Assembly: GCA_964356335.1 (NCBI GenBank)
Contig: CAYHHI010000012.1
Location: 2,766 to 66,765 of the forward strand
Direction: 5' to 3'
Length of the DNA: 64,000 nucleotides
From: an uncultured bacterium
GTDB lineage: Bacteria; Arandabacterota; Arandabacteria; Arandabacterales; Arandabacteraceae
The notes below the pieces were generated by a model. It searched no databases. It was not told the DNA's origin and was given only the letters and a program-made list of their open reading frames with translations. The number at the start of each line of letters is the position of its first letter. Position 1 is the first letter of the stretch. Both the position numbers and the translations under genes were made by a program. This document shows positions 1-64,000 of this stretch, piece after piece.

Positions 1-410
1 AGACAAAGCACCAACATTCTCCTTACCATGCTAACCTCCTTCCCGATTCCGACGACAGAGGTGTCGTCATGCCCACTGCACGAGCGGCCATCCGTGAAAC
101 CGGCCGCTATTGGCCTATCGCAACTGCCGGATTAGTGAGCCTGAACTTGTATAGCAGTTGCCATAAGCATTCTACGACAACTTCAACAATCGTGCCGATA
201 AGGTATTATGAAGACTCGTCAAAGAGCGTGAATCGCGCTCCTGCTCTCAAAGCGCCGTCATTGTACCAGCTTCGAGCGGACAAAGTCAACCGTTGATTTT
301 GCGACGGTAGTGTATCAATTTGTGTGTAAAAGGTATTGGGGGGGGGTGGCTATAAAGGCACATGGGTGTATCCTCCAGTTCAATGGGCAAGAAAGAAAGG
401 AGGAACACCC

Positions 411-533
411 ATGCACACTCAACTTACGGGGCCCAGTGTACACGAGAAGATCAAGGAATTCTACAAGTTCTTTCCGGACAAGGTGGAGTGTTTGCCGTCA
501 GATGAAAGTGGACTCGAGAGGGGAATAATCTAA
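411..533 (+). CDS. hypothetical small protein (40 aa)
   Basis: ATG at 411 is preceded by an AAAGGAGGAAC Shine-Dalgarno about 6 nt upstream. Product MHTQLTGPSVHEKIKEFYKFFPDKVECLPSDESGLERGII. No family recognised. Followed by a GC hairpin at 545-561. Confidence 0.3.
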   Translation: MHTQLTGPSVHEKIKEFYKFFPDKVECLPSDESGLERGII

Positions 534-692
534 GTTGCACTTTGGAGGCCCATTGGGCCTCAGGAGGGAGCAGCAATGAGTACCCAGGAAAGTCGTAGTG
601 CTGAGAGCGTAGTCAAAGAGATCCGCCGCAAGAGCGTTGACACGTGCTCGAAAGTATGATACTCGTGCGGTATCGGTGGTTGGGCTTTATAC

Positions 693-742
693 GGCAGAGC
701 AGCAGCCCAAAGGCTGTTATCTGGAAACGGCGTGAGCAGTAG
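693..742 (+). repeat. copy A of a ~50-nt dispersed sequence element (second copy at 6522-6572)
   Basis: GGCAGAGCAGCAGCCCAAAGGCTGTTATCTGGA... matches GGCAGAGCAGTAACCTAAAGGCTGTTATCTGGA... at 30 of the first 33 positions. Both copies end in GGCGT..CAGTAG and have the same orientation. Confidence 0.7.
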
Positions 743-832
743 TTTAGGCAGGCTGACCTTGCCTGTCCGCTCAATGAGTCCATGAAGAGAGCGAGAAGCA
801 GACACTCGATTATCTGAAGGGAGTTGGAAAGC

Positions 833-1000
833 ATGCGTCGTCGCGGTCCCATATTCACTGCAATTATGTTCGTTGTCTTCGCCGTCATGTTCTCAGTGGT
901 CTTCTGGCCTGAGGTCTCCGTGGCGGCGAAGCTAGCGTTCTTCGTAGCAGGCATTGGCTGTGGTGCAAGCATCGCACGCTCGGTGCATCGCGGTTCATAG
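833..1000 (+). CDS. hypothetical small membrane protein (55 aa, two predicted TM helices)
   Basis: ATG at 833 with a GAAGGGAG SD-like motif upstream. Product MRRRGPIFTAIMFVVFAVMFSVVFWPEVSVAAKLAFFVAGIGCGASIARSVHRGS has two hydrophobic stretches. Below the 60-aa cutoff of the ORF track. Confidence 0.35.
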   Translation: MRRRGPIFTAIMFVVFAVMFSVVFWPEVSVAAKLAFFVAGIGCGASIARSVHRGS

Positions 1001-1162
1001 GGAGAGTGGGCATAAGACATGCTTGGGCGGGAGCCAGACTATCTGCCTAAGAATCTTATTCAGCCGCCGATCGCCGGTGTCACATAACCTGCAAGGGGGC
1101 CGCCTGCTCGCGGCTGATACGCGGTCCGTTAGGCGGCCAATCCGGTCACACTCGAGGAGCAG

Positions 1163-1495
1163 ATGACGCGCCAGATTGATGTCCATGGTCGGTCCGTTTT
1201 GGAAGCGATGCGCGCATTTGTGGCCTTCTACAACGACTGTCTGAGGAGTGGGTACCGTGGGGGGATCGAGGTGATCCACGGGTACGGATCATCCGGTACT
1301 GGTGGCGTCATACTTCAAGAATTGCGCAACTACTTGGCAGCCAACGCAGGTAGGCTTGAGAGCTTCATTCAAGGGGAGTCCGTCGGGAACCTGGGTGTCA
1401 CAATCGTCTATCCGAAGAGGATTCTGCCCCAGTGGCGAACTACACGCGACATACAGGCCAAAAGAGCGTCACCCAGCCGCCCGAGTGGGGGGTGA
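1163..1495 (+). CDS. stand-alone Smr (small MutS-related) domain protein
   Basis: IDVHGRSVLEAMRAF...IEVIHGYGSSGTGGVILQELRNYL...GVTIVYP matches the Smr pattern (DLHG ... IIHGKG ... L). GAGGAG SD lies before the ATG. Confidence 0.8.
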   Translation: MTRQIDVHGRSVLEAMRAFVAFYNDCLRSGYRGGIEVIHGYGSSGTGGVILQELRNYLAANAGRLESFIQGESVGNLGVTIVYPKRILPQWRTTRDIQAKRASPSRPSGG

Positions 1496-1690
1496 AATGA
1501 TCAGGACAAGGGGCGGCCCGTCACCGATTGTCCTTGCATTCTCACCCGGCGGGCTGATCGGATCGCCTGCCTCCCGACCCGGGCTGCGCCTGAAGCTGTT
1601 CGCGTGTGGGTGTGCCGCGGCGTCACGGCCCTTGCAGTGGCAAGTGCCGCGCCCTCACCCGCGTCTGCATCTCAAGCACCCGGCTCCTTG

Positions 1691-1719
1691 TTGACGACTT
1701 CGATCTGCCAGCGTACAAT
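1691..1719 (+). promoter_or_regulatory. sigma70-type promoter candidate for the methyltransferase gene
   Basis: TTGACG (1691-1696), exact 17-nt spacer, TACAAT (1714-1719), 27 nt upstream of the ATG at 1746. A perfect 7-bp inverted repeat GACGACT (1693-1699) / AGTCGTC (1723-1729) brackets the -10. Confidence 0.5.
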
Positions 1720-1745
1720 CACAGTCGTCGGGGAGACAGAGTCTC

Positions 1746-2681
1746 ATGTCTGAGGATACCGAGAACATCGATTGGTCGACACCGTGCTGGAAGGAAATGC
1801 TGGTCTACCAGCGCAAGGCGATCTGGCACAAGGATACCCTGGACAGGATGGCCGCATGGCTGGGTTTCAAGCCCGGGATCACGCTGGCTGACGTAGGCTG
1901 CGGGCTAGGCTATCTGGGCTATACTTACTGGCCGTACTTCGGTCAAGGGGGACGGTACTACGGCGTCGATGCATCGCCTGCGCTGATTCTGGATGCGGCG
2001 AATGCGGCAAAGGGCTGGGCAACAGGAGGCGAATTCCAGTTTGCCGCTGGCGACGCATACCGCCTCCCGCTTCCCGAGGGTCTCGCCGATGTCACGACGT
2101 GCCAGACCCTGCTGATCCACTTGGACGAACCGGAACGAGCCTTGGCCGAGATGGTGCGCGTGACCAAACCGGGCGGCCTGATTGTGTGCCACGAGCCCGA
2201 TAATGTCTCACGGAGAGTAGGGGGACTGTATTCCTCACTGCCCCAACTTGACATTGAAGATCATCTCCTGGTAGCGAAGGTATCCCTCATCTGCAACAAG
2301 GGACGGATAGCGTTGGGCCTGGGAGACAACAGTTTCGGTGGCAAAGTCCCCCATCTGATGAAGAGACTGGACCTCACCGATATCCAGATCCGGAACAATG
2401 ACAAGGTTGCCTTCCTGGAACCGCCCTACGAGAACCCTAACCAGGCAATCCTGCTCGAGAAGATCAAGAAGCAGTTCTTTGACACCGAGAGGCAAGAGGT
2501 CATGAGGAATCGGGAGAGGAAGGAGTTTCTTGCCAGAGGCGGCGACCTAAAGGAATACGAACGGTATCTGGAAATTGACAACAGAGCCCTGGCCGTGATG
2601 CGGCGACAGATCGCAGATGGAGAGTACTTCATGTGCACGGCACAGGACTTCTATGTGGTGAAGGGCACGAAGCCCGCATAG
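1746..2681 (+). CDS. class I SAM-dependent methyltransferase with a helical C-terminal extension
   Basis: Motif I LADVGCGLGYLG, post-I YYGVD, and motif III-like VKPGGLIV. 311 aa. Confidence 0.85.
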   Translation: MSEDTENIDWSTPCWKEMLVYQRKAIWHKDTLDRMAAWLGFKPGITLADVGCGLGYLGYTYWPYFGQGGRYYGVDASPALILDAANAAKGWATGGEFQFAAGDAYRLPLPEGLADVTTCQTLLIHLDEPERALAEMVRVTKPGGLIVCHEPDNVSRRVGGLYSSLPQLDIEDHLLVAKVSLICNKGRIALGLGDNSFGGKVPHLMKRLDLTDIQIRNNDKVAFLEPPYENPNQAILLEKIKKQFFDTERQEVMRNRERKEFLARGGDLKEYERYLEIDNRALAVMRRQIADGEYFMCTAQDFYVVKGTKPA

Positions 2682-2788
2682 CAGCCCCGATTATGCGAAA
2701 ACGGCCCTATACGGGCGACCGCCCGAGATAGGACCTCTGGCTACGGCCGAGCCGCGCTCCCATGGAAGACCCTTGAGTCTCAATAGGT

Positions 2789-2984
2789 TCAGGGGCTTCT
2801 TCTTTCTGCGATGATTCCTAGGAAGGCGATCTTGCCAACACTCTCAGGAACAACCATCTCATCGAAGCGCTCTCCACTATCTCCACCGGCCTCGGGTAAC
2901 AGGCGTCTATAACGAGCAAGAACAGTTTGAATGGAGGCATGGCCCCATCTGATACCGAACGAGCTTCAGATTCGCTCCGTGCGT
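2789..2984 (-). pseudogene. C-terminal remnant of a tyrosine recombinase/integrase (frameshifted, 5'-truncated)
   Basis: The minus strand reads GANLKLVRYQMG. After a 1-nt frame change near 2945 it reads HASIQTVLARYRRLLPE...* (stop at 2789-2791). Joined, this is the box II signature LGH.si.tt..Y of tyrosine recombinases. No upstream catalytic domain is present. Confidence 0.5.
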
Positions 2985-2985
2985 G

Positions 2986-3096
2986 TCAGGGGGTTCTTTT
3001 CGCTTGCTTCGCCATCTTCCCCTTTGCTTTGTTCTCCTGTTCCTTTGTCCTCTGTTTCTGACCCTTGTCCTTAGCCTTCTTGCCTTTGTCTCCCAT
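2986..3096 (-). CDS. hypothetical Lys-rich small protein (36 aa)
   Basis: AAGGAGG SD lies 6 nt before the ATG at 3096. Product MGDKGKKAKDKGQKQRTKEQENKAKGKMAKQAKRTP. An in-frame upstream ATG at 3126 is possible. Low-complexity sequence, so coding status is uncertain. Confidence 0.3.
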   Translation of the reverse strand: MGDKGKKAKDKGQKQRTKEQENKAKGKMAKQAKRTP

Positions 3097-3514
3097 TGCG
3101 TCCCTCCTTTTCCCTTTGTCCCTCATTGTGCGTCGTCAAAAAGCCTGGACTCGCACGAGTTCGATTCTAATCTACCGTTTCTAACCTGGCAAGCTCTTCC
3201 TATCACGCCACCCATCCCGGGCTAGATCAGCGGGGTCCAGGTAGCAACCGTCACAGGACTGACAGTGGCAGGAAAGTGACGGATTCTGGAGAAAGGGATT
3301 CAGGGCGACCTCTGATGCCTATTGGGGATTCCCCTTCAAGAAGCCCCCGATTTTCCCAGGGTTTTTAGAACGAGGGCTTATTCCGAGGCAAGCTCAAACC
3401 GCCGACGAGTTGCAGTACAGGCGCACTCCTCACAACCCAGTGTCCGTCGTCCTCAGCCAATTCGCATCGGGGTTAGGGCCCCTTTCCCCAATGCGATGCC
3501 GCAAGCCAGAAGGG

Positions 3515-4024
3515 TTACCGGAACATGCTCTTAATCGCCCCCCAGCTCCCGGACTGAGCCGATGATTTCCCCTCGAGTTGAGCTGGTGCACCACAACGCA
3601 AGCGACCAGGCGCCGCGATGCCGAAACTCTTAAGCATCTGATGGACACTAGCACGGATCTCTTCTCTCGAAGCACCCTTCTGCTCCATCTGCTTCACCAT
3701 GTCCTGCACGGCTGTCCGCTGCTCTTCGCTGAGCTGGCCAAAGTGTCCAGCCCTCCCATGGTCGCCGCTAGAACCCTCAGGCACATTGTAGCCGAAGGCT
3801 TCGAGCATCTGGCGGCGGGTAGCACGGAGATCCTCTCCTGAGGCACCGGCCTTTCTCATCTCGCCGAGCTTATCTCGGATTGCTGTCCTCTGTTCTTCCG
3901 TCAAGTTGCAACCAAACCGAGAATCTGCACGCTGCCGGTCACCCACTCCCGCATACGTAACGGACGTAGCAATCGCTGCGGCTACGATCACCACAGTCAC
4001 AGCTACCACTAAGTGGATTCGCAT
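3515..4024 (-). CDS. periplasmic Spy/CpxP/ZraP-like LTXXQ-motif protein
   Basis: Start taken at MRIHLVVAVTVVIVAAAIATSVTYA (signal/anchor), preceded by AAGGAGGTGA. Two internal ~45-aa repeats each begin with LTEEQRTAI / LSEEQRTAV (LTXXQ motif). Confidence 0.75.
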   Translation of the reverse strand: MRIHLVVAVTVVIVAAAIATSVTYAGVGDRQRADSRFGCNLTEEQRTAIRDKLGEMRKAGASGEDLRATRRQMLEAFGYNVPEGSSGDHGRAGHFGQLSEEQRTAVQDMVKQMEQKGASREEIRASVHQMLKSFGIAAPGRLRCGAPAQLEGKSSAQSGSWGAIKSMFR

Positions 4025-4574
4025 CCTTGTCACCTCCTTTCCCCTCTTGGTGTCTTCACAAGGATTGGACAACAGGTCACCTGACTATATTCCCGATTTC
4101 GACCAAACAATCGCATCCATGCGCCATCCACGAAAGTGAGCTCGCATGGGGTCGATCATAGGCTCCACCCTCCAACCCTGCAAGTGCTTCCTATCATTTA
4201 CTATTAGGCCATATGTCCGGTGAGTGGTTCTTGATCACTTTCTCATCCTCTGCTCCCGAGACCTCTTTGAGCCTTTTTCGACTCTTTGACGCGGCCGGTC
4301 TTCGAATCGGCTTCACCAGAGTCTTTGGGAACGACGATCTCACCCGCGGTTGAACCTGGGAATCCCCCCTCTTTGAGGACCATCATCACCGAACAATGGC
4401 GAGGTATCTGATTGACAATGCGAGCATGCGGTGGTACCATCCTTGACATGCAGATTGTGAGGCCGCATGGCTCAGGGCTGTATCAGGCTTCATGCAAAGT
4501 AGTAGCTGGACTGATTCGAACTAGTCTTGTTTCGTTGCCCACGGACATTATGCCCAATCCAGAGGAGGGAAACC

Positions 4575-6428
4575 ATGTTTAGATGGACGCTCGCTACCGT
4601 GTCGATTCTCATCCTGGGTTTGCTGGCTCTCAATCATGCGGCTGCAGATGTCATGTTCGTCTCTGGAGATGTCTCTGGAACATGGTCGGCTGACACCGTA
4701 ATGGTAACCGACGAGGTGCGAGTGCCGCCTGGTGACACTCTTATCATTGAGCCTGGTGTCAAGGTTCTCTTCTGGGCATACTGCAAACTCATCGTGGATG
4801 AGGCGGCAGTTTTACATGCTGTAGGAACTCAAAGCGACTCCATCCTGTTTGATGAATACTGGGCGGGAAACCGTTGGCGTGGCATACGCTTCCTTGGCAC
4901 CTCTGATGCATGCAGCCTGGCCTATTGCCATCTGAAACATGGGTGGGCTGCCGGAAGCGCCCAGGACGCCCATGGCGGTGGAGTCTACATTTCAAGGTGC
5001 AATCCTACCGTTACACACTGTCTGATTGACAGTTGCTCTGCTTCCCTCGCGGGTGCGGTTTACTGCGATTACTCCGATGCCAAGATCACTGCCAACGTGA
5101 TCACTAAGAACTCCGCCGGCTACGGCGGCGGCATCTGCTGCTACTCCTCAAACCCTGACATAACCAGCAATACCATCTCTTCAAACTCCGCCAGCAACTA
5201 CGGCGGCGGCATCTACTGCTCCTACTACTCAAACCCTAACATAACCGGCAATACCATCGCTTCAAACACCACCATCTACGGCGGCGGCATCGCCTGCTGG
5301 GACTACTCAAACCCTAACATAACCAGCAATACCATCTCTTCAAACTCCGCCCTCCACGGCGGCGGCATCTCCTGCTACTACTCAAACCCTGACATAACCA
5401 GCAATACCATCGCTTCAAACTCCCCCGCCACCGACGGCGGCGGCATCTACTGCTACTACTCAAACCCTAACATAACCAGCAATACCATCTCTTCAAACTC
5501 CGCCAGCTACGGCGGCGGCATCTACTGCTCCTACTCAAATCCTAGCATAACCAGCAATACCATCTCTTCAAACTCCGCCAGCAACGGCTATGGCGGCGGC
5601 ATCCACTGCTACTCCTCAAATCCTAGCATAACCAGCAATACCATCTCTTCGAACTCCGCCACCTACGGCGGCGGTATCTACTTTGGAGCGTCTCCTAGCG
5701 TCCAGTCAGAGCACAATGAGATCAGTTGTAACTTCGCGGGGGAGAGTGGCGGCGGCATTTATTTGAGCTCATCCAGTGCGTCTCTTACCAACGAGACTAT
5801 AGCTTACAACCGTGCCGGCCTTGGAGGCGGCATATATTGCACGGGCTCAAGCCCTGTCGTAAAGAATGCAATCCTCTGGGGCAACGCCGGTCTTCAGATC
5901 TACCAGACTTCAGGAAGCAACACACAAGCAACGTATTCAGACATAGCGCAGTTATGGCCCGGTGGGGGCAATATTAACCAGGACCCGATGTTCGTAAGCC
6001 CAGACTGCGCAGGAGATTACCATTTGCAGCCTTCCTCTCCGTGCATTGATGCTGGTGACCCGAATCCAGTTTACAACGATCCTGACGGTACGCGTGCGGA
6101 CATGGGTTGCTATTACTTTGATCAACTCGCATCCATCCCTCAACGGCCTGAAGTCCCAACTACTATTACGGCCGTGCTTCATAATGCCCAGCCGAACCCA
6201 TTCAGTTCGTCAACTGTTGTAAAGTTCTCTCTTCCTGAACCTGGGGATGTTGAGATTGAGATCATAGATGTCTCGGGTAGCATTGTCGCCACTCTTGTTG
6301 ATGGTTGGAGAAATGCCGGCTTCCAGGAGGCGGTCTTCGCCTGCCCAGACTTGGCCCCCGGCGTATACTTCTGCCATCTCAAGGCTGGTGACCAGGTGGC
6401 TGTTAGTAAGATTGTAAAAGTGAGATGA
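4575..6428 (+). CDS. secreted right-handed beta-helix repeat protein with T9SS-type C-terminal sorting domain
   Basis: GAGGAGGGA SD before ATG 4575 and signal peptide MFRWTLATVSILILGLLALNHAAA. About 8 copies of a 25-27 aa repeat ITSNTISSNSAS.YGGGIYCYYSNPN (PbH1-like). The C-terminus NPFSSSTVVKFSLPEPGDVEIEIIDVSGSIVATL...GVYFCHLKAG...KIVKVR resembles the FlgD-Ig/T9SS CTD. Confidence 0.85.
   Translation: MFRWTLATVSILILGLLALNHAAADVMFVSGDVSGTWSADTVMVTDEVRVPPGDTLIIEPGVKVLFWAYCKLIVDEAAVLHAVGTQSDSILFDEYWAGNRWRGIRFLGTSDACSLAYCHLKHGWAAGSAQDAHGGGVYISRCNPTVTHCLIDSCSASLAGAVYCDYSDAKITANVITKNSAGYGGGICCYSSNPDITSNTISSNSASNYGGGIYCSYYSNPNITGNTIASNTTIYGGGIACWDYSNPNITSNTISSNSALHGGGISCYYSNPDITSNTIASNSPATDGGGIYCYYSNPNITSNTISSNSASYGGGIYCSYSNPSITSNTISSNSASNGYGGGIHCYSSNPSITSNTISSNSATYGGGIYFGASPSVQSEHNEISCNFAGESGGGIYLSSSSASLTNETIAYNRAGLGGGIYCTGSSPVVKNAILWGNAGLQIYQTSGSNTQATYSDIAQLWPGGGNINQDPMFVSPDCAGDYHLQPSSPCIDAGDPNPVYNDPDGTRADMGCYYFDQLASIPQRPEVPTTITAVLHNAQPNPFSSSTVVKFSLPEPGDVEIEIIDVSGSIVATLVDGWRNAGFQEAVFACPDLAPGVYFCHLKAGDQVAVSKIVKVR
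5086..5700 (+). repeat. in-frame tandem repeat array (units of 75-81 bp, about 8 copies) inside the beta-helix gene
   Basis: Long stretches are identical between units, e.g. AACCCTAACATAACCAGCAATACCATCTCTTCAAACTCCGCCAGC...TACGGCGGCGGCATCTACTGC recurring at about 5230, 5310, 5390, 5465, 5540 and 5620. Confidence 0.9.
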
Positions 6429-6482
6429 AAACTCGCGGTAGTTAAGATTTGATCTGACAAGTGTACTGCCAGAGGCTTCAGA

Positions 6483-6503
6483 CTATGGTACCCATAGTGT
6501 TTC
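6483..6503 (+). terminator. weak hairpin downstream of the beta-helix gene
   Basis: CTATGG-TAC-CCATAG followed by TGTTTC. The stem is short and AT-containing, so support is low. Confidence 0.25.
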
Positions 6504-6521
6504 AGTCGTAGAGTATTGTGT

Positions 6522-6572
6522 GGCAGAGCAGTAACCTAAAGGCTGTTATCTGGAGCTCAATGGCGTCAGTAG
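6522..6572 (+). repeat. copy B of the ~50-nt dispersed element (first copy at 693-742)
   Basis: Same 10-mer GGCAGAGCAG and 17-mer AAAGGCTGTTATCTGGA as copy A, in the same order. It overlaps the SD and start codon of the AlkA-like gene. Confidence 0.7.
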
Positions 6573-7273
6573 AAACACATCCGTTGACCCACCTTCCTCG
6601 GGCTCTCACCCGTGCCTCTCTCAGCCAAGGTGCCTGGGCGCTGGGGGCCCAGGACCCCGATCTCGCCCGTATCCTCGATCAGTTAGGCGAACCTCCCCTC
6701 TGGGGACGCCGCCCCGGCTTCCCTGCCCTTGTCCGGATCATCCTTGAGCAGCAGGTGTCGCTGGCCGCCGCGCGCACGATGTATCGCCGGCTCTACTGCC
6801 ATCTCGGAGGTATGACTGTTGAGGGCATCTACGCGCTGAAGGTGGCTGGGTTGCGGGATCTTGGCCTGACCAGACAGAAGGCCGACTACTGTCATGGGCT
6901 TGCCGCGCGAGTCCTCAATGGAAGCCTCGATCTCGCTGCGACGGCTCGTCTCCCTGATGATGTCGGCCGTCTGACCCTCTTGGCCGTTCCGGGACTCGGG
7001 CCTTGGAGCGTTGACATCTACTACCTCATGGCCCTACGGCGTCCCGACGTGTGGCCCCAGGGCGACTTGGCTCTGGCCGCTGCACTCTGCGAAGTCAAGC
7101 GCATGGATGCTCTTCCAACGAAAGAAGACCAGCAGGGCTTGACGAGCGGGTGGGCCCCTTGGCGCTCCGTCGCAGCACGGATGTTGTGGGCGCACTACTT
7201 GGCAGCTCGTGGGCAATACTCGCCTCAACCAGATAACAAGCGCGTCCAGCAGACTCGCTCCGCTCGCAGCTGA
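6560..7273 (+). CDS. DNA-3-methyladenine glycosylase II (AlkA-like, HhH-GPD superfamily)
   Basis: LVRIILEQQVSLAAARTMYRRL, the HhH element LLAVPGLGPWSVDIYYL, and an Asp in WPQGDLAL. Start chosen at MASVETHPL (GGAG 6 nt upstream) rather than the GTG at 6518. Confidence 0.8.
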   Translation: MASVETHPLTHLPRALTRASLSQGAWALGAQDPDLARILDQLGEPPLWGRRPGFPALVRIILEQQVSLAAARTMYRRLYCHLGGMTVEGIYALKVAGLRDLGLTRQKADYCHGLAARVLNGSLDLAATARLPDDVGRLTLLAVPGLGPWSVDIYYLMALRRPDVWPQGDLALAAALCEVKRMDALPTKEDQQGLTSGWAPWRSVAARMLWAHYLAARGQYSPQPDNKRVQQTRSARS

Positions 7274-7310
7274 TGAGCACCACTTCGGCCAATTGCAGCG
7301 CGAATCTACA

Positions 7311-8360
7311 ATGAAGAGAACCGGCATCCATCTTCTGCGCGCCCACGCGATCGCTCAGACGTTGTTTCCGCCAACCACGCTGAAGGCCGCGATCAAGCGG
7401 CTCGGATTCGTTCAGGCCGATCCGATCCGATCGCCTGCAAGGGCTCACGATTTGATCCTGCGTCACAGAGTGAAAGCCTACAAGGCCGGCGACCTGGAGC
7501 GACAGTATGCCTCACTGGATATCGAGGAAGATGTGTTGTATGCCTACGGCTTTCTTCCTCGAACAATCTGGCGCCTGTTGCATCCCCGGAACATGACAGG
7601 CTTATCGAAGATGGAGGAGAAGGTCTACGAAACCGTTTGCAGACTCGGTGTGATTCACCCCAGAGAGCTGGAAACCCACTTTGGGAGGAAACGCGTGATC
7701 AACGCCTGGGGCGGCTACTCCAAGGCGACAACTCGTGCTTTGGAGGCGCTGCACTACCGCGGCCTTCTGCGCGTCGCCCGCCGCGAACAAGGAATCCGGG
7801 TCTACGAAGTTGCGTCGTCTTTCGTTGAATCGGTACCGCCACTTGAGCGTCTGCGAAGACTCATCATGGTGATTGCAGACATTCTCGCCCCTGTGCCTCA
7901 AAAGACCCTTCAGGCTAACATTGCGCGCTATCGCCGGCTGGGTAATCCGCGGGCGGTGGTGGCAGGCTTGATCCGCGAAGGAAGACTCCAGCAGCAAACG
8001 ATTGAAGGGATGATGTACGTCTGGCCTCCGCGCTCGATGCCTTTGCGAGATGATCCACCTCGCGTGCGATTCCTTGCTCCTTTCGATCCAGTAGTCTGGG
8101 ATCGACGCCGGTTCGAGCACCTGTGGGGATGGCCTTACCGCTTCGAGGCCTACATGCCTCCTTCGAAACGCATCCGCGGATACTACGCCATGCCTCTGCT
8201 TTGGGGTGACAAGGTTATCGGCTGGGCAAACGCACAGGTATCCGGTGGACAGTTGAACGTCGAGGTCGGATTTGTTGGAAAGCGTCCGAGGGAGAAGAGT
8301 TTTCGTTCTGAGCTGGAACTCGAGATTGGGCGCCTGGATACCTTGAAAACACATTGGTGA
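7311..8360 (+). CDS. YcaQ/AlkZ-family winged-helix DNA glycosylase (interstrand-crosslink unhooking type)
   Basis: N-terminal LGFVQADPIRSPARAHDLILRHRV carries a Q-x-D (YcaQ-type) catalytic motif. C-terminal RIRGYYAMPLLWGDKVIGWAN is typical of the family. Start taken at MKRTGIHLL. Confidence 0.75.
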   Translation: MKRTGIHLLRAHAIAQTLFPPTTLKAAIKRLGFVQADPIRSPARAHDLILRHRVKAYKAGDLERQYASLDIEEDVLYAYGFLPRTIWRLLHPRNMTGLSKMEEKVYETVCRLGVIHPRELETHFGRKRVINAWGGYSKATTRALEALHYRGLLRVARREQGIRVYEVASSFVESVPPLERLRRLIMVIADILAPVPQKTLQANIARYRRLGNPRAVVAGLIREGRLQQQTIEGMMYVWPPRSMPLRDDPPRVRFLAPFDPVVWDRRRFEHLWGWPYRFEAYMPPSKRIRGYYAMPLLWGDKVIGWANAQVSGGQLNVEVGFVGKRPREKSFRSELELEIGRLDTLKTHW

Positions 8361-8496
8361 ATGAGAAACTCCCCGGACACTCCATGCCGCCACCATTGCA
8401 TGTGATTGGCGGAGAATGGCAACCAGTGAGGAAATTCGCCCATCGTAAGAAACTCGGTACGGACCTCTCCCCTATCGTACTCCGGGAGAAGATGTG

Positions 8497-9168
8497 TCAT
8501 CTGCGTCCAGGCATAAAGAATAACCCAATGACGATTGCAAGCTCATTGGCATCCCTATCACCGCCTTCTGCGGCAATTCCTAGAATGTTCCGGATCGTAT
8601 GATACTCGATCGCAATTTCAAGGCCTGCTCTCTCCTTACTTGATCCCTCCTTGGCGCCACTCTCCACGTGAACAGGTCCACCCTTTATGGGGAAAAGTAT
8701 CCCCCCACCTATGCCCCAACCCCACTTGGTAGCGTGAAATCTGGTCTGGCCCTCCTCACTGCCTTCCAAGTTCTCGGTAGTCCAATAGTGATACACACCG
8801 CCCATTGGCGCCACGTATATCAGTATCTGCCCAAGCGGCGCCGAAAAATGCGGCCCCATAGTCAGTCGAAAACTGCGCCGTGTGGACTCGATCTTTCCTT
8901 GCTGAGTATCTCTGGTGTCCCATCCGTACCATGTCCATCCCAGATCAAGCCGCAGCCCCTGAAGATGTCTATCGCTGGGAAAATAGACTACCCCTACACC
9001 CGCTCCAACACCAAGATTGTTGACATTAGCAAACTCCTGCTGAGGTTTTGACAACCATCCTCTAAGGCTTCCGCCAAATCCCTCATCCTTGAACAGATTA
9101 GCCGAGGCATTCGAATACAGCGCACAGACGAGGATGACGGACACAAGGCAAATCCTTCGGCATACCAC
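8497..9168 (-). CDS. hypothetical outer-membrane beta-barrel protein
   Basis: Signal peptide MVCRRICLVSVILVCALYSNASA. Alternating aromatic/Gly-rich beta-strand pattern with a terminal aromatic-rich segment. No family assigned. Confidence 0.55.
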   Translation of the reverse strand: MVCRRICLVSVILVCALYSNASANLFKDEGFGGSLRGWLSKPQQEFANVNNLGVGAGVGVVYFPSDRHLQGLRLDLGWTWYGWDTRDTQQGKIESTRRSFRLTMGPHFSAPLGQILIYVAPMGGVYHYWTTENLEGSEEGQTRFHATKWGWGIGGGILFPIKGGPVHVESGAKEGSSKERAGLEIAIEYHTIRNILGIAAEGGDRDANELAIVIGLFFMPGRR

Positions 9169-9296
9169 TCTTCCTCCTTGGCTTCAGGGCAACCCTACCT
9201 ATCCCTTCTGATCATGAAGACATAGCAGAGGATAGGGTAACCTGTCAATCTGTGATGCTATGCCGCCGACTTATCCAAATAATCACCGGCCTCCTT

Positions 9297-9326
9297 ATAA
9301 GAACTGGCCCAATAAGAACTGGCCCA
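9297..9326. repeat. perfect 15-bp tandem duplication in a divergent intergenic region
   Basis: ATAAGAACTGGCCCA occurs at 9297-9311 and again at 9312-9326. Confidence 0.9.
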
Positions 9327-9507
9327 GGCAAGCCTCGCGTATAGCAGTACATGCCACACAATATCCGCGATTCAAAGCCCAATCGGCACATCATGCGAAA
9401 CGCCGGGTGGATGTAAAACCGTTGACAATCGATTCGAGCCGGGGTAGATGTAGAGAGCATAGGCAATCTCCGGAAACCTTATAAGCCTTAATGGGCGAGG
9501 CAGCTTG

Positions 9508-11058
9508 ATGGGCAACTTGCAGCCGCTTGGTACACGCAGAGATGTGTTGGTGGCCCTCGCAATAGTTCTCGCTTTAGCGTGTACCACCCTGTCCTGCCTT
9601 CTCACACTTAGGGTGTATCCGTTTACCGATCTTCCCTGTCACCTTGCGGAGGCCACGATACACAAGTATGCCCGGGATCCGGCTTCGCTACTCTCTCACT
9701 ACTTTAGGGACGATATCACGCTACTCAAGCCTACCGTTGCTCATGCGGTGATCTTATCTCTCTTTCCGTCAGTGGAGTCGGGGGCCCGAGTGCTATACGG
9801 CGCATATGTGATAGCGGTACCGACGCTGATCCTGCTGCTCCTTGTTCTTTGCCGCGGGGACCCGTGGCTTGCCATTTTGTCAATCACCCTCCTCTACAAC
9901 TACAATGTAACGTGGGGATTCACAGGCTTCACCCTCGCAATACCCGTATTCTTACTGTTCTTAGCAATCAACATCCGTCTGCTTGATCGGCCGACCTTCT
10001 TAAGTGGCCTGAGTGCGGCTGTCGTACTTGTATTACTCTACTGGACGCACCTGCTGCTTTTCCTCTTCGCGCTTCTCTGCTATATGGTCTCAGAGATAGT
10101 GCAACACAAGTACAGGTCCAGGCCGAAGAGGGCCGTTACATTGCTTCCTACTATACCTGGTCTTGTACTGTTAGTTACCTGGGTACTTAGCAGTGAAGGA
10201 GTACGTGGCAGGTCGATCGTTTGGGATCTCAAGAAATATTACTTACACGAATACCTGGGGACTCTAGCTTATCGGGCCCAACATCTCTTCAATAATCACT
10301 ACCAGCTAGCGCCGGGGCTACGGGGCCAGATCCTGGCGGCCTTTTTCACACTGGGGCTGTTCGCGCCATTACTGCTAGCCGTTCGGCCGCGAATCTCCTC
10401 CGCAATGATGGCCTCCGCCGCACGGCGAATGGTAGTGATTTCCACGGGCTGCGCCCTATTCTGCTTCCTTGTACTTCCCTCAGGCCTACCTGGGCAGGGG
10501 ATTCTCTTCCAGCGGTACACCGTGATTCTTGGACTGGGCGTTGTGGTCGTTCTGGGTTGTCTTGTACAGACGAGATACAGGTGGGTTGTACGCGCGTGGG
10601 CACTCCTTCTTGCAACGGTCTACTGCGGACTTTGGTGTCAATATTTCGCCGACTTTGGTGCTTTCGTCAGACCCTTCGACAAGTCCTTCCTGTATGATGA
10701 GGGAATCGCTAGCAAGACCATGGGCGCGATCATCGATGACGCTTGCTTTCGCGGCCGCCGCGTCCTGCCGCACCTCGACAACTATCACATTGTGTGGAAT
10801 CGGGGAATAGCTCCGACTAAGATCGTGAATTATCGCTTTGGCCTGGTCAGGATGAGAGACGGTATGGAACTCCCGTACTATCAGGCCTGGATCGGGGAGG
10901 ACACAGATATCCAGAAGCTAATTGAGGAATATGCTACATGCGATTACTTGCTGGTTCATGGCTCCCGGCCGTACAAGGCCGTCGTGACAACGGGTGGCCG
11001 GGTGCTGATACGCCAGGGAAATGGCTGGGCGCTTTTTCGGTCGTGGGGGACAAAGTAA
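9508..11058 (+). CDS. hypothetical polytopic membrane protein with soluble C-terminal domain (GT-C-like architecture possible)
   Basis: About 11-12 hydrophobic segments over 390 aa, then a ~120-aa hydrophilic tail. ATG at 9508 (the ORF track starts at TTG 9505). No motif recognised. Confidence 0.55.
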   Translation: MGNLQPLGTRRDVLVALAIVLALACTTLSCLLTLRVYPFTDLPCHLAEATIHKYARDPASLLSHYFRDDITLLKPTVAHAVILSLFPSVESGARVLYGAYVIAVPTLILLLLVLCRGDPWLAILSITLLYNYNVTWGFTGFTLAIPVFLLFLAINIRLLDRPTFLSGLSAAVVLVLLYWTHLLLFLFALLCYMVSEIVQHKYRSRPKRAVTLLPTIPGLVLLVTWVLSSEGVRGRSIVWDLKKYYLHEYLGTLAYRAQHLFNNHYQLAPGLRGQILAAFFTLGLFAPLLLAVRPRISSAMMASAARRMVVISTGCALFCFLVLPSGLPGQGILFQRYTVILGLGVVVVLGCLVQTRYRWVVRAWALLLATVYCGLWCQYFADFGAFVRPFDKSFLYDEGIASKTMGAIIDDACFRGRRVLPHLDNYHIVWNRGIAPTKIVNYRFGLVRMRDGMELPYYQAWIGEDTDIQKLIEEYATCDYLLVHGSRPYKAVVTTGGRVLIRQGNGWALFRSWGTK

Positions 11059-11188
11059 CAAGGCAATATGGCCAGGATGATGTATCCTGACAGCAATTGG
11101 GTGAGCACGAGATAGAATGATGCTAGGCTGGCCTGAGCTTGAACCCTAATTCAAACACCACCTAAGGCGAGAAAGCCCAGCCTCCCTC

Positions 11189-13105
11189 CTACTCCTCGTA
11201 ACGGCCGCCCATGTGCTTGGCCAGGAACTTCTCGGCTGCTGCGTAGAACTTGAGGCGGTTCGCGGGCTTGGCGAAACCATGGCCTTCATCATCAAAGAGC
11301 ATGTACTCGGTGTCGATACCCTTAGCCTTCATCGCCTCGACAATCTGGTCGCTCTCGGCCTGTTTGACGCGAGGGTCATTAACTCCCTGTGCAATCAGCA
11401 TGGGGATCTTGATCTGGTCCACCTTGAAGAGCGGCGAACGCGATCTCAAGAACTCGGCCTCGGTCTTGGGGTTGCCGATCCGCTTGTAGAACAGATCGAG
11501 CATCGATGTCCAATAAGGAGGCACACTCTCCAGCAAGGTCATGAGATTGCTGGGGCCCATCTGGTCGAGGGCACAGCAGAAGAGATCTGGAGTGAAGGTG
11601 GCTCCCACGAGGGCAGCATATCCGCCGTAAGAAGCGCCATAGATTGCGACCTTCTTGGGATCGGCAACGCCTGCCTTGATCGCCCAGTTCACCGCATCAA
11701 TGAGATCGTTATGCATCTTGCTGCCCCACTCCTTGTCGCCGGCATTGAGGAAGGCCTTGCCGTAACCGGTGGAGCCGCGGAAGTTGACCTGCAGGCACGC
11801 ATAGCCCCGGTTGGCCAGCCACTGGGCCTCGGGCTCGTAGCCCCAGGTGTCGCGAGCCCAGGGCCCGCCGTGCACATTGAGCACCATGGGCAGATTCTTC
11901 ATGGGTTTGCCCGGCGGATATGTGATGTAGCCGTGGATCGTAAGCCCATCGCGGGACTTGAAGGATACAGGCTCCATGGAAGCAAGCGTGTACTTGAGAA
12001 GCTCCGGGCGATGGTAGAACAGGAACGTAGCCTTACCCGTCTGCCTGTCATAGGCATAGTATGCCACCGGGCCGTTGTCCACAACGAATGCCACAATCCA
12101 GGTTCGGTCGGCATCATCGCGGCTCGTGATGTTGATATCCCCTTCGTGAACCTTGCGGATCGCATCGAAGTCCTTCTTGATCGCCGGGTCAAGCACCGTC
12201 CATTCGTTCCGGTCCTTGGTGAATTCGACGGCCTCAATCTCGTAGGTATCCGGATTGATCAACGCGTTGCTGACATCATAGAGCGAGTCCTCGCCGACCA
12301 CCTGGATCTTCCCGGTCCCGAGGGCCATCTTGACAAGGCGCGCCGCATTTGCATCGCGGGAATCAACCATGTAGATGGACTGGCCGTCCTTGGTGAATCC
12401 AATCGGAGCGCTGGTGAGGCTGTTCTGGGAATCCCAGGTGAGAATCTTCCTCCAGGGATTACTGGCGTTATCGCGGTACAAAAGGTCCATGCCGCCCTCG
12501 GCAGTCGGTGCGAGTGCCAGCTTCACAACCAGATTGTTGTCGGTGACCCACCCCACGACATTGCCCGGGTTCTGTGCAACCATCTTGAGCTCGCCCGTAT
12601 TGAGGTCCAGGTGATAGGCGTCATGAAGTTGGGGATCATCCTTGTTCATGGCGATTATGAGATGAGTGGGAAAGTGCTTGTCCCTGCCGGTGATCTGCAC
12701 CTGTATGCTGTCATACGGGCTCAGGGATCTTGTCTCGCCTGTCGCGAGTTCCACATCGTAAAGCTGCCAGTTCTCGTTTCCGCCCTTATCCTGGAGATAC
12801 ATCATTTGCTTGCTGTCGCCACCCCAGAAGCAGTTAAAGATGCCTCGGTTTGTGTCCTTGGTTATGGCCCGGTCATCTTCCTTGCCGATGGTCTTGGTCC
12901 ACACATTGAGGACGCCCTCGAGCGGGGCCACGTAAGCCAGCATCTTGCCATCAGGTGAGATCTGGGGTGCGGTCTTCTCCGGATTGCCGAAGATCACGCT
13001 CCTTGGAATGAGTTTGGGCTCCTCTGCAAGGCACGTGCTCCAGAATCCGACGAGAACAAGAGCCACAACTAGGACTTCAAGCATGACAAGCCTTGAGTGC
13101 TTCAT
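11189..13105 (-). CDS. S9 family serine peptidase (prolyl oligopeptidase/dipeptidyl peptidase type)
   Basis: Signal peptide, an N-terminal beta-propeller-like region, nucleophile elbow GASYGGYAA, and a C-terminal DDEGHGF (Asp/His of the triad). Confidence 0.9.
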   Translation of the reverse strand: MKHSRLVMLEVLVVALVLVGFWSTCLAEEPKLIPRSVIFGNPEKTAPQISPDGKMLAYVAPLEGVLNVWTKTIGKEDDRAITKDTNRGIFNCFWGGDSKQMMYLQDKGGNENWQLYDVELATGETRSLSPYDSIQVQITGRDKHFPTHLIIAMNKDDPQLHDAYHLDLNTGELKMVAQNPGNVVGWVTDNNLVVKLALAPTAEGGMDLLYRDNASNPWRKILTWDSQNSLTSAPIGFTKDGQSIYMVDSRDANAARLVKMALGTGKIQVVGEDSLYDVSNALINPDTYEIEAVEFTKDRNEWTVLDPAIKKDFDAIRKVHEGDINITSRDDADRTWIVAFVVDNGPVAYYAYDRQTGKATFLFYHRPELLKYTLASMEPVSFKSRDGLTIHGYITYPPGKPMKNLPMVLNVHGGPWARDTWGYEPEAQWLANRGYACLQVNFRGSTGYGKAFLNAGDKEWGSKMHNDLIDAVNWAIKAGVADPKKVAIYGASYGGYAALVGATFTPDLFCCALDQMGPSNLMTLLESVPPYWTSMLDLFYKRIGNPKTEAEFLRSRSPLFKVDQIKIPMLIAQGVNDPRVKQAESDQIVEAMKAKGIDTEYMLFDDEGHGFAKPANRLKFYAAAEKFLAKHMGGRYEE

Positions 13106-13234
13106 CGTCTCCTCCTAGTTCCTCAGGGGTTAAAAGACTTTGTTCACAGGGGTTACATCTCTTGGTCTACTGGCCGGCATCATATCGGGATGGCCAATCA
13201 GTGGTCACGACCTTATACAATTTCCATGTCAATG

Positions 13235-14389
13235 TCAAGATGGCGGCACATCAATGCCCTTTCTACTTAGAATAGACGTGTAAGCCTGCTCCAAAGTTTC
13301 AAGAACCTTATGTGCAGAGTAGCGTGCGATGGCTTTCCCCTTGGCCTTCTGGCCCAAGGCAGCCATCTTCTCGGGGTCATTGATCAGATTGACAATGGCT
13401 TCAGCAAAAGATTGTACGCTGCGAGGTTCGACCAGTATCCCGTCTTCATTATCACTCAAGGCTTCGGGAATCCCGCCCACAGAGGTCGAGACTATGGGCT
13501 TTGCAGCCATCATTGCCTCGATCAGCGATACGGGCAGCCCCTCGCGCCGGGACGTGATCATATAAAGATCCATCGCAGCCAGGAGCTCGGGGATGTCGGT
13601 TCTTGCCCCGAGGAAGACCACCTTGTCTGTGAGACCAAGCGAGTCGCGCATCTCGACCAGCTCCTCGCGGAGCGGCCCCTCTCCCACCAGGATGAATCTC
13701 ACGTCAGGGCGTTTCTCGCAGACCTCCTTTGCGATTTGGAGAAGAAAGTCATATGATTTGGCTGCGACCAGCCTGCCTACTGTCCCGACAAGCAAAGATT
13801 TCTCGAAACCGATCTCCCTCCTTTTCGCGTCCCGCGCAACCTTGTTCACTTCGAACCTGGCCGGTTCGACGGCGTTACCGATCACTACGATCTTCGATGC
13901 CGGCGTGTGCTCGTCTCTTAGCCTCAATCTCCTGATGTCTTCGGAGACCGCTATGCGCAGATCGGTGCCGTGTATGGCGAGCCGCTCAAACCATCTGTGA
14001 TACCACTTCTTCCAGACGGTCTTGCCGTGCTCATGGGTTACTATGACGGGGACTCCTGCCAGCCATCCTGCAATCCGCCCGACCACACCGGACTCATAAA
14101 GATGGGTGTGGAGAACCCTGACCTTTCTTTCCTTCAGAAACCTCCGGAGCCTCAGGATGGTCAAGATTGCATGCCGGCGGCGGTAACCCATATCCCAGAC
14201 GGGAATTCCCAAGCGTTCAATCTCACGGGCGAGCTCCCCCTTGGCGACGAGGCAGCAGATGCCATAGCGGAACCTGCTCTTGGCCATCGAGGGAGCAAGG
14301 TAATAGAGGTTCCGCTCGGCGCCTCCTTGAGCGAGGCTGCCTATCACGTGGAGTACGTCAATCTCTTTTTGAGGAGCCATCGTGGGCAC
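13235..14389 (-). CDS. glycosyltransferase family 4 (GT-B, GT1-type)
   Basis: GGAERNL near the N-terminus and SRREGLPVSLIEAMMAAKPIVSTSVGGIPE (E-x7-E region). Confidence 0.9.
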   Translation of the reverse strand: MPTMAPQKEIDVLHVIGSLAQGGAERNLYYLAPSMAKSRFRYGICCLVAKGELAREIERLGIPVWDMGYRRRHAILTILRLRRFLKERKVRVLHTHLYESGVVGRIAGWLAGVPVIVTHEHGKTVWKKWYHRWFERLAIHGTDLRIAVSEDIRRLRLRDEHTPASKIVVIGNAVEPARFEVNKVARDAKRREIGFEKSLLVGTVGRLVAAKSYDFLLQIAKEVCEKRPDVRFILVGEGPLREELVEMRDSLGLTDKVVFLGARTDIPELLAAMDLYMITSRREGLPVSLIEAMMAAKPIVSTSVGGIPEALSDNEDGILVEPRSVQSFAEAIVNLINDPEKMAALGQKAKGKAIARYSAHKVLETLEQAYTSILSRKGIDVPPS

Positions 14390-16873
14390 TCATGAGGCAA
14401 CAAGATTCAGGATCTTGTCTCTTACATAAAAGGCTTTGCTGACTGACTTGTCCTTAAGCCACTTGCTGACTGATGGATGACTCTTGGCAATACTCTCGAC
14501 AGATTCCTGGCTCGAGCCTGCCGGAACTTCTATGCTGGCGCGGACCTTGCCGTTGACCTGGACAACCACAGTCACTACATCAGTCCGCAGGATGCCTTCA
14601 TCATGCGCCGGAAATGGCAGGTCGAAGACGCTTCCGTCATGACCCAGCATGCCCCACATCTCTTCGCACACGTGGGGGATCATGGGAGCCAGCATCTGCG
14701 ACGCCGCATCCGCGGCAAACCTCAGGACACGCTGGGTCGACTGACCAGGCTCGGTTTCCATGCCCTCAGGCAGGCGCGCATACATCTCGTTGACAAGTTC
14801 CATCACGGCACTTATGGCCGTGTTGAAATGGAATCTCAGGCCGACATCCTCTTTGACTTTCTTTATCGCCCAGTGGGACTTCCTGAGCAGCGCCAGATCA
14901 TCCTCGGACAGAGACCTCGCATCTATGGGTTGGGAAGCCCCCCCAAACCGGGAAATGGCGTCCACAATACGCCACAGCCTTGTGATGAACCGGAATGAAC
15001 CTTCCACTCCCCTGTTGATCCATTCGACATCCTTCTCGGGCGGACCAAGGAACAGGGTTGAGAGTCTCACCGTATCGGTGCCGAACTTGACGATAAGCTC
15101 ATCGGCCGAGACGGTATTGCCTTTGCTTTTTGACATCTTCGCGCCGTCTTTGCATATCATGCCCTGTGTGAAGAGGTTGGCGAACGGTTCGCGAACAGAT
15201 ATGAGTTCCATGTCAGCCAGCACCTTGGCCACAAACCGCGAGTAAAGCAAGTGAAGCACCGCATGTTCTATTCCACCGATGTACATGTCGACGGGCAGCC
15301 AGTAGTCTGCCTCTTCCTTGCCGAAAGGTCTTGCGTCGTCATGCGGCGTGAGGTACCTCATGAAATACCATGTCGAATCAACGAAAGTATCCATGGTATC
15401 GGTCTCGCGTCGTGCAGGTCCGCCGCAGGTGGGACACTGTGTCTCCACGAATTCCTTGACATATGTGAGCGGCGACTCCCCGGTCGGCTTAAACTTCTCG
15501 ACGGGAGGAAGAATGACGGGCAGTTCGTTCTCAGGCACGGACACCACACCGCACTTCTCACAATATACAATCGGAATGGGAACACCCCAGTATCGCTGCC
15601 TGGATATCAGCCAGTCCCGCAACCGGTAGCGAACGCAGCGCTTTCCGACCCCCTTGGCTTCCATATAGTCAGCGATCTTTTCCATGGCGAGCACATTGGG
15701 GAGCCCATCGAAGGGACCCGAGTTTACCTGAATGCCTTCCTCGATATGGGCCATTTCGAGACCCGCTGAATCCTTGAGAATGCCGTCAGGCGATATCACA
15801 AGCCTCATAGCGAGTCCGTATTTCTTGGCGAATTCGAAATCCCTCTGGTCATGGGCAGGCACGGCCATTATGGCGCCTGTGCCGTATTCGCCGACCACAT
15901 AGTCCGCGATCCAGAGCGGTATCCGCTCGTTGTTGACTGGGTTTATGATATACTTGCCTGTGAAGACGCCGTTCTTCTCGACTTCATCGAATTTCCGCAG
16001 CACGGTCTTGGCTTTACAAGCCTTCACAAACTCCATCGCCTTGTCCTTGAGAGGACTGCCTTGGAGGATCGATTCAATCTCAGGGTGATCCGGGGACAGG
16101 ACCGCATATGTGGCGCCGAAGATGGTGTCCTGCCTCGTGGTGAAACACGGTAGGAGCCTCCCGTCGTCCAGGTGAAAATGGATGTCGACTCCCTCGCTCC
16201 TGCCGATCCAGTTGCGCTGCATGGTTGTAACACGCTCCGGCCAGCCGGTGAGAGTGTCAAGATCGTTCAAGAGTTCTTCCGCGTAGGCGGTAATCTTGAA
16301 GAACCACTGCTCCAGCCGCGTTGTCCCCACGGGCGAATCGCATCGCTCGCAGAGACCTCCGACCACCTGCTCGTTGGCAAGCACCGTCTGACATTGCGGG
16401 CACCAATTGGAGGAAGCCTGCTTCCTGTAGGCCAGACCTCGCTTGTACATCCATATGAAGATCATCTGCGTCCACTTGTAATAGGCTGGGTCACATGTCT
16501 TGACTTCCCTTGCCCATTCGAAGGCGATTCCCCAGGCCTTGAGCTGCTCCCTCATGCTGTTTATGTTGCTTTCGGTCCAATCGCGCGGATTTATGTTTCT
16601 CTCGATGGCCGCGTTTTCCGCGGGAAGTCCGAAGGCATCCCAACCGATGGGGAACATCACGTTGTAGCCTTCCTTCACTTTCCAGCGCATCAGGGAATCG
16701 CCTAGGATGTAATTCCTGCCATGACCGACGTGAAGCTCGCCCGAGGGGTAAGGAAACATGACGAGGCAATAGTACTTGGGTTTGGCCTTGGAGGGGTGTG
16801 CACCGAAGGTGCGCCTGGCCTCCCAGTATGCCTGGCGTTTCGGCTCGATTTCCTTGAAGTTGTAAGTTCGCAT
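14390..16873 (-). CDS. leuS: leucine--tRNA ligase
   Basis: HIGH-type motif HVGHGRNY, KMSKS motif KMSKSKGN, Zn-binding CPQC...CERC, 827 aa. Confidence 0.97.
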   Translation of the reverse strand: MRTYNFKEIEPKRQAYWEARRTFGAHPSKAKPKYYCLVMFPYPSGELHVGHGRNYILGDSLMRWKVKEGYNVMFPIGWDAFGLPAENAAIERNINPRDWTESNINSMREQLKAWGIAFEWAREVKTCDPAYYKWTQMIFIWMYKRGLAYRKQASSNWCPQCQTVLANEQVVGGLCERCDSPVGTTRLEQWFFKITAYAEELLNDLDTLTGWPERVTTMQRNWIGRSEGVDIHFHLDDGRLLPCFTTRQDTIFGATYAVLSPDHPEIESILQGSPLKDKAMEFVKACKAKTVLRKFDEVEKNGVFTGKYIINPVNNERIPLWIADYVVGEYGTGAIMAVPAHDQRDFEFAKKYGLAMRLVISPDGILKDSAGLEMAHIEEGIQVNSGPFDGLPNVLAMEKIADYMEAKGVGKRCVRYRLRDWLISRQRYWGVPIPIVYCEKCGVVSVPENELPVILPPVEKFKPTGESPLTYVKEFVETQCPTCGGPARRETDTMDTFVDSTWYFMRYLTPHDDARPFGKEEADYWLPVDMYIGGIEHAVLHLLYSRFVAKVLADMELISVREPFANLFTQGMICKDGAKMSKSKGNTVSADELIVKFGTDTVRLSTLFLGPPEKDVEWINRGVEGSFRFITRLWRIVDAISRFGGASQPIDARSLSEDDLALLRKSHWAIKKVKEDVGLRFHFNTAISAVMELVNEMYARLPEGMETEPGQSTQRVLRFAADAASQMLAPMIPHVCEEMWGMLGHDGSVFDLPFPAHDEGILRTDVVTVVVQVNGKVRASIEVPAGSSQESVESIAKSHPSVSKWLKDKSVSKAFYVRDKILNLVAS

Positions 16874-16947
16874 CGCGTTTTCGACTCCGGTAGCAGGCTA
16901 AGGGAGCGACTTGGTTGGAGCCACTCTACATGCTCATGTGGAGGCTG

Positions 16948-17877
16948 TCAAGCCAACTTATTGGAGGCTTCGACGTAAGCGTACGCTGACATTGCCGCGA
17001 TTGCGCCGTCTCCGACGGCAGTGGCAACCTGGCGAAGCGGCTTCTCCCGCACGTCGCCCGCGGCGAACACACCGGGGACTGAAGTCTCTAGCTTCTCATC
17101 GGTAACGACGAAACCTGCCTGGCTCCGCGTGAATTCGGGGCCGAGCATGGCTACGTTGGGGTCGTAGCCGACGTAGATAAAAACGCCATCAACCGGCACG
17201 GCCTCGACCTTTCCGGCCGCCTTATCTTCAACCTGTAAAGCCCTGACCTCGCCGTCGCCCTCGATGGCTCTTACCACTTTGCCAAGGGCGAGACCTATCT
17301 TGGGATTGGCTCGGACTTCGTCCCGGAGCACTGATGCCGCCCTGAACTCATTCCTTCTGTGAATGATTATCACTTTGCTCGCAAACTTAGCAAGAAACAG
17401 CGCCTCTTGAAGAGCCGAGTCACCACCGCCCACGACCGCGACCACCTTGCCTCGGTAGAGCGGCCCATCGCATGTCGCACAGTAAGAAACGCCTTTGCCC
17501 ATGAGTGGCTCCTCGCCCGGGACGTCAAGCCTTCTCGGAGTCGAGCCAGTGGCGACGATTGCCGATTTAGGCTCGAGCACGGTCTTCCCGCCGAGGGCGG
17601 CGAGGCGCTTACCGTCGCGCCAGAGTCTTTCAATGCGGGAACTGGCAAAGACCGCCCCAAAGCGTTTTGCCTGTTCGTGCATCTTGACACCGAGCTCCAT
17701 ACCGGGGATGCCCTCGGGAAAGCCCGGGTAGTTGTCGATAGCCGCCGTCACGCTGGCAAGTCCGCCAGGGTAGCCCTGCTCATAGACCACGGTTCGCATG
17801 CCTGCTCGTGCAGCATAGATGCCTGCTGTGAGGCCTGCTGGGCCCGCTCCAATGATAAGGACATCAGGCTCGTGCAT
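16948..17877 (-). CDS. trxB: thioredoxin-disulfide reductase
   Basis: GAGPAG FAD motif, redox-active CATCDG, and GGGDSA NADPH motif. 309 aa. Confidence 0.95.
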   Translation of the reverse strand: MHEPDVLIIGAGPAGLTAGIYAARAGMRTVVYEQGYPGGLASVTAAIDNYPGFPEGIPGMELGVKMHEQAKRFGAVFASSRIERLWRDGKRLAALGGKTVLEPKSAIVATGSTPRRLDVPGEEPLMGKGVSYCATCDGPLYRGKVVAVVGGGDSALQEALFLAKFASKVIIIHRRNEFRAASVLRDEVRANPKIGLALGKVVRAIEGDGEVRALQVEDKAAGKVEAVPVDGVFIYVGYDPNVAMLGPEFTRSQAGFVVTDEKLETSVPGVFAAGDVREKPLRQVATAVGDGAIAAMSAYAYVEASNKLA

Positions 17878-17883
17878 GTGGAT

Positions 17884-18390
17884 CTACCAGCCTTCGACGG
17901 TTCGCGAGACGATGTCGGCCGCAAGAGTGGCGATTGCCGCCTTGAGGGCCTCATCTTCTCCACTCACATCGGCGCTTTCCTTGTATGATTTCCAGGCGCG
18001 GAACTCGTCTTCCTTCCAGAGGACCTTGCCTTCCCGCAGATCCTCGAACTCGATGGAGACGACGATCTGGATCTTGAATTCATCCACTGTCTGAGCCCGG
18101 TCGAAAGTGAGGGGACCCTTCTCGTACTTGACGATCACGCCACGGAGCATGGCATCGGCTTCGCGTTCCGACACAACGGAGAGTCTCCCGTCATTGACGA
18201 AGGCATCGGTGACAGTGGTCGTAAGGATCTGCTCAATACCGTAACGTGTGGTTTCGTTCTCGAATGTGGGGATACAGACCTTCTTTATATGGGCAGGAAG
18301 AAGCGCGCGACCAGAATAGCCGCACGAGGAGGCAATGAGAAGGAGAATCAACAAAGCATATTTAAGTTGCCGCATCGCCTTCCCTGGCAC
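17884..18390 (-). CDS. lptE: LptE-like LPS-assembly lipoprotein
   Basis: Lipoprotein signal ...LLLIASSCGYSG, then LLPAHIKKVCIPTFENETTRYGIEQILTTTVTDAFV...LRGVIVKYEKGPL, typical of the LptE family. An alternative start at 18375 is possible. Confidence 0.65.
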   Translation of the reverse strand: MPGKAMRQLKYALLILLLIASSCGYSGRALLPAHIKKVCIPTFENETTRYGIEQILTTTVTDAFVNDGRLSVVSEREADAMLRGVIVKYEKGPLTFDRAQTVDEFKIQIVVSIEFEDLREGKVLWKEDEFRAWKSYKESADVSGEDEALKAAIATLAADIVSRTVEGW

Positions 18391-19783
18391 AGACCTCCAG
18401 ATCCAGGGTCTTCATCTTGTAGCGCAGCTTGTCCCGCTTGATCCCGAGCAATCTTGCTGCTTCACTCTGGTTGTAGCCGGCCTGCCTAAGCGCCTTATCT
18501 ATCAACTCCCTCTCAATATTGCAGATCATGCCATCAAAATCAATACCGTTTTCGGCGATGCGACTCGAGAGCGTCTCTTCGAGGGTCCGCATCATTTGAT
18601 TGCGGCTTCCCCCGGCCATTTCCCCAAAGGAGAGATGCTCGGCCTCTATCGTGTCTCCGTCAAAGAGAAGCACCGCTCGCTCGATCACGTTCTTGAGCTC
18701 CCTCACATTGCCCGGCCACGGGTACTCATGCATTGCCCTGAGGGCCTTGTCCGAGAAGCCCTTAAACTCCTTTGAGAATGCTATGTTGTACTGATTGAGA
18801 AAGTGTTTCGCAAGGAGTTCGATGTCCTCCCGCCTTTCCCGCAGAGGCGGGGCTCTTAGAGGCACCACCTTCAGCCGGTAGTACAGATCTTCTCTGAAGG
18901 TTCCTGCCTTCACGGACTGGACAAGATCCCTGTTGGTCGCCGAAATGATCCTCAGACTCACCTTTATGTCCTGGGTTCCACCGACGCGCTTGAAGGTCAT
19001 GCGCTCTATCACCCTGAGAAGTTTGACCTGGATAGTGAGGCTCATCTCTCCCACTTCATCGAGGAAGATCGTGCCTCTGTCGGCAAGCTCAAGAAGCCCG
19101 CGCTTCTGCACCTTGGCGTCGGTGAAGGCACCCTTCTCATGGCCGAAGAGCTCACTCTCGAGCAGTTGTTCAGGCAGCGAGCCGCAGTTTATTTCCATGA
19201 AGGGCTCGTCTTTCCGGGAGCTCAGCATGTGAATCATATTGGCAACGAGTTCCTTGCCCGTTCCACTCTCCCCTTCGACAAGAACCGTTGTAGTGTTGCT
19301 CTTGGCCAGGGTTTCGACCACTTTCATGAGATCCTGCATGACCTCGCTTCGGCCAACCACGAAGTCGAAATCAAAGCGGAGCAGACGCTGTTTCCTGAGA
19401 TGAGCGAGTTCGAGCCACAGCTTCTGCGATTCGAGCGCCCTGTTCAAGGTGAGTATCACGCGGTCAATGTCAACGGGCTTGGTGATGTAATCGAACGCAC
19501 CCGTCTTTATGGCCTTGACTGCCGATGAGATCTCGCCATAAGCGGTTATCATGATAACGGGAGTCTGCCTGTCGATCTGCTTGATTTTCTCAAGAAGCTC
19601 CATCCCGTTCATGCCCGGCAGCTTGAGATCCAGTATGGCGGCATCGGGATGGTCGGAGGACAGGAATTCCATCGCGTGCTCGCCTGAGGAGGCCTGAAAT
19701 ACCTCATGACCTTCATCCTCGAGGGCCTTCGAGAGAAAGTGTCTTATCGTTTCCTGATCGTCAACTACAAGCACTCTGGCCAT
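18362..19783 (-). CDS. sigma54-dependent response regulator (NtrC/Fis family)
   Basis: Receiver domain MARVLVVDDQ...D, AAA+ Walker A GESGTGKE, GAFTDA (GAFTGA-like), and a C-terminal Fis-type HTH. Start set at ATG 19783 because the upstream extension is Arg/Ser-rich. Confidence 0.9.
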   Translation of the reverse strand: MARVLVVDDQETIRHFLSKALEDEGHEVFQASSGEHAMEFLSSDHPDAAILDLKLPGMNGMELLEKIKQIDRQTPVIMITAYGEISSAVKAIKTGAFDYITKPVDIDRVILTLNRALESQKLWLELAHLRKQRLLRFDFDFVVGRSEVMQDLMKVVETLAKSNTTTVLVEGESGTGKELVANMIHMLSSRKDEPFMEINCGSLPEQLLESELFGHEKGAFTDAKVQKRGLLELADRGTIFLDEVGEMSLTIQVKLLRVIERMTFKRVGGTQDIKVSLRIISATNRDLVQSVKAGTFREDLYYRLKVVPLRAPPLRERREDIELLAKHFLNQYNIAFSKEFKGFSDKALRAMHEYPWPGNVRELKNVIERAVLLFDGDTIEAEHLSFGEMAGGSRNQMMRTLEETLSSRIAENGIDFDGMICNIERELIDKALRQAGYNQSEAARLLGIKRDKLRYKMKTLDLEVCAREGDAAT

Positions 19784-19796
19784 ATGCGCTTCCTCT

Positions 19797-21362
19797 TCAC
19801 TTGCCAGCCGGGAGTCCGACCGTGAAGCTCGCTCCCCCTTCAAGCGGTGACTCGACGCGGATCTTACCTCCGTGCTCCTCAACTATGGCCTGGCTTATGC
19901 ACAACCCCAGGCCTGTGCCTCCCTTCTTTGTGCTGTAGAAGGGTTCAAAGATCCTGGTCTTATCGCGATCGGAGACGCCTGGTCCGCTATCCTTGATATT
20001 CACCGAGATGTGTCCATCGGCGAGGTGCGTCGATATGTCAATCTTGCCATTCTCGGGGCTGGCCTCAATCGCATTCTTGATGATATTGATAAGGACCTGC
20101 TGGAGCCTCTCAGGATCAGCATCGAACGCCGGGATATCTTGCTGGAGTTTCTGCTCGACGCGAAGCCTCTTTCTCACGATGTCTTCGCTCACGCAGAAGA
20201 GGCTTTTTGTTATGACCTCATTTATCGAGGTCTTCCGGAGAACCAGCTGTGGCGGTCTGGCTATCTTGTAGAGATCGTCCACGATCCTGTTGAGTCTTGC
20301 AATCTCAGCGAGTATGAAGTCCACAGTATCAGCCTCGGTAATCCCGGGTTGCAGGCGCTTGGCCAGGTACTGGACGCCTGCGGCGATACCCGTGAGAGGA
20401 TTCTTTATCTCATGAGCTATGCTTGACGTGAACCTGCCCAGGAGCTTAAGCCATTCCTTGCGAAAATCACCCTCTTGCGCCCCGCCATGGCCTTTCAAGA
20501 TCAAGAGATAGGACGGCCCGGCCTCCGATGTCGTCAGAGGATAGGCGATCGCCCTCAACCCATCGGGTTCGCAAGAAGTCAGTTCCAGCGGTGCACCGGC
20601 TGTCTCCAGGCTGCCCTCAAGCGCAAGAATCTTTCGTTGGATATCGGACAGGCTCTCCGGGCTTGCCACCCTTAAGTCCTCTCTGGTTCTGTGCGTCAGG
20701 TTCCCTTTGCTGTCAGCGATGCAGAGTGAATAGCCCTCATCGCCAAGGAATTGGCTCAACAACTTGAGGATTTCTTGGTCGCGTGCTGCATCAGGTGGTG
20801 CCTCGGCATGGCTGAGAAGGCTCGCCGCGAGGCAGGCCTTGAGTTCGAGCACGTGGTCAGCCTCGTGTTTTGTGGTATCGGCCGCAAGGACGAAGGTTAC
20901 GTTGCCCTGTATGGCATGAGACAACTCAGGCGAGCTCATCGGGCGCGGCAAGGCCGCTGTCGGCATGAAGAAGAACGAGACCGCCGAATCCATTGGGATG
21001 ACGTCGCACCAGTTGCCGTCACTTGGGAAGACCTCGCCCGTGGCAAAGATCTTTGCCCGCCCCCCCTGGGCCGTTCCCTTGATTATGAGTTTCGAGAGCG
21101 TGCCGCCTTCTCCCATCAAGGGCATTGTGAGATTGGACGTGACGCCGCACCTGCCGGCCACAGTTATCTCGGCAGATTTGCCGCCGCTCGCGACCTCGAT
21201 AAATGCCAGCAATTCGAGGTGCAGGTATGCGGCAAGCCAGACAGGGTATGAATCGTCATCCTGCTCTCGACGTGGTTCCACATCCAGCAGGAGCGCTGAG
21301 GCCCCATCCGGATTCCGTCTTCGGTTCTCGAAGGATCTTATGAAACCCTTGATGCCGGGCAT
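19797..21362 (-). CDS. sensor histidine kinase with an uncharacterised ~290-aa cytoplasmic N-terminal region
   Basis: H-box SIAHEIKNPLTGI, N-box NIIKNAIEA, and G-boxes DSGPGV / GGTGLGL. No TM segments are visible. Confidence 0.85.
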   Translation of the reverse strand: MPGIKGFIRSFENRRRNPDGASALLLDVEPRREQDDDSYPVWLAAYLHLELLAFIEVASGGKSAEITVAGRCGVTSNLTMPLMGEGGTLSKLIIKGTAQGGRAKIFATGEVFPSDGNWCDVIPMDSAVSFFFMPTAALPRPMSSPELSHAIQGNVTFVLAADTTKHEADHVLELKACLAASLLSHAEAPPDAARDQEILKLLSQFLGDEGYSLCIADSKGNLTHRTREDLRVASPESLSDIQRKILALEGSLETAGAPLELTSCEPDGLRAIAYPLTTSEAGPSYLLILKGHGGAQEGDFRKEWLKLLGRFTSSIAHEIKNPLTGIAAGVQYLAKRLQPGITEADTVDFILAEIARLNRIVDDLYKIARPPQLVLRKTSINEVITKSLFCVSEDIVRKRLRVEQKLQQDIPAFDADPERLQQVLINIIKNAIEASPENGKIDISTHLADGHISVNIKDSGPGVSDRDKTRIFEPFYSTKKGGTGLGLCISQAIVEEHGGKIRVESPLEGGASFTVGLPAGK

Positions 21363-21459
21363 TGGGCGTACATTACCTCCTCAGGGCGTCGCCAAAGGAT
21401 GCATCGAGCCTCCATATACTTCGGCTCGAAAAGGGAATGGCTTTAGGGGGCTAATGTCT

Positions 21460-22401
21460 TCATTGAGCGGGGGTTTGGCGGAACCACTCGACGGTGGCCT
21501 TCAGGCCCTCGTCGAAGGTCACCTTGGGCCTATACCCTAGGAGTTGGGTGGCCAGGTTTATATCTCCCTGCGAATGCTCTACGTCTCCGGCTCTACGAGG
21601 AGCATAGGTTGCACCTACGTTGGACCGGGTGAGAACTTGCAGCCTGCTGACGAGCTCATTGAGCGTATATCTGGCGCCGCAGGCTACGTTTATCACCCGT
21701 CCGGCAGCGAGAGACGAAACGGCAGCCAGCAGGTTGGCCTGGACCGCGTTTTCTATGTAGGTGAAGTCCCTCGACTGCTCGCCATCGCCGTAGATCACAG
21801 GGCTGTCGCCCTTCAAGAGTTTGGTGATAAAAAACGGGATCACCGCAGCATAGAGCGAGTTAGGATCCTGGTGAGGACCGAATATGTTGAAATACCTGAG
21901 ACTCACCGTCGGAAGTCCATAGATCTCGTAGAAGACACGTGCGTAAAACTCTCCGGTGAGCTTCGAGATGGCATAAGGCGATAGCGGCTCGGGCTTCATG
22001 TCCTCATGCTTGGGCAGCGAGAGGTTATTACCATACGCCGATGACGATGCCGCGAAAACAAGCCTCTTCACTTTGGCTTCGCTTGCGGCCATGAGGATGT
22101 TCAAGGTGCCGTCAACATTGACAGCATTGGTTGTGACAGGATCATCGACCGATCTCACGACGGAGACAACAGCCGCGTGATGGAAGACATAATCGACCTT
22201 GCGACTGGCCTTCTTCACAGCAGTGATGTCACAGACACTGCCCTCGATGATTTCTATGTCATCCTTGATATCTGCGAGATTCGCGTGTTTGCCAGTGGAG
22301 AAATCATCGAGCACGACTACATCTTCGCCGAGAGTCACGAGCTTCCTTGCAAGGTTTGAACCTATGAAGCCGGCTCCTCCAGTTATGAGATTTCTCGTCA
22401 T
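21460..22401 (-). CDS. NAD-dependent nucleotide-sugar 4-epimerase (WbpP/TviC-like SDR)
   Basis: GGAGFIGSNL Rossmann motif and YAISK catalytic motif. Adjacent to a UDP-sugar dehydrogenase. Confidence 0.9.
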   Translation of the reverse strand: MTRNLITGGAGFIGSNLARKLVTLGEDVVVLDDFSTGKHANLADIKDDIEIIEGSVCDITAVKKASRKVDYVFHHAAVVSVVRSVDDPVTTNAVNVDGTLNILMAASEAKVKRLVFAASSSAYGNNLSLPKHEDMKPEPLSPYAISKLTGEFYARVFYEIYGLPTVSLRYFNIFGPHQDPNSLYAAVIPFFITKLLKGDSPVIYGDGEQSRDFTYIENAVQANLLAAVSSLAAGRVINVACGARYTLNELVSRLQVLTRSNVGATYAPRRAGDVEHSQGDINLATQLLGYRPKVTFDEGLKATVEWFRQTPAQ

Positions 22402-22441
22402 CTTCTGCCTCAGATCCTTCCTGTCTCAGATCCTGCAAGTG

Positions 22442-23767
22442 TCAGATCTTTCGTATGTTCCGTGCCTTGAAATTCCGAAGGGCATTGCGTGTGTCCACGA
22501 TCACGCGTGAGCCTCTTATGATCATACCATAATTGAATGCCGCGTGATCTGCAACGATCACCGCACAGTCGAATGATTTGAGCGTTGCCGGCGACAGCCC
22601 GATGCTGCGCATCAGCCTGCCGTCGACCTTGATCTCGTCCACGTGTGGATCTGAATACGATACCTCGCCACCCCTGACAACCAGCTCCCGCATTATGTCG
22701 ATGGCCGGTGACTCGCGCGTGTCACTCACGTTGGCCTTGTACGCGACACCCAGGACGAGGATCTTAGCGCCGTTTATGCTCTTACGGAATTCGTTCAGGG
22801 CATCGTTCACCTTCGACACCACATAGTCGGGCATGCTCGAATTGATCTGTCCGGCAAGCTCTATGAAGCGCGGCTCAAACCCGGCCATCTTGGCTTTCCA
22901 CGAGAGATAGAAGGGATCGATGGGAATACAATGCCCGCCGAGGCCCGGCCCGGGAAGGAATTTGAGAAAACCGAAGGGCTTGGTCGCAGCTGCCTCTATC
23001 ACCTCCCAAACGTCGATTCCCATACGGTCGCACATGAGGCACATCTCGTTAACGAGGCCGATATTGACACTCCTGAAGGTGTTTTCGAGTAACTTGACCA
23101 TCTCAGCGACCGTCGTTGATGAGACCGGCACCACGTTTTCTATGCAGGTCCTATAGAGCTCGCAGGCAACCATGGCGCAGTTCTTGGTGATCCCTCCCAC
23201 CACCTTGGGGATGTTAGCGGTTGCATAGGCCTTGTTGCCCGGATCCACCCTCTCGGGGGAGAATGCGAGAAAGAAATCCCTGCCGACCGTGAGCCCTCGG
23301 CCTTGGAGCCGCGTGAGGATCACCTCCTCGGTAGTGCCGGGATAGGTCGTGCTCTCAAGGATTACCAGCTGGCCTTTACGCAAGTACTTGGCGATCTGCT
23401 CGACCGCATCGATTATGTACGAGATATCAGGATCCTTGGTCTTGCGAAGAGGCGTGGGAACACAGATATCAATAGCGTCCGAATGGCGGAGCACGCTGTA
23501 GTCGGATGTAGCAGTAAGTCTGCCGCGGCTCACGACACCTGCGAGATCACTGTCGCTTACATCCTGGACATAGGACTTGCCCCGGTTGACCATCTTGACC
23601 TTGCTCGCGACAACGTCAATCCCATGGACCCTGAGTCCGACCTTCGCCATCTCGACTGCCAGGGGAAGCCCGACATAGCCCAAACCTATCACAGATAGGG
23701 TCGCCGTCCGTTCCTTGATCTTGTCTCTCAGCGCGGCGAATACGCTGCTCTCTTTCCGCTTATCCAT
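22442..23767 (-). CDS. nucleotide-sugar (UDP-N-acetyl-hexosamine) 6-dehydrogenase (WbpO/TviB/WecC-like)
   Basis: N-terminal VIGLGYVGLP and catalytic Cys region GLGGHCIPIDP. 441 aa. Confidence 0.9.
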   Translation of the reverse strand: MDKRKESSVFAALRDKIKERTATLSVIGLGYVGLPLAVEMAKVGLRVHGIDVVASKVKMVNRGKSYVQDVSDSDLAGVVSRGRLTATSDYSVLRHSDAIDICVPTPLRKTKDPDISYIIDAVEQIAKYLRKGQLVILESTTYPGTTEEVILTRLQGRGLTVGRDFFLAFSPERVDPGNKAYATANIPKVVGGITKNCAMVACELYRTCIENVVPVSSTTVAEMVKLLENTFRSVNIGLVNEMCLMCDRMGIDVWEVIEAAATKPFGFLKFLPGPGLGGHCIPIDPFYLSWKAKMAGFEPRFIELAGQINSSMPDYVVSKVNDALNEFRKSINGAKILVLGVAYKANVSDTRESPAIDIMRELVVRGGEVSYSDPHVDEIKVDGRLMRSIGLSPATLKSFDCAVIVADHAAFNYGMIIRGSRVIVDTRNALRNFKARNIRKI

Positions 23768-24777
23768 ACCTTGTTCCTTCCATGTTTTTTGGCCCGATAC
23801 AGTGCCTTATCGGCGCTCGCGATCAAGTCCTGGACTGTTATGCCATCATCGGGATAGGATGCAATCCCAAAACTCGCCGTAATCTTGCCCGTCACTTCCT
23901 CTCCCGAAAACTTATGCTTCTCTATTGCATCCCTCACGCGTTCGGCGACGGTGGCCGCTCCCGGTTTAGGCGTTCGCGGCAACACCGCGACAAACTCATC
24001 ACCGCCATACTTACAGAGCATGTCGATTGCTCTTATCTTGCTTGAGGAGACGCGCGCCACCTGCTTTATTACCTCGCTTCCCCCGAGATGTCCGTGGACG
24101 TCGTTGTATTCTTTGAGGCCGTCCACGTCGACCATTATTATTGAGAATCTCTCCTGGAATCTCTCTGCTATCCCGATCTCCTTCTTCAGGGCATCGATCA
24201 GAAAACGATAGTTGTACGCTCCGGTGAGGCCATCTGTTATGGAGAGCGTCTGGGTCTTCTCGAATTCCCTGGCATTCTTGACTGCGGCCGCTGCCTGGCG
24301 GGCCAGAAGTTCAAAGAGGTCAAGATCTTCTGATCTAGGTGTGACGCTCCCGGGAATCATGACACCAATTGCACCAACTCTGGCCCTTCGGTATCTGAGA
24401 CTCGCCCCGACCACCGTACCGGTCCTGGGGCTCTCATCGAGGCCGAACAGGGCCTGGAGGTCCTTTGGGGAATCGGTCACTTTGAGAACGGTGACCTTGC
24501 TCCGCGTATAGATCTCGGCGCCAAGACCGCTCAAAGAGATCCTCTCTTCCCTGACCGGCCGCCGTGCAAGTTTGGTTTGACGATCGAACGAGACTCGTGT
24601 GAACAGGCCTCCATCCTCAAGGATCGCAAAAGCTCTCTTGCCACCGAGAATCTCGCAAGTGCAAGATAGTATGGGTGTTACTATCCTCGACATTGAGGCC
24701 CCCGTGGTCACGAGCCCCGTTACCTCGATGAAGGTCGAGAAGACGAGATCAAGCCTATTCGACAGCGGTTTCCTCAT
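23728..24777 (-). CDS. diguanylate cyclase with GAF-like N-terminal sensor domain
   Basis: GGDEF motif in KYGGDEFVAVL, DGLTGAYNYRF upstream, and the RxxD-like region. 349 aa. Confidence 0.85.
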   Translation of the reverse strand: MRKPLSNRLDLVFSTFIEVTGLVTTGASMSRIVTPILSCTCEILGGKRAFAILEDGGLFTRVSFDRQTKLARRPVREERISLSGLGAEIYTRSKVTVLKVTDSPKDLQALFGLDESPRTGTVVGASLRYRRARVGAIGVMIPGSVTPRSEDLDLFELLARQAAAAVKNAREFEKTQTLSITDGLTGAYNYRFLIDALKKEIGIAERFQERFSIIMVDVDGLKEYNDVHGHLGGSEVIKQVARVSSSKIRAIDMLCKYGGDEFVAVLPRTPKPGAATVAERVRDAIEKHKFSGEEVTGKITASFGIASYPDDGITVQDLIASADKALYRAKKHGRNKVWISGKRAAYSPR

Positions 24778-24946
24778 GGTCTCCTAAATCTATCTCCTGA
24801 AAACAGACGACAGTACCCCTGGGCCGAACATGCAAACCAATATGCTACTCCCTTAGTAATTATCGGAAAATAACGGCTTCCCTTGAAGGAAATGCCTCCC
24901 CGGGTCTCAAGCAGTTGTCTCCGTTGCAGTCGGTCGCTATTAAGAC

Positions 24947-25024
24947 TGGCGCCCCCGGCAAGACTCGAACTTGCGGCACGCGGTTTAGGAAACCGCTGCT
25001 CTATCCATACTGAGCTACGGGGGC
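24947..25024 (-). tRNA. tRNA-Arg (anticodon CCT)
   Basis: The reverse complement GCCCCCGTAGCTCAGTATGGATAGAGCAGCGGTTTCCTAAACCGCGTGCCGCAAGTTCGAGTCTTGCCGGGGGCGCCA folds as a cloverleaf. Anticodon loop TTCCTAA; CCA encoded. Confidence 0.9.
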
Positions 25025-25030
25025 ACCTCT

Positions 25031-25552
25031 CTATTCATAACTTATGACAGAAAATACATCGTATTTGTCAAGCAGATTTCTCCCTTTAAGGTCGCGCAAC
25101 TCTATGAGAAAAGCGCACCCTATGATCTTTGCCCCCAGCCTCTCCAGCAGGCCAGCTGCGGCCCTTGCAGTTCCTCCCGTGGCCAAAAGATCATCGACCA
25201 GCAGCACTCGGTCGCCTTCCAGGACTGCATCTTTATGAATCTCTATCACGTCAGTCCCGTACTCCAGCTCATAGGTCTGCGATACCGTCTCGGATGGAAG
25301 TTTCCCGGGCTTACGGATGGGCACAACTCCGCAGTCCAGTTCATATGCAAGCGCGCCGCCCAGGATGAATCCCCTGGCTTCGACGCACACGATTTTGTCA
25401 ATCTTGACTTGCCTGTAGTTGGCCGCCAGGCTCTCTATGGCCAGCCTAAAGCCGTTCCTGTCTCTAAGGAGCGTTGTTATATCCCGAAACAAGATACCCT
25501 TCTTCGGAAAATCAGGGATATTTCTTACGAGGTCTCTGAGATCAGGCTGCAA
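25031..25552 (-). CDS. apt: adenine phosphoribosyltransferase
   Basis: PRPP-binding VLLVDDLLATGGTA, N-terminal IPDFPKKGILFRDIT. 173 aa. Confidence 0.95.
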   Translation of the reverse strand: MQPDLRDLVRNIPDFPKKGILFRDITTLLRDRNGFRLAIESLAANYRQVKIDKIVCVEARGFILGGALAYELDCGVVPIRKPGKLPSETVSQTYELEYGTDVIEIHKDAVLEGDRVLLVDDLLATGGTARAAAGLLERLGAKIIGCAFLIELRDLKGRNLLDKYDVFSVISYE

Positions 25553-25579
25553 GCCATCTCCTCCTTTCGCAATAATGTA

Positions 25580-25861
25580 TCAGAAGGCATAGTCGAAGTC
25601 CTGGAAGCCTCCTGTCGGCTCCTCCCACTCCACATCGATTCGGTCAACAGACCCGTATCTGGGGCCCTCTCTCAAGTCGTCGATCAGGGCGTTGATTGCG
25701 GCCCTGTCACCTTCGGCCACAACCTCCACGCCTCCATCGGCCCGGTTCCTGACATATCCGCCGACGCCAAGTGCCTCTGCCGTCTGCCTCACAAAATACC
25801 TATAACCCACTCCCTGCACAACACCCCAGATCTTTAGGTTCACTCTCACAAGATCCGCCAT
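25580..25861 (-). CDS. acyP: acylphosphatase
   Basis: VQGVGYRYFV...GYVRNRADGGVEVVAEG signature. Start set at MADLVRV (ATG 25861), giving the usual ~93 aa. Confidence 0.85.
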   Translation of the reverse strand: MADLVRVNLKIWGVVQGVGYRYFVRQTAEALGVGGYVRNRADGGVEVVAEGDRAAINALIDDLREGPRYGSVDRIDVEWEEPTGGFQDFDYAF

Positions 25862-26066
25862 GGTTCCGCGTATGCGGCCAGGTGCCCCGACGGACCCGGC
25901 CTCACGTGCACTCACCTTCCCACAGGGCCTTCTCCACAGCATCTTCGGGATTGCACGCCCGAATGATGCCGGGCTCACACTTGTCGACGTGGCGCTTCCT
26001 GACGAGGGCCAAGATCCCTTGAAGAGATCAGGTTTCCATTATAGGCCCACCTCGCCGGGTTACAAC

Positions 26067-26720
26067 TCAAAAATCCTGCCTCGAGACAGTTACGAAAAAG
26101 TCGCGTTCGATCTTCTCGATTTCCACCCGGGCAGGCCTGACGTCCCGAAACAAATCCTCCAATTGCCCGCGCGTATACATATAGAGGTTGCATCTTCGCT
26201 TATACCGCAGCTTGCGTTGCCAGGAGAGGATCCCTCCCTCTGCGGGGAAGCTGAAGAAGGCTTTGGATGCTGTGATTGATACGATCTTTGCCATGACCGT
26301 GCCGGGATCCCCAATGTAATCCATGAAGCCCATGACGAGGGCGTAGTCGAACCGCTGGTCGATGGGACGTGTCATGAAATCCTCGCAGATGAACTCACAG
26401 GCGTCTCCAACCCCGGAGGCCTCGGCGTTCTGTCTGGCCAGTTCTATCATGGCCGGGGCGAAGTCTATCCCCACGACGTGCCTGGCACCCTTCCTAGCCA
26501 GGGCGATCCCGTAATGCCCGGGCCCACAGCCGACGTCTATTACAGATCTGCCTGCGATGGGTTCGCAGCCTGCGAGGGTCCTTGTGTACCTCAGCATCAT
26601 GCTCTTTCTGAAATGCCTGTTTATGAAGCCATTAAGTAGACTGTTCTTGTTCCCGTAGATCGCGCTGAAATCAGCCGCGTGGGAATCAAAGAATTCGGAT
26701 GTTCGCCGTTCTCGTGTCAT
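26067..26720 (-). CDS. class I SAM-dependent methyltransferase
   Basis: VIDVGCGPGHYG motif I. 4-nt overlap with the upstream deacetylase gene. Confidence 0.8.
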   Translation of the reverse strand: MTRERRTSEFFDSHAADFSAIYGNKNSLLNGFINRHFRKSMMLRYTRTLAGCEPIAGRSVIDVGCGPGHYGIALARKGARHVVGIDFAPAMIELARQNAEASGVGDACEFICEDFMTRPIDQRFDYALVMGFMDYIGDPGTVMAKIVSITASKAFFSFPAEGGILSWQRKLRYKRRCNLYMYTRGQLEDLFRDVRPARVEIEKIERDFFVTVSRQDF

Positions 26721-27565
26721 AGTGCCTGAATAAGATGGCCGTTCTCGGCTATGAACTGCTCGAAAGTGGTTACCTCCAGCTCGTCCAGGATTCTCGAGAC
26801 CTTGCCATGTGTGGACCGCAGGTTGACATAGGATTTGAATCTCCGGCCGAGGTTCATGGGCAACCGAGGGTGGCCGGGATCTATTTCGCGCGGATGGATA
26901 TAGAAAATCACGGGTCTACCCTCTTTCAAGACCTTGGAGGCCATTCTCTTGATCACACAATAAGGTGAAACGCGCAGGTAACCACCACCGAAGAAACACA
27001 TGGGCTTTCCCAGAACTCTGGTTACGGTGATTGGAAACTCAAGAAGGCGACCGCAGTTCCTTGCCACCCAGTGGGGAGCGCAATTGCTTGGCTGGAGTCC
27101 CCCGTGCCCCCTGCGAGCCGGAAAGACCGAGGAATCGTAAAGGTAACCAGCCTCAATCACCTTCTCAAAGAACCAGGGCGCGGCCGCAGTTGCAGAGAAA
27201 CCTGGAGATCGATATCCTATCACGGCACGGCCGATCATACCCTCAAGGACATCCTTGGACTTCTTTGCGTCGCGTGAGAACTCGTCCTGGGTCATCTCGT
27301 AGATCAACCTATGCGAATAGCCATGGGAAGCTATCTCGTGTCCTCGGCTGCTCGCTTCGAGCACGAGCCGGGGAAACTTCTCAGCCACCCATCCCAGGAA
27401 GAAACACGTAACGTGCACCTTCTTTTCGCTGAAGATGTCCAGCAAGCGCATGAGGCTTTTTTCCACACGAGACGGCAGCACGTCCCACTCGGCAATCTGA
27501 GGACTTGACGGCATATCCAGTATGTGAAACCAGTCCTCGACGTCCACGGAGAATATGCACTTCAT
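26717..27565 (-). CDS. polysaccharide deacetylase family protein (DUF3473-containing, exopolysaccharide-locus type)
   Basis: N-terminal FSVDVEDWFH, HGYSH metal-binding motif. 282 aa. Confidence 0.8.
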   Translation of the reverse strand: MKCIFSVDVEDWFHILDMPSSPQIAEWDVLPSRVEKSLMRLLDIFSEKKVHVTCFFLGWVAEKFPRLVLEASSRGHEIASHGYSHRLIYEMTQDEFSRDAKKSKDVLEGMIGRAVIGYRSPGFSATAAAPWFFEKVIEAGYLYDSSVFPARRGHGGLQPSNCAPHWVARNCGRLLEFPITVTRVLGKPMCFFGGGYLRVSPYCVIKRMASKVLKEGRPVIFYIHPREIDPGHPRLPMNLGRRFKSYVNLRSTHGKVSRILDELEVTTFEQFIAENGHLIQAL

Positions 27566-28752
27566 TGCCGAGATCCTTTGAGATCATACCCCAGAATCCG
27601 GGTCCAGACGTCCTCGACACTGATCTCGCGCATGCAGACCGGGTTGTCGCAATCACGCACTTTGCCCTTATGGATCTCCACGCAGGGGCTACAGCTCAAT
27701 TGTTTGTAGATGGAAGCATTCCTCTTGCCCACAGGCGCATAGCGGCAAGGTGATTCAGGCCCGAAAAGACCGATCGTTGGGGTGCCGACCGCGGCAGCAA
27801 TATGCATGGGGCCGGTGTCGTTGCTTAAGAACAGATCACACCTTTTGGCCAATGCGGCAACCTGCTTTGTATCGAACTCGCCGCCACTATCGTAAGCAGT
27901 CCGGTCTCCGACAAGCGACATGATCTGTTGGATCAATCCACGTTCCTGGGTCGTACCAGTCAGAATGACCTTGGCTCCCCAGTTGACTTGCAGGCGTCGG
28001 ATGATCTCTGCGAAGTTCTCCTTGTCCCATCTCTTGTGCGGAGCTCTTGGGCCCGACCCGGCATGGATTCCAATCACCAGATCAGTGCTGCAGATTCCCC
28101 TATTGGCGAGCCACCTGGCAACCTTAGCCTCATCATCAGCGCCTATGTGAATGCCCTCCAGCGTATCAACGGGAGGCGAATCGATACCCAGCGGCCGCAG
28201 GAGATTCATATACGAATCGACCATGTTGCAATCGGAATCGAGATGGATGGGATCGGTATACAGGCTTCCCCTCAGACTGCGGTTGTAATAGAACCCGATT
28301 CGTCTCGATGCACCTGTGAGGTATGCCAGAACCGATGTCAATCGGAAATGTTGCTCGAAGTCCATGACGCAATCGAACCGCTTGTTTCGTAGGAGGCGAA
28401 TGAGTCTCGCAAACCCCAGCACGCCTCTCTCCCAGGTGAGATCATTGTAGACGATTACCTCATCGATTGATGGCTGGCCAATCACGATCCCCGACGAAAG
28501 CGAGGTGACCAAGGCGCTGATCTTTGCGTCCGGGAAATGCCGGCGCAGGCACTGTATCGGGGTCAACATGAGCACGGTGTCGCCGATGCCAACCATCTTG
28601 ATGATGAGAATGTTCTTTGGCGCTGGCTCGAGCGTGAGATCGGTACGAGACCTCTTTGCGCTTGGGCGTAAGATCCGATCATAGACAACTATGCACAGGG
28701 CAATCAGCTGCCCGAGCGACCTGTCAACTAGTCTTAAGAGTTTTCGTCGCAT
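27562..28752 (-). CDS. glycosyltransferase family 9 (heptosyltransferase-like)
   Basis: C-terminal LFLSNDTGPMHIAAAVGTPTIGLFGP is typical of the GT9 ADP-heptose transferases. Confidence 0.85.
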   Translation of the reverse strand: MRRKLLRLVDRSLGQLIALCIVVYDRILRPSAKRSRTDLTLEPAPKNILIIKMVGIGDTVLMLTPIQCLRRHFPDAKISALVTSLSSGIVIGQPSIDEVIVYNDLTWERGVLGFARLIRLLRNKRFDCVMDFEQHFRLTSVLAYLTGASRRIGFYYNRSLRGSLYTDPIHLDSDCNMVDSYMNLLRPLGIDSPPVDTLEGIHIGADDEAKVARWLANRGICSTDLVIGIHAGSGPRAPHKRWDKENFAEIIRRLQVNWGAKVILTGTTQERGLIQQIMSLVGDRTAYDSGGEFDTKQVAALAKRCDLFLSNDTGPMHIAAAVGTPTIGLFGPESPCRYAPVGKRNASIYKQLSCSPCVEIHKGKVRDCDNPVCMREISVEDVWTRILGYDLKGSRQ

Positions 28753-28796
28753 AGACGATCAGTGTTCCGGAGTCGTCGGTCCCGATATGAAAATAC

Positions 28797-28873
<77 letters not shown>

Positions 28874-29102
28874 CCAGGTTCTATCCGATTCAAATTCTAT
28901 TCCGGTAACTCGGACCCCTCGGTCTGGGCTCCCGTTTGGGCTCGTGAGCTCATCCGTGAGATTCTATTTAAGCACGTTCATCCCAAGAAGGCAAGTCCAA
29001 CCGTCGCGTGTCCCCCTTAATCTACCATGTTCTCGCATTTTGGCAAAGTGCCATGTGCAGAGCTTGTCGAAAAACCCTCTTTCTCGAGACCTCTTTCCGT
29101 CA

Positions 29103-29873
29103 CTAAAGTGATAGGTTCCATGACCTTATGGTATCCAATGCCTTGTAGTCTGTGAGGTCGAGATGAAGCGGCGTGACCGAGATCATGCCCGCCTCCACAG
29201 CATCGAAATCAGTTTCTTCCCCCGGGCACCAGATCGGGGGCTTCCCCCCGATCCAATAGTAATCCCTGCCCCGCGGGTCGGTTTTCTTCACGACAGCATC
29301 CTGATAAACCCGCTTACCCATCTTGGTCACTTTGACTCCCTTTATCTCTTCGGGAGAAAGCGATGGCACATTGACGTTCAGGAGAGCGCCATTAGGCAGG
29401 CCATGCTCGAGCACCGCCTTGACTATCTTCGGCGCGAACGCTTTCGCTGCTTCGAAATTGCAGTCATGCCATGACGTCACCGATATCGCAATTGACGGCA
29501 ATCCCAGGAGCGTGCCCTCAAATGCGGCGGCCACAGTCCCTGAGTAGGTGACATCGTCACCAAGATTCGGCCCGTGATTCACACCCGATATGAGAATGTC
29601 GGGCTTTCTCTCAATCAGCCCGCGCATCGCGAGAAGCACACAATCGGTCGGTGTCCCATCCACCGATATGGTGTCCTCGCTGACCCAGTTCATCCTGAGC
29701 GGGCTTGTCAGGGTAAGGGCATGACTGGCTGCGCTCTGCTCGCGCTCCGGAGCCACCACGATAACCTTGCCGAGGTGCGACACCGCTTGCTTCAAGGCTT
29801 GGATACCCGCTGCCCTGAAGCCGTCGTCGTTCGTCAGAAGGATCTGTACTTCACTTGCTCTGTTCTCTGCCAA
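29103..29873 (-). CDS. surE: 5'/3'-nucleotidase SurE
   Basis: ILLTNDDGFRAAGIQAL N-terminal signature and GVNHGPNLG. 256 aa. Confidence 0.95.
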   Translation of the reverse strand: MAENRASEVQILLTNDDGFRAAGIQALKQAVSHLGKVIVVAPEREQSAASHALTLTSPLRMNWVSEDTISVDGTPTDCVLLAMRGLIERKPDILISGVNHGPNLGDDVTYSGTVAAAFEGTLLGLPSIAISVTSWHDCNFEAAKAFAPKIVKAVLEHGLPNGALLNVNVPSLSPEEIKGVKVTKMGKRVYQDAVVKKTDPRGRDYYWIGGKPPIWCPGEETDFDAVEAGMISVTPLHLDLTDYKALDTIRSWNLSL

Positions 29874-30591
29874 CTCGCTCGAACCTCCAGAAGATACTCT
29901 TGATTATGAGTCCCATGAACAGGAGAGGCTGTTTCAACGGGTGGACATAGCTCTTCTCACCAGCGTAGATCGTGGAGACAGCAGCCGCTTCAATCGTGAA
30001 GCCTCTCGATACCGCCTTTATAAGGATCTCGCTCTCGGCGCCGTAGCCTCTTGACGACGTCTTGACGTTCTCAATGACTCGGCGGGACAAGAGCCTGAAA
30101 CCCGACTGGGAATCATGTATGTACTTGCCTGAGGACAGCGACACGAGGAATGAGCTCAGGGTATTGGTCATTACTCGCAAAAGAGGCATCCGGGTGACGT
30201 CGCGCTTGCGCGTTCCGATTATGATGTCAGCCTTGGTGACAAGCCAGCGGTCTATGAGTTTCGGAATCTCGTCAGGGGAGTGCTGGCCGTCGGCGTCAAG
30301 CGTCACGATGGCCTTGAGATCGGTCTTCAGGAAATGCTCAAAGCCTGTGCGGAGGGCAGCCCCCTTGCCCATGTTCCGAGAGTGGCTCCTTACGAGTGCA
30401 CCAGCTTCTCTTGCGTTCTTGGCAGTCATATCAGTCGAACCGTCGTCAATAACAAGAGTTGTGAGGTCAGGGCCGAGGAGCGCGACCTCCTTCACCACTC
30501 TGGCAATCGATTCCCCTGCATTATATGCAGGAATCAGAACCATTATTGACCTATATGTGCCGCTCGGCTGAGTTGGCGTCTGACGATTCAT
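29851..30591 (-). CDS. glycosyltransferase family 2 (polyprenol-phosphate sugar transferase-like)
   Basis: VLIPAYNAGESI, VIDDGSTD, LDADGQH (DxD region). 246 aa. Confidence 0.85.
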   Translation of the reverse strand: MNRQTPTQPSGTYRSIMVLIPAYNAGESIARVVKEVALLGPDLTTLVIDDGSTDMTAKNAREAGALVRSHSRNMGKGAALRTGFEHFLKTDLKAIVTLDADGQHSPDEIPKLIDRWLVTKADIIIGTRKRDVTRMPLLRVMTNTLSSFLVSLSSGKYIHDSQSGFRLLSRRVIENVKTSSRGYGAESEILIKAVSRGFTIEAAAVSTIYAGEKSYVHPLKQPLLFMGLIIKSIFWRFERVGREQSK

Positions 30592-30603
30592 CGAGTTGAG
30601 CGC

Positions 30604-31446
30604 TCACTCCCCAATCTTGTCAAAACGGTACCACTGCTCAGGATATTTCTCTACATATTTCTCGAAGGCCCTCAAACACTCGGCGACGATTGCTTCCGTC
30701 CCCGGGCCGTCCGCGGGCCGAGCCAGGATTGGCTGCTCAGAGTCAAGGCGATACTTGCCGTCCTCCTGCCTAAGGCAGAAGACCGGGATTACTGGGACCC
30801 CCTTTGACACAGCCAATCCGGCGTAGGCTGAAGGGACATTCGTCAATGCGCCGAAGAATCTCGCAGGCATACCCTGGCCCGTGAAATCCCGGTCAGCCGC
30901 GATCCCGAGGGAAGATGTGTCGAGTACGGAAGAGAGATTTCTGGCTGTCGATCTTACCGACAGAACCTTCAAGCCCTTTGCCTCCCTCCTCTTCCTGAAG
31001 ATGGCTGCGATTCTCCGGTCAGGGTGGTCATAGACTATGACATGGAGATCGATCCCGAGCATTGCAGCAGCGGCAGCCGCAAGTTCCCAGTTTCCAAGAT
31101 GGGCCGTTACCACAATCGCGGGCCGTCCGCCCAGGGCCTCCCTGATTCTCTCGAAGCTTTCGATGTCCACGTAGGCTCGGAGATTCTTGAGGTTTGTCCT
31201 GGGCAGATAAAGGAAGTCTGCGACTGCCTCGGCAAAGTTCCTTACGGCCTTGTGGGCGACCTTCCTCCTCCGGGCTTGGTCTTGCGCCAGAGACGGAATC
31301 AAGGCCAGGTTGTGGTCGAGATTACGCCTCAGAGATGGACTCGCGGCATACCAGATGTCCCCGACAAGATCTGCCAGCCAGTAGGCAAGTGTCCTGGGCA
31401 CTATCGCCGTGACAAGGCTTGCTACCAGGTAACCGAAGTAAAGCAC
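30604..31446 (-). CDS. lipid A biosynthesis (LpxL/LpxM-type) lysophospholipid acyltransferase
   Basis: N-terminal membrane anchor, VVTAHLGNWELA (H-x4-E/D acyltransferase motif region), GTG start with AGAGGGGTGG upstream. Confidence 0.7.
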   Translation of the reverse strand: MLYFGYLVASLVTAIVPRTLAYWLADLVGDIWYAASPSLRRNLDHNLALIPSLAQDQARRRKVAHKAVRNFAEAVADFLYLPRTNLKNLRAYVDIESFERIREALGGRPAIVVTAHLGNWELAAAAAAMLGIDLHVIVYDHPDRRIAAIFRKRREAKGLKVLSVRSTARNLSSVLDTSSLGIAADRDFTGQGMPARFFGALTNVPSAYAGLAVSKGVPVIPVFCLRQEDGKYRLDSEQPILARPADGPGTEAIVAECLRAFEKYVEKYPEQWYRFDKIGE

Positions 31447-31594
31447 CTCAAAGCCACCCCTCTATTGTGCCGAAAGGCATGACCGACACAGACATGCGGA
31501 TCCGCTACTGATTGCCAGAGAGCCCGCCAGGTCTCTCCAGCAATATAATATCTCTCTCGGCGACTTCAAAGTCGGAACGCGGGAGGCCAACCAA

Positions 31595-32425
31595 TCAACC
31601 CTTCAACGCTCCCCGCGTTACGTCTTGAATCACGTACCTCTGGAAGACTGTCGAAAGAACCACCAGGGGTATACTCACCAGGGCGGATGCCGCCATGATG
31701 TATCCCCAGGGTATCTCCCCGTGCAGACCCTCAAAGAGGGCAATACCCACAGGAATCGTCCGTGCGTGGTGGTCCGTTGTGAGCATGAGAGCAAAGAGGA
31801 ATTCGTTGAACGCCGCTATGAAAATGAGAAGTATTGCAGAGAGGACCCCAGGGGCCGAGATCGGTAAGATCACCTTGCGAAATACGGTGAAGCGCCCGGC
31901 GCCGTCAACCAGGGCGGCGTCATCGAAATCCCGCGGGATCTGCATTATGTAGCTCAGAAGAATCCAGAAGGCCAGGGGTATCGTCCACGCTATGTAGGGA
32001 AGGATGAGCGCCGGATAGGTATTGATTAGACCGGCGAAGCGCATCAGCTTGTACAGGTAGCCGATGATGCTTATCTGCGGGAACATCGAGAAGGCCAGGA
32101 CGGCAAGGGCGAACAGCACACGGCCACGGAAGTCAATCCGCGAGACTGCGTAGGCGGCGACGGCAGCTACGAGGGCGCAGGCGGTACTGACGATCCCTCC
32201 TACCGCGAGACTGTTCTTGATGTATCCGAGGAAGTGCAGAGACTTGATAGTCAGGATATCTCCGTAGTTTTTGAGGGTCACTCGAAATGCAACCCCATGC
32301 CCGAGAAAGTCGGGATTCCGGCTGAACGAGACCGTGAGCATCCAGATAAAAGGAGCCAGCGAAAAGACAATCAGGAAGCCGATGCCAGCCACGAGGAGAA
32401 TGGTTCTTACGCCTTTCTCGTTCAT
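31595..32425 (-). CDS. carbohydrate ABC transporter permease (MalG-like)
   Basis: Six TM segments and the EAA-loop-like DDAALVDGAGRFTVFRKVILP. Confidence 0.9.
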   Translation of the reverse strand: MNEKGVRTILLVAGIGFLIVFSLAPFIWMLTVSFSRNPDFLGHGVAFRVTLKNYGDILTIKSLHFLGYIKNSLAVGGIVSTACALVAAVAAYAVSRIDFRGRVLFALAVLAFSMFPQISIIGYLYKLMRFAGLINTYPALILPYIAWTIPLAFWILLSYIMQIPRDFDDAALVDGAGRFTVFRKVILPISAPGVLSAILLIFIAAFNEFLFALMLTTDHHARTIPVGIALFEGLHGEIPWGYIMAASALVSIPLVVLSTVFQRYVIQDVTRGALKG

Positions 32426-33300
32426 CGTAAGGCCTTTCCGAAGCCACCTGCCCTGAGATATGAGATCGAAAGCAAGAAGGCCAGGAGAAAGACAACGACA
32501 GCTATTGTTGACCCATATCCGAAGTCGCCCTCATTGAAAAACTTGTATCCATAAAGCGAGAGTGACGTGGTCGATCCCCCGGGTCCACCATCAGTCACAA
32601 CGTAGATGAGATCAAGTATTCTGATGGCATCGATGGTTCTGAAGATGAGGGCTACGGCGACCACCGGCTTCAAGACCGGAAGCGTGATCTTGAAGAATCT
32701 CTGGTGAAAACGGGTCCCGTCAACCTTGGCCTGCTCATAGATCTCTTCGGGAATTGTCTGAAGGCCGGCCAAGAGAATTATGGCGACGAAGGACGTAGTC
32801 TTCCAGACGTCCGCTATGACCAGGGCGGTAAAGGCGCTGGCAGGGGTTCCAAGCCAGTTAACCGGTGCGCTCGAGATGTGGGTGATGTGGCCAAGATAGT
32901 TGGCGAGCCCATAGCTGTAATTGTATACGAGCTCCCACGTCCTCGCCGCCACGATCGTCGGCACCGCCCACGGTATCAACACAGTCGCCCGCAAGGCATT
33001 GCGGAAACGCAGCTTCTCATTGAGGATGAGCGCGAAAATCATGCCAAGGGTCATCTCCACGGGCACGGAGATCCCGACGAACAGGACCGTGAACGTCAAT
33101 GATCGCCAGAAATTGGAATCACCCAAAAGCCTTTGGTAGTTTGAAAGAAAGACGAATCTGTGCGGAAGATAGGTCACATCGCGGAAAAGGCTTGTCCAGA
33201 AAGTTCCCAGGACCGGCACGACCACGAACACCAGGATAGTAAGCGCCAGCGGGAGAATGAAGCCGTATGCGGCCAAACGCTCCCTGCCCGATCGCGGCAT
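32422..33300 (-). CDS. carbohydrate ABC transporter permease (MalF-like)
   Basis: EAA loop YEQAKVDGTRFHQRFFKITLP. Start moved to MPRSGRERLAAYGF (ATG 33300), which avoids overlap with the binding-protein gene. Confidence 0.88.
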   Translation of the reverse strand: MPRSGRERLAAYGFILPLALTILVFVVVPVLGTFWTSLFRDVTYLPHRFVFLSNYQRLLGDSNFWRSLTFTVLFVGISVPVEMTLGMIFALILNEKLRFRNALRATVLIPWAVPTIVAARTWELVYNYSYGLANYLGHITHISSAPVNWLGTPASAFTALVIADVWKTTSFVAIILLAGLQTIPEEIYEQAKVDGTRFHQRFFKITLPVLKPVVAVALIFRTIDAIRILDLIYVVTDGGPGGSTTSLSLYGYKFFNEGDFGYGSTIAVVVFLLAFLLSISYLRAGGFGKALR

Positions 33301-33325
33301 TGGAATCGTGCGCAACCCGGCTCCC

Positions 33326-34615
33326 TTATTGCTTGTAAGTCTCGACCACGGCACGCGCTTCGCTCTGGGCCTGCCGGAGCGCCGCCTCCGGCGTGGTAAT
33401 TCCTGAGAGAGCGGCATTCACCTTTGCCTGGAGAACTCGGGATAAGAGACTATAGTAAGGCACACTCGGACGCGCTGAAGCCGTGGTGAAGACTCCCTTC
33501 AGGGTGACCAGGTGGGGTGCGCGCCTGAGAAGCTCCTGTGCATCGTAGACGTCCTGCCTGGCTGGATTCCACCCGAGGTTGAGAGCAAAGCCGAGCTGGG
33601 TGTCCCGCGCGATTATGAACTTCACCAGCTCCCAGCTTGCCTTCTTGTTATCGCTCGACCTTGAAATGCCGGCGTGCCAGCCCCCGAGCGCGGCGACATG
33701 CCTGCCCATCTCGGCGCGCGGCAGAAGTGAGATGCCAACCTTGCCTTTGACTCGAGAGCCACCGCTCTCGTGGAGCCCCCAAGCATAAGGCCAGTTTCTC
33801 TCAAACAGGGCGCTGCCTCCCTCGAAGAAGGTCCGCACCTCTTCTTCCTTCATCTCGGTGTAAGTGTTAGGAGGGGATATCCTGTAAGTAGTGATAAGAT
33901 CCCTCATGAATTGCAGAGCGCCTATGTTCTCGGGCCTGTCAAGTGTAAGGTTTCCAGCGCGGTCAACAAGGCCTCCCCCGTTGGAGACCGCGAATTCAAG
34001 GAAGTCGCAGACGAGGCCTTCATACTGGGCACCCTGCCACACGAAACCCCAGAAGTCTGGATTGGCCGCCCGCTCGCCTTCCTGGACTGTACCTGCCATG
34101 TCCACAAGATCGCGCCACGTTTCTGGAGGGCCATCGTAGCCGTATTTCTCGATCAGGTCGGTTCTGTAATAGAGAAGTCCCGCATCGACATAGACGGGGA
34201 GAGCGACAACCTGGCCCACATACTTGTCAGCGAAGTCGATCATGCCAGGAAAAAAGGGGCTCAGGTCGAAACTGTCCTCGACCATGTAAGTGTCGAGAGG
34301 TTCGAGCCAGCCGGATGCTGCAAACTGGCCGATCCAGATGATATCCATGAGAAAGACGTCCGGGTCCCTCTCGTCCGCCTTGAGCGGCACGATAAGGCTC
34401 TGCCTGCGCTGGTCGGTGTCCGTGGGCTGCCTCATAAGACTGACCTGGACGCCTGAGGTCTCACCGAATTCGCGGACGATCTTCTCCCAGTAGTCGAGTT
34501 CAGCCGGCGCACCTCCTATCATCAGGGTCACCTGGGGCTTCTCCTCTGTGCAGGATGCCGTGAGAACCGCGAGTGCAAGCAGAGAGCATGCGAATAATCC
34601 AGAGAGCCTTCTCAT
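33326..34615 (-). CDS. ABC transporter extracellular solute-binding lipoprotein (family 1, sugar type)
   Basis: Start at MRRLSGLFACSLLALAVLTASC (lipobox), preceded by AGGAGG. The ORF-track N-terminal extension has no signal peptide. Confidence 0.85.
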   Translation of the reverse strand: MRRLSGLFACSLLALAVLTASCTEEKPQVTLMIGGAPAELDYWEKIVREFGETSGVQVSLMRQPTDTDQRRQSLIVPLKADERDPDVFLMDIIWIGQFAASGWLEPLDTYMVEDSFDLSPFFPGMIDFADKYVGQVVALPVYVDAGLLYYRTDLIEKYGYDGPPETWRDLVDMAGTVQEGERAANPDFWGFVWQGAQYEGLVCDFLEFAVSNGGGLVDRAGNLTLDRPENIGALQFMRDLITTYRISPPNTYTEMKEEEVRTFFEGGSALFERNWPYAWGLHESGGSRVKGKVGISLLPRAEMGRHVAALGGWHAGISRSSDNKKASWELVKFIIARDTQLGFALNLGWNPARQDVYDAQELLRRAPHLVTLKGVFTTASARPSVPYYSLLSRVLQAKVNAALSGITTPEAALRQAQSEARAVVETYKQ

Positions 34616-34719
34616 CTGTTTGGTCCTCCTGTTAAGCCTTTCCCCATAGAACCCTTCTACGGTCCTTACAATCCGGCGCACTCCCATGAGCAGTGACACC
34701 GGTGCGACTCCGCGGGGTA

Positions 34720-35811
34720 TCATCTGTCCCGTGTCACAGGACATTTCGATACGGTACCATCGGACCATTCAACATCCGGAAATGCGGGTGGAAGGCGATC
34801 ACCAACCAGCCGCGCGCGCCCCACCGCATACTCCAGGGTTTTTGTCTCGCCGGGTGCGAAGACAATCACAGGCGTTCTGGCAAGCAAAGTCCGGAACCCA
34901 CCGTCCAGCACCCTCGTCGTGTCGACGGCGATCCGAGGACTGTCATAGTCAAGCGACGCTACTCCCTCACCCGTGGAGTCCATCCAGGCAAATTGATTGG
35001 GAACTATGCCCTGCTTCGGATTGAAACAGACAAAGGCGGCCAGGAATTCCAATCTTCCGCTCCCGAAGTCGGCCTTGAGTGTGGGAGATATGTATGACGA
35101 AGTCCCATCCGGCAGGGTATCACTATCAATCGCCAGAGGATTACCGAGATCAATCATCCCGGCGAAGTAGCCGAGGTGTTCGGCATCGAATGCTCTCTGC
35201 CCTGTGACAAGGCCGTGACCCGGTGCGAAGCCTACGTCGTGCTTGCTTCCCTCAGCTCCTGCCCGAGGATGGTTGGACCAGATCAACCTGACAGAGTCCG
35301 GTGCCTGGCCAAGCCAGGTGAAGTCATAACGAATGATGAAACAGGGCTTTCCACGCCGCATCATTATGGTCCGCATAATGCCAACCGTATCGCGAGTCCC
35401 CGTGTTCTTGACGAACCGCCATGTCTGCTGCCATGAGATGGAGTCCACCGTCTCCTCGGTCTTCGTGAGTTCGATGTCTTTGATCTGGCTGTTTGCGCCC
35501 TGGGTGGTGACATCGGTGGCGCTTTCGAAAATCTCGCGCCGGTCCTCGAGCTCGAGTCGGTCGAAGCGCAAGAGCCTCTTGTGCGTGGCTCTGTTTATTC
35601 CGGTGGTCGGTCCCCATAATCTGAGATGAGGATTGACATCAGTGACCCACTGCAGATAGAGGGAGAGCGTGTCTCCGGTCTCATCGACCTCGATGAAGTC
35701 GTACCCGCTGTCGTTCTTGGCATTGTTGTACCAGCGGGTAAAGATGGTATCACGTTGGGTGCCTCGGGGGTGGAGCGTGAGCGAGCTTCCACAAGCGCCA
35801 TTCTGAGACAT
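34720..35811 (-). CDS. hypothetical protein (probably secreted), function unknown
   Basis: Long ORF with typical coding composition. The first in-frame ATG after the tRNA is at 35811. A non-ATG start further upstream (up to about 35913) would add a hydrophobic leader LRALLAGLVLFAPGIGLDCAA. The annotated N-terminus 35928-36033 is tRNA read-through. Confidence 0.55.
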   Translation of the reverse strand: MSQNGACGSSLTLHPRGTQRDTIFTRWYNNAKNDSGYDFIEVDETGDTLSLYLQWVTDVNPHLRLWGPTTGINRATHKRLLRFDRLELEDRREIFESATDVTTQGANSQIKDIELTKTEETVDSISWQQTWRFVKNTGTRDTVGIMRTIMMRRGKPCFIIRYDFTWLGQAPDSVRLIWSNHPRAGAEGSKHDVGFAPGHGLVTGQRAFDAEHLGYFAGMIDLGNPLAIDSDTLPDGTSSYISPTLKADFGSGRLEFLAAFVCFNPKQGIVPNQFAWMDSTGEGVASLDYDSPRIAVDTTRVLDGGFRTLLARTPVIVFAPGETKTLEYAVGRARLVGDRLPPAFPDVEWSDGTVSKCPVTRDR

Positions 35812-35927
35812 GTGTGAGTGAGCGCCTTTTGGGGTTTTCAAGGCGGCGCAGTCGAGGCCGATTCCCGGAGCAAAAAGAACAAGGCCCGCCAACAGTGCGC
35901 GGAGTGATAATGACCACCTAAATGGAC

Positions 35928-36004
35928 TGGTCGGGGCGACTGGATTTGAACCAGCGACCACTGGCCCCCCATGCCAGTGCGCTACCAGGCTGCGCCACGC
36001 CCCG
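35928..36004 (-). tRNA. tRNA-Pro (anticodon GGG)
   Basis: The reverse complement CGGGGCGTGGCGCAGCCTGGTAGCGCACTGGCATGGGGGGCCAGTGGTCGCTGGTTCAAATCCAGTCGCCCCGACCA has anticodon stem CTGGC/GCCAG and loop ATGGGGG; CCA encoded. Confidence 0.88.
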
Positions 36005-36074
36005 ACCTTTCCATTCGATTTAGAAGGTATCACAACCTACACCAGGCTTCAAGCCCAAATTGGGCGACACGAGA

Positions 36075-36431
36075 TCAACTGCTCTCGAGTATCTCCTTCA
36101 TCTCGAGAAGGTCTTTGCTGAGAGATTCAAGCAGATCATCCCGTTTGCTCTTCTTGGCGTGCTTCGGGACCTCGGGGTTTCCTTTGGCCTGAGGCAGCTT
36201 CTTCTTTGCCCCGGAGATCGTAAACCCATCCTCGTACAGAAGCTTCTTGATAAGAAGGACGATCTTTATGTCGCCCGAGCGGTAAATGCGGTTGCCGGCA
36301 CGGTTCTTCTTTGGCCTCAGGGCCTTGAACTCGGTCTCCCAGTAACGGAGAACATGAGGCCTGACACCGGTGATGCCGGCGACCTCGGTGATTGAATAAT
36401 AGAGCCTGGTGGGCGCCTTCTTTCTCATCAT
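36075..36431 (-). CDS. MerR family transcriptional regulator
   Basis: YSITEVAGITGVRPHVLRYWETEF...NRIYRSGDI is the MerR N-terminal HTH signature. 118 aa. Confidence 0.85.
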   Translation of the reverse strand: MMRKKAPTRLYYSITEVAGITGVRPHVLRYWETEFKALRPKKNRAGNRIYRSGDIKIVLLIKKLLYEDGFTISGAKKKLPQAKGNPEVPKHAKKSKRDDLLESLSKDLLEMKEILESS

Positions 36432-36444
36432 TGCTCTCCTCGTT

Positions 36445-37461
36445 CTACCACCACATCTCTGGTTTTCGGCTTCTCAGCATCAAATCCTTGATTGCCTGCT
36501 TCGCAGGCTTTGCTTCGAATAGTATCTGATAAACCTCCGACGCAATCGGCATTTCGACTCCATAGTGTTCGGCGAGCCTCACCGCGCTGCGAGCGGTACG
36601 CACCCCCTCTGCAACCATTACCATGCCGGCGAGTACTTCGTCCAAGGTCTTCCCCTTGGCCATCTCTTCGCCCACGTAGCGGTTCCGGCTATGCCTTGAA
36701 ATGCATGTGGTGATCAAGTCTCCAATTCCCGCGAGCCCGGAAAAAGTCTCCTGTCTTGCTCCCATCTTGACGCCGAGGCGGGTTATCTCGGCAAGTCCTC
36801 TGGTGAGAAGGGCTCCCTTGGTATTGTCTCCGAAGCCGAGGCCATCACAAATGCCGGCTGCGATCGCCACCACATTCTTGAGCGAGACCCCGACCTCCAC
36901 ACCGACCACATCTGTGTTGGTATAGACCCTGAAGGCGGGTGTCATGAAGATCTCCTGGACGGTCTCGGCCGTCGTCTGGCTGGTTGATGAAGCCACAACG
37001 GCCGTGGGAAGCCCGCGGCTGACTTCTTCTGCATGGCTTGGGCCCACGAGGACCGCGATCCTATCTCCGGCCATGTGGAGAGCTTCCCGAGCAACCTCGG
37101 ACATGCGCTTGAGGCTTCCTTCTTCCAAGCCTTTTGTGGCGATAGTTACTACCCGGCTCTTATCGAGGAAACCTTCGGCCTTGCGGGCGGTTTCCCTCAA
37201 GACATGTGAAGGTACGACCAAGAGGGTGTGATCACTGGACCGGTACGCCTCATCTATGCTGGACGTGATCAGGACTTCATCAGGTATATGAATGCCCGGA
37301 AGCATTGCGATGTTCTCACGGTGCTCTCGCAGCGCCCGAGCCCTCTCAGGGAAGAATTCCCACATTGCAACTCTGTGACCCTTAGAGGCAAGAAGGATCG
37401 CTAGGGCAGTTCCCCAGCTCCCGCCGCCGAGTACCGTTATTGCCTTGCGAGGCTCCGTCAT
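36445..37461 (-). CDS. gpsA: NAD(P)H-dependent glycerol-3-phosphate dehydrogenase
   Basis: ITVLGGGSWGTALA Rossmann motif and the KG.E..T region. 338 aa. Conserved neighbour of plsY and der. Confidence 0.95.
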   Translation of the reverse strand: MTEPRKAITVLGGGSWGTALAILLASKGHRVAMWEFFPERARALREHRENIAMLPGIHIPDEVLITSSIDEAYRSSDHTLLVVPSHVLRETARKAEGFLDKSRVVTIATKGLEEGSLKRMSEVAREALHMAGDRIAVLVGPSHAEEVSRGLPTAVVASSTSQTTAETVQEIFMTPAFRVYTNTDVVGVEVGVSLKNVVAIAAGICDGLGFGDNTKGALLTRGLAEITRLGVKMGARQETFSGLAGIGDLITTCISRHSRNRYVGEEMAKGKTLDEVLAGMVMVAEGVRTARSAVRLAEHYGVEMPIASEVYQILFEAKPAKQAIKDLMLRSRKPEMWW

Positions 37462-38192
37462 GGCTTCTCCTCACCGTTGCGTCGAGCGCCTGAGGCTGCG
37501 CCATTTGAGCCCAGACTGCCATCGGCCTTGCGCGGGGCTTCGCCGGGGCAAGCGATGCCGCTTGAATCTGGGCCAGGTGTGCGCAGTCGTCCAACCCGAT
37601 GCTCTCCACCCTGGACCAGGCGCTTAATGTTGGACCTGTGGCGCACGAAGACGATCACAGCAACTACCAGAGCCAGATAGAACACTGGATCCCGCGAATA
37701 CTCCGATGGGCCGAACACCGCGACCAGGACCGGGAGCGCGGCCGCTGCCGCGAGTGAGCCCAGAGAGACATATCGCCAAATGGCCAAGAGCCCAGCCCAT
37801 ATGCCGATCGAGACCGCAGTGGCAAGAGGCGCAAGGCCCAGGAACACCCCGGCCCCGGTGGCGACTCCCTTGCCTCCTTTCAGTCTCATGAAAATGCTCG
37901 CAACACTGCCCAGGATCACCCCCACGGCGCAGATGAACCTCAAGTACGTGACGTGAAAGGTGTCCGGCCCAAGCATCGGTACCATCCGCGTCCCCAAGAA
38001 GCCTTTGCCGGCATCCAGAAGGAAGACCAGTAAGGCGATGCGGAAACCGAGTGCCCGGTAGATGTTGGTCGAACCGATGTTACCACTTCCGAGCTGGCGC
38101 AAGTCGAATCCCTTCGCCTTAGCGATAATGAAACCAAAGGGGATTGAACCGATTGTGTATGAAGCCAGGGCCAAAAGCAGTATCTCCAACAT
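37458..38192 (-). CDS. plsY: glycerol-3-phosphate acyltransferase PlsY (with ~45-aa low-complexity C-terminal tail)
   Basis: GSIPFG, GSGNIGSTN, GGKGVATGAG motifs. 4-nt overlap with gpsA. Confidence 0.93.
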   Translation of the reverse strand: MLEILLLALASYTIGSIPFGFIIAKAKGFDLRQLGSGNIGSTNIYRALGFRIALLVFLLDAGKGFLGTRMVPMLGPDTFHVTYLRFICAVGVILGSVASIFMRLKGGKGVATGAGVFLGLAPLATAVSIGIWAGLLAIWRYVSLGSLAAAAALPVLVAVFGPSEYSRDPVFYLALVVAVIVFVRHRSNIKRLVQGGEHRVGRLRTPGPDSSGIACPGEAPRKADGSLGSNGAASGARRNGEEKP

Positions 38193-38193
38193 C

Positions 38194-39513
38194 CTACTTG
38201 CTCTTCCTCACGCGTATCCTCAAGGGGCTGCCCTCGAAGCCATGAATGGTTCTTATCACCTTTTCAACGTGCCGCTTATAGGTCTCGGTGAAAAGCGACG
38301 GATCATTGACGAAGAGGCTGAATGCCGGCGGCCTGCTTCCCGTCTGGGCAGCATAGTAAATCCTCGGGAAGCCTACGCCCTTGCCGGATGCCGGCTTTCT
38401 CTCAAATGCCGATAGAATCGCCCGGTTCAGAATCCCCGTGGGAATCCTCACATCCAGTTCAGTATGCACGTGCAGGCACATCTCAAGAAGTGCTTTGAGG
38501 CCTTCTCCCGTCAGGCACGAGATGAATAAGACGGGAAGATAGGAAGCGCTCCGCAGCCTGGCCCGGGTGTGACTGAGAAAGGCCTTTTTGTCCTTGGGGT
38601 CTCTGAGGTCCCACTTGTTCCAGGCGAGCACCATGCCTTTGCCTGCCTTCTCGACATAGGATGCGATCACCAGGTCCTGCTTGGCGACTTTAGACTCGGG
38701 ATCGAGCATGAGAACAACGACGTCAGCGCGCTCAATGGCACTTATGGACCTCAGGTTGGCGTGTTTTTCGAGGTCCGTGTCAGTCTTGGATTTTCTCCGG
38801 AGGCCCGCCGTGTCAACGAGTCTCACGAGACCATGCCTTGTCTCGAGGAAAGTGTCTATGGAATCCCTCGTCGTTCCGGGCTTGTCATGAACGATCACGG
38901 CCTCGCTGCCCGTGAGCTTGTTTACAAGCGAAGACTTGCCGACATTGGGTTTTCCGACCACTGCGATCGCGGCCACCTGTTCTTCTTGCGTCTCGACACC
39001 GGGGATTCTGTTGGATATCGCATCGAGAAGCTCGCCTGTATTTATGCCATGCTCGGCAGAAACCTTCACAAACTCGCCGAGGCCAAGTTCATAGAATTCG
39101 GATGCCTGGGCCTCCGCTTTCTTGCTGTCAATCTTGTTGACGACAAGCAGAAACTGCCCTGCCCGTCTCCGCACCAGGCCTGCAATCTCCTGGTCAAGTG
39201 GGGTGATGCCGGTAGTGCCATCCACAACAAGCACCACGAGATTCGCCTCATCAACGGCAGCCTCGACCTGTTTTCGTACGAGGGTCTCGAGTCTATCCTT
39301 TGAGCTGGGAATGAGGCCGCCGGTGTCGACCACGAAGAAACGCTTGCCTGCCCAATGGGTCTCCTTGTAGTTCCTGTCTCTTGTCACGCCGGGTTCGTCA
39401 TCAACGATTGCGAGCCTTCCACGGACCACTCGATTAAACAGGGTTGACTTGCCTACGTTAGGCCGCCCCACAATGGCGACAACCGGGAGGTCACGGTACC
39501 TGCGGGGAGGCAT
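38194..39513 (-). CDS. der: ribosome biogenesis GTPase Der (EngA)
   Basis: Two tandem GTPase domains (GRPNVGKSTLFN and GKPNVGKSSLVN, DTGG/DTAG, NKID/NKWD) plus a KH-like C-terminus. Confidence 0.96.
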   Translation of the reverse strand: MPPRRYRDLPVVAIVGRPNVGKSTLFNRVVRGRLAIVDDEPGVTRDRNYKETHWAGKRFFVVDTGGLIPSSKDRLETLVRKQVEAAVDEANLVVLVVDGTTGITPLDQEIAGLVRRRAGQFLLVVNKIDSKKAEAQASEFYELGLGEFVKVSAEHGINTGELLDAISNRIPGVETQEEQVAAIAVVGKPNVGKSSLVNKLTGSEAVIVHDKPGTTRDSIDTFLETRHGLVRLVDTAGLRRKSKTDTDLEKHANLRSISAIERADVVVLMLDPESKVAKQDLVIASYVEKAGKGMVLAWNKWDLRDPKDKKAFLSHTRARLRSASYLPVLFISCLTGEGLKALLEMCLHVHTELDVRIPTGILNRAILSAFERKPASGKGVGFPRIYYAAQTGSRPPAFSLFVNDPSLFTETYKRHVEKVIRTIHGFEGSPLRIRVRKSK

Positions 39514-39514
39514 A

Positions 39515-40903
39515 TCAACTCCTTCCCAGCAACGAGTCGAGTTGCTTCAGAGTTTGCTTGAGGCTCGAGTGAGCCACGACAACGGGCGTCGCCAGCCCCG
39601 ATCCTATCAGGGATACGTGGATGTCATCCAGGGTCACGTTGTCAGCATTGACCACATCAGGCGGGAGGACTATGGCGTCGCATCTTGGCATCCTTCTCAA
39701 GGCGTCAATCATGGCTTTTCCCGGAAGGAGACCGCTCACTGTGACGGTTGGACCGAGAAGGGTGTTCTCCACTGCGACGACCTCGACCCTGAGGCCACGC
39801 CTTGTGAATCTCGCACCTACTTCCTCGATATAGGGTCTTGCGAGGTATCCTGTCACAAACCTCACATGCTTTCCGCGGAGGGAGGATGGTACCCTCACGG
39901 TCTTAGCCTCATCAACCAGCTGGCGCACGAGGCCCACACCATTTTCTATTTGCGGGAAATCATCGTAGTAGGAAGCGGGTGGTATCTCCAAGTCGGCAAG
40001 GGTAAACATCTCATCGGAGGCACAGACCACGCCCCTGCCGATCTTCTTCCGCATTGCGGCGTTAAGCTTCGCGACATGTTCAACAATGGCGACCGCCAGA
40101 TCACGATCAACTGGCCTGAGCTCAGGCAGACGTTGCCGGTGACGTGTCAGACCAACCGGCACAACACTGATCGAAAGAATCATACGATGGAGTCTCGAGA
40201 GATCGCCGAGAGTTCGCCGGAGGTTTTCGCCGTCGTTAAAACCAGGCACAACAACGATCTGGGTATGGAACCTTATCCCTTGTCTGCCCAGACGCGCCAG
40301 GGCATTGAGCACCGGCACCTTGGGCCTGCGGCCCAGAAGCCTTCCGCGGACACCTTCATCGGTTGTATGGACTGATACATACAGAGGCGAGAGATGCATC
40401 TCGACGATCCGCCGCTCGTCCGCCGGCCGGAGATTGGTGAGCGTAAGATAGTTCCCATGAAGAAATGAGAGCCGGTAATCCTCATCCTTGAAGTAAAGCT
40501 CGGGCCTCAAGTCCGGCGGAAGCTGATCGACAAAGCAGAAGATGCACCTGTTGTCACACGGTTTCAATCCCTCCAGCCCGGTCTCTGCGCCTGTGTCCTC
40601 GGCTATGCCGCGATGGAGCGCGATCTCGTGGCAGGCGTCGCCCCGTAGCACCATGACCGTGTGCTTCGGACCAAACGCGGCCATGTAGAAATCAAGGAAG
40701 TCATTTATGGGTGTGCCGTCGATCTCGGTGATGGTGTCACCGGGCAGCAACCCCGCCCTTTGGGCGGGCGACTTCGGTCGGACCGCGGCTACTCTGACCC
40801 CTTTGGGTGTCCCCCCGTGCCGACCCCTCGCGTCCGCATCGGCACCCTGGGTCCCGGAGGCTTTCAATCGAGCACGCTCTCGTCCAGGTGCCAGGATAGC
40901 CAC
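39515..40903 (-). CDS. PDZ plus radical-SAM-like DUF512 family protein
   Basis: PDZ segment VRPKSPAQRAGLLPGDTITEIDG and Cys cluster CDNRCIFCFVDQLP. Start proposed at GTG 40903 with GGGAGGAGG upstream. The ORF-track N-terminus runs through tRNA-Gly. Confidence 0.75.
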   Translation of the reverse strand: MAILAPGRERARLKASGTQGADADARGRHGGTPKGVRVAAVRPKSPAQRAGLLPGDTITEIDGTPINDFLDFYMAAFGPKHTVMVLRGDACHEIALHRGIAEDTGAETGLEGLKPCDNRCIFCFVDQLPPDLRPELYFKDEDYRLSFLHGNYLTLTNLRPADERRIVEMHLSPLYVSVHTTDEGVRGRLLGRRPKVPVLNALARLGRQGIRFHTQIVVVPGFNDGENLRRTLGDLSRLHRMILSISVVPVGLTRHRQRLPELRPVDRDLAVAIVEHVAKLNAAMRKKIGRGVVCASDEMFTLADLEIPPASYYDDFPQIENGVGLVRQLVDEAKTVRVPSSLRGKHVRFVTGYLARPYIEEVGARFTRRGLRVEVVAVENTLLGPTVTVSGLLPGKAMIDALRRMPRCDAIVLPPDVVNADNVTLDDIHVSLIGSGLATPVVVAHSSLKQTLKQLDSLLGRS

Positions 40904-40923
40904 AAAGCCTCCTCCCGAAGGAG

Positions 40924-40999
40924 TGGAGCGGGCAACGGGATTCGAACCCGCGACCCTCAGCTTGGGAAGCTGATGCTCTACCAACTGAGCTATGCCCGC
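40924..40999 (-). tRNA. tRNA-Gly (anticodon CCC)
   Basis: The reverse complement GCGGGCATAGCTCAGTTGGTAGAGCATCAGCTTCCCAAGCTGAGGGTCGCGGGTTCGAATCCCGTTGCCCGCTCCA has anticodon loop TTCCCAA; CCA encoded. Confidence 0.9.
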
Positions 41000-41079
41000 A
41001 TCCAGAATTGCTAACTTGTGGAAGCGTAACAGGCTGCGACTATCACGTCAAGCAGAATCTAACGCCGGACGGACTTGTG

Positions 41080-44037
41080 TCAGAGGGGTATCTCGGTCAG
41101 CCGGCGGATCGACCGTACTTTAAGTGTGGCCACGCCGAACCTGCGTTGAATGATCCCGCTGGAGACATAGGCGTGGCCGATCTCGAGTCTTTCCATGGTG
41201 ATGCCGTCGGGGACTATGCCTTCGTGGATGCCGTCGGGATTGTCAAGACTCACAAACCACAGGCCCGGGCCCTTGTCCTTGTAATGTCTTATGGCCGCCA
41301 GGAGACCTCGGATGCTTGTGGCAGGTGACGCGCTCGGCGTTCGCACATCCTCATCACACCCATCTCTCTCAAAGAACTCCAGGGGGTGCACCAGCGGAGA
41401 AAAGCCGAGCGAGGCATATTCCATCCTGCGTTTCTGAATCGCAGTGAATTCTCGGGCGGGCAGACCCGTGTCGCAATCGGCGAAACCCAGATCCAGTGCG
41501 GCGCTTGTCGGGACCCTTCCCCTCATCGCAAGGTATTCGGTGAGAAGCCTGCATCTGTCGGTTTGAAGCTCATCGAATGCGCCGCTTCCGACGAGAGCGA
41601 GGGTTTCCTCCTTGTCACTCGGCACTCTGGCCAGGAAGTCGGACAGCGAGTGAAAAGGTGCCTTACGGCGTTCCCTGATCACCAGGTCGATCGTGGCCTG
41701 CGACAGATGCTTTATGGATGCGAGACCGGTTCTTATCAGGGCTTCTTCGATTGCGAAGTCAACCCCGGAGCGATTGACAGACGGCGGCAGCACCCGGATC
41801 CCTACTCTGGTTGCCTCATTGACGTGAACCCAAAGTGGATACATGCCAGAATGGTTCCTCAGGGTCGCAGCATAGAACTCAAGGGGAAAGTTTGCCTTGA
41901 GGTAGGCAGCTGCGTAAGCAAGTGTGCCGAAGGACGCAGCATGCGCCTTGGAGAAGGTGTAGCGCGCGAATCTCTTGATATGCTTCCAGGCCTCAAGCGC
42001 ATCATCATGGGTTGTGCCTGAAGTCTGGGCGAGGAAGAGGAACTTGGCCTCGACGGTGGCGTCGTCGGCGCCGCCATCTTTGAGAGAACGCCTGAAGATG
42101 TCCGCCTCAGCCAGGCCAACCCCTGTGTGCCTTACTATCAATCTCATCACGTCTTCTTCATAAACCGGCAGGCTGATGCCTCGCTTATCTTCCACGGGAC
42201 GCCGTCGGGCTCCGATGCGCCTCTTTATGAACTCCTGCTTCATCCCTCCTGCCGACGGGCCAGGCCGCACAAGCGCAAGAGCAAGGGTGGCGTCGGCCCT
42301 TGTGGTGGCCTTCATCATGCCCAGCAGGTTGCGCATCGCGGGGGATTCGAGTTGAAAGCAGCTCAGGGTCTTCCCCTCTCGGAGAAGGTGGGCCGTCCGG
42401 ATGTCATCGGGCTTGATATCCAAGACCCGGCCGCGGCTTCCTCCAATGTCTCGTGTTGCTTCCTCAATCACGGAGAGCACACGATTCCCAAGCAAATCTA
42501 TCTTGACGAGGCCGATCTTCTCAATTGAGCGCATGTCGAACTGAGTGATCTGAATCCCTTTGTTTGCGATCTCGAGCGGTGTGTAGTAGGTGATGGGGCG
42601 GTCGGAGACCACGATGCCGGCGCAGTGAACACTGGAGTGATTGGGGAAGCCGATGATGGCACTTGCGAGCTCCGCTATGCCCTTGCGGTGTTCGAGGCTG
42701 AGCTCGGGTTTGATGCCGCCAAGCGCTCTTACGATGGTACCCGGGGGATCCTTCGAGGCATGATACGGCAGGCGGTCTGCAAGCGACTGCGCCTCGTAGG
42801 GACTCAGACCAAAGGCCTTGGCGACTTCTCTGGCTGCAAGCCTCGTCTCAAAACAGGCGCGCGTTGAGATCATCGCGACATTGCCTCGACCGAAGCGCCT
42901 GTACGCATAATCAATCACCTCATCCCTCCGCTTCCAGGAGATGTCGATATCGAGATCCGGGTAGTCGGGCCTGAGCTCGTTGAGGAAACGCTCGAAGAGG
43001 AGGCCCTCGGATATGGGGTCGACCTGGGTGATGCCCAGGAGATACGCGACGATCGAGCCCGCTCCTGAGCCTCTGCCCGTCATGGGTATTCCCTTGCGTG
43101 CGGCGAACCCCACGAGGTCGGCAACAACCAGGAAATAGTCCGCCAGGCCGAGTTTGCCGATTACTTGAAGTTCTTCCTGGAGCCTTCCCGAGGCTTCACC
43201 CGGGTGCGGTCCGTACTTCCTTGGGACCGCATCCGAGCACAGCGCCTCTAGGCCCTTCAGGGACTCCTCGAGCGAAGCCTTCACACGCGGAAAGTGAGGT
43301 TCACCGATTTCCAGTCTAAGATCGACCATGTCGGCGAGGCTGTGGGATTCTCGCAGCAAATCCGGTCGATCCGCAAACATCTGGTTGAGAGCACGGCACT
43401 TCTTGAGCGACGCATCTCGTGCGCCGAGGCGGACCTGTCCCACCGTCTTTCCTTCCCCAATTGCCATGAGCACCCGCGAGGTCTTGTAGTCAATCTCGTC
43501 GAGGCATAGCACATCCCATGATGCAAGAGCTCGCAGTGAGTGACGTTGCGCGAGTTCCAGTTTATCCCTAACCGTGGACGGGCTGTCACGGTTGGCGATG
43601 ATCTCGAGCCACACTCGATCTCTCCCAAGAGAACCCCCAAGCCTGAGCGCCGAAGCGCTATCGGGTGAAAGGACTCCCAGCCCCTCGGATGCCTCCTCTA
43701 TAAGAGCGACCAGCAACGCATCGCTTCGAAGATTCACACCGGAGGCTGCTTGGCATAGATTGGCATAGCCTTGCCGGTTGAGGGCGATGAGGCCGATCTG
43801 CTTGCCCGTCAAAGGACAGGTGAGGTCTGCGCTGATTATGGGCTTTACGCCTTCGGCAAGGCATCCTTCGTAGAATTCGATGGCCCCATAGAGATTGCCT
43901 TTGTCGAGGAGCGCGCCTGCCGTAAAGCCTTGTTCCCTGAGATAAAGGCCGATCTTGCCGGCGGCCATCGTGCCGGCGAAAAGCGTGTATCTACTTCGTA
44001 AGCGAAGGGGTACGAAGGATGTAGCCATAGGAGTCAC
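41080..44037 (-). CDS. dnaE2: error-prone DNA polymerase III alpha homolog (DnaE2/ImuC-like)
   Basis: Pol III alpha core motifs GSGAGSIVAYLLGITQVDPI, PDLDIDISWKRRDEVIDY, HCAGIVVS, VKIDLLGNRVLSVI. 985 aa, no tau/beta-binding C-terminal extension evident. Position is downstream of a Y-family polymerase in a lexA-led operon. Confidence 0.85.
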   Translation of the reverse strand: MTPMATSFVPLRLRSRYTLFAGTMAAGKIGLYLREQGFTAGALLDKGNLYGAIEFYEGCLAEGVKPIISADLTCPLTGKQIGLIALNRQGYANLCQAASGVNLRSDALLVALIEEASEGLGVLSPDSASALRLGGSLGRDRVWLEIIANRDSPSTVRDKLELAQRHSLRALASWDVLCLDEIDYKTSRVLMAIGEGKTVGQVRLGARDASLKKCRALNQMFADRPDLLRESHSLADMVDLRLEIGEPHFPRVKASLEESLKGLEALCSDAVPRKYGPHPGEASGRLQEELQVIGKLGLADYFLVVADLVGFAARKGIPMTGRGSGAGSIVAYLLGITQVDPISEGLLFERFLNELRPDYPDLDIDISWKRRDEVIDYAYRRFGRGNVAMISTRACFETRLAAREVAKAFGLSPYEAQSLADRLPYHASKDPPGTIVRALGGIKPELSLEHRKGIAELASAIIGFPNHSSVHCAGIVVSDRPITYYTPLEIANKGIQITQFDMRSIEKIGLVKIDLLGNRVLSVIEEATRDIGGSRGRVLDIKPDDIRTAHLLREGKTLSCFQLESPAMRNLLGMMKATTRADATLALALVRPGPSAGGMKQEFIKRRIGARRRPVEDKRGISLPVYEEDVMRLIVRHTGVGLAEADIFRRSLKDGGADDATVEAKFLFLAQTSGTTHDDALEAWKHIKRFARYTFSKAHAASFGTLAYAAAYLKANFPLEFYAATLRNHSGMYPLWVHVNEATRVGIRVLPPSVNRSGVDFAIEEALIRTGLASIKHLSQATIDLVIRERRKAPFHSLSDFLARVPSDKEETLALVGSGAFDELQTDRCRLLTEYLAMRGRVPTSAALDLGFADCDTGLPAREFTAIQKRRMEYASLGFSPLVHPLEFFERDGCDEDVRTPSASPATSIRGLLAAIRHYKDKGPGLWFVSLDNPDGIHEGIVPDGITMERLEIGHAYVSSGIIQRRFGVATLKVRSIRRLTEIPL

Positions 44038-45214
44038 GCTCGAGGCGGTTCATGAGATTCACCGATCTCCCAACGATAACCGCGGAGTGGCCGAACTTAG
44101 CCCGGATCGTGTCGAGAGAAAGATAGAGTTCCCGCAGCCTCTCCTCCGACGGGTCATCGTAAAGCATCTCCTGGCTGTGGTCTGCGAGCGCAAGCCCGGA
44201 GAGCACCACGCCGACCAGCCGCACGCGGCATCTCCGGTACATCCGCATGAAGACGTCCTTCGCGATCCCGAAGACGGTGTGATCAAGCACGCTGGTCTCG
44301 GAGTACGCTGCCGATGCCGTCTCAAAGGAGCCATCGCCGTAGCGCACCTTGACGCTGACTCTCCCCGGCATGGCCCGGAGGGCTCGCGCCGATCGGCAGG
44401 CCCGCTCGCTAAGGTAGTAAAGCGTGCTCAAGACCTCATCGAGATCAATCGTATCTCTCGTGAAACTGGTCTCCCGTGATATTGACCGCGGAAAGCCAGG
44501 CGGTACGTAGGGGTCACGTCCCCTCAGACGTTCGTAGACGAGAAAAGCGTTCCTGCCGAAGATCTTCTCGAGGTAGTGAAGGGGAAACTGCCTCAGGTGT
44601 TTCACGTGGGTCACATTGATCTGGCGGAGTATCTCTGCTGTCTTCTGCCCGATGCCCAAGACGTCGCTCACCGGCCGCTCACACATGAAATCCTCTTCCC
44701 CGCCGGCCCCCACCGCTGCGACTCCATCGGGCTTGACATCCTTGGCGGCGAGTTTCGCGATCATCCTGTTGGCGGCGAAGCCAAGCGTAACGCCGAGTCC
44801 GACTTCGTCTCTTATTGTGGCCTTGAGATCGTTGCCGAGGCGAAGCGGGTCGCATCTGGAGGCCGGCGTCCCCGTGAGATCGCAGAAAATCTCATCGAGG
44901 TAAGTTTCCACAAAAGGTGTGAGGCGTCTGCACCGGTCAAATATGTGTTCTGCAAACGAGGCATAGACATGTTGGTGGCCCTTGAGGACGACCACTTGGG
45001 GACAGATGCGTACCGCCCCGGCTATTGGCATGCCCGTTCGGATGCCGCGGCGCCTGGCCTCGTAGGACGAACTCGCGACAACACCTGAGCCGACGATCAC
45101 GGGTTTTCCTCGCAAGTTTGGAAAGCGTGCCTGCTCCACCGAAGGGAAAAAGGCATCGATGTCGAGATACATCATGAGCCTGCGGCCTGCTGTCGAGGTA
45201 GAGGGGCTGATCAT
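43991..45214 (-). CDS. dinB: Y-family DNA polymerase (DinB/Pol IV-like, in the ImuB position of a mutasome operon)
   Basis: MMYLDIDAFFPSVEQ, SYEARRRGI, and TYLDEIFCDLTG retain the catalytic Asp/Glu pattern of active Y-family polymerases. The start overlaps the orf84 stop (ATGA). Confidence 0.85.
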   Translation of the reverse strand: MISPSTSTAGRRLMMYLDIDAFFPSVEQARFPNLRGKPVIVGSGVVASSSYEARRRGIRTGMPIAGAVRICPQVVVLKGHQHVYASFAEHIFDRCRRLTPFVETYLDEIFCDLTGTPASRCDPLRLGNDLKATIRDEVGLGVTLGFAANRMIAKLAAKDVKPDGVAAVGAGGEEDFMCERPVSDVLGIGQKTAEILRQINVTHVKHLRQFPLHYLEKIFGRNAFLVYERLRGRDPYVPPGFPRSISRETSFTRDTIDLDEVLSTLYYLSERACRSARALRAMPGRVSVKVRYGDGSFETASAAYSETSVLDHTVFGIAKDVFMRMYRRCRVRLVGVVLSGLALADHSQEMLYDDPSEERLRELYLSLDTIRAKFGHSAVIVGRSVNLMNRLERDSYGYILRTPSLTK

Positions 45215-45465
45215 GACTCCACCATGACCAGATCAAGGTGCCAGACCATATCGTCACTGTTGAAGTGCATCTGGTAGACATCGCCCGAGTCCGACGTAAC
45301 CGAGAAGTAATGGATCTTGGCGTTGCCTTCGCGGTCCATCCAGTAGCAGTTGACTTTCACCACTCTGTGTATCTGGCCGCGCCGCATGAAGACGAGGGGC
45401 TTAAGCGTCCCTCCCCCGAAATCCGCCCGCACTCGTATTTTCTCATCAAGGCGCTCAACGAGCAT
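45211..45465 (-). CDS. hypothetical 84-aa protein, translationally coupled to the Y-family polymerase
   Basis: The ORF sits 9 nt after the lexA stop and its TGA overlaps the ATG of the polymerase gene. Product MLVERLDEKIRVRADFGGGTLKPLVFMRRGQIHRVVKVNCYWMDREGNAKIHYFSVTSDSGDVYQMHFNSDDMVWHLDLVMVES. No family recognised. Confidence 0.6.
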   Translation of the reverse strand: MLVERLDEKIRVRADFGGGTLKPLVFMRRGQIHRVVKVNCYWMDREGNAKIHYFSVTSDSGDVYQMHFNSDDMVWHLDLVMVES

Positions 45466-45474
45466 GAATCTGCC

Positions 45475-46077
45475 TCACTTGATTTTTCTTATAAGGCCGA
45501 CCACTTTACCACCGATACGCAGGTTCTGGTGTTTGGGATCTATCCTTATGGACTTGTATGAAGCATTCCTTGGCTCGAGGTCTATTGCCTTGCCCCTCTT
45601 CCGCATGACCTTGACCGTTGCTTCATCATCACCCGGGTAAGCCACAACCATGTCACCGTCTTCAGCATCCTCCTGCTGTCTCACGACGACATAGTCGCCA
45701 TCAAACATGCCGGCGTCCCGCATGCTGTCCCCATTGACTCGCACGGCGAAGTAGACGGCATTATCATGAAAGAGCGTGCTTACATCGAGCCAGCCTTCTC
45801 TGTTCTCGACCGCCATTATGGGTAAGCCGGCGGCAACCCTTCCGACTATGGGCACACCGCGGATCGGCCTCGCCTCGGGAGAAAGCATGAGCCTCTTCCC
45901 TACTCGGCGGAGGAAGCCCTTCTTCGTGAGGGCATCGAGGTGCTGGCTCACGGTCGCCGATGAGGTCAGGCGGAATCTTCTGCCGATCTCTCTATATGAT
46001 GGGAATCTGTCGCGGTCCCTTATGGATGCGATTATGTAGTCAAATATCTCGCGCTGGCGCGGCGTAAGTGGTCTCAT
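45475..46077 (-). CDS. lexA: LexA repressor
   Basis: Winged HTH MRPLTPRQREIFDYI...PSYREIGRRF, Ala-Gly cleavage site in GRVAAGLP, Ser nucleophile in VNGDSM, and Lys in VVGLIRK. The first ATG (46077) is used; the TTG extension to 46149 is rejected. Confidence 0.92.
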   Translation of the reverse strand: MRPLTPRQREIFDYIIASIRDRDRFPSYREIGRRFRLTSSATVSQHLDALTKKGFLRRVGKRLMLSPEARPIRGVPIVGRVAAGLPIMAVENREGWLDVSTLFHDNAVYFAVRVNGDSMRDAGMFDGDYVVVRQQEDAEDGDMVVAYPGDDEATVKVMRKRGKAIDLEPRNASYKSIRIDPKHQNLRIGGKVVGLIRKIK

Positions 46078-46093
46078 TTTCTCACCCTCTATC

Positions 46094-46122
46094 AAAATAC
46101 CAAACAATTGTTCGGTAGTCAA
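46094..46122 (-). promoter_or_regulatory. sigma70-type promoter of the lexA operon
   Basis: On the minus strand, TTGACT (46122-46117), a 17-nt spacer, then TATTTT (46099-46094). The ATG lies 17 nt downstream of the -10. Confidence 0.6.
46101..46114 (-). promoter_or_regulatory. LexA operator (Cheo-box-like GAAC-N4-GTTY palindrome)
   Basis: The minus strand reads CGAACAATTGTTTG. This is one mismatch from the CGAAC-N4-GTTCG palindrome, and it lies inside the promoter spacer of lexA. Confidence 0.6.
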
Positions 46123-46164
46123 GCTATTTTTGGTGGTGGGATGAGACAATATGGTTTCTTGATC

Positions 46165-46191
46165 AGACCGGGGCTAGAATCACTCCGGTCT
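46165..46191 (-). terminator. hairpin between the membrane-protein gene and the lexA promoter (possible terminator, no U-tract)
   Basis: AGACCGG ... CCGGTCT, a 7-bp stem with a 13-nt loop, 11 nt after the stop at 46202. Confidence 0.3.
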
Positions 46192-46201
46192 CAGATCCTG
46201 G

Positions 46202-46915
46202 TCAGAAGCCTGCGGCTATCGCGAAAGCGCTTACTATCCAGGCGCAGCCTATGATTGCCGCTGAGGTTGTGTAGTAAAGCACCGGCCTTCTCATACGCAG
46301 GCCGTAGACGCTCTCCTTGACACCCAGGCCTATGCGGTATCCCACCGGGAAGAACACGCCGCCAAGAGCAGCCCAGATCAAGCCCTCGGCACCCATAAAG
46401 GATACTAGACCGCCCGGACGATTGAATGAAAGCAAATACCGGCAGGGTGCCATGTGCATGCCGATGAAGTAGAAACCTGCCGATCCCAGAAGGCCTGCTG
46501 AGAAACCCGTGGCCACTCTGGGCAGAGCACCCTTGTCCAGTCTCGGGCCAGCCGCGGTAGCTATGCCTGCCAGAGCACCCCCAGCAAGCATGACGGCCAG
46601 GCACGAATTCGCCTTGCACATAAAGGGCAAATGCAGGATCGGAACCGCAAGCTGCTTGAGCGCAACCGCTATAACGGCGATACCCAGGACAAACAGCGGC
46701 CTCCTGAAGATGGCGATACATACCGCCATCAGGCCTATGCCCAGGCCGGTCAGGAGATCGCCCTTGTATGGGATTGAAGCTGATTTCATTGCTCCGCCCA
46801 GGACGACCTCGAGAAAGCCCCACACCGAGCCCAAGACGAGTATTGTTATCAGAACATCCCTTTTCGCTGCGGATTCTATTCTCGGCTTCTCCATTTCTGA
46901 CTCCTCCCCGCTCAT
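46202..46915 (-). CDS. hypothetical integral membrane protein (6-7 TM)
   Basis: Repeated hydrophobic helices (VLITILVLGSVWGFLEVVLGGAM, LLTGLGIGLMAVCIAIF, LFVLGIAVIAVAL ...). The overlapping frame 46191-46919 is Arg/Gly/Pro-rich and was rejected. Confidence 0.6.
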   Translation of the reverse strand: MSGEESEMEKPRIESAAKRDVLITILVLGSVWGFLEVVLGGAMKSASIPYKGDLLTGLGIGLMAVCIAIFRRPLFVLGIAVIAVALKQLAVPILHLPFMCKANSCLAVMLAGGALAGIATAAGPRLDKGALPRVATGFSAGLLGSAGFYFIGMHMAPCRYLLSFNRPGGLVSFMGAEGLIWAALGGVFFPVGYRIGLGVKESVYGLRMRRPVLYYTTSAAIIGCAWIVSAFAIAAGF

Positions 46916-47290
46916 TCAAGCAGCCAATGACACATTATAGGTGGGTATGGAAGTTCTGGCAAGCAATACCTAAGAGGCGGCGGGCGGCGGTCAGAAAACC
47001 CGCCATAGATGCCAACTTGCCGCAACTCTCGGCAACCTGAAGCTCCATCTTTGCCACCCGCCTACTGCACCCCATGCTTCTTACCTCTATCCAATTCCGC
47101 ACACTAATCGTTACACCATACCGGCGATCGTTACCTTGACAAGGGGCCCATTCCGTGATAAGCTTATAACATAGAGAGCCCTAAAGGGCTCTTCCCGCAA
47201 GTGTCCATATGATGCTGGGCAAGGTGGCCGGTCGGGTGTTGATAGGATCCCAACCTGGCCGATTCGTTTGGGCAGAAGGAGGCGAAGGGC

Positions 47291-47983
47291 GTGCGAGTAG
47301 GTACTTCTGGTTTGGTGCCGCTTCTGGCAATCATGACTCTGGTAGCTGTGTCCCAGGCAGGGATTCCCGTCTCACAGACTTCCACGATATGGGCAGAGCC
47401 CGATACTGCCATGGTCGGTGACACCGTCGAGGTTTACGTGATCGTCAGAGATCTTTACGGGGAAACCCTTCCAGAGCTCTCGTGTACCTTCTATACGGAG
47501 CATCCGGGCATTGATTTCCCTGTTGGAGGCCCCGATATAACTGATATAGATGGTTTTGCGCAGGGTGCCATCAGGACTGACTCCAATTCCATCTTCTTTC
47601 ACGACTCCCACATCTATGTGGATTGTGAAGGCTTCATACTTGGTCCGTCTACCCCGATGTATTGGGTGTGCCGTGCCGGTGTCGATGCGAACCATGGAGA
47701 GCTGTCGGGATTTGGCTTGTACCAGAACACGCCGAATCCCTTCAAGGGGAATACGGAGATCAGATATGCTCTGCCTGCGCGTGCGGATGTCAGCCTCGAG
47801 ATATGCGACGTTCTCGGCAAGATGGTCAGGACGCTTGTAGACGGTGCCGTAGGAGTGGGATATCACAAGGCTGCATGGGACGGGAAGGATGCTCTCGGCA
47901 GGTCTGTAACTCCGGGCGTTTATTATGTTCGCATGACGACGCCTGCCTATCGTGAGACGCGAAGTCTGATTCTCTTGAGATAG
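47291..47983 (+). CDS. secreted Ig-like domain protein with T9SS-type C-terminal sorting domain
   Basis: GTG start with AAGGAGG 8 nt upstream and signal peptide MRVGTSGLVPLLAIMTLVAVSQA. The C-terminus LYQNTPNPFKGNTEIRYALPARADVSLEICDVLGKMVRTL...GVYYVRMTT...LILLR is FlgD-Ig/T9SS CTD-like. Confidence 0.75.
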   Translation: MRVGTSGLVPLLAIMTLVAVSQAGIPVSQTSTIWAEPDTAMVGDTVEVYVIVRDLYGETLPELSCTFYTEHPGIDFPVGGPDITDIDGFAQGAIRTDSNSIFFHDSHIYVDCEGFILGPSTPMYWVCRAGVDANHGELSGFGLYQNTPNPFKGNTEIRYALPARADVSLEICDVLGKMVRTLVDGAVGVGYHKAAWDGKDALGRSVTPGVYYVRMTTPAYRETRSLILLR

Positions 47984-48003
47984 GCGCCGGACGCTCTGGC
48001 TGG

Positions 48004-48030
48004 CCCCAGAGGTACGCCTCTGGGGGTTCT
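48004..48030 (+). terminator. intrinsic terminator-like hairpin between convergent genes
   Basis: Perfect 9-bp stem CCCCAGAGG-TACG-CCTCTGGGG followed by GTTCTT, 21 nt after the stop at 47983. Confidence 0.55.
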
Positions 48031-48047
48031 TAGGCTGGAAAACCCGC

Positions 48048-48989
48048 TCACCCTGATGCAGTCCGGTAGATATCCAAGACCTCGGATGCTATCGCTCGGT
48101 CGTCTCGCCTATCGGTCACGTCCAACCACTTGATGTCTTTTTCCTTTGTGAACCACGTCATCTGGCGCTTGGCGAAGTGTCGGGTGTTCCTCTTGATCAG
48201 GCCTACCGCCTCCTGAAATGACAGAGCGCCCCTCAGATGAAGCATGATCTCCCGATATCCCAGGCTATTCTTGACGACAGGCGATTCCTCGTAGCCCATC
48301 TTGATAAGCAACCTGACCTCGTCCACAAGGCCGGCCTCTATCATACGGTTAACCCTTCTCTCTATGATCTGGTAAAGGTCTCCCCTGTCCATCGTCAGGC
48401 CGATCTTGACAAAGGGCAGCAAGAATGGCGCCGTTGCCTTTTCCAGGGTGCTCATGGGCTTGCCTGTGATCTCGAAGACCTCAAGAGCCCTGATTACCCG
48501 AGGGAGATTAAGCGGGTCCACGTGTCCGGCCTTCTCGGGATCGACCTCGAAAAGCCTCTGCCAAAGGACTGGCCTGCCCTTCAGGCGTGCGAGTTCCCCG
48601 AGGCGCCTTCTGATCTCTGGGTCTGCCGCCGGTCCGTCGAAGATTCCGTGGAGAAGAGCCCTGACATAGAGTCCGGTACCGCCCACGACGATGGGCAGTC
48701 CACGTCTGGCGAGGATTTCGGAAATGATCCTCCGTGCATCCTTCTCGTACTCTTTGGACGTGTACTGCCTGTCAGGTTCGGCCATGTCGATCAAGTGATG
48801 AGGGACTTCCTCCAGCATCCTAACATCAGGCTTTGCCGTCCCGATATCCATGAAGCGGTAAACAAGGCGTGAATCTGCCGAAACAATCTCGCCCGAAAGG
48901 CGCTTTGCCACATGAAGAGCGACGTTGCTCTTGCCGACTCCGGTTGGGCCCACGAGAATCAAGATGTGCTGAGGCTCGTGGTGCTTCAC
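48048..48989 (-). CDS. miaA: tRNA dimethylallyltransferase
   Basis: P-loop LVGPTGVGKS, DSRLVYRFMDIGTAKP. 313 aa. 4-nt overlap with mutL. Confidence 0.95.
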   Translation of the reverse strand: MKHHEPQHILILVGPTGVGKSNVALHVAKRLSGEIVSADSRLVYRFMDIGTAKPDVRMLEEVPHHLIDMAEPDRQYTSKEYEKDARRIISEILARRGLPIVVGGTGLYVRALLHGIFDGPAADPEIRRRLGELARLKGRPVLWQRLFEVDPEKAGHVDPLNLPRVIRALEVFEITGKPMSTLEKATAPFLLPFVKIGLTMDRGDLYQIIERRVNRMIEAGLVDEVRLLIKMGYEESPVVKNSLGYREIMLHLRGALSFQEAVGLIKRNTRHFAKRQMTWFTKEKDIKWLDVTDRRDDRAIASEVLDIYRTASG

Positions 48990-50701
48990 TTTCTGAGGAA
49001 CCTTCTTTCGATCTCATCCCAGGAGAGCCTTATCATGGTGGGACGGCCGTGGGGACATGCAAGCGGCATACGGGCCGCGAAGAGGCGCTCGACAAGCGAT
49101 CTTATCTCATCGTCATTCATCTTGTCGCCGGCCTTGACAGCACCCTTACAGGCAAAGGCAGCAGCCAGCAAATGATGGATGTCGTGGGATTCGGACCGGG
49201 TCTCTATCACTTCGTCCACGATATCGGCGAGAACCCGCTTCTTATCCCCCTCCTTAAAGAGCGCCGGCACTGCTTCTATGACGTAGGTCCGTCTGCCGAA
49301 CTTTTTCAACTCGAAACCGATTTGTCTTATCTTGTCCCAGTGTTCGTCGATCACATCTTCCTCTTCAGGCGTCACTTCAAGCGTCTCTGGAAAGAGGAGT
49401 TCCTGCATGACGGGTTCTCGTCCCTCAAGATGGCTCTTCACTTCCTCGTAAAGCACCCGTTCATGAGCGGCGTGCTGGTCGATCAGATAGAACTCCTCGT
49501 CAGACTCCGCGAGGATGTAGGAGTTTCTTATCTGGACAATGGGAGTGGCCGGCGCTGCCGTCTCAGACTTCTCCATCTTGTGAGGTCTGTATGTCGGCTT
49601 GGGCTCAGAGACAAGGATCTTGGTCTTGTCGAAGAGGGCGATTGGCCGAATAGGTGGCTGCGCCCCGGGTCTCGGCGCGAGCAGGGGCCTTGCCAAGAGC
49701 GGTGGAATCATCTTTCGCGACGTCAGTGCACTCCCTACGGCCCGCGACACAAAGTCTCTGACCTCCCTGTCACGCCTGAACCTCACTTCTCGCTTTGTCG
49801 GGTGAACGTTGAAATCTGCCTCAGCAGGATTGATATCTATCAGGATAACGCCTGTTGGATACCGGTTTCTCATCAAGGTGTGGCCGTAGGCATCACAAAC
49901 GGCTCTCAGGATCATCTTGTTCTCCACGGGCCGTCTGTTTACAAAGATTGATATGTAGCCGCTTGAGGTTCTTGCCTCCTCGGGGCGCGACAGGAAACCG
50001 CAGAGTTGGATGTGCTCGTCTGAGACATTGACTGCAACTGAGTTCTCGCCAAAGCTCCTGCCGAGGATGCTTCCCACCCTTTCCTCGATGCTCTCAACCG
50101 CGGGCAGGCTCAAGATCACTTTCCTATCCCTAATCAGTTTCATCGAGATCCAGTAATGGCTTATGGCATGAGTCGCGAAGGTCTTGACAACGTGCCTGAC
50201 CTCTGTGGCTTTGGACTTGAGAAACTTGGCCCTTGCCGGCGCGTTAAAGAAAAGGTTGGTCACCTTGATGGTGGTTCCCGCCGGACGCGTGGCCTTGGTC
50301 ACCTCATCGATCTTTCCACCCCTCAAAACAATCTTTGTCGCAAGGTCCTCACCTTCGGAGCGGGTGAGCACTTCAATCTCCGCAACACTCGCAATGCTCG
50401 CCAGAGCCTCTCCCCTGAAGCCCATGGTCCTTATGCTTTCGAGGTCATCGGCAGTGGATATTTTGCTTGTGGCGTGACGCTCGAAGGCAAGCAGAGCATC
50501 TTCCTCGGTCATCCCGACGCCGTCATCCGTGATCTTTATTAGCTCCCTGCCTTCACCTTTGGTCTCTACTGTGATGTGAGATGCCCCGGCATCTATCGCG
50601 TTCTCGACAAGCTCCTTGACCACTGAGGAAGGCCTGTCAACTACCTCACCTGCCGCTATCATGTTAACGGTCTTAGGATCGAGGATCTTGATCTTTGCCA
50701 T
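48986..50701 (-). CDS. mutL: DNA mismatch repair endonuclease MutL
   Basis: GHKL ATPase N-terminus IAAGEVVDRPSSVVKELVENAIDAG, DNGxGM-like TDDGVGM, and a C-terminal endonuclease region with ACKGAVKAGD and CPHGRPT. Confidence 0.95.
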   Translation of the reverse strand: MAKIKILDPKTVNMIAAGEVVDRPSSVVKELVENAIDAGASHITVETKGEGRELIKITDDGVGMTEEDALLAFERHATSKISTADDLESIRTMGFRGEALASIASVAEIEVLTRSEGEDLATKIVLRGGKIDEVTKATRPAGTTIKVTNLFFNAPARAKFLKSKATEVRHVVKTFATHAISHYWISMKLIRDRKVILSLPAVESIEERVGSILGRSFGENSVAVNVSDEHIQLCGFLSRPEEARTSSGYISIFVNRRPVENKMILRAVCDAYGHTLMRNRYPTGVILIDINPAEADFNVHPTKREVRFRRDREVRDFVSRAVGSALTSRKMIPPLLARPLLAPRPGAQPPIRPIALFDKTKILVSEPKPTYRPHKMEKSETAAPATPIVQIRNSYILAESDEEFYLIDQHAAHERVLYEEVKSHLEGREPVMQELLFPETLEVTPEEEDVIDEHWDKIRQIGFELKKFGRRTYVIEAVPALFKEGDKKRVLADIVDEVIETRSESHDIHHLLAAAFACKGAVKAGDKMNDDEIRSLVERLFAARMPLACPHGRPTMIRLSWDEIERRFLRK

Positions 50702-53327
50702 CTGTAATCTTCTCGTTCTTGGAAGCGATTCTCTTCAGGGCCGCGATCTCTTCCAGTGCCTGAAGCGGGGTCATGGTGTCAAGATCTAGCTCGGCGAGTT
50801 TTCGCGCAAGCTCCTTCTCGGTCTGCCAGAGGGTGAGCTGAATGTCCCCCGATATCGGAGAATGCTCTCCCCGCGCGAGCCTCGGAATATTGCCTGTGCT
50901 GTATTCGTCCTCTTCGAGATTCGCCAGGATTTCCTTGGCCCTCTCGACCACATCCTGGGGCAGGCCTGCAAGCCTTGCGACATGGATGCCATAGCTCCTG
51001 TCGGAGCCGCCTTCAACAATCTTTCTGAGGAAGATGATTCTATCACCATATTCCTTGACGAGCACGTTGAAATTCTTGACCCGCTGTAGAATGCCCGCTA
51101 GGTCAGTCAGCTCATGGTAGTGAGTGGCAAAGAGCGTAAGCGGGCTTCGTCTTCCATTGTTATGAAGGTACTCAACCACCGCCCAGGCGATGCTGAGCCC
51201 GTCATAAGTGCTCGTGCCGCGTCCGACCTCATCCAGGAGCACGAGGCTCCTGTCGGTGGCGTTATTGAGGATGTTGGATGTCTCGATCATCTCCACAAGG
51301 AAGGTGCTTTGCCCTCTGGCGACTCTGTCAGTCGCGCCGATCCGTGTGAAGATCTTATCCACGATTCCGATGCTTGCGGCCGACGCCGGCACGAAGCTTC
51401 CGATCTGTGCCATGATCACGATCAGCGCAACCTGCCTGATGAAAGTCGACTTGCCAGCCATGTTGGGGCCAGTGATCACCAAGACCTGATTGGTCTCATC
51501 TAACAGCACGTCGTTGGGGACGAACTGGTCACCGCCAAGGAATCTCTCAACTACAGGATGGCGCCCTTCGCGAATCTCTATTCTGCGGTCGCCGGTCACA
51601 TGAGGCTTCACATAATTGCTCTGTCTTGCAACCTCTGCAAAGGAGGCGAGAACGTCGATCTCCGCGACCATGCGCGCGGCCTCCTGGATCCTGTCGGTAG
51701 CTTCGGCGACTCTGGTCCGCACACTCTTGAAGACGTCATCTTCGAGTTCGGTTGCGTTTTCTTCGGCCTGGAGGATTTCGGCTTCCTTGCACTTGAGGTC
51801 CTCAGTGACGAATCTCTCACCACCAACCAGAGTCTGTTTCCTCACGTAATCCTGCGGGACGCTCTTGAGGTTCGTCTTGCTGACCTCGATGTAGTAACCG
51901 AAGATTTTGTTGTAGCCCACCTTGAGAGAACCGATACCGGTTCTCTCCCTCTCAGTAGCCTGGAGGTCAAGAATCCATTTTCTGGCATCATGGGATGCGC
52001 CGCGAAGCTGGTCGAGTCTCTTGTCAAAGCCTTCCCGTATTACCTCTCCCTCTTTGAAGGTAGCCGGAGCCTCATCCTTGACAGCCTGAGAAATCAGGTC
52101 CGCGACGTCTTTGAGTTCGGGCATGGTCTGGGACACATGTGATAGAACCTGGGAGCTGGCGTCGGAGATTATCCTCCTGAGCTCGGGAAAGTGCCCGAGG
52201 GATTCCTTTATTGCCAGGAGGTCCCGAGGTCCGGCCTTCTCGCAGCAAACACGCCCCACGAGGCGCTCGAGGTCACTTATGTGCCTTATGATTGACCTGG
52301 TGTCCTTTCTTCTTATCTCGTCGCCGACCAATTCATCGACTGCCTCAAGTCTGGCGCTTATGGTCGCGGCGACCACCAGGGGATTCCTGATCCAACTCCT
52401 CAGACACCTTCCACCCATAGGTGTCAGGGTCTTATCCAGAACGCCAAGGAGGGATGCCCCTTTGTCCTCTGGATGCAGAGGATTCATGATCTCAAGATTG
52501 GCAAACGACGCCTCATCGATATCCATGAAGAGAGCATTCCTCTGAACGGTGAGCCTTGAGATGTGAGGAAGCAGTCTTTTCTGGGTCTGTCTCAAGTATG
52601 AGATGAGCGCACCGGCAGCACCTGTAGCCATGGGGATACTCTGACACCCAAAACCATCGAGGGTCGCCACCTTGAAATGGTCGCGAAGGGTTGCCGATGC
52701 TGAATCGTGGAGGAAAAGCCAGTCATCAAGTGCCGTCAATGCCGTCTCCGGCAGGGCGTGCTTAATGCGCGCGACGATGGCCTCGGGCATGGACTCCCTC
52801 GGGTACAGCACCTCGCTCGGCCGTGTCTTCGCCATCTCCCTTAAGAGATCATGTGCCGACACCTCGGTAACACTGAACTCGCCCGTGGAGAGATCTGTCT
52901 TCGCCAGCCCCCACTTCTCCTTCTCACCGACGATGGCCAAGAGGTAGTTGTTCTCCTTCTCATCGAGGAGGATCGACGAGGTCACGGTACCGGGCGTGAT
53001 CACCTCCACCACTCGCCGCTTGACCAGGCCCTTAGCGTCCTTTGGGTTTTCGACCTGATCGCAGATGGCGACCTTGTAGCCTGCTCGCACAAGCCTCGCG
53101 ATATAGGTGTCCACAGCATGGTAGGGCACGCCCGCAAGCGGGATTCTCTTGTCCCCTTCTCTTGACCTTGAGGTGAGCGCAATACCCAGGACGCGCGCGG
53201 CGGTCGCGGCATCCTCGTAGAAGGTCTCATAAAAATCTCCCATCCTGAAGAGGAGTATGGTGTCAGGATAATCCTTCTTTATGCTCATGTATTGGGACAT
53301 CATCGGTGTCTCGTGCGGTTGCGTCAT
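50673..53327 (-). CDS. mutS: DNA mismatch repair protein MutS
   Basis: N-terminal TPMMSQYMSIK...GDFYE (mismatch-binding Phe-x-Glu), Walker A GPNMAGKST, DEVGRGTSTYDG. 884 aa. Confidence 0.97.
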   Translation of the reverse strand: MTQPHETPMMSQYMSIKKDYPDTILLFRMGDFYETFYEDAATAARVLGIALTSRSREGDKRIPLAGVPYHAVDTYIARLVRAGYKVAICDQVENPKDAKGLVKRRVVEVITPGTVTSSILLDEKENNYLLAIVGEKEKWGLAKTDLSTGEFSVTEVSAHDLLREMAKTRPSEVLYPRESMPEAIVARIKHALPETALTALDDWLFLHDSASATLRDHFKVATLDGFGCQSIPMATGAAGALISYLRQTQKRLLPHISRLTVQRNALFMDIDEASFANLEIMNPLHPEDKGASLLGVLDKTLTPMGGRCLRSWIRNPLVVAATISARLEAVDELVGDEIRRKDTRSIIRHISDLERLVGRVCCEKAGPRDLLAIKESLGHFPELRRIISDASSQVLSHVSQTMPELKDVADLISQAVKDEAPATFKEGEVIREGFDKRLDQLRGASHDARKWILDLQATERERTGIGSLKVGYNKIFGYYIEVSKTNLKSVPQDYVRKQTLVGGERFVTEDLKCKEAEILQAEENATELEDDVFKSVRTRVAEATDRIQEAARMVAEIDVLASFAEVARQSNYVKPHVTGDRRIEIREGRHPVVERFLGGDQFVPNDVLLDETNQVLVITGPNMAGKSTFIRQVALIVIMAQIGSFVPASAASIGIVDKIFTRIGATDRVARGQSTFLVEMIETSNILNNATDRSLVLLDEVGRGTSTYDGLSIAWAVVEYLHNNGRRSPLTLFATHYHELTDLAGILQRVKNFNVLVKEYGDRIIFLRKIVEGGSDRSYGIHVARLAGLPQDVVERAKEILANLEEDEYSTGNIPRLARGEHSPISGDIQLTLWQTEKELARKLAELDLDTMTPLQALEEIAALKRIASKNEKITDGKDQDPRS

Positions 53328-53374
53328 GGGTCAAGAGGAATCGAGGGCTCGACGCCCGTGGCGAAGCATGGTCT

Positions 53375-54511
53375 CTACAGGAATGTCTCCCACTGCTTGC
53401 ACCTGGGGCATCTCCAAAGCACCTCATTTGACTTATAGTTACAGTTGCTACAAACGTAATGCTCTTCGTCAGAAGAGAAACCGTTGAACGCTTCGACCAT
53501 CGCTCTGAGGGACTGTTCGATGTCACCCTTTTCATAGTAGAGCCTGGCGAGGGCCTGCTTCACTCTTCTTGCGCCGGGCTCGGCCTCGAGGGCGGTCTTG
53601 CAGAGCCTCAGGGCTTCCTCGATATTGCCCTTCTTCCTGTGAATGTTGGCCAGGGTCATCATTGTCTTCACATCGCTTGGGTTTCGCTCTAGCACATCGT
53701 TGTAAAGATCGACTATCTTCTCGAATCTCCCCTTCTCATAAAACGCCTTCTCAAGCCGCCTGAAAGTCGTATAGGCGATGCCGGGAAAGACCGTTACTAT
53801 TCTGCGCCACGAGGATATCGCATCATCGATATTGCCCTCGGCATAGTAGACATCGCCCAGATAGAGATAGGCAGCCGCGCATTCCGAGTTTATCTTGAGG
53901 GCGTCCTTCAGAGCCGATTCTGCATCCTTCATGTTCTCGCGGTCAAGATAGGACTTGCCAACATACGCCTTGTAGAGAGCCAGCGCGTGGGTATCGTCGA
54001 CTCGTTTCACCTTGGATATGTCACGTCGAATAAGATAGGCCTTGTCCCACTCCCCTATCTCTTCATAGACCTCCAGGAGCTCGTTCATGGCCCTCTCATC
54101 ACGCGGTTTGATCTCCAGCACCTGTTCATAGCTTGCGGCGGCCCTATCGAGTCTCTGCGCCTTGCGGTAATCGCGCGCAAGACTGAGGAGCACGCGGGCC
54201 ATCGTGTGCTTCGGCATAGAAGGCCGCACCGTGAGCTCGCGGTGAATCTGGACGGCTCTTGCAACGTCGCCACTCTCGCGCATGACATCGCCGAGGCGGA
54301 GATAGGCATCAAAATTCTGCGGTTCGCTGCGCACGGCCTCCCGGAAGGAGTTGAGGGCAGGGCCGTATTCCCCGTCAAGCAGATAGGCGATGCCTTCGAC
54401 ATAAGGATTCTTCCCCGCTGCTCGCTTCCGCTTCTGATTTATGTTTGTCCACACGCGATGGAAAAGCACCGCAAGCACACAGAGTATCAGGATGATCAAT
54501 AAGGTGGTCAC
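53375..54511 (-). CDS. lapB: LapB (YciM)-like LPS assembly regulator: TM anchor, TPR repeats, C-terminal rubredoxin-type zinc finger
   Basis: N-terminal helix MTTLLIILILCVLAVLF, multiple TPR-like repeats, and a terminal CSNCNYKSNEVLWRCPRCKQWETF. Confidence 0.8.
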   Translation of the reverse strand: MTTLLIILILCVLAVLFHRVWTNINQKRKRAAGKNPYVEGIAYLLDGEYGPALNSFREAVRSEPQNFDAYLRLGDVMRESGDVARAVQIHRELTVRPSMPKHTMARVLLSLARDYRKAQRLDRAAASYEQVLEIKPRDERAMNELLEVYEEIGEWDKAYLIRRDISKVKRVDDTHALALYKAYVGKSYLDRENMKDAESALKDALKINSECAAAYLYLGDVYYAEGNIDDAISSWRRIVTVFPGIAYTTFRRLEKAFYEKGRFEKIVDLYNDVLERNPSDVKTMMTLANIHRKKGNIEEALRLCKTALEAEPGARRVKQALARLYYEKGDIEQSLRAMVEAFNGFSSDEEHYVCSNCNYKSNEVLWRCPRCKQWETFL

Positions 54512-54861
54512 GAAACCACTTCCTTTCCTTCTACATCCTCCACGGGCTTCATCTCGCCCAGCGCTTCTTCGATCGGTAGGTTCCTGATTGCGACAAGTTC
54601 GGTCTCAAGATCACGATTCCTTTTCTTCAGGCGCCTCACGTTAAGTCCGAGATCGATGAAATAGTAAAGACAATAAAGGAGTGTGAGCGCCACTCCTATC
54701 AGAAATGCCACAAAAAGGGCGAGGATCATGGGGACGTCGTAGAAGGTGCGGAATCCGAGGTTCACGACCACTCTCTCCCCCGGATTCATGACTGCAAAGG
54801 CAACGACCGCCATTGTCACTACAAGAAGCGCTATGGCTGCGATGGCCCTTGAAACATTCAT
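54508..54861 (-). CDS. lapA: LapA (DUF1049)-like inner-membrane protein
   Basis: Two TM helices then a charged coiled tail (RRLKKRNRDLETELVAIRN). Lies immediately upstream of and overlapping lapB. Confidence 0.65.
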   Translation of the reverse strand: MNVSRAIAAIALLVVTMAVVAFAVMNPGERVVVNLGFRTFYDVPMILALFVAFLIGVALTLLYCLYYFIDLGLNVRRLKKRNRDLETELVAIRNLPIEEALGEMKPVEDVEGKEVVS

Positions 54862-54862
54862 T

Positions 54863-56185
54863 TCAAGCTCCCGCCTTTCTCAAAGAACGGTCACAGGTTA
54901 CCATCCATCTGGTGGCAGAGGATATCCTTGCGACCACTGTCTCTCCTCTTCTTACACCCTCGCGGGGTATCTTGGCAAGCCAGTTTTCGCGTGTCCGGCC
55001 AAGCATGAAATCGGGTTCCCTGTCGCTTTCACCCTCTATGAGGATTTCGATCTCCCTACCGAGGAGAGCCTGTTTCTTCTCGTCGGTTATGCAGTTCTGA
55101 AGGGAGATCACCTCCTTGAGCCTTCTGGTCTTCTCCTCGAGGGCGACGTCATCGCCGAGGCGGCATGCCTTTGTGCCATCCCGCGGTGAGTACCTGAACA
55201 TGAATGCAGCATCGAAGCGAATCTCATCAAGCGCCCTGAACGTGCTCTCAAAATCAGACTCTGTCTCTGTGGGAAACCCTACCATAATATCGGTGGTGAC
55301 TGCAAGTGTCGGTATGTTGTGCCTGGCAAACTGGACTATCTTGCCGAACTCGCTCGACGTGTATCCGCGGTTCATCAGGGAAAGTACCCTATCTGACCCG
55401 CTCTGGAGCGGCAGGTGGAGATGCTCACAGACCTTGGGCAGGTCCCGCATTCTCTCGATCACCCCCAGGGTAAGATCCTTGGGGTGAGACGTTGTGAACC
55501 GTATGCGTCGAAGGCCGGGCACGTCGTTGGCCATCTCAAGAAGCCCGGAGAAATCCACGTCAACATGCCTATAGGAATTCACATTTTGCCCAATCAGGGT
55601 CACATCTTTCACACCAAGACCGACCAGATGCTCGATCTCTTCAAGTATGACCCTCGACGCCTTGCTTCTTTCCCGCCCCCGTATGTAGGGCACCACACAG
55701 TATGTGCAGAAATTGTCACATCCCTGCATTATTGTCACAAAGGCCGTGACGGACTCCTGCCTCAAGGGTCGCAAGGAGTAAAGCGAGCATGGATTCTCGG
55801 ATATCTCAACCACCGGCTGCTTGCCGCGGCCGGCCTCTTCGAGCACCTCCAGGAACGATGGGTAGGAGTCGAATCCGGCAATCAAATCGACTCTGGTCGC
55901 GGCCCCGGCGACTCTCTTTCCCAGCCGCTGGGCCATACAACCCACCACCCCGATTACGAGGTCGGGATTTGCTTTCCTGAGCGCCGCGAGCTCTCTGATC
56001 CTTGCGACAGCTCTCATTTCAGCCCGATCCCTCACGCTGCATGTGTTCACCAGAACGATGGACGCATCCCTCGGGTTGTCTACGGGCTCATAGCCATCCC
56101 GCACGAGCAGGTCGGAGATGAACCGAGAATCGTATACGTTCATCTGGCAGCCATGAGTCTCTATATAGAATCGCTTATCGGTCAT
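54863..56185 (-). CDS. miaB: tRNA (i6A37) methylthiotransferase MiaB
   Basis: UPF0004 N-domain FYIETHGCQMNVYDS, radical SAM CDNFCTYCVVP, and a TRAM C-terminus. Start set at MTDKRFYIE (ATG 56185). Confidence 0.93.
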   Translation of the reverse strand: MTDKRFYIETHGCQMNVYDSRFISDLLVRDGYEPVDNPRDASIVLVNTCSVRDRAEMRAVARIRELAALRKANPDLVIGVVGCMAQRLGKRVAGAATRVDLIAGFDSYPSFLEVLEEAGRGKQPVVEISENPCSLYSLRPLRQESVTAFVTIMQGCDNFCTYCVVPYIRGRERSKASRVILEEIEHLVGLGVKDVTLIGQNVNSYRHVDVDFSGLLEMANDVPGLRRIRFTTSHPKDLTLGVIERMRDLPKVCEHLHLPLQSGSDRVLSLMNRGYTSSEFGKIVQFARHNIPTLAVTTDIMVGFPTETESDFESTFRALDEIRFDAAFMFRYSPRDGTKACRLGDDVALEEKTRRLKEVISLQNCITDEKKQALLGREIEILIEGESDREPDFMLGRTRENWLAKIPREGVRRGETVVARISSATRWMVTCDRSLRKAGA

Positions 56186-56204
56186 TCTGCTCCGGCAAAC
56201 CTCG

Positions 56205-57515
56205 TCATTGTTGGCCGCCACACGCGCTTGCCGCAACACCGGCTCCGCTGATTGCTGAGACTCGTCCCGAAACGACCGTGTTGGGGGTCATTCCCTTATC
56301 GAAGAAAACCCTGACGTAGTTCCCACTCAGGCCCGTCGCACGGCCACACACTGTCGCTCGCAGTACAAGTGTCTCAAGCATTTCACCTACCAAGCGGTGT
56401 CTGAAGGCCATGGATTTCTCGCTTCCCAGGTCTCTCATGACGCGGCTTCTTTCTTTCTTCTCCTCAGGGCGAACCTGCCCCGCGAATCCCTGGGCTGCCG
56501 TCCCGTCTCTCGGTGAAAAAGCAAACGTGTGAAGATAGGTGATGGGAAGATCGCTCACAAGATCGAAGGTGTTCATGAAGGCCGCTCTGTCCTCCGCAGG
56601 AAACGCCACCATGACGTCAGCGCCAATACCGCAGCGTGGGACTGCGACAGCGATTCTCTCGATGAGACTGCGATAGTAGGAGCGGCCGTATGGTCTTCCC
56701 ATGAGACGCAATATGCGATCGTCACCGCTTTGCAGCGGCACGTGCACATGGGGACACAGTTTGGAGGCCGGATCGGCCAGCATATCTATGAGGTCATCGC
56801 CAAAGTCGGTGGGTTCGATCGAGCTGAGTCTCATCCTTGTGAGCCCCTTGGTAGGCGCGAGCACGCGAAGAAGCGCAGCGAGAGAGGTCTGCGGCGCCAG
56901 ATCTCTCCCATATGAGCCAAGGTGGACTCCAGTGAGAACAATTTCCCCGTAGCCTTCTGCGACCGTGGTCTCGATCTCGCGTCGCACCACGTCAAGGCTC
57001 TTGCTCCTGCTGCGGCCCCTTGCCAGCGGGACTACGCAGTAAGTGCAGTGATTGTCGCAGCCGTCCTGGATCTTCGCAAAGGCCCGGGTGTAGCTTCCGA
57101 AGCCGTGAAGATGTCTCCGGCTCGCAAGATCCGCCATATCGTCCGTGGGGGTTGTCTTCACAACCGTCTCTTGCTGCTTGCCGAGATTGAGATACTCCTC
57201 GATGCCTTCCTTCTCAGCATTGCCGATCACCACGTCGACGCCCTTGATCCCAGCAAGCTCATGAGGCTTCCGCTGAGCGTAGCAGCCCGTGACAACCACA
57301 AGTGCCCCGGGGTTCGACCTTATGGCCCGCCTGACGGCCTGGCGCGAACGGCGGTCACTCTTAGAGGTGACCGTGCACGTATTGACAACATAAACGTCTG
57401 CCTCCTCGAAGGCGGGGCTGGTATGGTAGCCGCGGGCCCCAACCGCCTCGCGCATCTGTTCGGTTTCGAACTGGTTGAGCTTGCAGCCTATGGTTAGGAA
57501 TGCGACTCGCTTCAT
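56205..57515 (-). CDS. mtaB: MiaB-like methylthiotransferase (MtaB-type, t6A37)
   Basis: VAFLTIGCKLNQFE, radical SAM CDNHCTYCVVP. Start set at MKRVAF (ATG 57515), which forms an ATGA overlap with the upstream activase gene. Confidence 0.85.
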   Translation of the reverse strand: MKRVAFLTIGCKLNQFETEQMREAVGARGYHTSPAFEEADVYVVNTCTVTSKSDRRSRQAVRRAIRSNPGALVVVTGCYAQRKPHELAGIKGVDVVIGNAEKEGIEEYLNLGKQQETVVKTTPTDDMADLASRRHLHGFGSYTRAFAKIQDGCDNHCTYCVVPLARGRSRSKSLDVVRREIETTVAEGYGEIVLTGVHLGSYGRDLAPQTSLAALLRVLAPTKGLTRMRLSSIEPTDFGDDLIDMLADPASKLCPHVHVPLQSGDDRILRLMGRPYGRSYYRSLIERIAVAVPRCGIGADVMVAFPAEDRAAFMNTFDLVSDLPITYLHTFAFSPRDGTAAQGFAGQVRPEEKKERSRVMRDLGSEKSMAFRHRLVGEMLETLVLRATVCGRATGLSGNYVRVFFDKGMTPNTVVSGRVSAISGAGVAASACGGQQ

Positions 57516-58465
57516 TCGGCAATATCCCATCTTCCGCAACGGCTCCCCCATCGTGAGATCAGGTGGGTGCCGTCGAATATCTCAACGACTTCGCACCTAT
57601 TCGAGCATCCGGTGCATTCGAAGCCCCGGCTGGAGAGATCAACCCCTCGTGCCTCAAAACCTCGGAATCTGCCCGGCCCAGCCTTCTCATGTTCCATGCT
57701 GGCCAGGATTGCGATGCCTATGGCTCCCATGACATCGTGGTATTGAGGGACATCCACCTTGAGATCCAACTCCTTCTCGAATGCCTCAACAACGGCCTGG
57801 TTCGACGCAACGCCGCCCTGAAAGATGACGGGCGGCATGATCGGCTTACCCCTGGCAACACTTGACAGGAAGTTTCTGACCAGGGCCTCGCACAGGCCCT
57901 TCAGGACGGCCTCCCGCTTTATACCCCGCTGCTGCTTATCTATTAGGTCGGTCTCGGCAAACACCGCGCATCTCCCGGATATGCGCGCACTCTCCTTCGC
58001 CGATTTGGCAAGCCTGGCGAGTTCCTCTACGGGGATTCCCATCCTGCTTGCCTGATAATCAAGAAAACTCCCCGTGCCGGCCGCACAGACCGTGTTCATC
58101 GCAAAATCCACCGCCACGCCGTTTCTTATGATAATGATCTTCGAATCCTGACCTCCGATCTCAATCACGGTTTGGGCTTCGGGAAAAAAGTGAAGCGCTG
58201 CGGTGGCATGCGCCGTGATCTCGTTGCGCACCACATCCGCACCTGCGAGAGCAGCCGCCAAGAGTCTCCCACTCCCGGTCGAACCGCACCCAAGGATCTC
58301 GATCTCCGGAAGATGCTCGCCGGCCTCCCGAAGTATCCTCTTGACCGATCCTATTGGATCACCTTCGGTTCTCATATAGGAGTGATGAACCACTTGCCGG
58401 CCGGCGTCGAGGACTGCGAGATTTGTGCTCACCGCCCCAACATCAAGACCCACGTATGCCTTCAT
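57512..58465 (-). CDS. BcrAD/BadFG/HgdC-family ATPase (CoA-enzyme activase / archerase type) with a Cys-rich C-terminal extension
   Basis: ASKHA motifs YVGLDVGAVSTN, IGGQDSKII, CAAGTGSFLD, GRCAVFAETD, FQGGVASN. C-terminal CTGCSNRCEV...RCGRWD. First ATG at 58465 (the ORF track begins at TTG 58549). Confidence 0.8.
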   Translation of the reverse strand: MKAYVGLDVGAVSTNLAVLDAGRQVVHHSYMRTEGDPIGSVKRILREAGEHLPEIEILGCGSTGSGRLLAAALAGADVVRNEITAHATAALHFFPEAQTVIEIGGQDSKIIIIRNGVAVDFAMNTVCAAGTGSFLDYQASRMGIPVEELARLAKSAKESARISGRCAVFAETDLIDKQQRGIKREAVLKGLCEALVRNFLSSVARGKPIMPPVIFQGGVASNQAVVEAFEKELDLKVDVPQYHDVMGAIGIAILASMEHEKAGPGRFRGFEARGVDLSSRGFECTGCSNRCEVVEIFDGTHLISRWGSRCGRWDIAE

Positions 58466-58535
58466 GGAGCTCAAGGATCCTTCCCTCGAGGTGATTCTAA
58501 GTTGGCTTCGAACCGGTGTCAACGCATCAGGGCAC

Positions 58536-59411
58536 TCAGCGTCTACCAAAAGCGGATGCCATGGCTTTTATATGGGCAGGTGTCGTGCCGCAACATCCAC
58601 CGATAATCCGAACCCCCATGCTCAGAAGATCAGGGACACGGTCGGCCATGGCAAGAGGGGCCTCCGGGTAAATCAACTTACCTGCCTCGACGGTTGGGAG
58701 ACCTGCATTAGGCTGCGCAATCATGGCGGCACTTGATGCCGAAACCATGTCCTTCATTATCCCTATCGCTTGCTCCATTCCGCTGCAACAGTTTGTGCCG
58801 ACGAAACGGGCGCCAGCTTCCACCAGGCGAAGGGCGGCTTCCCGGGGAGAGTTCCCCATAATTGTACGGTATCCCCTGGCACCCTTTGAGAAGACGGCAG
58901 TCGCGACGATCGGCTTGCTTGAGACCTGTTTTGCGGCCTCTACTGCGATTGAAGCCTCGTTGATATCTGTCATTGTCTCGATCAGGAAAAAATCTATGCC
59001 GGCCTTGTCCATAAGGGTGGCTACCTCAAGGTATGTGTCGGAGATCTTCTCATGAGGCGTATCACCGTAAGGTTCGAGGAGAACTCCCGTCGGACCGACC
59101 GAACCGCCCACCATGCAGTCATTGCCCGCTGCGCTTCTTGCGATCTCAACGCCTCGCGCGATGATCTCCTCAAGCTTAGGCTCAAGGCCATGTGCGGCAA
59201 GTTTGATCCGGTTAGCGCCGAAGGTATTGGTTTCAACATAGTCGCAGCCCGCCTCACGATACGCCGAATGGATCTGCCTCACCAGTTCGGGGTTCTCGAG
59301 ATTGAGAACATCGGGCGCGACACCCGTCTCGAGGCCGTGCGCCTGAAGCATAGTGCCCATGGCACCATCGCCTAGCAGTGGTCTGAGCCGGAGGGCAGCT
59401 ATGAGTTCCAT
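58536..59411 (-). CDS. homocysteine S-methyltransferase-domain protein (zinc-dependent thiol methyltransferase, MetH Hcy-domain-like)
   Basis: LLGDGAMGTML, NTFGAN, and Zn-ligand cysteines in TNCCSG and GGCCGTTPAHI. 291 aa. No pterin-binding or B12 domain is fused. Confidence 0.85.
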   Translation of the reverse strand: MELIAALRLRPLLGDGAMGTMLQAHGLETGVAPDVLNLENPELVRQIHSAYREAGCDYVETNTFGANRIKLAAHGLEPKLEEIIARGVEIARSAAGNDCMVGGSVGPTGVLLEPYGDTPHEKISDTYLEVATLMDKAGIDFFLIETMTDINEASIAVEAAKQVSSKPIVATAVFSKGARGYRTIMGNSPREAALRLVEAGARFVGTNCCSGMEQAIGIMKDMVSASSAAMIAQPNAGLPTVEAGKLIYPEAPLAMADRVPDLLSMGVRIIGGCCGTTPAHIKAMASAFGRR

Positions 59412-59413
59412 GC

Positions 59414-60049
59414 CTAACTCCCGATAAACTCCTTGGCTATGTCAACGGCGGTAGCCGCATCGTCACCATAGCCGTCTGCCCCTATGTCTTTCGCAAAGGA
59501 GGCTGTGACAGGTGCTCCGCCAACCATTGTCTTCACCCTGCCTGCGAGGCTATGCTCCTTGAGGAGCTCAATGGTATCCTTCATGGTGTACATGGTCGTG
59601 GTAAGGAGGGCTGACATGCCGATGATGCCGGCCTTGTGCTCGACCGCGGCCTCCACGAACCGTTCCGCAGGAACATCATTGCCAAGGTCCACCACTTCAA
59701 AACCGGCTCCTTCGAGCATCATTGCCACCAGGTTCTTGCCTATGTCGTGGAGGTCGCCCCGCACGGTGCCCACAACCACCGTGCCCCTGGGCTTTATGCC
59801 ACCCTTGACGAGAACCGGCTTCAAGACCTGCATCGCCTGCTGCATTGCCTTGGCCGAAAGCAGGACCTCAGGAACATAGACCTCATTGGCCTTGAAGAGC
59901 TCACCCACCTCATCCATTCCGGATATCAGTGCCTGATTGAGAATCACCGTCGGCTCGATTCCGGCATCAAGGGCTTTCTGCGTGAGTGGTTTGGACTGGG
60001 CCATGTCGCCTCTTAGGACTGCCTGTCTGAGTTCTTGTACAATCTCCAT
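59414..60049 (-). CDS. corrinoid (cobalamin-binding) protein, B12-cap plus Rossmann B12-binding domain
   Basis: DxHxxG in GDLHDIGKN, SxL in MSALLTTT, and GG in VGGAP. Start set at the ATG at 60049, preceded by GGAGGA. Confidence 0.85.
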   Translation of the reverse strand: MEIVQELRQAVLRGDMAQSKPLTQKALDAGIEPTVILNQALISGMDEVGELFKANEVYVPEVLLSAKAMQQAMQVLKPVLVKGGIKPRGTVVVGTVRGDLHDIGKNLVAMMLEGAGFEVVDLGNDVPAERFVEAAVEHKAGIIGMSALLTTTMYTMKDTIELLKEHSLAGRVKTMVGGAPVTASFAKDIGADGYGDDAATAVDIAKEFIGS

Positions 60050-60063
60050 ATGATCCTCCGTAC

Positions 60064-60213
60064 TCACGGCCTCCAGAAGTTGAAACAGACCATCTTGGTT
60101 TCGGTCATCTCCTCAATAGCATACTTGAGTCCTTCCCTCCCGTCATATGGATTTCGCACGCTGAACGATTGCGTGCCGTCGGATTCTCGCGCACCCATAA
60201 TCAGTCTGAACAT
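60064..60213 (-). CDS. candidate small ORF (49 aa) leading the corrinoid operon
   Basis: ATG at 60213 with AGAGGGAG 7 nt upstream. Product MFRLIMGARESDGTQSFSVRNPYDGREGLKYAIEEMTETKMVCFNFWRP. The stop lies 14 nt before the corrinoid-protein start. Not in the ORF track (<60 aa) and no family recognised. Confidence 0.25.
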   Translation of the reverse strand: MFRLIMGARESDGTQSFSVRNPYDGREGLKYAIEEMTETKMVCFNFWRP

Positions 60214-60257
60214 GCCTACTCCCTCTTGCGAACTCCAACCGGAAGGTCTCCATCCTC

Positions 60258-61361
60258 TCAGAAGTCCATGGTGACGGAGATGCGATGGGTGTTATCCAGT
60301 TCCGTGCCTCTCCAGAAGGCATAGTCCACGCCGAACCGGCTGACATTGAGGCCGATTCCGGCAGTCGCCTTCATGCGGTCCATGCCCAGGCTCACGTGCA
60401 CGATCCCTCGATAGTCATACATAGCTCCCAGTCGTATGTCGCCGCTTACTTCCGAAAACGAGAAATCGGCCTCATCCTTCGTGAGCCCTTCGAATCTGAA
60501 ATCGCAGTCACTCGCGAGGAGTATGGTCCCGGCAATCGGGGGCAGATCCAAAGCATAAGACGCACCCAGTTTGACCGTAGGATATATGGTCTCTTTGGTG
60601 CTCACCTTTTTCTTTTCAACCGGGCACCCTGACGTGTCACAGACAGGCCCATAGTACCAGCCGTCCCAGTAAAGCGGTGTCGTGGTGAGATCCTGGATGT
60701 TGACTCCGATCTTAAGATTCTCGGTCACGCGGCAGAGCCCTCCCAGATCGAGACCGAAACCAAGGCATGTTATGTTGGCGATTTCCTTCCAGATAACCTT
60801 GGCATTGAGACCCACTGACAGATTGGGCTTGAGAACCCTTGCGTACGAGAGGAGGCCTTCAATCTGGTTGTCGTTGTCCCACAGGACCCTATCTGGTCTC
60901 CAGATTCTGGGCTCGCCGGGTTGGTCACCATGTGGTGGGTCCCATACTCCGTCGCCGTCCAGATCTTTGAAATCAACGTTTGGCGTCTTCAGATGGGACG
61001 TTAGCGCGATATCACTGACACGAAGCCAGAGCAGGCTTATGGCACCGGCGGATTTCTCGGTCGAGTCACGCGAAATCGGACCTGCGAAACTAAAGCAGTT
61101 ATGATCTATCAGGTTACCAAAGCGCTCCGAGTGCATCAGCAGTATCTGCCGCTGCTCAGGCTGAACGAGCCCGGCAGGATTCCAGTATGCCGCGCTTGCG
61201 TCATCTGCAATTGATACGAAGGCCCCGCCCATGCCGAGAGCTTTCGCCCCTAACCCTGTGGCGAAGGACTCGCCAGCCAGCTTCGTGGCCCCTGCATTCG
61301 TGGCCACTATCATGACCGATGCAATAGCCAAGGGAATCAGGCTTGCACGTCTCAGAAACAT
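60258..61361 (-). CDS. outer-membrane beta-barrel protein, PorV/PorQ (FadL-like) family candidate
   Basis: Signal peptide MFLRRASLIPLAIASVMIVATNAGA, then GLGAKALGMGGAFVSIADDASAAYWNPAGL, a motif I associate with PorV/PorQ-type T9SS barrels. C-terminal aromatic residue (..TMDF). Confidence 0.55.
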   Translation of the reverse strand: MFLRRASLIPLAIASVMIVATNAGATKLAGESFATGLGAKALGMGGAFVSIADDASAAYWNPAGLVQPEQRQILLMHSERFGNLIDHNCFSFAGPISRDSTEKSAGAISLLWLRVSDIALTSHLKTPNVDFKDLDGDGVWDPPHGDQPGEPRIWRPDRVLWDNDNQIEGLLSYARVLKPNLSVGLNAKVIWKEIANITCLGFGLDLGGLCRVTENLKIGVNIQDLTTTPLYWDGWYYGPVCDTSGCPVEKKKVSTKETIYPTVKLGASYALDLPPIAGTILLASDCDFRFEGLTKDEADFSFSEVSGDIRLGAMYDYRGIVHVSLGMDRMKATAGIGLNVSRFGVDYAFWRGTELDNTHRISVTMDF

Positions 61362-61400
61362 AGGTCCCCTCCATTATTCGCTGGAATCCTCCCTCTCACC

Positions 61401-63167
61401 TCACTGCCTCCCTATCACCTTGGAAATCACGCTGATCTTCAAGAGATAGGGCGGCAGCGAACCGCGCGAAAGGAGTGTGTCATGGAACTCCCTTAAACTG
61501 AATTGCTCCCCCCTCAATCTTCTGAATTCCTCTCTCAGTGACATTATATCCCTCTTGCCTATAAGATAACTCATTGGCTGCGTCGGTTCCACTGCATATC
61601 TTCGTACTTCCTGCTCGACGAAATCCCGATCGCTGCCGGTCTCGCTTACCATGAAGTCAACCGCTTGGTCCAGCGAGAATTCTCTGAGTTGGAGCTTGAT
61701 ATCGACAATCACGCGAGCGGCCCTGAAGATGATCCCTCGGAGTGCTCTTCGGGTTCCCTCGGGGCCATAGTAACCTTGCTCCGCCATAAGCTCTTCGCAG
61801 TAAAGCGCCCAACCCTCAATAGTGAAATTATCTTCTGCGAGCCTCTTCACAAATGACGGAGCGGCGTTGGCAAGTGTGAGCTGGAGATGATGCCCGGGGT
61901 ACAATTCATGCACCACTATTCCCTTGAAGCCTCTTTGATCGATGGTCTGCTTGTACTTGAGTTTGGCCTCAAGGTCAAGACTATCAGGCAGCGGCACGTA
62001 CAGAAGCCCTCTCTGGTCATCGTCAAACGGGCCCGGGGGTTCATAGGCGTAACCGGGAACGACTACCTCGATAAAGCCAGGCGTCTCGACGGGCACGACC
62101 TCCGTGTTGCGGGGCACAGTCACAATGGCTTTCCTTTCGAGATAAACCATGGCGGATTCTGCCTCCGCACGGAAGTCCGCCAGGATATCATTCTTGGTAA
62201 GCCCAAGTGCACTGGCCGTATCGGCGGGGTCCGTCTTCTTCAGGGGAGTGCTCGCGGCTTGCCTGGACTTGGCATCCTTGAGCACACGCATGGCATAAGC
62301 CAGGATTTCCTCGGGTGGCTCTTCCATCATGTGCTGGACCTTAAGGAGCTTAACGAAGTTGTCGTATCCCAGGGCGAAGTTGGCATCCGCCGTGACGCTC
62401 AAAGAGTCGAGATAGGCTCTGAATTGCTCAAGTGATTCGCACGCCCTCGCGACCAGGGCCATGTCCAGCGCAGCCCCCGCCGCACCCGTGGAATCGCCCA
62501 GGCTCTTGAGGAACGGCAGGAATGCCTCTATGCTGGCAGACGCGATGTCACAGTGCAGCTTCATGGGGCGCAAGAGATTCTTGCGCCCCTGTTCAAGAAC
62601 CCTGGGAACTTGGGACAGCCTCGCGCTGAAGTTGGGATCGGACCAGAACCGATCGTTGCGTATCACGAGATAGTACAGACCATCGGTGCATGCATAGGCG
62701 TAGAGCAAAGGGGATCTTCGCCACATTTCCAGTTCTTCAAACAGGAAGGCCTGCGTTTCCATGTCGGAAAGAAGAGCCTTCATGTCGATCCAGGTCTCGA
62801 TGTCAAGACTGTCCTCACTGAATGAAGACACAGTTCGGATCATGCTTTTGGTCTGGATAAGAAACTTCCTTACCTTCAGCGATCCGAATGTGGAAAGCTC
62901 GGAATCATAGGTGTGAATCCCTTTGCTTGTGGCATAGGCGGGATACATTGCAAACTTGGATTCGTAGTATTCGCGTGAGATGGAGTCAACGATTGCCTTG
63001 GCAGCAGTTGGCGAAAGTGGAATTCCTTCCTGGCCGTGCGAGCTAGCCAGCGGCAAAGCAAGAAGCAACAAGCCAATCAGAAACCGCAATGTGCCTTCTC
63101 CACTATGACATTGGTTCTTGTGAGAATATGCAAGCATAAGAATAGGCACAAGACCGTGGCCTGTCAA
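61401..63167 (-). CDS. DUF885 family protein (putative metallopeptidase-like, secreted)
   Basis: HELYPGHH motif, characteristic of DUF885. A TTG start at 63089 with GGAGAAGG upstream would give a clean signal peptide (L)RFLIGLLLLALPLASSHG. Confidence 0.8.
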   Translation of the reverse strand: MTGHGLVPILMLAYSHKNQCHSGEGTLRFLIGLLLLALPLASSHGQEGIPLSPTAAKAIVDSISREYYESKFAMYPAYATSKGIHTYDSELSTFGSLKVRKFLIQTKSMIRTVSSFSEDSLDIETWIDMKALLSDMETQAFLFEELEMWRRSPLLYAYACTDGLYYLVIRNDRFWSDPNFSARLSQVPRVLEQGRKNLLRPMKLHCDIASASIEAFLPFLKSLGDSTGAAGAALDMALVARACESLEQFRAYLDSLSVTADANFALGYDNFVKLLKVQHMMEEPPEEILAYAMRVLKDAKSRQAASTPLKKTDPADTASALGLTKNDILADFRAEAESAMVYLERKAIVTVPRNTEVVPVETPGFIEVVVPGYAYEPPGPFDDDQRGLLYVPLPDSLDLEAKLKYKQTIDQRGFKGIVVHELYPGHHLQLTLANAAPSFVKRLAEDNFTIEGWALYCEELMAEQGYYGPEGTRRALRGIIFRAARVIVDIKLQLREFSLDQAVDFMVSETGSDRDFVEQEVRRYAVEPTQPMSYLIGKRDIMSLREEFRRLRGEQFSLREFHDTLLSRGSLPPYLLKISVISKVIGRQ

Positions 63168-63326
63168 CCCATATTGAGTTCGCGGGTAGGGACCCGTGCC
63201 CCGGCATGCCAGGGCCGACAGGAGAAGGACATGGAATCGGGCCCTTGCAGCTCGGCCCCAGGCCCCGCACCGCGGGCATCGTCCGGGTACAAGCGAAAGT
63301 GCTTACCAGGCGGATCATCTCTGAGC

Positions 63327-63415
63327 TGGTGCCGAGGGTCGGAGTTGAACCGACACGGATCTTGCGATCCAGAGGATTTTAAGTCCTCTGCGTCTGCCAG
63401 TTCCGCCACCCCGGC
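63327..63415 (-). tRNA. tRNA-Leu (anticodon TAA)
   Basis: The reverse complement GCCGGGGTGGCGGAACTGGCAGACGCAGAGGACTTAAAATCCTCTGGATCGCAAGATCCGTGTCGGTTCAACTCCGACCCTCGGCACCA has anticodon loop CTTAAAA and a long variable arm; CCA encoded. Confidence 0.9.
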
Positions 63416-63473
63416 ACCCTCAGGTATTGTATTCGGTGACAGCCTGGTTATCAAGTCAAACTCTGAGGCAAGC

Positions 63474-64000
63474 CTATCTGTGGATGCCCATTATGCCTTT
63501 GGCCTTGCTAACCAGGCGGCCCGCCTCGGCACGGACGATTTCCCGTTCGGAAACGGATAGAATCCATGTCCGGCGGATACAAACATATAGAACTATGCCC
63601 ACGCATGGGGCGGCCAGGGCGGGCGGCAGAAGCAGAATGAACGGCAGAAGACAAACTGTTATGGTTCTCTTGCCCACAGGCAACCCGAACTTGTGACAGA
63701 TGGCGACAACGATACCCCACATGAGGAAATAGGACAGCATCGTAGCAACCGCGGCCCCAACCATGCCGAGCCGGGGAATGAGGGTGAGATTGAGGACGAT
63801 GGTGCATGGCATCGCAACCGAGAATCCTATTGCGGAGATGTATGTCTTTTCGATCAAGGGTGGATAAACGCCAAATAGCCACACCAGTATGGTGAAAAGA
63901 TAGAACACGACTAAGAAGGGGAGCGCCTGAGCACCCGGGACGTAATCTGGGCCGAGCAGCAGCAAGATAAACCACTTTCCGAACACAACCAGAACAAGGC
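63474..64000 (-). CDS. C-terminal part of a polysaccharide/oligosaccharide flippase-like (MOP/Wzx-type) membrane protein, truncated by the window edge
   Basis: Consecutive TM helices, with the reading frame open up to position 64000. The family call rests only on topology and general resemblance. Confidence 0.5.
   Translation of the reverse strand, partial: LVLVVFGKWFILLLLGPDYVPGAQALPFLVVFYLFTILVWLFGVYPPLIEKTYISAIGFSVAMPCTIVLNLTLIPRLGMVGAAVATMLSYFLMWGIVVAICHKFGLPVGKRTITVCLLPFILLLPPALAAPCVGIVLYVCIRRTWILSVSEREIVRAEAGRLVSKAKGIMGIHR

Follow-up and report, generated by a model that had tools for sequence, protein, structure and literature searches.

Four minus-strand genes from an uncultured bacterial phylum, lexA, orf84, polY and a dnaE homolog, form a tightly coupled series downstream of a single palindrome-bearing promoter (Table 1), and we consider it likely that they constitute an SOS-controlled operon for an ImuA-less mutasome in which ImuB is split, comprising lexA, imuB-C (orf84), an active polY and dnaE2. 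A composition of DnaE2, ImuB-C, active PolY and RecA has been described before, from Actinobacteria only; the present occurrences are in MAGs of Candidatus Eisenbacteria and in one further, unassigned metagenomic lineage (L043).

Table 1. Genes and regulatory features of the operon within the 64 kb stretch of DNA analysed (the window)
Feature	Position	Strand	Evidence
lexA (200 aa)	45475..46077	-	TIGR00498, Pfam, alignment to E. coli LexA
orf84, stand-alone ImuB-C domain protein by homology (DUF6504 superfamily)	45211..45465	-	hhalign, PF20114, AlphaFold2 model
polY, Y-family DNA polymerase, 407 aa	43991..45214	-	Pfam IMS + IMS_C, catalytic-residue alignment
dnaE2-type C-family polymerase	41080..44028	-	Pfam domains, catalytic aspartates, PRK05672 end-to-end alignment
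polY/dnaE2 overlap, 38 nt	43991..44028	-	Nucleotide identity across 17 loci; two-frame coding
Sigma-70-type promoter: TTGACT (46122-46117), 17-nt spacer, TATTTT (46099-46094), TG before it	46094..46122	-	Consensus scan
Putative LexA operator, 20-bp palindrome TACCGAACA-AT-TGTTTGGTA	46098..46117	.	Near-invariant in 19 promoters

Organization and conservation of the operon

A first-pass annotation had read the locus as a LexA-headed, tightly coupled four-gene translesion or mutagenesis operon, and the ORFs, the intergenic gap and the overlaps were all found where it had placed them. Between lexA and orf84 lie 9 nt, a GAGG overlaps the stop codon of lexA, and polY starts inside an ATGA overlap with orf84. 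The last gene has two possible starts, GTG at 44037 (985 aa) and ATG at 44028 (982 aa). The 985-aa product at 41080-44037 that was initially annotated holds if the GTG is used, but the public gene call and the orthologs begin at the ATG.

The gene order was kept in about 20 loci from MAGs that belong to Candidatus Eisenbacteria or are unclassified, in which DnaE2 identity falls to 46%; all related loci of sufficient length to display it had the identical order. Within the clade all four genes are strictly co-inherited, and the four-gene composition was found in the Candidatus Eisenbacteria MAGs and L043. The arrangement goes beyond chance, given the shared gene order and a promoter and putative operator that are near-invariant among 19 promoters with unalignable flanks. 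The earlier statement that an ImuA-sized gene is absent was borne out: neither the 64 kb window nor the flanking regions of related loci contained a detectable ImuA or ImuB homolog, two ImuA proteins used as tblastn queries gave no match in the window, and an imuA gene (RecA/SulA-like, about 200-250 aa) was absent from all orthologous loci inspected.

A conserved promoter with a putative LexA operator

The single TTGACT-17-TATTTT promoter with a spacer palindrome that had been proposed for the operon was recovered by the scan at 46122-46094, and its sequence, AGCTTGACT...TGGTATNNTG, is kept in 19 orthologous promoters. The palindrome CGAACAATTGTTTG (46101-46114) lies within a 20-bp near-perfect palindrome, TACCGAACAATTGTTTGGTA (46098-46117), which fills the spacer between the -35 and -10 elements. 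Outside the central two bases, one or two substitutions occur in only three of the 19 promoters, and the sequence flanking the operator diverges among them. The putative 20-bp operator is conserved in about 20 Candidatus Eisenbacteria MAG loci; it occurs once per related locus, always upstream of lexA, and the lexA-promoter palindrome is the one GAAC-N4-GTTY site in the window. Its core, CGAAC-N4-GTTYG, is of the Bacillus/Gram-positive SOS-box type, resembling the CGAAC-N4-GTTCG SOS box; the Geobacter LexA box is of a different type. On the basis of this phylogenetic footprint and the SOS-box resemblance, the palindrome TACCGAACANNTGTTTGGTA is a putative LexA binding site.

The ATG start of lexA is backed by a ribosome-binding site, by a Pfam match from residue 1 and by the orthologs. 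The encoded protein scored 178 bits against TIGR00498 (cutoff 111; 1.6e-52), carries the winged-helix Pfam domain LexA_DNA_bind as well as Peptidase_S24, and aligns over its full length with E. coli LexA. In this alignment the cleavage site and the Ser/Lys dyad are intact, VAAG corresponding to E. coli A84-G85, the serine of GDSM to S119 and the lysine of TVK to K156.

orf84 encodes a stand-alone ImuB C-terminal domain

The product of orf84 had been taken for a new small accessory subunit. This claim is not borne out: by homology, orf84 is a stand-alone ImuB C-terminal domain (ImuB-C, DUF6504) of an already described kind, corresponding to the C-terminal part of the ImuB that was thought to be missing. 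The orf84 family profile matched nine canonical ImuB C-termini with a probability of 95.9% and an E of 6.2e-9 (hhalign), and matched one ImuB with an E of 0.003. PF20114 (DUF6504) was matched by 61 of the 95 family members; orf84 of the window alone reached 14.6 bits, under the Pfam gathering cutoff of 24.2. A canonical Paracoccus ImuB matches PF20114 at residues 418-490, and one full-length ImuB is named a DUF6504 family protein in RefSeq. The AlphaFold2 model of orf84 (pLDDT 95.6) is all-beta with six strands and found no fold neighbours in the PDB, in agreement with the published description of ImuB-C (PMC12926913). The C-terminal Trp, W75, is the only invariant column across the 95 family sequences. 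All marks of the ImuB-C superfamily, a domain named in 2013 (PMC3765255), or DUF6504 are found in orf84, that is, a beta-rich protein of about 80-100 aa with a C-terminal Trp and homology to the ImuB C-terminus. Since the family matches both ImuB C-termini and DUF6504, ImuB appears to be divided at this locus between a stand-alone ImuB-C and a PolY that is apparently active. When the gene neighbourhoods of distant orf84 homologs (28-31% identity) were surveyed, all four lay directly upstream of a PolY gene.

PolY retains its catalytic residues and carries a RecA-NT-like motif

PolY consists of the Pfam domains IMS and IMS_C. The motifs previously quoted as its catalytic signature fall in the right places when aligned with 4f4y, a chain of the Dbh/Dpo4 type, and no misalignment was seen: D18, D107 and E108 align with D7, D105 and E106 of that chain, and D18, D20, F23, D107 and E108 together match catalytic or steric-gate residues of the Dbh/Dpo4 type, F23 being the steric gate. 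All 17 clade loci examined (the window, 15 loci and L040) have the DIDAFF and LDE/FDE motifs and the steric-gate aromatic without change, even though PolY identity to the window drops to 57% among the compared loci, which argues for selection on catalysis. Judged by these residues, PolY is catalytically intact and apparently active.

The same invariance weighs against the alternative that PolY is a scaffold only, like the dead ImuB, with DnaE2 as the sole bypass polymerase and the PolY catalytic residues either without a role or used in a Pol IV-like one that is separate from and independent of DnaE2. Such a division of labour has precedent in the canonical system, where DnaE2 carries out the synthesis and the Y-family subunit has a structural role only (PMC6511836; PMC12926913), and PolY shares the logic of CBM, RecA-NT and ImuB-C with ImuB; nevertheless, residues so strictly kept make a scaffold-only PolY unlikely.

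Features of the PolY C terminus are a clamp-binding-like motif (QxxLY), a conserved tail and, at about residues 358-380, a RecA-NT-like motif. The tail profile matched seven RecA N-termini over 26 columns with a score of 22.9 (probability 76%, E 2e-5); shuffled tail columns peaked at 16.2, and none of 200 shuffles reached 22.9. Related PolY tails match the N-terminal part of DUF4113; the tail of the window PolY alone gave no Pfam match, DUF4113 included. Given this RecA-N-terminus-like motif in PolY, RecA probably replaces ImuA.

The polY/dnaE2 overlap is conserved

In 17 loci, every codon position of the polY/dnaE2 overlap shows a mean nucleotide identity of 0.95-0.99, compared with 0.58 at wobble positions just upstream, and the overlap is still recognisable in loci of other phyla. 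It probably gives translational coupling of the two genes. The nearest DnaE2 relatives outside the clade, L042 (Planctomycetota) and L044 (FCB group), have the two-gene form known from the Bacteroidetes PolY-DnaE2 pair, with a 32-38-nt overlap.

These observations bear on the reading that two independent SOS functions are merely co-transcribed, a Geobacter-type ImuB-C plus PolY and a separate DnaE2, with no four-component complex being formed. The distant orf84 homologs do pair with PolY alone, without DnaE2, and related DnaE2 genes occur with PolY but without ImuB-C (L042, L044) or with lexA only (L041), as independence would have it. However, conservation of the 38-nt overlap across phyla, the strict co-inheritance of the four genes in the clade, and published AlphaFold models that favour complexes for this module type render two unconnected functions unlikely, and a joint split-ImuB mutasome is preferred.

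The DnaE homolog is of the DnaE2 type

The assignment of the Pol III alpha homolog to DnaE2 rather than DnaE1 in the first-pass annotation agrees with the extents of the domain models and with the alignment to Taq Pol III alpha. Pfam recognised PHP, DNA_pol3_alpha, finger and HHH_6 domains, and the aspartates of PDLDID and KIDLLG align to the catalytic aspartate motifs of Taq Pol III alpha. The PHP site is dead, with FVPLRLRS as its first motif, DK in place of DH, and the metal ligands lost. The (HhH)2 domain is followed by no more than about 150 aa, which are too few for an OB fold and a tau-binding C-terminal domain (CTD); Pfam recognised an OB fold in a 60%-identical homolog but not in the DnaE of the window. 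PRK05672, a model of error-prone polymerases, aligns over residues 5-977, whereas DnaE1 models end at about residue 835. Against an iPolY-linked DnaE of Desulfosarcina the protein scored 400 bits, versus 268 bits against a canonical ImuAB-linked DnaE2, an indirect hint of membership in the phylogenetic group DnaE2B. With its polymerase aspartates conserved and the tau-binding CTD absent, the homolog is, by its domain architecture, DnaE2-type and not DnaE1.

That it is the replicative DnaE1 and the operon not a mutasome is highly improbable: its top NCBIfam score is indeed to the DnaE1 model PRK05673 (542 versus 457 bits for the error-prone model, both below cutoff) and databases annotate it as DNA polymerase III subunit alpha, but the DnaE1 models stop short of its end, the PHP histidines are replaced (PLRLRS), the CTD for which it has no room is found in no DnaE2 and is present in typical DnaE1 (PMC3919608), and the gene lies within a LexA operon, probably coupled translationally to a TLS polymerase.

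Proposed mode of action

In the proposed scheme, LexA would repress its own operon by blocking RNA polymerase access. Upon DNA damage, activated RecA would induce LexA self-cleavage, and coupled translation would then yield the four proteins. PolY could serve as the organising subunit, docked on the beta clamp and binding RecA, in place of ImuA, through the RecA-NT-like motif. By analogy with published AlphaFold models of the mycobacterial mutasome, in which the fused ImuB-C contacts the PHP domain of DnaE2, the free ImuB-C barrel may link to the PHP domain of DnaE2 here. We infer all protein-protein contacts of the module from homology to such modelled complexes. Both polymerases might contribute to lesion bypass and mutagenesis, and fresh LexA would switch the operon off again.

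Comparison with known systems

Like the canonical (lexA)-imuA-imuB-dnaE2 cassette of Pseudomonas, Caulobacter and Mycobacterium, the present locus reads as an SOS-regulated operon with dnaE2 last, and the two agree in how the clamp-binding motif, the RecA-NT-like motif and ImuB-C of the Y-family protein are arranged. Unlike that cassette, it lacks ImuA, its Y-family protein keeps the catalytic residues, and its ImuB-C is a separate, upstream-encoded 84-aa polypeptide instead of a C-terminal fusion; on these three grounds, the locus itself is not a canonical ImuA-ImuB-DnaE2 cassette. The composition is therefore non-canonical, as first annotated, but not novel, because ImuB-C, lexA-imuB-C-polY operons and the DnaE2/ImuB-C/PolY/RecA set have all been published.

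The Kyrpidia tusciae-type module (DnaE2X group) likewise combines a split ImuB (PolY and free ImuB-C) with DnaE2 and without ImuA, but its PolY is inactive, whereas that of the present locus has intact catalytic residues. The Bacteroidetes PolY-DnaE2 pair (Cellulophaga algicola; DnaE2B-PolY-RecA) resembles our locus in having two apparently active polymerases encoded by adjacent genes, but ImuB-C is absent from the pair.

Operons of the lexA, imuB-C, polY type were described in 2019, when that of Geobacter was shown experimentally to be a single, damage-inducible transcript (PMC6511836). The promoter-proximal order of lexA, a small ImuB-C and an active PolY is common to the present locus and the Geobacter sulfurreducens operon (imuB-C GSU0042-like; PMC6511836, PMC3765255), whereas dnaE2 is absent from the latter. 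The authors of those studies argued that DnaE2 is dispensable where PolY is active (PMC6511836; PMC3765255), yet both occur here.

In 2026, a Nucleic Acids Res paper (PMC12926913) described exactly this combination of DnaE2 with a stand-alone ImuB-C, an active PolY and RecA. There, the DnaE2-[ImuB-C]-PolY-RecA module forms the fourth DnaE2B group (e.g., Tessaracoccus lapidicaptus), which was met in Actinobacteria only when about 3000 complete genomes were surveyed. The ImuB-C homology of orf84, the PolY catalytic residues and the PolY RecA-NT-like motif match this module, from which the present locus differs in its hosts, Candidatus Eisenbacteria MAGs and L043, and in having lexA at the head of the operon.

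Operon architecture and the putative LexA operator

The layout reported in the first-pass annotation, four tightly coupled minus-strand ORFs behind a TTGACT-17-TATTTT promoter with a palindrome, was confirmed in full, and the coordinates are collected in the table below. For the dnaE2-type gene, both the public gene call (982-aa product, 100% identical) and the orthologs start at the ATG at 44028, and translation from it gives a 38-nt overlap of polY and dnaE2. A terminator-like match at 43962-43948 was dismissed, because such sites were no more numerous than in shuffled sequence.

Features of the lexA-orf84-polY-dnaE2 operon and its surroundings (window coordinates)
Feature	Position	Strand	Detail
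Promoter TTGACT-17-TATTTT	46122-46094	-	upstream of lexA
20-bp near-perfect inverted repeat	46098-46117		TACCGAACAATTGTTTGGTA; putative LexA operator; its core is the palindrome quoted in the first-pass annotation
lexA	45475-46077	-	ATG start, preceded by GAGGGTGAGAAA
orf84	45211-45465	-	begins 9 nt after lexA; GAGG overlaps the lexA stop codon
polY	43991-45214	-	start codon overlaps the orf84 stop codon (ATGA)
dnaE2-type gene		-	overlaps the end of polY; longest ORF from GTG at 44037, alternative start ATG at 44028
tRNA-Gly gene	40924-40999		after the operon

The inverted repeat occupies the spacer between the -35 and -10 elements, and the putative LexA operator reads TACCGAACANNTGTTTGGTA. 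Its core, CGAAC-N4-GTTYG, is of the Bacillus/Gram-positive SOS-box type. GAAC-N4-GTTY occurs in the 64 kb window at a single site, namely the repeat in the lexA promoter. When 19 promoters were compared, promoter and operator (AGCTTGACTACCGAACANNTGTTTGGTAT) were almost invariant and the sequence on both sides was unalignable; the operator motif was found once per locus, each time upstream of lexA. The conserved palindrome is a strong phylogenetic footprint of a putative repressor site that would occlude RNA polymerase. Furthermore, the two half-sites were asymmetric in 17 of the 19 promoters, always in the same way (TACCGAAC versus TACCAAAC); the deeper relative L040 has a perfect palindrome, and the related locus L011 has CAAAC in both halves. 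The LexA protein itself scored above the TIGR00498 cutoff and aligned over its full length with E. coli LexA; its Ala-Gly cleavage site and both catalytic residues, Ser and Lys, are retained.

The second gene encodes a stand-alone ImuB-C domain

The first-pass annotation regarded the 84-aa product of orf84 as a new small accessory subunit, a view that had to be abandoned. Alone, it gave a sub-threshold match to Pfam DUF6504 (E 0.041). A word-indexed search with orf84 alone retrieved only relatives of at least 73% identity, and its repetition with a diverse alignment added 11 distant members; the wider family was reached only by an exhaustive search of representative proteins, in which the profile matched 451 at E<=1e-3. 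Among the matches listed (150 of the 451), all were small proteins that stand alone, 50-138 aa long and in most cases of 80-90 aa. DUF6504 was matched by 61 of 95 diverse family members, with a best E value of 8.7e-9. The same domain was matched by the last 75 residues of a canonical ImuB whose gene lies between imuA and dnaE2 on a plasmid of Paracoccus, and on the Afipia plasmid pHCG3B a full-length ImuB beside an "ImuA family protein" (L032:1876-3399) carries the RefSeq name "DUF6504 family protein". DUF6504 was unmentioned in the literature searched, and its equivalence with ImuB-C seems to be undocumented there.

When the profile of the orf84 family was compared with that of nine proteobacterial ImuB C-termini, the two matched with a probability of 95.9% (E 6.2e-9, 72 columns); the aligned region takes in residues 7-80 of orf84 and, on the ImuB side, the extreme C-terminus. 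The sole invariant column of the family is a C-terminal tryptophan, the hallmark of the ImuB-C superfamily according to Aravind et al. (PMC3765255). The AlphaFold2 model (pLDDT 95.6) predicts an all-beta protein of six strands. A fold search with this model found no PDB neighbour at E<=1e-3, and a PDB sequence search with the family profile returned chance matches only; ImuB-C has been described as a beta-barrel without close PDB relatives by Timinskas and Venclovas (PMC12926913). A survey of gene neighbourhoods, as the first-pass annotation had proposed, bore out the link with the polymerase: each of the four distant family members located (28-31% identity) has a Y-family polymerase gene directly downstream, which is the published ImuB-C-PolY association. 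The DUF6504 and profile-profile matches, the tryptophan, the fold and the neighbours together indicate, therefore, that orf84 is the detached C-terminal domain of the seemingly missing ImuB.

PolY retains its catalytic residues and the DnaE homolog is DnaE2-type

PolY comprises the Pfam domains IMS and IMS_C. Alignment with the Dbh/Dpo4-type chain 4f4y placed D18, D20, F23, D107 and E108 at the catalytic Asp/Glu and steric-gate positions, so that the catalytic signature previously read from the sequence is intact and correctly aligned; these motifs were retained in 17/17 clade loci examined. Three conserved elements follow the little-finger domain: Q-x-x-L-Y, which resembles a clamp-binding motif; a middle motif, L-Y-x-x-L-D-x-I-R-x-K/R-F/Y-G-H-S-x-V-I-x-G; and an invariant tail, LERDSYGYILRTPSLTK. 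A 14-sequence profile of the middle motif aligned to RecA residues 2-27 with an hhalign score of 22.9 (probability 76%), and none of 200 column-shuffled controls reached this score (maximum 16.2). HMMER detected no RecA similarity from the PolY tail, either in a PDB search with the tail motif or in a Pfam scan of the window tail, and the tails of two related PolYs matched the N-terminal part of DUF4113. It is moderately supported that the middle motif behaves as a RecA-NT-like motif, a motif described in 2019 (PMC6511836).

The DnaE homolog keeps its polymerase aspartates, in PDLDID and KIDLLG. Its first PHP motif reads FVPLRLRS, whereas that of DnaE1 is FVHLHxHS, and DK stands in place of DH, so the PHP metal site is, as judged from these residues, lost. 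DnaE1 models aligned to about residue 835 only and the error-prone polymerase model PRK05672 over residues 5-977, with both scores below the family cutoffs. The approximately 150 residues that follow the (HhH)2 domain are too few for an OB fold plus a tau-binding CTD, and no OB fold was detected by Pfam in the 151 C-terminal residues. Lack of this CTD is the architectural hallmark of DnaE2 (PMC3919608). With the CTD missing and PRK05672 aligned over nearly the full length, the protein is therefore, by architecture, DnaE2-type, in agreement with its earlier naming and not with a replicative DnaE1.

The polY/dnaE2 overlap is conserved at the nucleotide level

The 38 nt at 43991-44028 encode both the PolY tail YGYILRTPSLTK, with its stop codon, and the DnaE2 N-terminus MATSFVPLRLRS. 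Mean nucleotide identity within the overlap, which is almost invariant across the clade, was 0.95-0.99 at all codon positions, compared with 0.58 at the wobble positions just upstream, and the overlap could still be recognised in loci of Planctomycetota and the FCB group, at a protein identity of only 35-37%. Because the dnaE2 frame is +1 relative to polY, each nucleotide of the overlap falls on codon position 1 or 2 in at least one of them, so that dual coding is a sufficient, and the probable, explanation for its invariance. Programmed frameshifting was rejected, since no recognisable +1 slippery or stop context was found and dual coding suffices. DnaE2 of L041, an unrelated metagenomic contig, retains PLRLRS without an overlapping polY, and thus constraint from DnaE2, and not a function of the tail itself, may account for part of the conservation of the PolY tail. 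A docking or translational-coupling role for the overlap is possible.

The cassette is a stable chromosomal feature of its clade

Close homologs of orf84 (71-96% identity) were found in metagenomes and on 13 MAG contigs, of which three are labelled Candidatus Eisenbacteria and the others "bacterium"; the NCBI phylum for the group is the candidate phylum Candidatus Eiseniibacteriota. The order lexA, orf84, polY, dnaE2 was seen in every locus of sufficient length, and in L040, whose DnaE2 is 46% identical, the flanks are also kept (mutL-miaA at one end, DUF512-der-plsY-gpsA at the other). Gene order and these flanks therefore mark the cassette as stably kept in the chromosomes of the clade. Identity to the orthologs was 71-96% for orf84, the highest of the four, 64-87% for LexA, 57-79% for PolY and 49-66% for DnaE2. 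Horizontal transfer is unsupported, because the GC content of the operon (0.57-0.59) is like that of its surroundings (0.55-0.61) and the flanking genes are in synteny throughout the clade.

Several features of the neighbourhood were also recorded. The genes mutS, mutL and then miaA lie at 48048-53327, 2-7 kb upstream of the operon; mutL and miaA are adjacent also in the related loci L001, L006 and L040, and mutS was seen in L001. Directly upstream of the lexA promoter is a 237-aa hydrophobic ORF (46202-46915) without a Pfam match and with its own good promoter-like site (46962-46934); L001 and L040 have in this position a 227-aa gene, likewise without a Pfam match. A lone plus-strand gene (47291-47983) breaks the otherwise minus-strand run; its product has a FlgD Ig-like domain, as does that of the gene at the same relative position in L001, and matches the Por secretion tail weakly. 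In one MAG, a 355-aa gene (L022:1615-2682), ATGA-coupled on both sides, lies between imuB-C and polY; its WSPDG-type repeats, judged by eye, resemble a TolB/PD40-like beta-propeller.

Proposed mode of action

We propose that LexA represses the operon and that, upon DNA damage, activated RecA would trigger LexA self-cleavage, after which the subunits would be made by coupled translation. PolY would act as organiser, binding the clamp and, in ImuA's place, RecA. ImuB-C might bridge to the PHP domain of DnaE2, as it does, in fused form, in models of the mycobacterial mutasome (PMC12926913).

Comparison with related loci and known mutasomes

The same four genes occur in a second, metagenomic lineage, L043 (L043:2880-7946), with a 37% identical DnaE2 and unrelated flanks; its ImuB-C has 83 aa, its promoter palindrome differs (TACCATCATATGATGGTA), and the second catalytic motif of its PolY is DD, not DE. 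Among the other DnaE2 relatives examined, the nearest (36-39% identity) are encoded in PolY-DnaE2 pairs without ImuB-C (one Planctomycetota MAG and one FCB-group MAG) or in lexA-dnaE2 alone, which suggests that ImuB-C has been gained or lost as a module. Just upstream of the polY-dnaE2 pair of Candidatus Anammoxibacter are SMODS and SLATT genes (L042:954-2906), which look like a CBASS-type defence pair. A DUF72 gene lies beside LexA-linked DnaE2 genes on a Desulfosarcina plasmid (L010:2018-2824) and in L041 (L041:9864-10760).

It is conceivable, though we consider it unlikely, that the Eisenbacteria-type cassette was assembled independently and is not kin of the actinobacterial one, lexA and a stand-alone ImuB-C having joined an ancient PolY-DnaE2 pair translationally fused by overlap. 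The PolY tail GYILRTPSLTK encoded by the overlap is conserved from Planctomycetota to the FCB group; if assembly was independent, this tail would be a hitherto undescribed peptide on which DnaE2 or ImuB-C docks, the two working polymerases would serve as inserter and extender, and the operon would be a living intermediate between a PolY-RecA complex and the canonical ImuA-ImuB-DnaE2 mutasome.

We favor assignment to a known module type. Stand-alone ImuB-C proteins beside DinB, often with LexA, were described in 2013 (PMC3765255). The 2019 survey (PMC6511836) reported a damage-inducible Geobacter operon of lexA, imuB-C and polY transcribed as one unit, an inactive PolY with ImuB-C and DnaE2 in Kyrpidia, and an active PolY with DnaE2 and without ImuB-C in Bacteroidetes. 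The 2026 survey distinguished 11 module types, of which the Tessaracoccus type combines DnaE2B, an active PolY, a stand-alone ImuB-C and RecA, and is stated to be confined to Actinobacteria in a set of about 3000 complete genomes (PMC12926913). No ImuA or ImuB homolog was detectable in the 64 kb window, which upholds the earlier remark that an ImuA-sized gene is missing, and the present operon has exactly the composition of the Tessaracoccus type, with its DnaE2 as a candidate DnaE2B. It is therefore a further case of a known module type, with the taxonomic range extended beyond Actinobacteria. The locus reveals no new kind of system. Its clean operator and promoter are of use for SOS regulon prediction in Candidatus Eisenbacteria, and a naturally split ImuB, with ImuB-C the most conserved component, could help to dissect the binding partners of ImuB-C. 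The range of this recently catalogued and experimentally untouched mutasome type, so far Actinobacteria, now takes in an uncultured candidate phylum and at least one other lineage.
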